A stretch of DNA of 43,514 nucleotides, taken from contig JBOZIK010000001.1 of the NCBI GenBank assembly GCA_051453625.1, forward strand, positions 29,906,968 to 29,950,481. Direction: 5' to 3'. The DNA comes from Welwitschia mirabilis. Lineage: Eukaryota. The notes beneath the pieces were generated by a model. The model did no database searches and was not told the DNA's origin. It saw only the letters and a list, made by a program, of their open reading frames with translations. This document shows positions 1 to 43,514 of this stretch, one piece after another (position 1 is the first letter of the stretch; each line of letters opens with the position of its first letter). A program made the translations under genes and the position numbers.

Positions 1-399
1 CCCCCCTTCCCCTTCTAATGTTCTCGATCCTATCTTTTTCTACTTAGAAATGGACTGACTACATTCTATAATGGCATTAAATTTATAAACTCTCAACTTG
101 TATCACTCTTGTGAATCTATTTATGCCTTGCAATGGTGGAAATGGTTCTCGATTTATTGTAGGACTTTATTTGAACTATGGAAGTTCTAAAACAAAGGAA
201 TTTTTAATAATGAGACTTTCAACTCCTTTCCTCCTCCTTGTAAGCATGATATTGTCCATAGCATCAAGCTCTAAAGTTTGTGAGATTCCCCTTCTTTCTC
301 TTTAAATCTCTTTGCTTGAAGTTTATATCTTATTTGGAATCCCAATTGACTAGCATTATAATCTCTCCCTTATTTATTTGAATCTTAAAGAGTCTTTCA

Positions 400-3300
400 A
401 CCAAAAAGAGAATAGGAAGACATTAACTTTAGGCATGAAGGAAATCATCCATCCATGCTAGCTGAAAGTTGAGGTATGTAATGATCCCTTAAGAATTGAT
501 ACCTTAAAATTTTGATATAAAAAATACAATCCTTATTTTTTTTTCATGTCTAAGACTATATGCTCAAACTCCACTTGTAATATGATTCTTTACAATTTCT
601 TCTTCCAATATTATTTTACCTTTTTAAAGTTAGCTAGTAAATTAGGTAATATTTAGTTATTATAACTTCCTTATTAAAATATAATAAATCTTTGAAATAA
701 TTAGTTTAATGGAAACTATAGATTATTATCTATAGTTCATCATTCCTGAACAAAATAAAAGAACTATTGGACTTCTTATTTTACAATATTTTAGGACTTT
801 CTAATCTTATTTTAACTGGTGATGATTCTAATGCTATTTTTCATGAAAATGGAAAAAAAAAGATTGGAGCTTTTAGTGTTACTTAAAAAAAGTAAATAAA
901 AGAATTCAATAGAGGTATAGATGAATATGATATAAAGGAAATTCTAATGAAAAATTCTATAATGTAAAATTTGATTTAAATTTAATTTTTAAAAATTTTG
1001 ATAAATTCCTTATGAATACTTCTTGACTCTTGGCCTTTTTAGACTCTTAGAGTCAAACTATTACTTGCCTTTGTTCTAATCATTAATTAGATCTTTTTTA
1101 AACTTATAGTAAGCAGTGATTTTTTACATGTATGAATGGTTGCTTTTAATTTCTTGATTTGAAAGGAAAAAATTCAAGAATAAGCAAGATTAAAGCTAAA
1201 GAATTAAAATAATTTATTTACATTATAAGTTAATTGATTTCAAGGAATACATAAAATCCTAGCAGAGTTCTCACATGTTAGATTGGAAAAATGTTAAAGA
1301 ATGATTTAATTCATAAAATTTAGTAACTTCAAGAAGAGACTTAGAAAGATGATGGATAAATGATTTAGATATTAACAAAATAAATTACTTTGATATAATA
1401 TTTTACAAAAATGAGAATCGTATTACTAGTTTCAAAGTGTAAAAATTCAATAGATCAAAAAATGTAATGCTAATACTAGATCTTTTCACACTTATGTCAT
1501 AGAGATAAAAACTTTAGTTTAATTCCTTATCTTAGTGGTAAAGAAAATTAACATATTTATAATACTAATAATATAAAAAAATACTTCTATAGAATATTAG
1601 AAAAAATTGTTAATGAATCTAAAACAAATAAATATGGGTTACATTAATAATATAACTTTTCTTATAAATAGAGATTTGGAAGATGTAGAGTTGTAATTTC
1701 TTAGGGAAACAATCTACTATGAAAGAGTTTAAGGAAGGTTTATTTAAAATTAAGATGATATTTCTCCATGTCCAAATGGTTTTTATGTTGATGTTATTTA
1801 ACCTTATTGGAACTTATTGAGGATGATATTTTAGTTGTCTCTTTAGAGTTTTGAAATTGAGGATAAATTTTCAATCTTTTTTCTCACTCATATAAAATTT
1901 AATTTTTAATAAAGTACATGTTGATAATATATTAGATTTTAGATCAATGATCTCATGTGATATTTATAAAATAATGTCAAAAGTTTTTACAAAAGAATTG
2001 AAAAGTACTCTTTTAGTTCTAATCTTAAATTCAAAAGAATACTTTGTAAAGCAAAGATATATTTTAGGTTGAGTAATTTTTTTTCGATTAGAAATAGATC
2101 AAATAATTTTGGTTCTTGAGATCTTTTACTTACCTAGTACATAGAAAAAATCTAATGTCACATTCAAATTGAATAAGAAGAAAATGCATGATAGAGTGAT
2201 TGGTATGTTCTTAAAGTAGTAATTAGAAATTTTGCTTTTTTAAAGGATGGTAAAAATTATTAGCTTTTTATGTCCCTTCATATCTTTTTATTGTATTGAA
2301 TGGTGTTTTACATGAACATTTTAATAGTGAAAAGGATTTTTAGTAAGGTGATATCTCATCACCATTTTTTCCCTTCCCCCCCTTGATTGTCAAATCTTTA
2401 GGAGGAATAATTGATAAATCTCAAAGAGATAACTCTTTAACAAACATTAAAGTTGTAAAGGTCCTAATTTAATTCACGTTTAACATGTAGATGATTCTTT
2501 TATGTTTGGTATGGGAGGAACAAAGAACAAGGTATTATTAATCTTAAAAAAAGTTTTACCTAATACTATGAATTAAAGACAAATTCATGAAATATGACTT
2601 TTTAGTTATAAAATTGAAATCTTATCTAAAAAATATTTAAGTATTTCTCATTTTATAAGGAGAGTAGAAAAAGTATTATAGATCAGTATTCTCAATAACA
2701 TGGTAAAAAAATTAATAGTATAAAAAGATAAGTTTCTTTCTCAATTAGGAAGAGCTTAGTTTATTCAAAGTTTTATTCAATACTTACCAATTTGTCTAAT
2801 GTCACATCTCTAAACTATAAAAAAGGTTTCAAGAACATGAAAAAGTTGAAAATAACTATTTATTGCAAAAGAACTAATGGTAAGAATGATATTCACTGAA
2901 AAAATTAGAATCCATTATGTAAAAAATGGGAAAAGGTACTTTTAATCTCAAAATACTTCATACATTAAATCGTTTCTTGTTAGCTAAAATAATTTGGCAA
3001 TTACATAAAAGAATGGAAAATGGAATTAGCTGTTAAAATATAAAAATATAAATCATTTTGAAAATTTGTTTAAAGTTTCACATATTATTGAGGCTTTGAA
3101 GTTTTAAATATTTTGAAAAGTTTAGAATATTATTTAAATAATTATAGTTATTTAAACATTAATAAAAATTATAAGTTGCAAAGAAAAGATAATTTCAAAT
3201 CTAAAGAAGCTTATAATTCTCTTTAAAGTTATTCTCTAGGTAGAACAGAAATTAGATGGAAAAAAATTAGATTCATTTCAATAGTTTTTTTTGTCTCTAA

Positions 3301-3660
3301 CATGATTCGATAAATTGCCTTTTTTAAAGAATATTAAAAAATATAGTTGAAAAAATACCAATCAATACTACTTTTGTAAAAATAAGGAATAATTCTTAAA
3401 ATACTATTTTTTTTAATTGTATGTGAATAAGAAACATTTGGGATTTTATTTTTTTCAATGAAAAACATAGTATGATGTCTTTTAAATAATTTTAAATCCT
3501 TAGTTATACAATAGTATTTCCGTAGAATGGATGACAAATGATTTGTTTTTTCCCCTTCTTCTTTTTTCCCTTTATTTGTTATAACAGCTTTAGACAAACT
3601 ATAATTTAAGGCTTTAAAATAAAAGATTCTCATGTTTAAGTTATTTGTAGTTTAATTATT
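400..3660 (+). mobile_element. Highly degenerate L1-clade LINE ORF2 (endonuclease + reverse transcriptase remnants)
   Basis: Decayed ORF2 motifs occur in the expected order: GDDSNA at about 818 (GDFNA), SPCPNGF at about 1763 (SPGPDGF), DFRSM...IYKIMSKV at about 1934 (DFRPIS..IYKIISKV), KMHDRV at about 2182 (KAYDRV), GF*.GD.SSP at about 2334 (GLRQGDPLSP), HVDDSFMF at about 2484 (YADD). Many stops and frameshifts. Ends are approximate. Confidence 0.75.
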
Positions 3661-4663
3661 CATGAGAAGAAATTTTAAAAATTTGAAAAAAATTATATTT
3701 TAAAATGTAACATTATTATTTTCAGATTTCAATTTTCTTGGTCCATTACTCTTGACTAGTCTTCCATTGTGAAAGAGTTAGGTAACTCACCATTTATCAT
3801 CCTAAGGTAGTCCTATCTTTCAATTTTCTCTAATCCTCAAGGTTATAGGTTTTTTTCCTAATGAATCCTTGTACTTTCTAAAACTTTTTAGGCAAAAACT
3901 AATACCTTACAAATTGAAGAAATGAATTGTAAGTAGAGCTATTTTATATCATAGAGCTCCTATTTTAAAGAGATGACACTCTTATTATTAATATTGGACT
4001 AACCATAATAGAACTAGATTTTTCGCTTCATGAAAACCAAAATAGCAAATTTTCCAATAATATGTAAACCTTTAAAAAATACTCTATATAAATTCAGATA
4101 TTTGACTTTTGATACATGAATCCAAATTCCATTCTTTAAACATAAATGCCAATTATTTTTACCCAGATGCAAAAGATTTAAATTATGAAACATTTTAAAC
4201 CAAAACCATTTATGTCCATTATCTGCTCAAGCAATTCTTTTTCTAAGAAAAGGCTTCTAATGAGCAATGCTTTCCCATAAGAAAGTTATTTTTAGGATTT
4301 TTATGCACTTTACTAATTTTTTATTTTAGAGAGAAGACATAAAATACATTAGTAAGGATTAAAAAATACTTCATATAAGATTAGCTATTATTTCTTTAAA
4401 TAAGAGTTAGCTTTCCCTCTTATTAATTTGTAGTTATTTTATTAAGAACATTCTTTGATCATTCTTTCTTAACTCTCCCTATTAAAAAGGAATATCTAAA
4501 AATTTTTTAAATAATATATCATTTTTATGACTCAAAGAAAAATGTGTATAACTTGTCATTTCGATTTAGAGAAAGATCTTAATGTATTCCATTTAGTTTT
4601 AGCACAAAATTCCATTATTCTACCCATAAAAGAGGCCACACAAACTTTTAAACCTAAATTTTC

Positions 4664-5542
4664 NNNNNNNNNNNNNNNNNNNNNNNNNNNNNNNNNNNNN
4701 NNNNNNNNNNNNNNNNNNNNNNNNNNNNNNNNNNNNNNNNNNNNNNNNNNNNNNNNNNNNNNNNNNNNNNNNNNNNNNNNNNNNNNNNNNNNNNNNNNNN
4801 NNNNNNNNNNNNNNNNNNNNNNNNNNNNNNNNNNNNNNNNNNNNNNNNNNNNNNNNNNNNNNNNNNNNNNNNNNNNNNNNNNNNNNNNNNNNNNNNNNNN
4901 NNNNNNNNNNNNNNNNNNNNNNNNNNNNNNNNNNNNNNNNNNNNNNNNNNNNNNNNNNNNNNNNNNNNNNNNNNNNNNNNNNNNNNNNNNNNNNNNNNNN
5001 NNNNNNNNNNNNNNNNNNNNNNNNNNNNNNNNNNNNNNNNNNNNNNNNNNNNNNNNNNNNNNNNNNNNNNNNNNNNNNNNNNNNNNNNNNNNNNNNNNNN
5101 NNNNNNNNNNNNNNNNNNNNNNNNNNNNNNNNNNNNNNNNNNNNNNNNNNNNNNNNNNNNNNNNNNNNNNNNNNNNNNNNNNNNNNNNNNNNNNNNNNNN
5201 NNNNNNNNNNNNNNNNNNNNNNNNNNNNNNNNNNNNNNNNNNNNNNNNNNNNNNNNNNNNNNNNNNNNNNNNNNNNNNNNNNNNNNNNNNNNNNNNNNNN
5301 NNNNNNNNNNNNNNNNNNNNNNNNNNNNNNNNNNNNNNNNNNNNNNNNNNNNNNNNNNNNNNNNNNNNNNNNNNNNNNNNNNNNNNNNNNNNNNNNNNNN
5401 NNNNNNNNNNNNNNNNNNNNNNNNNNNNNNNNNNNNNNNNNNNNNNNNNNNNNNNNNNNNNNNNNNNNNNNNNNNNNNNNNNNNNNNNNNNNNNNNNNNN
5501 NNNNNNNNNNNNNNNNNNNNNNNNNNNNNNNNNNNNNNNNNN
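4664..5542. other. Assembly gap (879 N)
   Basis: Run of N. Confidence 1.
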
Positions 5543-5700
5543 TACTCTTTCACACAAAAAGATAACAATCCCTTTTTATTATATGAAAAGAGTCTTGGGT
5601 TAAAAAGTCTAGCTTGAAAGTCATATAAACTATTAATTGGAAATCATCTAAAATAAATCAAGCTTTTAATGACTTTGTTTTATTTCATAGAGGATTCTCT

Positions 5701-5814
5701 TATAGCATTCTTTCTTAATTAAAGGTGAAATTTCATATTAGTAATACCACTCCGCTATATAGCATTCTTTCTTAATTAAAGGTGAACTTTCATATTAGTA
5801 ACACCACTTCCCTA
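5701..5814. repeat. 57-bp tandem duplication (2 copies)
   Basis: tatagcattctttcttaattaaaggtgaa.tttcatattagtaa.accact starts at 5701 and again at 5758. Confidence 0.9.
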
Positions 5815-5899
5815 TATTTCTTCTTTTTTTGTACATTTTCTCTCCTTGTTTTAGAATGATTGGTTGTTCATGTAAACTCCCTCTTCCTTGTTAATCTTT

Positions 5900-6579
5900 C
5901 ATAATTCCTTTATCTATTTGTTATCATCCTCCATATTGGCATAATACTCTAACAAATCTACAATACTAAAAGTTTAAAAAAGTTTATGACTTTAACAAAG
6001 TTCTAATTTGTATGTATTTAAAGAAATATTTTTAACAATATTACATAATCCAAGCTTCCTACACTTTAGGTTGTTACATATTCCTATTAGGAACCTATCC
6101 TTTTAAATGTGTGTAAGTACTAGATCATTTTCTTCAAACTTAACATGTTTCCTTTGCTAATCCACCCTTTCCTAATACTCTATTTTTCAAGTCATATTTT
6201 CATATGATTATGAAGATTTATAATTCTAGTTGTAAATTCATCTATCATTACTAATAAATATTTTACCTTTTCAATCAAATATGGGACTTTTAGGTGGATT
6301 CCATATGCCACTTAGATTGGTATTTTTACTATGCATCTCTTAATGGAGTTATCATATGAAAACTTACTATGAAAGAGATAACTCTCTTATAAACTTGAAG
6401 TTTTATTACACAATCATTGTACCAAGTTTTTAATTCTTTGGTTAACCCATAGTTTTTAACCATTGATTTGTAGATGGCTAGTTGAAGAGAATTGTAACAT
6501 CGTTCTTAGAAATTTCCATATACTTTTCCAAAAATGAGATAAATGTTATATCTTTGTCCAAAACAATAGTGTTAGGTAA
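5900..6579 (-). mobile_element. Ty3/Gypsy integrase C-terminal part (continuation of the 10065-13400 element)
   Basis: Minus strand reads LPNTIVLDKDITF from 6579 (LPxTIVSDRDxxF), KFSYDNS..VAYG at about 6360-6300 (EFAYNNS...IVYG) and YKLEL at about 6010. It joins in frame to ...IRLYG on the other side of the Copia insertion. Confidence 0.85.
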
Positions 6580-6821
6580 TGAAGGGTTTGGAGAAACTCT
6601 TAAGGCACTAGGAAGGTGTTTAGCACTAAATTTGATCATTGAAATGCAGCTAAAATATTTTATTGATTTTAAATGAATTTATAGAAAATGACTTTCCATA
6701 TGGAGTATAACTAACCCAAAATCTATGAATCCACATCCCAACATTTGTGGATCTCAAACTAATACTATCTAATAAATCCTATTGAGCTTTTCAACAAAAA
6801 ATTTAAATAATTATCCTAACA
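6580..6821 (-). repeat. 3' LTR of the gag-only Copia element
   Basis: Minus strand TGTTAGGATAAT...AAACCCTTCA, immediately preceded by PPT-like tttgtcatcaagagggagct. Confidence 0.9.
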
Positions 6822-6925
6822 AGCTCCCTCTTGATGACAAATCTACGAATTAGATTTTTATTACATTTAAAGTGTTAGAACATGCCCTTAGCATAGTAAT
6901 TCATGTAGAATTTATTATAAAAGTA

Positions 6926-7077
6926 TGGACTAACCATTATAAAGTGGACTAACCATGACAATATGGATTATCTATGATAATGTGGACCAACCACAATAAT
7001 ATGAACTAACTATGATAATGTGGACTAACCGTGATAATATGAACTAACCATGATCATGTGGAGTAACCACGACAAGG
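6926..7077. repeat. 19-bp tandem minisatellite x8 (consensus tggactaaccatgataat[a/g]) in the 3' non-coding region of the Copia element
   Basis: Units start at 6926, 6945, 6964, 6983, 7002, 7021, 7040, 7059. The last base alternates g/a, giving a 38-bp higher-order period. Confidence 0.9.
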
Positions 7078-7149
7078 GACAAACCCAACATTTAAAAACT
7101 TAAATCTGTATCTTTAGAAGCTTCTTCTTTGCTTACTTTTACCATTATG

Positions 7150-8615
7150 CCTAAAGTCTTCAATTTTCCATCAGGTAGATCCTTTACTTATTGAAAGCGG
7201 TTTACTGCTACATGATCTTGCTTATTGCAACAATAGCATTTTGTCCTCACTTTGTCATCTTTTATGTCCTTTTCCTGAGAATTTTTCCTTGGAAATCTTG
7301 ATGCCATAATGCTTTTTTTTCCATAGGCCATTATTCTATTACAATAATTCTTGCTAGGAAGAACACCCACGTTGTGATGATTCCGAATAATTAAAGCACC
7401 TTCTTTGAGTTCACGTTGATACATCCTTTTATGTTCTTCAATGAGTGTGTGTCTAGTACTTTCTAATGTGCAAGAAATCTGCTTTAAAGAGAAGATGTTG
7501 TAACATCGAGAAGGAAGACTACTTAGTAGAATGACTTTGACATCTTCATTATCAACTCTTGAATTAACTGCTGTAAGTTATGACCAAAGTGATCTAAAGT
7601 AATTTATGTGTGGATTCATGTCTCGTAAATCTTCCATTCTCAAACTATAAAGTTAATGCTTTAGTTCTTGTTTATCTTCATTCCACTTGAACCAAATAAT
7701 TTGTATAAATCATCCTAGACTTGTTTTAAGCTTTTACTTAAGTCAAAAAATAATCATCCTCAAGACCAAATCCAATTAGAGAAAGGGCTTTTTATCATCA
7801 TCTTCCCAATAATTAATGTTTTTTTGGATCTTNNNNNNNNNNNNNNNNNNNNNNNNNNNNNNNNNNNNNNNNNNNNNNNNNNNNNNNNNNNNNNNNNNNN
7901 NNNNNNNNNNNNNNNNNNNNNNNNNNNNNNNNNNNNNNNNNNNNNNNNNNNNNNNNNNNNNNNNNNNNNNNNNNNNNNNNNNNNNNNNNNNNNNNNNNNN
8001 NNNNNNNNNNNNNNNNNNNNNNNNNNNNNNNNNNNNNNNNNNNNNNNNNNNNNNNNNNNNNNNNNNNNNNNNNNNNNNNNNNNNNNNNNNNNNNNNNNNN
8101 NNNNNNNNNNNNNNNNNNNNNNNNNNNNNNNNNNNNNNNNNNNNNNNNNNNNNNNNNNNNNNNNNNNNNNNNNNNNNNNNNNNNNNNNNNNNNNNNNNNN
8201 NNNNNNNNNNNNNNNNNNNNNNNNNNNNNNNNNNNNNNNNNNNNNNNNNNNNNNNNNNNNNNNNNNNNNNNNNNNNNNNNNNNNNNNNNNNNNNNNNNNN
8301 NNNNNNNNNNNNNNNNNNNNNNNNNNNNNNNNNNNNNNNNNNNNNNNNNNNNNNNNNNNNNNNNNNNNNNNNNNNNNNNNNNNNNNNNNNNNNNNNNNNN
8401 NNNNNNNNNNNNNNNNNNNNNNNNNNNNNNNNNNNNNNNNNNNNNNNNNNNNNNNNNNNNNNNNNNNNNNNNNNNNNNNNNNNNNNNNNNNNNNNNNNNN
8501 NNNNNNNNNNNNNNNNNNNNNNNNNNNNNNNNNNNNNNNNNNNNNNNNNNNNNNNNNNNNNNNNNNNNNNNCTTCCATTAAATTTTTCAATATTTTTTTG
8601 CTTAGCAGGAGTTCG
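7150..8615 (-). pseudogene. Degenerate Copia gag (UBN2-type, zinc knuckle), interrupted by an N gap
   Basis: AKQKNIEKFNG at about 8605-8573. YWEDDDKKPFSLIGFGLEDD at about 7812-7755. YSLRMEDL...VDNEDVKVILLSSLPS at about 7650-7510. CYCCNKQDH knuckle in ORF 7188-7424. Confidence 0.85.
7833..8571. other. Assembly gap (739 N) inside the Copia gag
   Basis: Run of N. The flanks are gag motifs that normally lie close together, so the gap size may be overestimated. Confidence 0.95.
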
Positions 8616-9240
8616 TAATTTTAAGCCCTCTAAAAGAGAATTATCTTTCTCAACTCACATCTAGAGGATTTAAATACCTCCTATAATGATATTCTTAAGG
8701 CTAAGGGTCATACCCCTTAGAACCCCTTTTAAACCTGAAAGTTCTTCTAAAGAGCCACCACCTTCAACTCTCCTCTTCACACACTCCAAAAAATACTTTT
8801 ATTAATTGTTTTATCTTATAAATACAAAAAGCTAATAAAATGCCTTATAAATAGCAAATGAATGAAGTGCTAGAAATTTTTTGTTAAAAAATGGGGATAG
8901 AAACATAGCCAAGGGATGAAAAAGATAGTGCAAGCAAATGGTAAACATAAAGATACAAACAAGCCTCTTTTAAATACAAATCCCTAGAACTTGTGGAAAC
9001 ATTCTCTTTCGAAACCCTCCGAGAGTTGAGAATCCCTGTCACACGAAGGAAGCAGCTGACGGAAGCCAGTCGGTCATCCAGCTTTGGAATCTTCGTAATG
9101 TATATGTGACTTCAATGGAATCTAATTGTAATAGCGCCATTCAAGTTGAAGGTCCATGAAAGAAAATGTGTGCTTCAAAATGAATTTGTAGCTGTACTAT
9201 CAGACAACAATGAAGGATTTATCGAGCAGAATATTTTTTG

Positions 9241-9575
9241 TTTACCACTGATCTTAGAAAGCTTTATGAAATCTTACTAATCAAATCTTGGAGTTGCTTG
9301 ACCGAAGATATGCTGCGGGTAAAATTTCTGTGAATGATGTAGATCATCACGCCATATATGCTCTAGCAGAGTGCTAGAGAGATATTTCCATGGCCGATTG
9401 CAAGACTTATTTGCAGAAGGCGTTTTACACTGGAGTTCGTTGAGCGGCATGCACGGGAGAGCAGATAATGTAGGCAAACACAACAGGTGGACAGTGGACA
9501 AGCCGCGTGGCACCGATGGCAGTGCGTGCAGAGATGAAGCTCGGGAAGAAGATAACGTAGCAAGCGGAACGGCAG
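9241..9575 (+). pseudogene. Gnk2/DUF26 (stress-antifungal) domain fragment of a cysteine-rich receptor-like kinase or secreted protein, captured antisense in the Copia leader
   Basis: Reads FTTDLRKLYE /frameshift at about 9270/ NLTNQILELLDRRYAAGKISVNDVDHHAIYALAEC*RDISMADCKTYLQKA. The C-X8-C-X2-C spacing is exact (Cys 9372, Cys 9399, TAT for TGT at 9408), with TAG at 9375 where TGG (W) is plausible. Followed by a CAG|GTAATT donor at 9576. Confidence 0.8.
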
Positions 9576-9680
9576 GTAATTTTGAGTGATCTCTTAAATG
9601 ATCTGAAACTTCCTTCAGCGATCACATATCATTCTTTTTCCTTGTTTTTGTCTTTCTGCTCTGCCTTGGATCTTTTGCAG
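9576..9680 (+). other. Putative 105-nt spliceosomal intron retained in the captured gene fragment
   Basis: CAG|GTAATT donor, long pyrimidine tract (ttctttttccttgtttttgtctttctgct) and TTTTGCAG acceptor. Confidence 0.65.
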
Positions 9681-9808
9681 ATCACTCTCTAAAACTGTCC
9701 TCTGCATAATCTCAATGAAATCGATCTGCTCACAGATACTCGGCACCAAAGCAATATGGAAATGATGCAGTCGAAGCTTGCACTTAGAGCCTACATGTCC
9801 CAGATTTT

Positions 9809-9820
9809 GCTTTGACACCA
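9809..9820 (-). promoter_or_regulatory. Primer-binding site (initiator Met tRNA type)
   Basis: Minus strand TGGTGTCAAAGC matches TGGTATCAGAGC at 10/12 and lies 2 nt from the 5' LTR end (CA-AT-TGG). Confidence 0.85.
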
Positions 9821-9822
9821 AT

Positions 9823-10064
9823 TGAAGGGTTTGGAGAAACCCTAAAGACAGTACAAAGGTGTTGAACACTAAATTTTATCATTGAAATGCAACTGAAATG
9901 CTTTATTGAGTTTTAATGAATTTATAAAAAATGACTTTCCATATAGAGCATAACTAGCCCGAAATCTATGGATCGACATCCCAACTTTTATAGATCTCAA
10001 ACTAATATTATCTAATAAATCCTATTGACATTTTCAATACAAATTTTAAATAATTATCCTAACA
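9823..10064 (-). repeat. 5' LTR of the gag-only Copia element
   Basis: 242 bp, colinear with 6580-6821, followed by the PBS. Confidence 0.9.
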
Positions 10065-13000
10065 AGTAAACCATACAACCTAATAGTATCATGAAAAAAA
10101 AAAATTTCTATAAGTGATGTATTACTTGTCTTGCTATATGGAGCAAAATGTGTTATTTTATCAAGTCTATCAATAACTACAAGTATGCAATTATTACCTC
10201 TTTTATAGTATGGTAAACTAAGAATAAAATTCGTACTTACATTCTTGCAAGGTCTTATAGCGACTAGTAATGCATGTACAATCTTGCATTAGAAGATTCC
10301 CCTTTAGTTCATTAACAAATCCCACAATTTTGCTTTTTTTTTTTTTTTTTTTGTATACATCCTTTTACAAGTCAAACCAATAGTCATTTCTTTACACTAA
10401 CTCATAGATTTTGTCCACCCTATAATGTCTTTACATTTTTCTATTATCTTTCCTAAAACATTTTATTCCTTAGAGAGCCATTAGGAACATAAAATTTTCC
10501 CTCCTTATAAAGAAGTCCCTCTTTAACATGAAAATATTTATAGTGATATCTTCTCACAAGTCTCTTTACCATTTACACTTCTTTAAAATGTAAACTATAT
10601 TCATAAAAATCTAAAAAATAAGGTATATTAACATCAAACTTGCAATGTCTCATCAAAAATCTAAGCCTACTTAATGTTTCTGCTATTTTATTGCATTTTT
10701 CCTTGTTATTGTTAATGAAAAATTTGAACTCCTACAAAGTTTATGTTCACTTAAACTACCTAGTACTTAATTTATCTTAGTGATTTAAATACTTTAAAAC
10801 TTTATGAACAAGGAAAAAAATGAAGTCCTTGTAATAAGTATGCATTCCTCTTTTTAAAAATTATTAGATAGCATATAAATCATTTTTTATAGGTTAAATA
10901 TCTTTAATTATCTTCATTTAAATTCTCATTAGATAATGTAATGCATTTATCCTCTTAGTTGATGACTTCACTAGTAAATATTATATTAGCATCACAATCC
11001 ACGTGAAATGATTTACTACAATCTAACAAGGCAAGAAAATACTATATCATAATATTAGTTTGAGTTCCTGAAATGTTGCATTTGCTACATTGGTCCATCT
11101 AAAAACTCTTACCTTTGTTATGATAGCTAGCATAAATGCATAGATCTTACTAGAATATTTAATTAAACTTCTCTAAAAACTAGATAACCCATGAAAGCAT
11201 CATAGATATTTTATTGAAGTTAGAATAGTTCCATTCATAATAGCTTTGACCTTATCAGGATCCATCTTGATATCATCATTGAATATCATCACTCTAAGGA
11301 ATATGAGTTCTCATTATGTAAGAACATTCTTCTTGTGATTCAACAATAATTGTTATTTTAATAACTACTATAAAACTTTCTGTAAATGGGCTACATTCTT
11401 TAATAAATTCTAGTTATAAACTAGAATACTATTTGGAAATACAATAATAAACCTTTCCAAAAGTAACTTCAACACCTCTTTTATCAATCTTATGAAAGTA
11501 ATATGTGCATTAGTTAGGTCAAATGGCATTACCAACCATTTATACAAGCTATTTGAAGTTTTAAAAGTAGTTTTCCATGCAGCTCCTTCCTTAATACTTA
11601 TGCTAGAATCTTAAAATCCATTTTACCCAAAAGACATGCACCCATTGTCTTGTTAACTATATCGTTCATGTTAGGAATTGAAAATTGGTATCTTGTTATA
11701 ATCTTATTTATATCGCTTCCATTAATACATAAATGCAATTCATCTCTATCCTTTCAAAATACTTTGTCTCACTAAGACCTTATCTAATAAATCATGTAAT
11801 TCCCTATTGATTTCTTCCCTTTCATGGGAATCCATTTGATGTGATAATTTATGGTGAAGAGTTGTCACTAGTACTGGGTTAATTTGTTGGTTAATGCTTT
11901 CCATTAACAACAACCCTAAAGGTAACTCATTACTAAAAAGATCTTTACAAAAATTCATCAAGTATTTTACCTCCTCCAGTTTTGTTTTTTCAGAATCTTT
12001 TTTAGTAACTAGCAAAACCGCTACCATTTTGTAACCACCTTCATCTATTTCTTTTTTTATTTTCTTTTTAGCTAACTAGAAAAATCCTATTTTTCCCTTA
12101 AATATCTTCTTCATCTAGAAATAGTTTAAATATCTTTTCATGTGCATCTATTTAAGGGTAAGTATTTTTCTTATTATTATGTGCACACATAGTATCAAAG
12201 CAAGAAATTCTACCAACTAATAAATAACATAAATCCATAGGAACAACATCAAACTTTAGAATATTATGAAAATTACAAATGTTAAAGTTAACAAGATATC
12301 ATTCAATGCAGAAAAAAAGACATTCATTTTGTAATTATGATGTGTTAAGGAATTTAGTGAGAAGCAACTTATAAATGTTGTTTCTTTATAATCTTCTTAT
12401 AACCCAAATTATCTATGCTATCACTATAAAAAATAACCTTACAAAACTCATCTTTATATATGCATTTTATCTTGAGCTTCTTATTCTTTGAGATGGATCA
12501 CAAAATTAAGTAAAATCATCTGTTAAAAAACATCTAAGTTCTCAACCTTTTCATTTGTTATTACTTTAATCACTTTTTTATCTACTGTCCTACTAAATTG
12601 TCCCCTTGTCATATACTATTACAACATGATTCACTTTTGGCTTTCTATATTTATGATCATATTCTTTATGACCTCCTTTATTTCAATTTTAATAAGTGGT
12701 GTATAAAATATTTTATCCTTATGATAGCTATCTTTTTCATCCTTATTTTTATCCTAGCCATATGATGATGTATTGTGTTTTGTGACTTCCTTTTTCTTTG
12801 GTTTTTGAAATCTTTATGTTTTCTTCTTTTTTCCTTTGTTTCTAGTAGAGATATTTTGTGTGCACTATACTTTCCCTTTATTTCATAAAACTAGTTGATC
12901 TATGTTCTTTACATTATTCGAACAAAATATAGAAACTTCATTTTAAATGGAAAATTTAAGGCTAATGATGTACCTTAGCACCTTGGTAATACCTTCTTTA

Positions 13001-13400
13001 AGAGAGTCTACTCAATTGATCAAGCCATGAAGTTCTTTAATGTACTTCATCATTAACTTATCTACTTAGTGGATATACTACATTTTTCTCACCAACTCTA
13101 CAAGATGTACTCTTGGCATGAACACGTCCTCTAAGGAATTTCATATAAAAGTTTAATTCTTAAGATAATATCCTTATCTCTTCCTCTAATTTTTAAAGTA
13201 TTAACATAAATTACTTGCAAGGTTATGTAAGTGATAAGATGCTAGCTACAATTTTCTCTCCTCAAGTGTTTCTTCTCTTAGTAAGTACGTCTTGATCCTA
13301 TGAAACTAATATTCTAGCTTTTATTACTAAACCTTTTTTTCCACACAATTTCATATTCAAAGGATCATTTTTCTTCATCTTCAAAGAAATCCCTAAGAAG
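10065..13400 (-). mobile_element. Degenerate Ty3/Gypsy gag-pol, CRM-like chromovirus (gag-PR-RT-RH-IN N-terminus)
   Basis: gag EERKL*LASYHL at about 13260 and RYIISL at about 12975. Protease CKVIFYSDSIDN at about 12440 (CKVIIDSGSTDN) and DVVPMDLCYLLVGR at about 12250. RT WKTTFKTSNSLYKWLVMPFDLTNA at about 11580-11510. Integrase IRLYG at about 10085-10070. Gypsy domain order. Confidence 0.9.
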
Positions 13401-13712
13401 TGTTCCTTTATATTGCTAAAAAATTTTAAGTTTTTTTCTTAAAGCACCTATAAATAAAATGTTAGATCTAGACAAAAACAAGTTATAATAGAATCAAAAA
13501 CAAATTTAAAAACAAATTGACTAGTTCAGGTTTTACTAGAATTACTAGTACTAACCATTAAAAAGGAAAACTAAAGAAACAGAAAAAAAGAAAAATAGAC
13601 TAGTTCAGGTACCATTGGAAAGGACAAGTACTCACCACTATAAACGTAAAAACTATTTATAAAACTTTTAAAAAGAAAAGGAGTGCCCTTCTGAGCTATT
13701 ACTGTGCCATTA

Positions 13713-13730
13713 TCCCTAACAATAGCACCA
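13713..13730 (-). promoter_or_regulatory. Degenerate Athila-type PBS (copy A)
   Basis: tccctaacaatagcacca is the reverse complement of a decayed TGGCGCCGTTGCCGGGGA, adjacent to LTR A. Confidence 0.65.
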
Positions 13731-13735
13731 AAATC

Positions 13736-15086
13736 TATTCAATGTTTTACAGTGTCCATATTTAAAATTAATTTTTTACTTAGTCACCATTCTTCCTCAA
13801 GGATAACATGGGTAGTGGTTTAAAATTTTTACTAACTCTACTTAGTGCAAGTACAAAATTTAAGATAAGAAAGAAGAGAAAGAGGTGATTCTATAGTTGT
13901 GTTTTGAAACTTAGATTTTGAGAGAGGAGGGAAGCAAGCTAGCTCTAAGTTATTATCAATTCCCTCTCAAGAAATCCTTCACTTCACTGTTGTCCAATGT
14001 CTTTTCTACAACACACTTAAAACCATTAAGTCTTTTAGGCTTGGATCATGGTGGCATAATCTCATTCACCATATGAGTAATGATGAGCTCAATTGCCACT
14101 TGATCTTTAAAGCTTTAAATAATAATAGAAGGTAAGGATATTAATACTTAAAATCTATAAAGTTAAAAGACTTAGATCAAGTATTAAAATATCTCACTCA
14201 AGTGTAATAAGGCTTTAATGGTTAAGTTGCTTTCTAAACATTTCAAATATAAAATGACTTATAATTTGAAATAAAAGACAAATAACTCATGTATTATAGA
14301 AAAAGAACACTTCACAACAAACGAAGAAAGATGCTAGAATAAATCCTCAACAATCCTTCAAGCCTAGCTCACTTCCGCAAAGAGTTTCTTAGAAAGCCAT
14401 CATGATTGATGCTCTAAGGTTCTACAATTCTCCAAATCCAAAGATGATACAATGAAGGTTTTAAGGCCCTTTTATAGGAAGAGACTGGGATGAGGGGTAG
14501 TTATAATCTCTTGGCTTGTAGAATTAGATGGATGATTACATAATCATAACATTAAGTAAGATGATTTTTCTTCTTTTCCATTTGGTAGAGATTCCTCTGA
14601 TGATGTCAACACTTGGCTCTTGGATACTATAGCTACTACTAATTGCTGTCAATGCCATCTATCTTCACTTTCATCTTACTTAGCCCTGTCAAATGTCATG
14701 TTGTGAGTTCTTGTCATCACCATCATGTGTTATTAAGAATGCAATTTATTTCTAATGTGTAATTTGATTAAGCCAATATTGCATTTAATCTAATTTTCCA
14801 TGATAATTTAGGAAGATTTGATCTACTTAGTTTAGAAAGACTAACGATGCTGGTAGCCCTAGATGACGGCATTAGCATTTGAGCTTCAATCATCTTCAGT
14901 TTTAAGCATGCCTTTCAGTTGATCATAATTTATCTGAAAATGTTAACGAGCATATGATATATTCATAAGTATTATTAAAATTAATAAAAAACATATTTTT
15001 ATGATAAAATCAATTATATTAATGTATTTCATTAAGATTAGTTAATTATTTAAGTTGATTGAAATGTCAATTTTTACATGTTAACA
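13736..15086 (-). repeat. Athila-type LTR copy A (about 1.35 kb)
   Basis: Colinear along its length with 17721-19324 once the nested insertion is removed. Ends ...catgttaaca. The adjacent leader (about 13420-13712) is also homologous to about 17400-17697. Confidence 0.85.
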
Positions 15087-16343
15087 ATTTTCTCATTTGT
15101 TTTATTCTTTTCCTTGTTTTCTTTATGGGTCAGCTTTCCTTTAATTTTATTTTGCATGGGTAGATTTTCTAACTTTTTTTAACTCTTAAGATTAATGGAA
15201 TTAATCTATTCTATGTGAATGGATTTTATCCCTTCTATAAACCTAACTTCCTTAAGATTTAGTTGAGAGCTCATGGGAAGTTTACCTGTTTCCCTTTGAT
15301 TTAGGGTAAAGAGAAGCTAGGTTTGGATTTGTTGGAGTCATTGAAGGACTTGGATGATGGATTAAGTATTTTATTCAAGGTTTTTTAATAATTAAAAATG
15401 TTGTCTTAGTTATTGTTCATGATTGCAATTAAGTTAGAACTAGGTTTTCATGAACTTTCTTATTAATTCCTTAAAGGGATGGATGAAGATGGTTTTTGGT
15501 AATTTGATGGAAAGGGATGAGAGGATTATGAAGGGAATGAGTTTCTTAGTTGGTTGATTTGGTTTTGAATATATGAATTATAGTATTTCCCAGAAAATCT
15601 ACCTAAGGTTATATGTATGTGAATAGGGATTTTTCTTTTAATTTTACCATGGGTGCCCTACCACATTAACTTGCTCATTTATAGTGTTTTCAAATAAAGG
15701 AATGGAGGGGAACTTGGCTATTTTATGAGTATCTATGTGGCAAATGAGGCATTCTTGTTTATTAATTAAAGGTAAAGGTGAGGGCGAGGTTGTTAGAGAT
15801 TCTAGTTTCCTTGCTAATTTGTCTATTCCATTATTAGCCTCGAAATTTTCAAGTACTTTAAATATGCTTGTAGACCTAATAAGATGATGGGATCTAGATG
15901 GATCAATAGGATTTTCCTAGTTTTTAGAACTCTCAGCTACACTTTCTAAATATTCCCAAATTTCATGTAGGGGCATGCTAAGGAAATTTCCCCTACTCAC
16001 TATCTCAACTAGTTGCCTATTATTTTTGGACAACCCATTATAAAAGAAAATTATTTCTCTACCTGGCTCAAATCCATGTTGAAGGCATTTTTGTAACAAG
16101 TCTTTAGATCTTTTTAGGGCTTAGGAGAATGTTTCATAATTTTTTTTGCTAATAATTCATTATTTCCTTTTTCAAGACATTCGTCTTATGGTTAGGAAAG
16201 AATTTAGAGATGATGGCTTTATTTAGATCAGATCAAGTTCTAATGGAAAAGCACTTGAGGGTGTACAACCAAGATTTTGCCTTCTCTTTTGAGGAAAATG
16301 GAAAAAGTATGAGCCTGAGGGCATCGTATGTATTTTGAAATTG

Positions 16344-16560
16344 AGGCATAGTTAATAATACACATTCAAGTTCCTCAAATGAAGGTATGGATCCTTAGAT
16401 TCTAAGCCATGGAAGTAAGGTAAAAGCTGGATGGTTGATGGCTTGAATTTTAGGCATAGTTAATAATACACATTCAAGTTCCTAGAATGAAGGCATGGAT
16501 TCTTAGATTCTAAGCCATGGAAGTGAGATAAAAGCTGGATGATTGATGGAATGAATTTTA
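16344..16560. repeat. 108-bp (36-codon) tandem duplication within the Athila gag
   Basis: aggcatagttaataatacacattcaagttcct...gaatttt starts at 16344 and again at 16452. Confidence 0.95.
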
Positions 16561-17697
16561 CTCTTTGATTATGTGCAATTGCACTATACATGAAGGTACT
16601 CCTAAGCATTATAGTTAAAGGTAATCATGTAGTGTTTGCTTAGATTGATTATTTGCTCCATTGGCTTGGGCTTTGGTTGTCTCTTAAGCAAAGTAAAAGG
16701 TAGTTAATTGGTCTATTATATCATGATTTAAGAATGGTCCATTAAAGAAAATCTAGCATTAAGTGAGTTGTTTAGATTTTATTATTATTATTGGGATAAA
16801 GAGGCTTTCTCTTTTTTATTATTATTTGGGTTTTCTTGTAAGGTAGAGGATTGTTCCCTTTGGAGGTCATCACAAGGTTGGTTTTGCTGTGTACTTCTTA
16901 GGTTAGAAAACGAATTCATATTGTTTAAGGGATTTCTAATTAACCTACCTAAATCATCATAGATCCAAGCCATGCAAAGTTAAAAAAGGACTTTAGGCAA
17001 GTTTTAGAATAGTTTTTCACAAAGCCTGTAAGACATAGGAGTTTTTAGGCTTTATCAGATGTTTTAGTAAAAGTTTTAAGGTCTCCTAAGTAGAACACTG
17101 GTGGTGTCAGTCAGGGAATGTGATAACGTTGGTCTAATAAGGCAGTGGCATTAGTCTTACTACAAGTTTCAATTACAAAAAATTCATAATGATTCATAAA
17201 GTTCTTATTAAGTGATCGATATATCAAGGTTACAAAAAAAACATAACAAGAATGAAAAACATGAGCAAATAGAAAGTTGGTCTTAATGAAATTGATTTTT
17301 TTAAAAAAGATTTTTAATGTTTATTGTAATAAATTTTGCATAGAAAATTAAATCACTAAATTATGAAAACACAAGAAAAAATATAAAGCATGCAACATAA
17401 GTTAAAATTTTAGCTTTTCACTGTAAAGCAACCTATAAACACATTATAAGATCACATTGTAAGATCTACACACAAAACTAAGTTAAAGCAAAAACTAAAG
17501 TAAAACTAAAATTGGACCAATTTGGGTATCACTAGAATGACTAATACGAACCACTGGAAAATGCACAAAAGAAAGAAAAAAAGGCTAGTTGGAGTGTCAC
17601 TTGAATGAAACAATACCAACCACTGGAAAAATGAAAATTAACTATAAAGTTTGCAAAGTAGAAACATCAGTGCTTTTTTGAATAGCTACTGTCATTA

Positions 17698-17715
17698 TCC
17701 CTACCAACAGTGCCA
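17698..17715 (-). promoter_or_regulatory. Degenerate Athila-type PBS (copy B)
   Basis: tccctaccaacagtgcca followed by aaatc and the TG of LTR B at 17721. Confidence 0.7.
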
Positions 17716-17720
17716 AAATC

Positions 17721-19324
17721 TGTCTATTTCATATAAAGAACTAGATTTAACTGAGTTTACACTCAGTGTTATTCTTTCCACAAGGATAGCTAAGGTAGGT
17801 TTTCAAAATTTACATGCTCTTATTTCTTGCAAGTTACAAGTAAGAGAAAGGTAAATAAAAGAGTTAAGTGTAGTAATTTTGAAACTTCAACTTTCGAAAA
17901 GTAAGGAAGCAAGGAAGCTCCAAGTGTTCACCATCTTGTTCACTAGTAATCCTTTGCTCTAATTATATCCCATGCTTTCCTTATAACATAATTCAAACTA
18001 TCAAGTGTGTTGGCTTGGGTTATGGTGACATAATCTCATTCATCATATGAAGATTTGTGAACTCAATTTCCACTTGATCCTTCACACCCTTATAATAAAA
18101 ATGGAAAGTAAGGACCCTAGATACTCAGAATACATAAAATTACAAGGACTTAAATTAAGTAATTAAGAAATTCACTCAAAGAAAAATAAAACCTAATAAT
18201 TAAGTTGTTAGCTAAGTATTCCAAGTATAAAATGACTTGCAACTTGAAATCAAAAGGAAAATAACTTTTATGAATTAAATAAAACACATTCCATCAATAG
18301 AACAGGGATGCTGGTAAAAATTCTTAAGCTATCCTTAAAGGCAAGCTCACTCCCCAAAGAAGTGCTTAGAAGGCCATCATGACTTGATGCTCCAAAGGTT
18401 CAATCTTTTGGCAAAATAAAAGATATTATAATGAAGGAATCAAAGCCCTTTTATAGGCAAATATGGAGGTGGAAAGTGGTTACAAGCCTTTGGCTTATAG
18501 TGTTAGGTGAGTAGTTATAAAATGATGGCATTAGTTAGGGCGTTTGTCACTTTTATCATTTGGTAGAGGTTATTATGACGAGGCTGACACTTGGCTCCTG
18601 GATTGTTATAACCCACATTTTGTAAGCTTTAATTAATAAGATTTCTAAACTATGTAAAACATTTTGATATTAATTTTANNNNNNNNNNNNNNNNNNNNNN
18701 NNNNNNNNNNNNNNNNNNNNNNNNNNNNNNNNNNNNNNNNNNNNNNNNNNNNNNNNNNNNNNNNNNNNNNNNNNNNNNTTCCATTGTGCATGATAGTTAA
18801 TAACGAAAAAAAAAATTATGGTTAATTAGGGTAATTAAAGTTGGGGTGTTACATAGATGCTACTACTTCTGCTAATTGTTGTCATCACCATATGTTTCCA
18901 CTGTCATCCTTCTTAATAATGCCACATGTCATCACTGCATTTTACCATCATCACTACCACCTGTTTTCAAGAATGCAAATTAATTCTAATCTGGAATTTG
19001 ATGAAACCCATAACTAAGTTAGATTAATCTGCCCTGAAAAGTTAAGAATGTGAGATTTGAACTATTTTGTGCAATAAGGCTGATAGAGTTGGGTGACCTA
19101 AACAATGGCATTGGCCTTTTCGCTTGAATGATTGTCAAATTTTAACATGTTCTTCAAAATGTGATAGGTATCCTAAAAATGTCATGAGTGAATGATAAGT
19201 TCAACATTAATATTGAAAAATAAAATAATACATGTTTTTAAGATAAATCAATTATATTAATGTCTTTCATTAAGATAAATTGGTTAATTAACTTGATCAA
19301 AATGTTAATTTTTATATGCTAACA
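17721..19324 (-). repeat. Athila-type LTR copy B, containing a nested insertion
   Basis: TG at 17721, ends ...tatgctaaca at 19324. About 1.35 kb without the insert, the same length as copy A. Confidence 0.85.
18604..18853. mobile_element. Nested Tekay/Del-type LTR insertion (solo LTR or collapsed element; spans the 100-N gap 18679-18778)
   Basis: Termini TGTTATAACCC...GGGGTGTTACA. TSD tggat (18599-18603) / tagat (18854-18858). Absent from LTR copy A at the homologous site (about 14625). Left end is homologous to 39874 onward. Confidence 0.85.
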
Positions 19325-22139
19325 ATCCCATATAGAGTTTTAAGGTTTTAAATCTTGAAACTTAACAATAATATTACAAGATATATCACTTTTCCTTTTC
19401 ATTTTGTATGCCTTTATAATTGGTTAGTTTAGAATGCACACCCCCTTTTAAAAGAAGTTTGACACTTCTATAGATACATCTTTTTTTTTAATTTTCTAGA
19501 ATTTTCAAAATTCAAAGATTAAGAGCCTTTTATTATTACTTCTAAAGAGTCTTATAGAAAAATGTCTTGACATTATTGTTATCTTTATTTTTAGAAAATT
19601 CTTCGTTTCAATCTAATGCATAAATTCTTTTCTTCAAAGTTATTTTTCAAAGGTTTAACCTTATTTAGCACCTTTATATGATGAGTATCATTTTATTAAG
19701 ATAACTATGCTACTAATTGTTTAAAGAGTTCAAGTGATGTAGACATAGCCACAAGTTTCATAGTCATAATTTAATGAGGTGTGACCTTTAATTTATCATA
19801 GTTATATATCCCTAACTATTTTTTAGAATTACTTCTTATCATCAAGGTTATAATTAATATTTTAGTTTAATCTCATTAGCTTATTTCATCTAGCACTAAG
19901 CTAAAAATTCTAGTCAACTTCTCTCCTTTTTTTATGTGTCCTCTATTTGGAGTTCCTCCCTTATTTGGAATCATCACTGAGAACCCTTGTTTCTCTATAA
20001 CCTTGTGATTTTTTGAATTTTCAAAGCAAAAGATCCTTTAACTAAAAATCATAACTTCATAAACGTGCCAATGTATGTTGAACATTTAGAATTTTTCTTA
20101 CAAAATTGAAAATCCCATTGAATACATGAACATGACACTCAAAATATACCAAAATTAAACATTGATTCTTCATGGAATAACTCTGATTACTCATGAATTA
20201 CCAAAATAAATCTTTTAATTAAAAAATGCATTAACCACATGAAGAGAATTAGATTATACAACTTTTCAACCAATACCTTTTCTTCTAATCTCATATAAAT
20301 GAAAACAACATCAAAACCACGAAATTAAATTTAATGTACTTTTAATTTTCCTTGAGAAAAAACTATGCTAATTATTTGGGAGGAGGCATATTGGATCCTA
20401 AAAAGAAGTCTTTATAAGAAAAATGAAAATGTAGAAACTCTACTAGATAAAGGTTACCAAACTTAGGAGGAAAATAATTATGACAACACTATGAGGAAAA
20501 GAAACTGACCCTTGCTCAAATAAAAAAAGTTAAATAAGAGGAATTAAATTCATGTTGGAGGAAGAAACAAGTTTAAAACAATTTTTATGGATGAATTAAT
20601 TGATTAAAGGAGCTAAGGATTTCTAAGAAATGCACACTTCTTTGGAAGAATTTTCTAGTGATTAAACTAAATTACTTTTATTCTCTTGGAAGAGTTCTCA
20701 ACTAGTGGTGATGAATTACTATTTTTGTAGAGCTATTGAAAACATTTGTTATACTCCTTCAAAATGGAACTTTTAGAACCATTGTGTAAACATGAATTTT
20801 TGTTAAAAAGCCATAAAGAGAATGTGAAACCTTATTAGAAAAGACTAGAGTCAAAACTTGAGATTAAACTTGAGATTAAATTAAAGATGGAAAAGGTCCA
20901 TTAGAAACTATTTTCTTTACCTCTAACCTGTTTCTCTGAACAGTTGACTTTCCCTATGAAAAAAATCACAAGTATATGGAAGATTATAATAAGTGACTTA
21001 TGGGGTGTAGATCCTTTTTGATGTAGAAAGACAAAGAAAAGTTTTTATATTTTATAAATACACTAGAATAAAATAGGATACCCTTAGGATTCCATAAAAA
21101 ATGGAAGAAAGTCACTCTTCAAAACGAGTCTGATTAAAGAAATAATCTGGCTCTTAAAACTCTAAAAAATTTGTAGAAGATTAAAAAGTTTGAAACCATA
21201 AACAATCTGATAATACTCTGGGTATTTAGAGCTAACTGGAGGTGTCCACTTGCAAACAATTAAAGTTGCATGATGATGAACAAAAAAAATTAGCTTAGAA
21301 GATTTGAGAAAGAATAAAAGATCCTATTAATTTAACTTGAAAAATACCTTTAGAAATATAACACATAATAATTGCGTAAGACTACAAATCTTTTTAGGGA
21401 ATATCAAGATGCTCCTAAAAATTGTTCATCTTTAAAAGATAATGATTCAAATTCTGCTGTCAATTGAGAATAGTGCATCTACCATAATAAAATCCAAAGG
21501 AAGAATACCATCGTCTTTACCAAAAGAACCAAAAGAAATACCTTAAGCAAATGAAGAAAAAATCTACAAAGAATTTTGATTTGAAGGAGAGCCTCCATTC
21601 AGATCTTTTGAAGCTTTTGAAGATTCCTCCAAAGAACTTGTGGCAAATTCATTAAGCGAAGCAATAGGAATTGAAGAAAAACACTGTGAAAACCTCTAAA
21701 GAAAGAAAAGTCACTTAAAATTTAACCTCAAAACCTGAAAAATCTTGATCCACTTGATAGTTATAATTGTCAATGATAACTAAGTTTTAGACATTAAATT
21801 TAAAAAATTAAAATCTTTTTTTATCTTCCATAAAAAGTTATTGTAAACTCTAAAAAAAAGAATACAATAATTTATTTATTCATGAAGTTCATGAGGTTCA
21901 TGGACAATATTATCCGTCGCTTATAGTCACTAATTTACATAGCCATTCAGAGGAACCCATAAACAATCTCTCTAGAGCCACCAAAATTTCACATATCACA
22001 CCCCACTCATTGTAGTTACTAGTTTACTTGTCCCATTCAAAGAAGCCACAAGTAACATGTGTGACCGATCCAAATCTAACTTTTGAAAATATTTACATAA
22101 AGTAAAAAGGTATCTCTAACTTAAATGTGTGGAAGAATT

Positions 22140-22358
22140 TTGAACGAGAAAGTCATGGGGATGCGAAGGAGACGGTGAAGAACTCGTCCCTGTGAAGCAA
22201 TCCCTCAGCCATTTAGGGTTCTAGAATTCAACCCATTCCTTGTACGTCTCAGACACGTGCATGACACGGAGTTTAAATCCAGATACGCGTCGCGATCTAC
22301 GCATTTTTTGCCTCCGTCGTCTTCTCCTAATCCGTGGAATTGAGGAAACCAGAGGAGA
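22140..22358 (+). promoter_or_regulatory. CpG-retaining promoter/5'UTR with ABRE/G-box, CGCG box and telo-box-like motif
   Basis: GACACGTG (G-box at 22254-22259), ACGCGT at 22285-22290, TTAGGGTT at 22213-22220, TTTAAAT at 22272-22278. CpG density rises sharply relative to the flanking TE DNA. Function of the motifs is inferred. Confidence 0.55.
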
Positions 22359-23477
22359 ATGGGTGTTCTTTCTAACAGAATTAGCAGAGATGATCTTGCC
22401 GCAGGAGATCACATATATTCTTGGAGAACCGCATACACATACGCTCACCATGGTACTTTCCATTCTCTCTGTTTTGCCCCCATTTCTTTTCTTTTAATGT
22501 TTTTCATGGATTTTGTTTCTTTCGATTTGCGAAAAGTCACGCGGGTGATATAGCAGCTCGATTTGTTTATCGTAGATTTTGTACAGCCAGGAATTCTCTG
22601 TTAGCTTAGATTTGTTCTTGAGAAAGTTTTGCACAGTACATTTGATATTATTGAATACATTTTAGGTTTACTATGTTGAAACCCTAATGCAGTGTAAGGC
22701 TTTGTGTCTCGATTGTTCATTCTCAATTCTCGACGTGATCTTTTGTGTGTTCTTTTTCTGAGGATTGAACCAGGTCTGCTTGAGGTTTAGTTGTAAGATA
22801 TCGATTAATTGATCGTTAATATTTTGACTGATGTTTTCTAAGGGATTTACATGGGAGATGGAAGCGTTATTCACTTCACCAGAGGGCGAGGTGAAGAACT
22901 TGGCACTGGAACCGTCCTGGACGTGCTTCTGATGAGTTCAGGACCGTCTCATACGGCCGAGGACTGTCAAAATTGTAGCCAACGAAATGCTACGGGAGTT
23001 ACGAGATCTTGTCTGGATTGTTTCCTTGCTGGAGGAGCTTTATACAGATTTGAATACAATGTCACTCCCGCTTTCTTTCTTGCGAAAGCAAGAGGAGGAA
23101 CCTGCACTCTCGCTGCATCGGATCCTCCCGAAGCCGTTGTGTATCGAGCAAAATATCTACTAGACAACGGATTTGGTTGTTATAACATCTTTAAGAACAA
23201 CTGCGAAGATTTCGCAATTTATTGCAAGACAGGTTTACTTGTCATTGATAGGAATGCAATCGGAAGAAGCGGACAGGCGGCATCGTTTTTAGGCGCTCCG
23301 TTTGCTGCTGTCTTTTCAACTCCCTTGAGATTTTTTACCACTGATGTGCCTGGCATTACCGCCGTTGCAATAGGAACGTATTGCCTGAGTCGGTATGCAG
23401 CTGATATGGGTGTTCGGAAGGATGTTTCAAAGATAGCTGTTGAAAAGTTGGTCACAAAACTTGGCTTGAAGGCCTAA
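22359..23477 (+). CDS. PSE1: LRAT/NC-domain protein (permuted NlpC/P60 fold), LEAD-SENSITIVE 1 (PSE1)-like; join(22359..22452,22843..23477), 242 aa
   Basis: Exon 1 MGVLSNRISRDDLAAGDHIYSWRTAYTYAHH-G splices in phase 1 to GIYMGDGSVIHFTRG...GFGCYNIFKNNCEDFAIYCKTG. The HHG, IHF and NNCE catalytic motifs are intact, the intron is GT-AG, and there are no stops. Orthology versus plant paralogues is not established. Confidence 0.95.
22453..22842 (+). other. 390-nt phase-1 intron of the PSE1-like gene
   Basis: G|GTACTT donor, CTGAT branch-like motif at about 22828, TTTTCTAAG acceptor. T-rich. Splicing restores HHGIY. Contains an exact telo-box AAACCCTAA at 22679-22687. Confidence 0.93.
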
Positions 23478-26400
23478 CAGATTAGCACAGCCAGTCCTTC
23501 AAAGCTGCTGCGATGCCCTCCTTAAGAGTTTGTGGTGTTGGATGGTTAGTTATCTACTACATAGTAATTCCGTGTGTGTAAGACAAATGGAAAGCATAAT
23601 AAGCAGGTAAGCCTTTGACTGATGAGCGATTGTTATATTTCCTTGCCTGAAGCTTATGTGTCTGCGTATGTTTTATCTTTTTGTCTGTTTAACTGAGTTG
23701 TTTATATGCCCAGAATATGTCTGTAATATTTCTGATATCTAAAACCTTTTGAATTTGAGAAAATACTTCTGTTGACTTTTAAATCGTTACAACTGGAATT
23801 TTACATAAATATTTGCTTTGCATCGCTTTTTCCTTTTCCGAAACAAAGCTATTTGAGGGAGTAAGTACATGAACCTCCCACAAAAAGCTTATGCATAACT
23901 TTTGTTTCTGTGAAAATAGAAGCCATTGCCTATTCCTGACCTTTTTTTGACAATGACGAAATCCTTCTGCAATGAGAAAATAGTGATGCCACCTTTTCTA
24001 TGTTGTTTCTCGTTATTAGCTTAGTTATTAGCTTAGTGAAGAGAAGAATTATAAGAATTTATCATTTAGCTTAATGAAGAGGAGAATTATGAGATTTTAA
24101 TGTTCTGTATTCCATTTTAATTGATATCTGTTTCCAAGCACCATTTGCATTACGGATGAGCATACACTTTTCCAGAAATTTACATTATGAGCTTTGTTGC
24201 TCATAATTAACTCGATACAGAGAATAGACATAGTATCTTAAAGCTTCTTAATCAGTTTATATTGGTTTCTAGTGATAATTAATATTTACAATATGGATGA
24301 TCAAAATGTTTAATTTTGCAGTCACTAGGTAATATTTAGTTGCAATAATGAAATTGGTCATGCTTTTATAGGCATCCAACTTTAGGCGACAGATCCTTCC
24401 AACATACAATGCATAAAATTATGCAAATGCCACTAAAAAAATGTTTCCAAAGGGATTACAGAGTGCAAGAAAAAGATTTAACAGTAGTGCAGATGATGTC
24501 AATCAATTGCTGTTGCAGTCAACGAGCTGTGATTCACTGTTAATTTTGGAGACAGAAACTTAACTATAGATGTTAACAGGCAGCCTGTCCAAGCTGTATG
24601 CAAGCACTACAGTTACCTAGCTTGACCAATACTTAAGCACTGGGTAAATAAGCATGAACTTATACCCTTGAATGAGAGCAGTGTCATTGGATGTGTTCTA
24701 CAGACTACTTGAATAACATACAATGTTCTGTCTAGAGCTTCCTTAGTTAAATGCACTAATTTCCTATGGTTTAGAAATGCATATAGCTTATTCTGAACAT
24801 CAAAACTAGTGCTCATAAGTTCAAATAAGCTATAATGCAAATTAAATATCCATTGAAATTTGTGCTGTACACTGAGGTACATGTTTGTTGTGAATCATAT
24901 GTTAGTTGTAATGGTGTTTATGACAAAACAGTAGCAGAGAAAGCAATTTGGCTTCATGTATGTTATATTCACTTTCAGTTCTGGAACTTTGTTCTAAATT
25001 CTTTTTTGCCTGATTTCTTGTGATTGTTCCATTGTGTTTGCTGGTATTAGATTGATATCCAACGCTCCTAATCAACGTTTTTGATGCTATTCATACTCAT
25101 TACCATTAAAATTCTTAGAATGATATAATCATTCGTTTGCTGTTTTCACAATGCAAACTTTTCTGATGGATTGAATAAAAGACATATTTCATGTTTTCAA
25201 TATCCTACCTTCTTTATTTTTTATTACCTTGTTATTGCTGTCAGAGTGAAGCTAAATGTAACATATAGTTTATTCCTTATTTGAAATGTTATATTTTAAA
25301 AATGGCCCCGTGTTTGATGTAATAAGGTGATAATGTTATAACATCACGTTGGGGTGTCTGTGCCCTTTTACTGTAAAAGTAATAGATAGAATAAGATGAA
25401 AGTTAAGAGGAGATATTGTTTTTATAATTTGTATGGTGGCCTTAGAGATATTTAAAATTCCTTTTAGGGTTGTGGGGCTTTTCCTTTGGATTGCTTCTAC
25501 TTCTTAGTGAAGCCCAAGAAGAATAGACCTCTGCACTTCTTCCCCTGTATGTAAGCTAATAAACAAAAACATGTTATATCCATGCCGGTTCTGTTTGTGC
25601 TTATACTTTTTATTTCTGTTTGCTTGCTTGTTTTCATAACAGTTGCCCCTGCAGTTGCTTTTTTCTTTCCTGTTTCTAAAGGCTAACTAGTCTCCTAAAA
25701 AAATGCTGGAATAATGGAATGCCATGAAGGAAGTGAAATCTGAAGTGAATCGTGTTTCTCCTTCCAGATAGCTATGCTGTTAACAGCATGTGGGTTTTGA
25801 AGTAAATTTTCAATCCATATTTGAACAAATATGGAAAATGGACACAAATTTTCTAATCGAAATTCCATGCATGAATCAAAACTCAAACATATAAAATCTC
25901 CTTCAAGAATGTTTAACAAAAAATGGTTAGAATTATAGAATACAAAAGCATCGAGATCACATTGACCAAGCAGTACCAAAGATGCTCTCTCTTCTAGAAG
26001 CACTTAGGATCACCGAATTGAAGCACAGGCAATGACACAAGGTTACCAAATGGATTCCCATGTAACTATTGGTGGAAGCTGATCTTTAGTCAGCACTCTG
26101 CACTGAATCTAACTGCATTTGAGATTTGGGAGCAGTTGTGAATTTTAATGCTATAACGAGGACTGTATTCTGCATTCTGCTTCAACGTGAATATGGTGGC
26201 AGTGTGTGACTTAACATGGTGTTTTATGAAACTGGCAACTGTATGACCAAGATTTAGTTATTAAGCATGCAAAATCTTTGGTGACCTAAATGATTAAATC
26301 TTTTTGTGAGAACCTACTTTTGGAGATTTATCAGGAGCTGTGATTTTAAACTTATCAAGCTGGTGAACTTCCTAGCAAATAAAGCTCTGATGTGTTTTGT

Positions 26401-26499
26401 ATGAGGAAACAAGCGTAAACACCTCAAGTAAGAGTTCTTCTTCTTCTTCTTTCTTCATGAGGTTAGTGATGGGTGAAATGACAATGAATTGATTAATTA

Positions 26500-27550
26500 G
26501 AGCCTCTAAGCTTGGATCATCTCCAAGGATGAAAATAAGGATCAGGGTCCTCTAGTTGAAGACATTGTTGGAAGGAGTTGAAGGCTGAGAACTGAGATTT
26601 GGGTCCTGGAAATGGCATTTAAGATGGAGCTGACAGATGGTGCTATGTTACGTCTGTAGGAGGTTAGATTCGATGATTACCAAGCCAAACAGTCTAACCT
26701 CAAGTTGCATTTTACTAGTGGTCGAACACAAGGTATGCTCAGATATATTAAGGCCTGGTTACAAGAAAGCTGATTTTGAAGAGTATACATGGGGGTTTTG
26801 ACATCGTTAAACTAGTTTTGCAGTGTAAAGGTGGAAGAAAAGCTCAAAATGAATGATTTTGCTATTGAAGTCTGTTAAGAGCACATCTAAAGTTCTAGGC
26901 ATGACTTAGTTGCAAGCGCTCTTGGATCCAAGTTGTACAAAATAGGCCTAAAAATTACAAGTCTAGATCTAATGGCTAGTTGAGATAGAGTTGAAAGTTT
27001 CAGGATGGATATTGAAGTTTTAAGGTTGACAGGAAAGCGCAGCTTGGATATAGTCTGAGATGTTTTAAGACCTTCATATATTTTTGCATTTTTTGCGTTA
27101 CAAGTTATCCTACATTCTGGTCTGTGAGAACAGTTCTCTGGATTTGAATTGGAAGAGGTGGGAACGTTCTTAGTGGTGATTTGATGAGACAATGAATAAA
27201 TTTAATTTTTGGTTTCTAATTACTTATTAGACCTGGACTTTCAAGGAAGACCTTTATCATCAATGCCTTCCTTTCGGAGGCCGTGGTTAGAAGTCATGAT
27301 GCGTCTGTCAAGATAACTTCATTCTTTGATAGAATCATAGTTGATTTCAATGCTCTTTCCTATCCTTTCACAAGGAAGACAAAGCTTCTTGTGTGGGTTT
27401 AATTACGATTCTCACAGGAGAATATAAAACAATTTTTTCTGCTTTGGCCAAAGCCTTTGTTTACTAGACATTTATTTCTCTATTTGACATAGAGTTCCAG
27501 TATTGTATTGATTACGGAGATCAGTAAAGCATGCCAGCAACTTGTCATTG
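26500..27550 (+). mobile_element. Possible degenerate L1 ORF1 (DUF4283-like) remnant
   Basis: RPWL at about 27278, VDFNALSYPFTRKTKLLVWV*L at about 27340-27405 and SALAKAF at about 27438 resemble the DUF4283 pattern GPW...DFNP...VWVRLP. Weak and fragmented. Confidence 0.3.
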
Positions 27551-28247
27551 TCGAATTACTCATCTGCAAATCTATAAAACTGTAGCTTACATAATATAGA
27601 AACGAAGAAAGCACATAGAATTCCAGCTACCTAGCTTTTCCGTAACTGCTACTATGTAGAGTGCAAAACATCGTATATATGATTGTTGTTGCCTCACGCT
27701 TTTTGGTTGTGTGTGAAACTGGTATATTCCTTTATGTTTTCTACTCCAAATTCATTTCAGGTTTTAATTGTATTCAAGCTAGGCTTGTTTGGTGTAAGCT
27801 TTAACTGTTTTTGTGTAGATCGTAGGCACGATTTGGACATTTGGTGGCCAAACCTCAAGAAAGCATAGGCCAGTTATAAGTTTTCATTCAACCAAGCTAA
27901 CTAATGACTATTACGACTGTGGTATAGTTTTCCATGACTTGACTTTAAAAAAATAAAAAAAACCATGATTTAGCATGTTACTATTTTCTTTTGCATGAGG
28001 AGTGAGGTGGTTCTCTAACCTACGTGTTTGAATAGAGTCAAAACTCATGGCTTCATTTAGACAATTTAAAGTGGTCATTTCTGTATATAATTCTTCTTAG
28101 ATTTATGTTAAAATTTGGTAAAATGATTTTTTCTTATTAAAAATTATTGAGCTATTTGTGTACTTTCTCTTCCACATTACCAACATTCTCATAGGAATAC
28201 CTAATTTCAAGACATTGCCAGAAGTCTACTGTTATCACTTTTTACAT

Positions 28248-28368
28248 ACAGAAAGCCATTATGAAGCTTTACTCTTTTTTGGAATTGAGTTTGGGTTTTT
28301 CTTGTGCAGCTTAGGTAGGGGACAAGGAAGGACCTATTGTGGGGGGCTGAAGCCATTAGTGAGATACC
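28248..28368 (+). pseudogene. rrn23: NUPT: decayed fragment of plastid 23S rRNA (rrn23)
   Basis: acagaaagccattatgaagctttactctttttt ggaattgagtttgggtttttcttgtgcagcttaggtagggg...ggggggctgaagccattagtgagatacc is colinear with plastid 23S as I recall it (ACAGAAAGACCCTATGAAGCTT.ACTGTTCCCTGGGATTGGCTTTGGGC.TTTCCTGCGCAGCTTAGGTGG...GAGCCATCAGTGAGATACC). Many differences are C>T or G>A. Confidence 0.85.
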
Positions 28369-28759
28369 TTTCCTTAGCACTTGATGAACAATTTAATCCA
28401 AATCTATTCGAAGAGATGTAGTAAAAGATTTGTTTGGAGGATTGAAGACCTTTCCTCTATTATACTTAGATATTTATTCTTTTCGTTTTAGACTTTGATC
28501 TAATTGCTTCTTAATGGCTGTAAAAGTTGTGGAAAACCCAAAAGCATGCAACTATAACAATTTAGGCTCCACAATATTTTTCACACCCAAAAAGGGAGGT
28601 TATTTGATAGTGAATCATGAACTTCGAAAACCTAAAAGGGTGGACTTAAGTGGAATTGGAGTGTTCAAGGTAGTTTAACTGCTTTATCTTTAAATGTTTT
28701 GAATACATGGTCAAGAAAGATAGTACACAACACATTATTAAGAATATATTAGTTTAGTC

Positions 28760-31700
28760 AAGCAAAAGATCAGAATTCTAAATGTTCATAAAAAATGATT
28801 TCTACTCCAAAATCACAATGGATGGCTATGAGTTCACAAGTTGAAGCTATGTCAGCATGACTTGAGGTTTTAAAATGATTAATGGCAAATTTGTCTTCAA
28901 AAAACTGATACCCATCATGAAGAGGTTGTTGATAATGGGTCAAAAAGAAGAATATTTTGAAAACAAAGATAGAGATGATATGAAAATGTTGATCTATAAG
29001 GCTATTTTGGAGCAAGAGAAGAATGAAAAAGCTCTTAATCTTTGAATTGTGGGCATTATAGAAAATGAAAATCAAGATTCATCCACAAAAATGTTAGAAT
29101 TCTTTTGAAAGGAGATGTGCATTTTAGACAGACCCAAAAAGAAAATAAAGGTGATAGATCTTGGTGTATATCATCAAGTTTCAAGATTTAGAATCTTAAA
29201 CTATAAGCAATGTAAAAGGGAAAACATTATGGATTAATGAAGATTTCATGAAAAAAGAATTTGCACAGGAAGCAGAAGGACGGAAAAAGGTAAAGGCTGT
29301 TAGAACAAAACGCAAAAGTGCATATTTGAATGACAAAAATATAACAGTAATTAAAAAAGATAAAATTCAAAAAAGGGCTTTAAGTATTATGTCATGGCTT
29401 CTTAACATTAATGGTGGCTTTGTAAATAAGGTAACAACTTTGGATAGTATGTTTTTTTAATGATTTTTGATATCTTTGGTTTTGTTTAAAGATGAGCTCA
29501 TGACTATTCAAAAGAAGTTTATATCCTATGATTTTTTAAGTTTTCTGTTTTTAATCATAGAGAAAGCAGAAGAGGTCGATCTTTTGATGAAATCACTTAC
29601 ATTGTCAAAAATAGTATCAAAAAATTTGTTGAAATAGTATAAAAAAATTTGTTGATATTGTTGTGATCGACAAGCATAAGCAATTCATTTGGCTTAAAAT
29701 CTCTCATTGCTCTAATGAATTTCATTTGGGTTTCTATTATTTCGCATCCAATGGTGTTTTATTCTGTAATCATTTAAGAATATCTGACGATCTTCCTTTT
29801 GTTTATTTGAAGATAGCGTTTTAAGAATTTTAGATAAAAGAGATATTTCTGTCTATGGTGATTTTAATGCAAAAGTTAGTAAAAGTCAAGTTGGAATGTT
29901 AAAATGGGAGCAAGTTAATGGTTGGATNNNNNNNNNNNNNNNNNNNNNNNNNNNNNNNNNNNNNNNNNNNNNNNNNNNNNNNNNNNNNNNNNNNNNNNNN
30001 NNNNNNNNNNNNNNNNNNNNNNNNNNNTAAAAGTCAAGTTGGAATGTTAAAATGGGAGCAAGTTAATGGTTGGATAGATGATTATACTCATGATCATTAA
30101 GTTTGATCTTCATCATATGAAGAGTTCAATGAAATAGAAAAAACGTTTCTTTCATAGTTCTAGAGTATGGTATCTTCTTATTCTTAATGATGTGAGAATT
30201 TTCCCAAAAGTAGGTTTGCTCGCTTTTATAGGGCCCCAAGGAAATTTTTGCATTAATTTTCTTCTAGCTAATCGACAAACTATTCATTTGATTCAAAATT
30301 TTAAAGTTTGTGATGCATTGGTTGAATTCAAACATTATCTCTTAGATTTCACTATTGCAACTAGCTTGAAAAATTAAGGTGGCAAAAAATTTAAGATCCA
30401 TTAAATCATTACAAAAAGATTTAAAAGATAGGTATTATGATGAACTGCAAAAATGTTGGATAGTGATCATTCATAAGGGAGATATTTTCAAACTCTTTTA
30501 CAGGATTCCAAAGAAGCAGGCAGATTTCAAAAAGGGAAAGCTCGAAAAAGATGTTTAATGCAAAATGCAAGAATGCGAGATTAGAAATGGAAAGGCAAAC
30601 AAATGAACAAAGAGATGTAATAATAAAAGATTATAAGAGATGTGCCTTTATGAAAGAGTAATAAGCTCAATTTGTCCAAATGGTTAGAAATGAGCCTAAA
30701 AAATTCTAGTAATTGTTTTAAATTAGAAAGGAAGAGTTTAAAGTTTCCTTTAAGAACATTAAATGATTCTTTAAAAATCTTTTAGTTTCGACTGAACAAA
30801 AAAGTGTATGTTATTTTTTTGTGCCAACATCTAGATAACTTTCAATGAAGTTGAAGAAGGCATTTAAAAAACTCATTATTAATAAGACAATAGACGACTT
30901 TGGTCTTTATGCGAAGTTTCTTAAAGGAGGAGGAAGTCCTATTTATGAAGCAATATGAAATAACTCAAATGAAAGTCTTCAAAACAAAAAATGGAGAACT
31001 GACAAAGTTGTGACTCCCTTCGAAAGGGTAACGAAGCAGATTTGATTAGTTATAAATTCATTGTCATGAGTAATTAGTTTTTCTAAGCTTGGGAACTATA
31101 TTGGAAAGAAGAGTTTGTAAGTGGATAGAGGAAAACAAAATGAGAGCAATTTCACAGACAGGTTTTCATCAAAATCATTTTGCCATTAACCACTTAGTCA
31201 CTCTTCATTACTACTTGGATTTTGTGAAGAAACCTAGAAAAATGGTTTCCATTTTTCTCTTATGATCTCAATCAAAGGCTTATGATGTAGTAGCATTGAT
31301 TCAATATAAGTATGCATACAGATCTTCTTTCTGGTATTCAAATATTATATGAAGAAGTTATCATTAGATTTGAAGATGTTAATTCAATGAGTCTTTTAGT
31401 GAAATTGGAGTAAGACAAGGATGCCCTCTTCTTCCTACCTTATTGATAATTTTTATTGATGAATTGGAGGAATGGATTCATGATATTGCCACATATCACT
31501 CTATTAAGATAAGTGGTTTGCTAATAAATCTTCCCCTTTATATAGATGATGCCACATGTGTTTCAATGTCTGGTAGAGATCTAAAGATATGCTTTGGATG
31601 AATTTTGCAATAATTCAAGTTTGAGTGAATGTTGAGAAACCTAAATCACATGTTGTAAAAATAGAAGCAAAGATTAAAAATTTGTGCTTGGTCATAAACC

Positions 31701-32675
31701 AATACAATTGCTTTCCTTTAAGAAATGCTTGGGTCTTCATTACTCCCAAAATTATAAATGTTGTAGATATGTGCATAAACAAATCACATGTACTCTAAAG
31801 GCTCTTTATTCCTTAATTAACAAAGGTGGAAAATTAAGCATGTGGTCTTGGAAAGTTCGTAAGTAGCTTGTTTAAAAAAATTGTTATTCCAATTATTCTC
31901 TACAAAGTGTTGGTAGGGGGACTTGATCTTTCAAAGAATTTATGGAAACCAATCGAGCATGTATAAAAGAAATAGTTGTCTTTGGAGTTTTAAGTAAAAT
32001 CTCAAACATCATATGAAATGTTGCTATTTGAAGCTAATTACCTTTGGAGGTCGAAGCCATTTGGCAATCTTTGGTTTATATTCAAAGGCCTTAAAATTTT
32101 AAAGGAATTAAAAATTTTCAAAGGCAGTTTTACATGCACCTCAATATAACAACTGACTTGAGGTGGTTGTTTTTAGAAATAATGCAAACCAAATTCAAAT
32201 GATAGTTTAACAAAAAGCATTACTAAAAATCTCCTCCAACTTAGATTAGAAGAAAAAAATTTATTTTGACAAGATTAGATAAGGGAACTTTATCCATAAA
32301 CCCTTTTATTTGACCACCACAATTCCAGCTAACATCAAAGGATTAATTAGTAGAGTAAGAATGCATCCTCAAATTGGAATAGGAAGATCATATAATATTC
32401 CAAAGAAGCAACAAACATGCAGTTTATGTTTAACTAAAGCCATTGAAGATGAAAAACATGTTTTCCTTCAATGCTCTGGAACTTTTTTGTTAAGAGCAAA
32501 ATGGACTATAGCTGTAGACAGTTTTTATGCTTTGTTTCAACTACCACCATTCTATCTTGGTTATTATTTTGAGGCGGCTTATTCAAATTATTTTAACTTG
32601 TAACTTTTTCTGTCCTATAGATCCTATGAATCTTTATAGACATAATAGAAATATTCCATTTTCCACTTTCCATAA
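28760..32675 (+). mobile_element. Degenerate near full-length non-L1 LINE (RTE-X/L2-like): ORF1 + EN-RT-CCHC ORF2
   Basis: ORF1-like KALNL*IVGIIENENQD at about 29030 and AYLNDKNIT at about 29320. EN IMSWLLNING at about 29385 and GDFNAKV at 29857. RT QTGFHQNHFAINHLVTL at about 31155, GVRQGCPLLPTL at 31407 and LYIDD at about 31536. C-terminal CSLC...EDEKHVFLQC at about 32418-32475. Short ttcca-repeat tail at about 32654-32673. Clade assignment is tentative. Confidence 0.85.
29928..30027. other. Assembly gap (100 N) with identical 48-bp flanks (contig overlap)
   Basis: 29880-29927 is identical to 30028-30075. Confidence 0.95.
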
Positions 32676-33799
32676 AAGTGTAGTGTAATGTAAGAGAAGC
32701 ACGAAAAATAAATTAAACAGGACTACTTATTGTGTTGCCAAATACTAGAGGTACATAAATTACAAAGGCTTTTATCACTATTAGAAGAGCATCATCCAAC
32801 ATAAAGTAGTTAACTTATTAATTTAGGTTTCTACATGAAATGATTATAAATGTTATTGAAGAAGCCTTAATATTACATATTTTATTCATAAAAGATAGCT
32901 AGTTAATATCGTGACAAATAGATATATACTCTAGAGGGGGAAAATTACTAAGGAGGCACACTTTAGTAGTTGTGATCTTCTATTGTCTTAATGTTGAATG
33001 TGTAACTTTGGATGCTTTTAAAGGGATATCACTTCTAGGGTTAATATTATATTAGTCGCCATAAATCCTACTTTTAACTTTTCTAAGAAAATAAAAGAAT
33101 GTGAAATCTGAGGCACATGAAAAAAGTCTTTAACAGTTAAAAAACTAGAGGGGCTTTTATGATTAGAAAAGAGACAAAACTTTTAAAAACTAAGGGTGTT
33201 TAAGCATTTAAAAATACTCATTTCAGAAGATCAAATTTTAATGAAAGAAATTAAAGGTGAGGTTCATAGTTAGAAAGGACGTTGAAAATTCATAATCATA
33301 AGCATAGTAGGATATAGTGTCACATGTCCAAGCACCTATTTTGAAAGCTCTATGAATCTCAACTAGGGATGTAATTTTTAAATTTTCTCTAAAATGGGAT
33401 AAAATAGTGGAGATTCATTTGAAGTTGCACAAAAATCTTTAAGCATTTCTAAAAAGAAGTTAAATACACAATTGCCCTTACAAGAGCTTTCAATGGAAAA
33501 CACATATGAATTGGTAATAATCTTCACATATTTAAATGCATTTAACCAATTCGTATGAGATTTAATTTATCTAAATTAAGCTTTAAGCAATGTTTTAATG
33601 TGCTTTGGTACCTTGATAAGTTCCTTAGCTCATAACCAAAATAGCCATGTGACATGTCATTAACATGAAATACAAACAATTTACAAGAAATGATTACAAG
33701 ATTTATATAAGAAACCAACCTAGAAGACTCACAAAGTTTAACTATAGTAATGAAATAGAAATGATTAATAGCTAATAAACCCATAATAAGGGCATCATC

Positions 33800-34202
33800 A
33801 ATTAAATACTAATTTTAAATAATACTTTTGGAGATAGTAATGAAAATAAAGGTTTAATATAGTTTATTAATTTTGGTGGTAGTAAATAAATAGTTATGAG
33901 TTTTAATATTCTAAAAGCCTTTCATATAATTTACAATGTTACACTTGGCATACAAAATGAACATAGGATACATTAAGAAAAGGAGTAATAGATAACAAAC
34001 TCATTGTAAGGTAATTATTAGTAAATTATTTGTTTTAAATAATACCTTTAGAGATAGTAATGAAAATAATGATTTATTATAGTATAGTGATTTTGGCACT
34101 CGATAGATAGCCAAGAATCTTAATGCACTGACTACTTTTTATGCAATTTATAATGTTTCAATTAACAGTAAATGGACATAGGACATATTATGAATAGATT
34201 GA
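33800..34202. repeat. Diverged tandem repeat of about 219 bp (2 copies visible, ends at the 10-N gap 34203-34212)
   Basis: ttttaaataatac.ttt.gagatagtaatgaaaataa at about 33813 and 34033; aaatg.acatagga at about 33955 and 34170. Confidence 0.8.
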
Positions 34203-34859
34203 NNNNNNNNNNTTTGTAACATTATGTAGTAAATAATAAATATATTAACATAATAATGTTTATTACTCATTCACATTTCAACATAAATAATTTTTATCTT
34301 ACAGTTTCAAGGATTTGGTCATAGATTAACTTCTGTGTGGTTTATACTTACAAAGCCCATAAAATAGTTGATTTATTTGAAGTCTTATCGAAACCTCTAG
34401 ACTTTTTTTTACAAATGACATCTTTGAGGCTTCTTCCATATACATTTCTTTTGTGGAAGAAATTCTTAAGGTCTTTATGGAGATAATAAAAAATTTTGGT
34501 TGCATTTTCAATTTCATACTTGTGATACTATCAAAGTTTATATGGCAATGCCATTAACATTATCTACATTGGCTATATTCACAAAATTATATCAATACAT
34601 ATGACAACCTAACAAATCTTTGAAATAAGAAACTTGAGAATATTGGGCTTTGATATCTTAATATTATCCATAAGGGGCAAAAGAAACATCAAAACTAAAA
34701 ATAGCTAATGTACTCCATATGTGCAATTGTGCATGAAGGCAAGCATCATAAAATTCTATTACCCAATTATATAAACCAAAGACAAGAAAACATTTAAACC
34801 TTATTTATTTTGATGGTGGGATTATGTGCTAATGTACTAACTAAGCGAAGTTATGACTT

Positions 34860-35738
34860 TTTGTGATTCAACAAGGTATTTTTCATAAAACATAAAGCAG
34901 AGTCACTAGACTATTTCATTTGGTTTTATAGAATAATTTAGCATGAAATTTAACACTATCACCATATTAACCATCCTAAGAATTAAAATATTTACCTGAT
35001 GATCCTTGTCTTATAAATAATGTTTGTGTGGAACATGTGCTCAGGAAGTGGAAGAGATTGGTAAAGATGAGGGAGAAAGGCATGAAGGAGATGCAAAGCC
35101 ATCATAACACACATAGCTCTGTGTGTGTAATGCACGAGAGTGTGTGTGTTGCACTTGCTAGGTTCATTAGTTTTCTTTGTCAAATGAAAACACATGGGTA
35201 ACACTTATCAGCTTGGAACCTAATCATTAAATGTTTAAGCCTAGTTATCATACATTATATATACATAGATATGTTTGTAGTACACTTGCTAAGGTCATTG
35301 GTGAGCTTGACCAAATGAAAACACAAAGGTAACCCTTCTTAGTTTAGGAGCTAGGCATAAAATGTGGAGGTCTTCTAACTTGCACCGTAAGGATTACCTA
35401 TAGTAAGTTAAAGTTATTACCTAATACTTATAGGTGATTTTATACAATTCAACTACATATTTCTTATAAAACATAAAGATGATTCATTAGAATATTTCAC
35501 TTAATCACATAAAATAGTTTAACATGAAATGTCACATTATTATCATCTTAGCAGTCTAGAGAGTCAAAATTTTACATGATAGTACCTATTTAAAGATAAC
35601 ACATTTATGGAGCATATGTTGAAGTGGAAATCATGGGTGAAAAAGACATGGGATGGAGAGATGATGATAAAAAGAAGAGAAAAATAATTTAAGAAGATGT
35701 AAAGATCTTGTGTCTATTACCATAATAGCATACACAAC

Positions 35739-35788
<50 letters not shown>

Positions 35789-35870
35789 CGCGCGCGCGTG
35801 CTTGTGTGTGTCCATGTGTGTGCCTATGTGTGCATGCATGCATGTGTGTGTCTCTCTGTGTGTGTGTGTA

Positions 35871-35922
<52 letters not shown>

Positions 35923-36100
35923 CGCGCGGGCGCATATGTGTGTGTGCATGAGCACATACATGTGTGTGTTTATGTCTGTATTTGTGTATGTGTGATATAT
36001 CACACTTGCTAGGGTCATTGGTTTGCTTTGTTGAAGGATAATTCATAGATGATCTTGATCTACCTAGGAGATGATCACTAAATGTCGAGGTCTCACTTCA
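34860..36100. repeat. Diverged long tandem units sharing a cacttgcta.g.tcatt motif, each with a TG-rich tract
   Basis: 34880-35040 aligns with 35460-35630 (ataaaacataaag...tatttca...catgaaat). cacttgctag/aggt at about 35152, 35283 and 36003. Confidence 0.75.
35743..35993. repeat. Compound (TG)n/(CG)n microsatellite
   Basis: Two long (TG)n runs, each followed by a CG run: (CG)6 at 35787-35798 and (CG)7 at 35915-35928. Confidence 0.98.
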
Positions 36101-38882
36101 GATTTAGGACAAAAATAGACACCCATGGTTTTTATCTGACCAAGCAAACTCATGACCTTAGTGAATGAAATATGATTTTCCACCATGGTATTTTGGAGGC
36201 TATTATGTAATATATGACCTACATTTCCTCCATAATTTGCATGCTTTGTTATATATATTTCATACATGTTTTCATATGTCATTCATAGTGAAAGAGTTAA
36301 GTAATTCGGCCTATATCATGCTCATATAATTTCATCTTTCCTTTTCCTCAAGCCCTCAAGGTTGTGAGTTTTTTTAAAGATGAGGCCTTATACTTCATAA
36401 AAATAATTTGGTAAAGGGTAGTTGTTTGAAATCCAAAGGAAGAAATTAGAAGAAAGATTGCTTTGCTTCTAATACATTTCTTGTTTTAGAAAGTTAACAC
36501 TCATATTCTTAACATGCATGGACCCCCATAAAACTAGATTTTTTAACTTCTTAAAAACATGAACAAAATAAAAATTAAAGTTTGGGAAATGTCAAATTTC
36601 GTTTTTGCACATGTTTATGTTATATTCTTATTTGAGTTAACATATAGATGATGTACTTTTAGAAACTTTTGATCCTAAATGCTTATTTTCATCTGTAGTT
36701 ACATGTTTCTATATAGAGAGATACTCATTTTAATTCCTATCTTATGTGTTATGAATTGTGAGTGATTTTACATGACCTCATAGAGGGCTTTAACCATTTA
36801 TGATTAACCCATTTGAATAAATTTTTTCATTTGAATATTATCATATCATATGTATACATATTTTAATTAAATTCTAGGGATGTAACAACCTACTTTTCTT
36901 ACATTTCAATTGTATAAGTAAGAGACTAGCAATAAATTGGTTGTGGATGCGTTGAAACATATATTTCACCTAGTGTTACCCCTTAATTACACTTACTTCA
37001 TCATTGCCATAGAATCATTTATGATAATCCATGGATTTTTTCATGTTTTGAACCATAATTACTAACCACCATTATGCTATGACATAGATTCCCATAGGCT
37101 ATGTTAACATACTAGAAAAGAAAAATCTTTAGGCCCCACTTTAAACCACACTAGATAGTTATTCGATTATGCTATGATGATCTACTTCTCTAGCATAATG
37201 ATATATTAAAACTATGAACCCATATTTTGAGAACTATATTCCTATTACACAACAAATTGCAAATATATGTTAAGGTAGTTGCTAAGAGACCATGATATTA
37301 AAATATTTGTATTATGATATCTTTTTACATTCTATTATGTATCTTACAAAGTTGTTGGTCATTTTTTAGGCAAAGATGCTTGTAAACCTTATATGTATAT
37401 GCTAGTTTTCCTTATGAAGTATACATCCAAATATCATATTATTGTTGTCATTATCACATACCATGATTATGATCTTGCACTTATAAACTTTAAGATCTCT
37501 TTCCAAGCCTTAGAGTAGAGAGATAGTCATTTCATGCACCAAGCATTGAATGTTATGATATCTTGGAGGCATTATTGTAGCATTGGTGATATGCATCTTT
37601 AATAAGAAATTGACTTGTAACTATTTTTTTAAATCCTTGATGCTTTCCTTTATTATTGATGTGTACCTTTATGGTTCCATATTTTATTGTGTATTTGGGT
37701 TATGTTGATAGCCCCAACTGTGCCAAAAATGTAAAATCAATTACTGATGCATTTTATATTTGGTAATTAACCTTGTCCTTTATGTTAACTGGTCTTAATA
37801 ATTGAAATGAGATTATAGCCATTACTTAGTCACTTGGCCATAAGTGGAAGAATAGTTTACTTATTTGGCCATAAGTGGAAGAATGGTTTGTTGTAACATG
37901 TTAACCATTTCCTAAGCTAGCATTTTAACTATTTCATGTGATAATTGTGTAAGCCTTTCTACACCATCATCATATTGATTTCCTGATACTCTTTTTACAT
38001 TTCTCTTTCTATTGCTAATTTCAAAATTAATCTCTTAAGCTTTAATACTAGTTTAGATACTTGCTATGTAAGGATGACATTCTAATTTAGATTAATTAGT
38101 ATTGCTTATGGCATAACTATAAGATGCAATCTGTGTAGCATGTTTGATCTTGAGTATGATAGATAATTGTGTTTTCTTTCTTCCTTAAAATAGGACTTTC
38201 CATCTTTATCATTAGCAATTATATGATAAGCAATGGTTTAGTTTTATCTTAAAGGAGGACTTTCCATCTTTGTCATTAATAATTATCTTTGCAATATAAT
38301 CCTTAATAAAAATGTGGGACAATTTGATGAAGAAGATAACATGTTGAAAGAGAAGGTGATCTTGGTGGATGTGAGATATGTTAAGCATGTAAGACCAACT
38401 TGCCTTATAAGGTATAACTAACAATGGTAATTCATAGATTGTTTGAGACAACATGTAAGCGTAACAAAATTCTTGAATCATGCACCATAAGTCATGACGT
38501 GAATCATATTAAATGGTAAGTCTTTATTTTCTTTTCTTTTCTCTTCTTTTCTTTTTGTGAAAAAGTTATAAATCTGGCTCTATGGCGATCAATGCATTAC
38601 TAACAATATTAGCTTTTCAAAATATTAGGTATATTAAATATAAAATAATTTTCCTTGAAATTTCTTCCCTTGACTTCCAAGTAACTAATTTTTGTCTAAC
38701 AAATTTCATAAAGTAAAAGACTTCATCATAAAGAAACCTTTAATCTTGAGGGGTAAAGAACAAAGAAAGTTAAGATTATCTTAGCATGGTAGAGACTTAA
38801 TTACCTAGCTTCTTCACTATAAAGACTAACCCAAAATGAAGGATAAAAAAATTGGAAAATGCAAATGATAATGTTATATTTT

Positions 38883-39435
38883 AAGAGCCTAGTCAATAGT
38901 GTAGTTGATTTAACCCATCTTTATAAGTTATTAGAATCTTTAAAGTCTTAGATTCAAATCTTTTGATGTGTGGGTTAGTGTGTGAATTATATTCATTTAT
39001 TTAAGGTTCACCTGGGCATAGTCTTTAACATGTTAGGTATAAATCATAAGCAAGAATTAGACATTTATTGGTTAGTTCTTAAGCTACTGAAGGCTTTTCA
39101 CTTAGCTAAGCAAGGCAATGATTGTGGAAAGTGTGATACAATTGTCCATAACCAAAAAAACCTTACCTTTCAAAAGATAATTCCTTTTAAATTTTTAATC
39201 TTTCCTTTCACGCATTGAAAATTAAATTACAAAGAGCCTTACACATAGCATAGTTGGTTCAACTCATGCTTAAAAGATACTAAAAATTTTAGAGCTCTAG
39301 GTTTGAATCCTATGGTGTGTGGGTTGTCTTTTGGTTTATATCCATTTATTTAGGGGTACACTCAAACATGGGCTTTAATGTCTTAGGTATTAATCACATT
39401 TAAATCTTGAACATTTAGTGATCAACTCCCAAGCG
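38883..39435 (+). mobile_element. Two diverged tRNA-derived SINE-like copies (about 38883-39085 and 39232-39435)
   Basis: Copy 2 has A-box TAGCATAGTTGG (39246-39257) and B-box GGTTTGAATCC (39300-39310, CG>TG of GGTTCGAATCC). Copy 1 has tagtgtagttga (38897) and agattcaaatc (38950). About 200 bp are colinear, offset 349 bp. Confidence 0.6.
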
Positions 39436-39873
39436 AATAGGAACCATCCATGAGAACATAGTTTTCATGAATCAAGTGTCTCTGGAGCACAAAAGGATGA
39501 CAAAAAAAGGGGAAAAAAAGGAAGGAACTTGAATATGACATTATTTTCCTCTAAACAATCTTACATTATGCTCCTTATAAACATGATGTAATATATGAAA
39601 AAGTAAACTACAAAAGGGTAAGAAGGGGGAAAAAGCCTTTTATCGGCCTATAAGCCGATTCCATTATTTATCTAAGGGTTCAGCATCATTTAAAAGAACC
39701 ATATACTACTTTTTCATTTAAAAAAATAAAATATCAATCCTGTGTTATCCACATACAATAAAATAAATAGTGTCTATAAAGGATTATTCTTTAATTTTAT
39801 GAAAATAGCTAGGATTTGTAATTTGCCTTTTTTTTTTTTTTTAAATAAAGAGTTAGCCAGCTAGTTAGGTGTG

Positions 39874-42526
39874 TGTTGTACCCCACATTTTGCAATCTTT
39901 AATTAGTAAATGTAGTGATATGATTATGAGAGCTTCTAAATTATGTGATACATTTTGATATCAAATTTTAATAAAAATTCTTTTTTTTAATGAGAATCAA
40001 TGTGCAGGTTTACAATTATAATGTATTATATTTCTTATATCAAAGAAATTTTTTGAATTATAAGGTCACTTAATTAGTTAATCTTAGTTTCGGATAATTT
40101 TATTATTTTAAATAATAATGATAATCCTGAAAGCTTTAATAGGAAAATAAATTAATAAACTAAGGATATCCAACCATTAATACTAAATAAACATATTTAT
40201 GATAAGACATATCATTTATATGGTTAAATAGTTAAATCAAAAAATTTACATAAAAGTGTAAAATAATAATTAAATATCTACGAAATGGCATGTGATTTTA
40301 ATTATTTATTCATGTGCCTTATTCAAATCTAAAAATAAAGAAAAAACTAAAATTACTTAGTAAAAGTGAAAGAATAATAAGTAAGTAAAAAGTAAGAGTA
40401 CTATGTTCAGCTATGACATTTTCTTATACTCGATTATAACGTTTCCTTTACAATCAATTATGACATTTCTTTTTTATGATTTGTGTTGTTAATGTGATGG
40501 ATCAGGAAGAGTGTAAACATATGAATAAAAAGATACATTATTTTTCATAAACCAAAAAGGATAAATGATTAGAATTTATTCTATCGTGACTTTATCTGTA
40601 TTGATATTTATGAAAATACTTTTTACATAAAATTTTACTTTTCTTGTTGTGTCACATGACAATTTTGAAATTGGTGCATTTGTTTTTCCAATACATTTTA
40701 AATATGTTTTAGATTGATTATGAACCTATGAAAGATTAAGAAGGAAGTAGCATGAGGAAATGATGCATATACTTAATCTTGCTAATTAAAGTAAGAAAAT
40801 TACTCACCTAAATTAGGTGAATAAGTTATATATTAGATTCCTTTTATCATTCATACATCACTTTTACTTCTTACATAAGCTCTTATAACTTCTCATACAT
40901 TAATATTATCATTTATCACTTATATATAAATGCCACTTCTAAACAAGCTCGTCTAACTTGTTATTGATCAATCTTACCATTGTCATTTATATATCCATAT
41001 CACTTTTATACAAAGTCCATCCAACTTATCATAGATTAATCTTATCAATCAAAAAGAGATTTCTTTACATTATGGGTAAAATAATGTGGGTGATCTTTAA
41101 CTAATTATATTAAGAACATTTGCTACATCATCTATGTATAAATAGAACCCTCTTATTTTTTTTTAAGCTAATAATCTTTAAGCAAGTTTATGCCTTCAAA
41201 ACTTCTTCAAAAAATTTCTTCTCAATCTTCTTCGAGGATCATCAATGTTTTTCCCTCCAAGTAAATTCTTCTTTCATAAGAATTTTAACTTCATTTCTTA
41301 TATTAAGCCTATGCATATAATTATAGTATTAATGTAGTATTAATGTTGTCCCTCCCATTAGCTAAGACTAAGATAAGGGAGAGATTTGAAGGATCTCTTT
41401 ACATGCTTAGTTGATGAAGATACCAATGGATACTTTTCCTTCTATTATTGTAGACTAAGATAAGGGAGAGAGGTGAGGGACCTCTTAACATGCTTAGATT
41501 CTATATTTCTGATAGATATTTTAGCCAAGTAACCAGGGGTTTCACTATATTTTTAGGTATCCATATTGTTTTGTATTATCTTATTTTTGGGAATGCATTT
41601 TAGATTCTTTTGCATCAGATTGACATTAGAGTTCTTGTTAGGGTGAATGATTCTGATCCTCAAAATCTATTTATGCTAGGTACTCCTTATCAGAAAATCC
41701 TAAAGCTCATGATAAGTTTATATTGTTTATAGTTGTGTTTTATATACTTAATTTATATTATTTTGTAAAAATTAGTATGAGTTCTCTTATCCTTAATTTA
41801 GTTAAAGTTACTTTTTCCCAAAAGTGAAAAATAAATCAAGAAAGCTATAGCTCATTGAATACTAAGTAAATCTTTATAAAAAATCTTTATGTAAGTTTAA
41901 AATCATGTTAGTTATTTAAAATTTTTAAAATAGAAATTTTTCTAAGAGTAAATAAATTTTTAAAATTTATTTTATGAAAATAATTCAGAAATTGCAAGCA
42001 AAATATAGTAAGCAAAAATTCTTAGTTTTTTAACTTAATAAAAAGTATTAATTAAATGATCACAACCTATATAGAATTCAATAATTTTTTTTAAAAAGTA
42101 TTTACTCATTTAAAAGCTTCAAGTAGATTAAAAGTTATGGCCATTTGAGTTAAAAGTATTATTTTAGCAACTCCAAAATTTAGGTCGTCTTTATAGCCAA
42201 AGTTTGACCCTATAAGATGTATCTATATTAATTTAAATTAAATAAAACTAATTTTTAGGGATGATATGATGCATCTAGTTTAAGAAAAGTGAGTCAACAG
42301 TTTTTAATATTTTTAAATAATTAATTAGAAATTTTTAGTTTTAATGCCTTTAAAAGCTAAGAAAATTTATAAATAATTTTAATGATTATAGAAAATTATT
42401 TAATGTAAGTATCTACTTATTTTACATACTATATATAATTTATAATTAACTTATTTTTTAATTATTTTGATATACTATTTATAAATATTTAAGCCCTTAT
42501 TCTTGAATTTCAATTTATCTACTTAA

Positions 42527-42577
<51 letters not shown>

Positions 42578-43514
42578 CTTAACTTTATTTGTATATAAAT
42601 ACTTATAATTTATAAAGAGGATTTAGAAGTTGGCTTAGTTCCATAAATGACCCATTTTTCTGCAATAGAACTTGGATGTGTTATTGTGCCTTATTTGAAA
42701 AAAATTATTATAATGGAAAAACATAAAGTGGTGTTTTCTTTCATTTATCCTCACTATTATGCTTTGCAAATGTATGATTTTCCTTTTATGTGGAATCAAA
42801 ATGATGCTTATATACTTTAATTTTCTTCTGTATGATTGTTTTCATAAAATAAAAGTAATGATGATTAGACTTATTTATTCTAGGTAAACAATCCACTAGA
42901 TATCCATATAATTTTATGCTTGCATTTGTATGGTGTATTTATTTAACTAAATTAAGATAATCTTAATAATTATTCATCTTCATACATGGTTTTTATTACT
43001 AAGATGGATTGCATTGTACTTTTATTTATAAACCCTTTTAGAAGTGGATTTAATCACCACTCTCCTAACCTACCCATGTATGGACTTACTCTAACTTAAT
43101 ATCTTGATCCATTGACATCAAAGGATTATGTTACACTATCTTAAGATGCTTTAAAGAAGGAGGGTTCATTTGTAAGCATGCATCCGCCTCACGTACCACT
43201 TGTTACTTCTGTTGGGGGTATATCAAGGTGAAGTCTAAGTCTATAGAGGTAAGCCCAACCATGTTTGTATAGTCTAAAACCAAAGTAAAATCAATGCATG
43301 TATGAAGGGTGGTCAGATATCAAGTTGGAATGCTATTAATGGAAGTCATAACTTCCTATTATATTGGTTAAACAGTATCTTAAAACTTATCCATGTATGT
43401 TATAAAACAAGTTAACATTCCATCAACTTTATACAAGATATTTTTATGTAGTAAAAACAAAAGTTAGGAATAAATATAAGACACAATTTTGACATCATTG
43501 TTATATGTAAACCA
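39874..43514. mobile_element. Long Tekay/Del-type LTR, probably extending beyond the window
   Basis: Starts TGTTGTACCCCACATTTTG, homologous to 18604-18678 (cccacattttg...ttctaaa.tatgt...acattttgatat). AT-rich, non-coding, with internal sub-repeats (agactaagataaggg at about 41365 and 41452). Right extent is inferred. Confidence 0.65.
42531..42574. repeat. (TA)22 microsatellite
   Basis: Perfect TA run. Confidence 0.98.

What the first reader, a model, noticed from the sequence alone, without database searches (positions are those of the whole stretch)
9000..9808. Gag-only Copia element carries an antisense, intron-retaining fragment of a Gnk2/DUF26 (CRK-type) defence gene in its leader
Seen: between the PBS (9809-9820) and the gag start (about 8610) of the minus-strand element, the plus strand encodes RRYAAGKISV...IYALAEC*RDISMADCKTYLQKA. 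It has exact C-X8-C-X2-C spacing, and both lesions are single G>A changes. A GT-AG intron (9576-9680) follows. Established: this motif defines Gnk2/DUF26 domains of cysteine-rich receptor-like kinases and secreted proteins, and an antisense intron survives retrotransposition because it is not spliced. Inference: this is host-gene capture by an LTR element. LTR-driven transcripts would be antisense to the parental immune-receptor gene and could supply siRNAs acting on it in trans.
Basis: partly seen in the sequence, partly recalled or inferred. Interest (0 to 1): 0.8.

Follow-up and report, generated by a model that had tools for sequence, protein, structure and literature searches.

The report
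Dead DUF26 gene scrap inside retrotransposon
An old, broken gag-only Copia retrotransposon in a plant genome carries a 187-base dead scrap of a DUF26 (Gnk2-type) defence-gene exon on its opposite strand, which is an ordinary kind of gene-fragment insertion and brings no intron with it.

Summary
Window 9264-9425 (+) is a real DUF26 remnant: phmmer E=1.6e-10 against 1.84 billion proteins, and 7 of the 8 hits carry PF01657. Same-species DUF26 genes read G at both lesions. It lies antisense inside a minus-strand gag-only Copia element with LTRs at 6580-6821 and 9823-10064 (87% identical), a PBS-like site and gag (PF14223).

Most of the interpretation does not hold. Public contigs show a second copy of this low-copy leader, about 87% alike, that lacks exactly 9241-9427. 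DUF26 homology ends within 2-11 bases of those breakpoints. So the scrap is a private 187-bp insertion into an existing leader, not cargo shared by the family.

The GT-AG "intron" (9576-9680) lies 150 bases away, in sequence the DUF26-less copy also has. No DUF26 homology flanks it, so "intron-retaining" is unsupported.

The scrap has four in-frame stops, not two. Two RNA-seq runs gave no reads from the locus, only reads from other DUF26 genes. "CRK-type" cannot be shown, because no kinase is present.

My best reading is an ectopic patch from double-strand-break repair, or less likely an RT template switch. It is now an inert relic. siRNA cross-talk is untested and is a known idea. Interest is low.

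The parts
6575..6579 (.). Left target-site duplication candidate, GGTAA
   Evidence: Read from the sequence. It matches AGTAA at 10065-10069 in 4 of 5 positions.
6580..6821 (-). 3' LTR of the minus-strand element (242 bp, TG..CA ends on the minus strand)
   Evidence: Repeat pair found. 211 of 242 positions are identical to 9823-10064 (18 transitions, 13 transversions, K2P 0.142).
6822..6838 (-). Polypurine-tract-like stretch next to the 3' LTR (minus strand reads ..AAGAGGGAGCT)
   Evidence: Read from the sequence. Not tested further.
6919..7089 (.). 19-bp tandem repeats between the end of gag and the 3' LTR
   Evidence: Family D1, spacing 19.
7191..7832 (-). C-terminal part of gag, with 6 stops in frame and a degenerate zinc-knuckle-like CYCCNKQDH
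   Evidence: P0010. PF14223 Retrotran_gag_2, E=9.9e-10, 38.6 bits (gathering score 27), profile positions 82-170 of 172.
7833..8571 (.). Assembly gap (739 N) inside gag
   Evidence: Continuity across it is untested. The gag pieces on both sides have the same strand and the expected order.
8572..8654 (-). N-terminal gag stretch (..KQKNIEKFNG)
   Evidence: Translation. The likeness to Copia gag N-termini is recalled, and Pfam gave no hit for this 27-residue piece.
8877..9797 (-). Low-copy part of the leader. It is richer in GC than the element (0.37-0.57 against 0.28 for the LTR) and is seen in only two copies in the public DNA runs.
   Evidence: Summed contig depth is about 4-10 here, against 90-160 on the LTR. 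GC values. Four X1 contigs share the LTR and PBS region down to 9798 and then diverge.
9241..9427 (+). DUF26-derived exon fragment (187 bp), antisense to the element. It has 4 in-frame stops and is absent from the second copy of the leader.
   Evidence: Paralogous contigs skip it: X2 record 9 and X1 record 1, both with left breakpoint 9240. DUF26 homology spans 9264-9425. A related 326-nt contig aligns over 9252-9419 with 27 differences. phmmer E=1.6e-10. Both junctions are bridged by near-identical contigs of an independent run, X2 records 8 and 11.
9372..9410 (+). Degenerate C-X8-C-X2-C core, reading C-*RDISMAD-C-KT-Y
   Evidence: Relatives read TGG and TGT at the two lesions.
9428..9575 (.). 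GC-rich stretch (0.57) of unknown origin, present in both leader copies
   Evidence: GC. No DUF26 homology in any frame. No homologue for the 83-aa ORF at 9338-9586.
9576..9680 (+). Intron-like GT..AG stretch (CAG|GTAAT ... TTTTGCAG|A, 46% T). It is not part of the DUF26 fragment.
   Evidence: Sequence. It is shared with the DUF26-less copy, which aligns over 9456-9692, and no RNA joint or RNA read lies on it.
9809..9820 (-). PBS-like site TGGTGTCAAAGC, 2 bases after the LTR end
   Evidence: Sequence. The 10-of-12 match to the initiator tRNA-Met PBS is recalled, not tested.
9823..10064 (-). 5' LTR of the minus-strand element
   Evidence: It is multi-copy in the public DNA runs, with 24-33 contigs over single positions.
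10065..10069 (.). Right target-site duplication candidate, AGTAA
   Evidence: Read from the sequence.

Best explanation
Shown:
- Window 9241-9427 is a dead 187-bp piece of an exon of a DUF26 (Gnk2-type, PF01657) gene. It covers roughly the middle half of one DUF26 domain, including the C-X8-C-X2-C core.
- It sits antisense in the roughly 1.2-kb leader of an old, degenerate, non-autonomous gag-only Copia-type LTR retrotransposon (6580-10064, minus strand, LTRs 13% diverged).
- The piece is private to this copy. A second copy of the same low-copy leader lacks exactly this stretch.
- The intron-like stretch 150 bases further on is not part of the DUF26 fragment.

Inferred:
- A short copy of a DUF26 exon was patched into an already existing leader.
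- The most likely route is at the DNA level, during repair of a double-strand break. The copy would be made from an ectopic template, as with filler DNA or synthesis-dependent strand annealing, helped by the short repeat TTTAC(C)ACTG / CACTG at the junctions.
- It has since decayed by mostly C>T / G>A transitions, as silenced repeats do.
- It encodes nothing, and no transcript of it was seen. I read it as an inert relic.
For: 1. DUF26 origin.
- phmmer gives 8 hits at E<=0.001, best 1.6e-10, and 7 of the 8 carry PF01657.
- My own DUF26 HMM hits only 9264-9425 (+), i-E 5.5e-9.
- Contig depth rises over 9304-9425, with up to 12 related contigs.
- RNA reads of other DUF26 genes overlap 9370-9406/9425. 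By my hand translation of their loose-end letters, their flanks continue as DUF26 coding sequence.

2. Private insertion.
- X2 record 9 (894 nt) aligns to 8667-9240 and 9456-9692. The 27 letters in between match 9428-9454. So it lacks 9241-9427.
- X1 record 1 has the same left breakpoint, 9240.
- DUF26 homology ends at 9252/9264 on the left and 9419/9425 on the right. That is within 2-11 bases of the indel ends, which a random deletion would rarely achieve.

3. The junctions are real. X2 records 8, 11 and 12 tile 8572-10034 with 5, 0 and 0 other letters, and they bridge 9240/9241, 9427/9428 and the PBS/LTR border.

4. Element anatomy.

5. No TE termini. An imperfect direct repeat is seen at both junctions.

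6. Orientation. The antisense placement fits an orientation-blind DNA-level event better than copying of a sense mRNA by reverse transcriptase. This is inference from the known polarity of reverse transcription.

7. Precedent. Filler DNA copied from elsewhere at repaired breaks is documented in plants (PMC2686159, passages read).

8. No locus transcript. All 47 reads laid in X13 and all 136 in X16 lie only partly on the stretch, within 9304-9425. 46 of 47 and 132 of 136 are under 90% alike. No reads lie on 8877-9242 or on 9426-10400.
Against: - Polarity rests on one comparison copy. There is no outgroup, so a deletion in the other copy is not formally excluded.
- Only contig tables were seen, not the contig sequences. 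Only 57% (X1) and 87% (X2) of each run's contigs were read, and the tool leaves some records out.
- The filler DNA described in the paper I read is mostly under 131 bp and copied from nearby sites (PMC2686159). Here the piece is 187 bp and no DUF26 gene lies in the window.
- The 9-10-base imperfect direct repeat could instead be a target duplication from some other insertion process.
- The Pfam match extends to residue 61 (window 9455), which is 28 bases past the breakpoint. My own HMM does not confirm that extension.
- Absence of RNA reads in two partly sampled poly(A)/cDNA runs does not show silence, and it says nothing about small RNAs.
Confidence: 0.68

Rival explanations
1. Capture at retrotransposition. 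While the cDNA of this copy was being made, reverse transcriptase switched from the element RNA to a co-packaged RNA carrying DUF26 sequence and then switched back. On this view the element itself acquired the fragment. This is the core of the first reader's idea, without the intron.
For: - The piece lies strictly inside the element, between the PBS and gag.
- Short homology at the junctions (CACTG / TTTAC) would help template jumps.
- Abnormal template switching and gene fragments inside LTR retrotransposons are documented: PMC13317346 (passages read), and PMC2774510 (passages read), which reports 425 maize elements with gene fragments from at least 189 captures.
- The piece lies within one exon, so an RNA donor is possible.
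Against: - The antisense orientation needs an antisense DUF26 transcript as the template. This is inference from the polarity of reverse transcription.
- No other copy with the piece was seen. The only other copy of this leader lacks it.
- Nothing distinguishes this from a DNA-level patch.
Confidence: 0.2
2. The whole low-copy leader (8877-9797) is an antisense captured genic segment containing a real intron (9576-9680). The DUF26 piece is an original part of that segment and was deleted from the second copy.
For: - The leader is richer in GC than the element: 0.37-0.57 against 0.28.
- CAG|GTAAT ... TTTTGCAG|A is a good splice-like pair, and the GC content drops exactly at 9575/9576.
- CAGGTAA occurs only 4 times and TTTGCAG only 6 times on both strands of the window.
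- The Pfam alignment runs to window 9455.
- CACTG at 9246-9250 and at 9428-9432 could have mediated a deletion.
Against: - There is no DUF26 homology outside 9264-9425 in any frame of 8800-9830.
- Related DUF26 contigs and transcripts diverge from the window at 9419-9425.
- The indel ends coincide with the homology ends.
- No third, parental copy of 9428-9797 at 80% likeness or more appears in X2.
- No homologue was found for the 83-aa ORF.
- No RNA read or joint lies on it.
Confidence: 0.07
3. Chance resemblance or assembly artefact: there is no real DUF26-derived sequence here.
For: - The Pfam score is below the gathering cut-off.
- A word-based search found nothing.
- A rival weak match exists to the hnRNP Q acidic domain: Pfam E=0.13 and PDB E=0.024.
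Against: - phmmer gives E=1.6e-10, with 7 of 8 hits being DUF26 proteins.
- There is nucleotide-level likeness to same-species DUF26 contigs and transcripts.
- Independent runs from 3 studies hold the stretch, and their contigs bridge both junctions.
Confidence: 0.02

Closest known systems
Gene fragments inside plant LTR retrotransposons (maize Bs1; genome-wide surveys in maize, rice and sorghum)
   Same: A piece of a host exon lies between the LTRs of an LTR retrotransposon, non-functional and decaying. Such cases are common. PMC2774510 (passages read) reports 425 intact maize elements with fragments from at least 189 captures. 10.1101/777037 (abstract and passages read) reports fragments in 3% of Sireviruses.
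   Different: According to the review passages read (PMC13317346), Bs1 cargo is in sense orientation, spans several genes and is fused into an ORF. Here there is one 187-bp antisense scrap, seen in a single copy, with no sign that it was ever mobilised.
Filler DNA / ectopic patches at repaired double-strand breaks in plants
   Same: An insertion relative to a sister copy. It has no transposon termini, has short homology at the junctions, and its template exists elsewhere in the genome (PMC2686159, passages read).
   Different: The examples cited in the paper read are mostly 8-131 bp and copied from nearby sites. This piece is 187 bp and its donor is not in the 43.5-kb window. No associated deletion can be scored.
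TR-GAG: terminal-repeat retrotransposons with a gag domain only
   Same: LTRs, a PBS-like site, a PPT-like stretch and a gag ORF, with no room for pol. The internal region is about 3 kb including the 739-N gap.
   Different: It may simply be a deletion derivative of an autonomous Copia element. Family-wide structure was not examined. The term was seen only in search listings, and its definition is recalled.
siRNA cross-talk between TE-captured exon fragments and donor genes (conflict model in maize)
   Same: A silenced TE holding an exon fragment yields siRNAs that also match the donor gene (10.1101/777037, abstract and passages read).
   Different: Nothing of this was tested here. The main expressed relatives share at most 14 identical bases in a row with the piece. 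A minor expressed relative may share about 32, counting only the differences listed.

Membership tests
DUF26 / Gnk2 domain (Pfam PF01657 Stress-antifung) | Profile match at or above Pfam's gathering score | tested here: not met
   19.5 bits against a cut-off of 25, E=0.0016, profile positions 44-80 of 99 only. Homology as such is nevertheless significant.
DUF26 / Gnk2 domain (Pfam PF01657 Stress-antifung) | Intact C-X8-C-X2-C motif | tested here: not met
   It reads C-*RDISMAD-C-KT-Y, so the third Cys is Tyr and the first X is a stop. The spacing is exact, and relatives read G at both lesions.
DUF26 / Gnk2 domain (Pfam PF01657 Stress-antifung) | Complete domain of about 100 residues in an open frame | tested here: not met
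   Only about 54 codons (9264-9425) are homologous, and 9241-9427 holds 4 in-frame stops. It is a remnant derived from the family, not a working member.
Cysteine-rich receptor-like kinase (CRK) | DUF26 ectodomain joined to a transmembrane segment and a protein kinase domain | tested here: not met
   No Pkinase and no second PF01657 among 112 ORFs of 55 aa or more in the window. Only 1 of 7 DUF26 hits has kinase domains. The donor could be a CRK, a secreted CRRSP or a PDLP, and this cannot be told from the piece.
LTR retrotransposon, Copia type | Two LTRs in direct orientation with TG..CA ends and a flanking target duplication | tested here: met
   242-bp LTRs with 211 of 242 positions identical, TG..CA ends on the minus strand, and TSD GGTAA/AGTAA matching at 4 of 5.
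LTR retrotransposon, Copia type | Copia-type gag | tested here: met
   PF14223, E=9.9e-10, 38.6 bits against a cut-off of 27.
LTR retrotransposon, Copia type | PBS complementary to the 3' end of a tRNA, next to the 5' LTR | tested here: inconclusive
   TGGTGTCAAAGC lies 2 bases from the LTR end. The 10-of-12 match to the initiator tRNA-Met PBS is recalled and was not computed against a tRNA.
Gag-only non-autonomous element (TR-GAG) | gag present; protease, integrase and RT/RNase H absent | tested here: met
   The internal region 6822-9822 is 3001 bp including the 739-N gap. Only gag was found. Whether this is a family trait or a private deletion was not tested.
Gene fragment captured and carried by an LTR retrotransposon (transduced cargo) | The same fragment at the same junctions in several independently inserted copies | tested here: not met
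   The only other copy of this leader lacks 9241-9427. At least 4 more family members diverge directly after the PBS region. The test is limited to contigs of two DNA runs.
Gene fragment captured and carried by an LTR retrotransposon (transduced cargo) | Antisense intron of the donor gene retained | tested here: not met
   The intron-like stretch 9576-9680 is separated from the DUF26 piece by 148 bases without DUF26 homology, and it is present in the DUF26-less copy.
Filler DNA / ectopic repair patch | Insertion relative to a sister sequence, no TE termini, junction microhomology, template elsewhere in the genome | tested here: inconclusive
   All four features are seen. But polarity rests on one sister copy, and the true donor was not identified.

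The most novel reading that the evidence does not exclude
The DUF26 scrap is not inert. As part of a silenced Copia element it is covered by 24-nt RdDM siRNAs, and some of them still match an expressed DUF26 defence gene. A minor transcript class is 90-95% alike to the piece, and may share about 32 identical bases over 9377-9408. A private repair patch in a dead retrotransposon would then tune methylation or expression of an immune-receptor-family gene in trans. Separately, the GC-rich, intron-like leader shared by two copies may be a second, older antisense capture of an unidentified gene.
Probability: 0.1. Interest if true: 0.45.

Novelty: new member of a known kind. Interest (0 to 1): 0.2.

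Why it matters
This matters little beyond annotation. It is one more example of a host exon scrap lodged in a plant LTR retrotransposon, which is documented by the hundreds in maize, rice and sorghum.

The case is tidy in one respect. A sister copy without the scrap pins the insertion to 187 bases and shows that the scrap was not family cargo. That cautions against reading every gene fragment between LTRs as "capture by the element".

If small-RNA data showed cross-talk with an expressed DUF26 gene, it would add a defence-gene example to the known TE-gene epigenetic conflict model. It would not open a new question.

Tried and rejected
- The whole-genome search of the window's own assembly was not possible because no genome is held.
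I replaced them with a scan of 112 stop-to-stop ORFs of 55 aa or more. That scan can miss short or frameshifted remnants.
- The word-based protein search with P0001 against longer proteins gave 32 candidates, none at E<=0.1.
- hnRNP Q acidic domain: Pfam E=0.13 and PDB 2mxt/2nbb E=0.024/0.037. I rejected this as chance, because the library-wide search and the same-species reads point to DUF26. PDB 6grf (cysteine-rich repeat secretory protein 15) reached only E=0.38.
- P0008, the one non-DUF26 hit (query residues 54-87, E=7.5e-5), is a repetitive predicted protein with no family. I treated it as spurious.
- The 83-aa ORF at 9338-9586 in the GC-rich stretch has no homologue. The Atlas hits fall below the recognition threshold.
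- Rfam on 8572-10100 at E<=1 gave no match.
- Earlier findings of this scan, by sequence and by genome, gave nothing.
- No RNA holder was listed for the stretch in the run index.
- I looked for the "usual" family leader, taken from the loose-end consensus next to 9798, elsewhere in the window. The result was 0 matches, plus 1 match at chance level. So the far boundary of the low-copy leader could not be placed.
- TE termini for the 187-bp piece: no terminal inverted repeats, and no poly(A) or poly(T) between repeat and insert (by eye). I rejected a MITE, Pack-MULE or LINE-mediated origin.
- A paper search for DUF26 together with retrotransposon and gene fragment listed no paper holding "DUF26" among the 8 shown, out of 1,218 that held two of the three terms. 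This is not a claim that none exists.
Full report
**What is in the sequence**

The window is AT-rich (GC 0.298), repeat-laden plant-like DNA with five N gaps. A 242-bp direct repeat lies at 6580-6821 and 9823-10064. 211 of 242 positions are identical, with 18 transitions and 13 transversions, giving K2P 0.142. There is no third copy in the window.

Read on the minus strand, the repeats start with TG and end with CA. They are flanked by GGTAA and AGTAA, which match at 4 of 5 positions. Two bases inside the right-hand repeat lies TGGTGTCAAAGC. From memory, this is 10 of 12 identical to the initiator tRNA-Met primer-binding site. A purine-rich stretch lies next to the left-hand repeat.

The minus strand reads ..KQKNIEKFNG at about 8600. 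After a 739-N gap comes a gag remnant with 6 stops, which matches PF14223 (gag-polypeptide of LTR copia-type) at E=9.9e-10 and 38.6 bits, above the cut-off of 27. Between the end of gag (7191) and the 3' LTR there are only 369 bases, much of them a 19-bp tandem repeat.

This is an old, degenerate, gag-only Copia-type element on the minus strand, with a leader of about 1.2 kb. With LTR substitution rates recalled from the literature (about 0.7-1.3e-8 per site per year), K2P 0.142 means roughly 5-10 million years.

**Is the DUF26 resemblance real?**

The + strand reads ...LTNQILELLDRRYAAGKISVNDVDHHAIYALAEC*RDISMADCKTYLQKAF.... Pfam alone is marginal: PF01657 at E=0.0016 and 19.5 bits, under the gathering score of 25, covering profile positions 44-80 of 99. 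A word-indexed search found nothing.

An exhaustive phmmer search of 1.84 billion representatives gave 8 proteins at E<=0.001, the best at 1.6e-10. Seven of the 8 carry PF01657 at E between 1e-43 and 5e-130, and one of those seven also has kinase domains. The eighth is a repetitive protein with no family, and it matches a different part of the query.

I built an HMM from 34 DUF26 repeats cut out of those seven proteins. In all six frames of 8800-9830 it hits only the + frame at 9264-9425, with i-E 5.5e-9. Every other frame scores E>=0.33.

A weak rival likeness to the hnRNP Q acidic domain is chance by comparison.

**Evidence from public reads**

The index found the stretch in 12 DNA runs of 3 studies under two coded organism labels. 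I laid two DNA contig sets (X1, X2) and two raw RNA-seq runs (X13, X16) on 8572-10400, at 80% likeness or more. Five results matter.

1. *Copy number.* The LTR is multi-copy, with summed depth 90-160 and 24-33 contigs over single positions. The leader at 8877-9791 has depth about 4-10, meaning one or two copies.

2. *Junctions.* Near-identical contigs of X2 tile the stretch. Record 8 covers 8572-9406, record 11 covers 9379-9692 and record 12 covers 9667-10034, with 5, 0 and 0 other letters. They bridge both ends of the DUF26 piece and the PBS/LTR border, so the arrangement is not an assembly accident of the window.

3. *A second copy without the piece.* A second leader copy, about 87% alike, exists in both organisms. 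X2 record 9 (894 nt) aligns to 8667-9240 and 9456-9692, and the 27 letters in between match 9428-9454. X1 record 1 (593 nt) has the same left breakpoint, 9240. This copy therefore lacks 9241-9427, which is 187 bases.

4. *Other DUF26 loci.* Depth rises to 26-66 over 9304-9425, with up to 12 contigs, which I read as other DUF26 loci. One 326-nt contig aligns over 9252-9419 with 27 differences and runs on unlike the window at both ends.

5. *RNA.* All 47 reads laid in X13 and all 136 in X16 lie only partly on the stretch, within 9304-9425. 46 of 47 and 132 of 136 are under 90% alike.
   - The bulk overlap only 9370-9406. Their loose ends, which I translated by hand, read on as ..NFPKIYGLVQ-CWKDISMDDCKTC.., so they are transcripts of other DUF26 genes.
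   - Four X16 reads are 90-95% alike.
   - Seven reads diverge from the window right after 9425.
   - No read lies on 8877-9242 or on 9426-10400, and there is no joint at 9576/9680.

**What this means**

DUF26 homology ends at 9252/9264 on the left and 9419/9425 on the right. The DUF26-less copy breaks at 9240/9428. Both ends agree to within 2-11 bases. That is what an insertion of a DUF26 piece into an existing leader predicts. A random deletion in a 900-base leader would rarely remove exactly the foreign part.

At least 4 further family members share the LTR and PBS region only down to 9798 and then have a different leader. A motif from that usual leader is not found in the window.

The piece has no inverted termini and no poly(A). 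TTTAC(C)ACTG at 9241-9250 recurs as TTTACACTG at 9424-9432. This could be junction microhomology or a short target duplication.

The piece has four in-frame stops (9249, 9255, 9267, 9375) plus the Cys>Tyr change.

**The "intron"**

CAG|GTAAT at 9575/9576 and TTTTGCAG|A at 9680/9681 exist. The GC content drops from 0.57 to 0.36 at the first site. CAGGTAA occurs 4 times and TTTGCAG 6 times on both strands of the window, so the pair is mildly unusual.

However, it lies 148 bases beyond the DUF26 piece. The intervening sequence has no DUF26 homology, and the DUF26-less copy also contains it. The 83-aa ORF over the GC-rich stretch has no homologue, Rfam finds nothing, and no RNA read lies on it.

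"Intron-retaining DUF26 fragment" is therefore not supported. Whether the low-copy, GC-richer leader is an older capture of some other gene stays open.

**Mechanism**

My best reading, with about 0.5 of the weight within an overall confidence of 0.68, is a DNA-level patch. A break in the leader of this genomic copy was repaired by copying about 175-187 bases from a DUF26 exon elsewhere. This is orientation-blind and leaves no TE termini. Such filler DNA is documented in plants (PMC2686159, passages read), though mostly shorter and from nearby templates.

An RT template switch during the retrotransposition that made this copy is the main rival, at 0.2. It is documented as a capture route (PMC13317346, passages read). 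But it predicts sense orientation unless an antisense DUF26 RNA was packaged.

Chance or artefact gets 0.02.

**Function**

Nothing suggests one. The siRNA idea is the published TE-gene cross-talk model (10.1101/777037, abstract and passages read) and was not testable here.

Sequence-wise, the dominant expressed relatives share at most 14 identical bases in a row with the piece, given their differences at 9376, 9379, 9394 and 9395. A minor transcript class lacks three of these differences and could share about 32 identical bases (9377-9408). That count uses only the differences listed, and 230 further differences were not shown.

**Novelty**

Gene fragments inside plant LTR retrotransposons are common. 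PMC2774510 (passages read) reports 425 maize elements with fragments from at least 189 captures. 10.1101/777037 reports fragments in 3% of Sireviruses. This is a new instance of a known kind.

"CRK-type" is unproven. No kinase is found in 112 ORFs of the window, and most of the best hits are kinase-less DUF26 proteins.

**Limits**

- No genome was available.
- I saw contig tables, not contig sequences.
- Only part of each run was read: 57%, 87%, 26% and 25%.
- Polarity of the indel rests on one sister copy.
- Continuity across the 739-N gap is untested, although the gag pieces on both sides agree in strand and order.

Noticed in passing
window 22842-23474 (+): An open 211-codon stretch with a strong LRAT / NlpC-P60-type domain (PF04970, E=4.1e-21, 75.9 bits). 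It is the only clear non-TE coding sequence found among 112 ORFs, and is probably an exon of a real host gene.
   Followed up: no
window 8877-9797: The leader of this element is low-copy (two copies in the public runs) and richer in GC (0.37-0.57) than the element and the window (0.28-0.30). It holds a splice-like GT..AG pair at 9576-9680. Other family members have a different leader directly after the PBS region. Its origin is unknown, and it may be an older acquisition.
   Followed up: partly
window 10046-10288 (-), 11413-11610 (-), 31383-31598 (+): The Copia element sits in degenerate retroelement sequence. By eye, an integrase-like stretch (..ILVVIDRLDKITHF..) directly flanks the 5' LTR, though Pfam found nothing there at E<=0.01. 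Two sub-threshold RVT_1 matches were found (E=0.0023 and 1.4e-5). The flank at 10097-10279 is also multi-copy in the DNA runs.
   Followed up: partly
window 6919-7089: About nine tandem 19-bp units (..ATGTGGACTAACC..) lie between the end of gag and the 3' LTR of the element.
   Followed up: no
window 5701-5814: Two tandem 57-bp units, 93% alike, lie just after the 4664-5542 N gap.
   Followed up: no
window 8593-8664: Several related contigs (5 or more across X1 and X2) skip 58-65 bases here, near the gag start. Many family members therefore differ from this copy by an indel of about 62 bp.
   Followed up: no
window 8755-8876: Summed contig depth jumps to 240-850 in X1 and 126-409 in X2. This AT-rich stretch of the leader is much more repeated than the LTR itself, either as a simple-sequence effect or as a separate abundant repeat.
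   Followed up: no
window 9273-9410 (+): The same peptide that matches DUF26 also gives a weak match to the hnRNP Q acidic domain (PF18360, E=0.13; PDB 2mxt, E=0.024). I judged it chance.
   Followed up: yes
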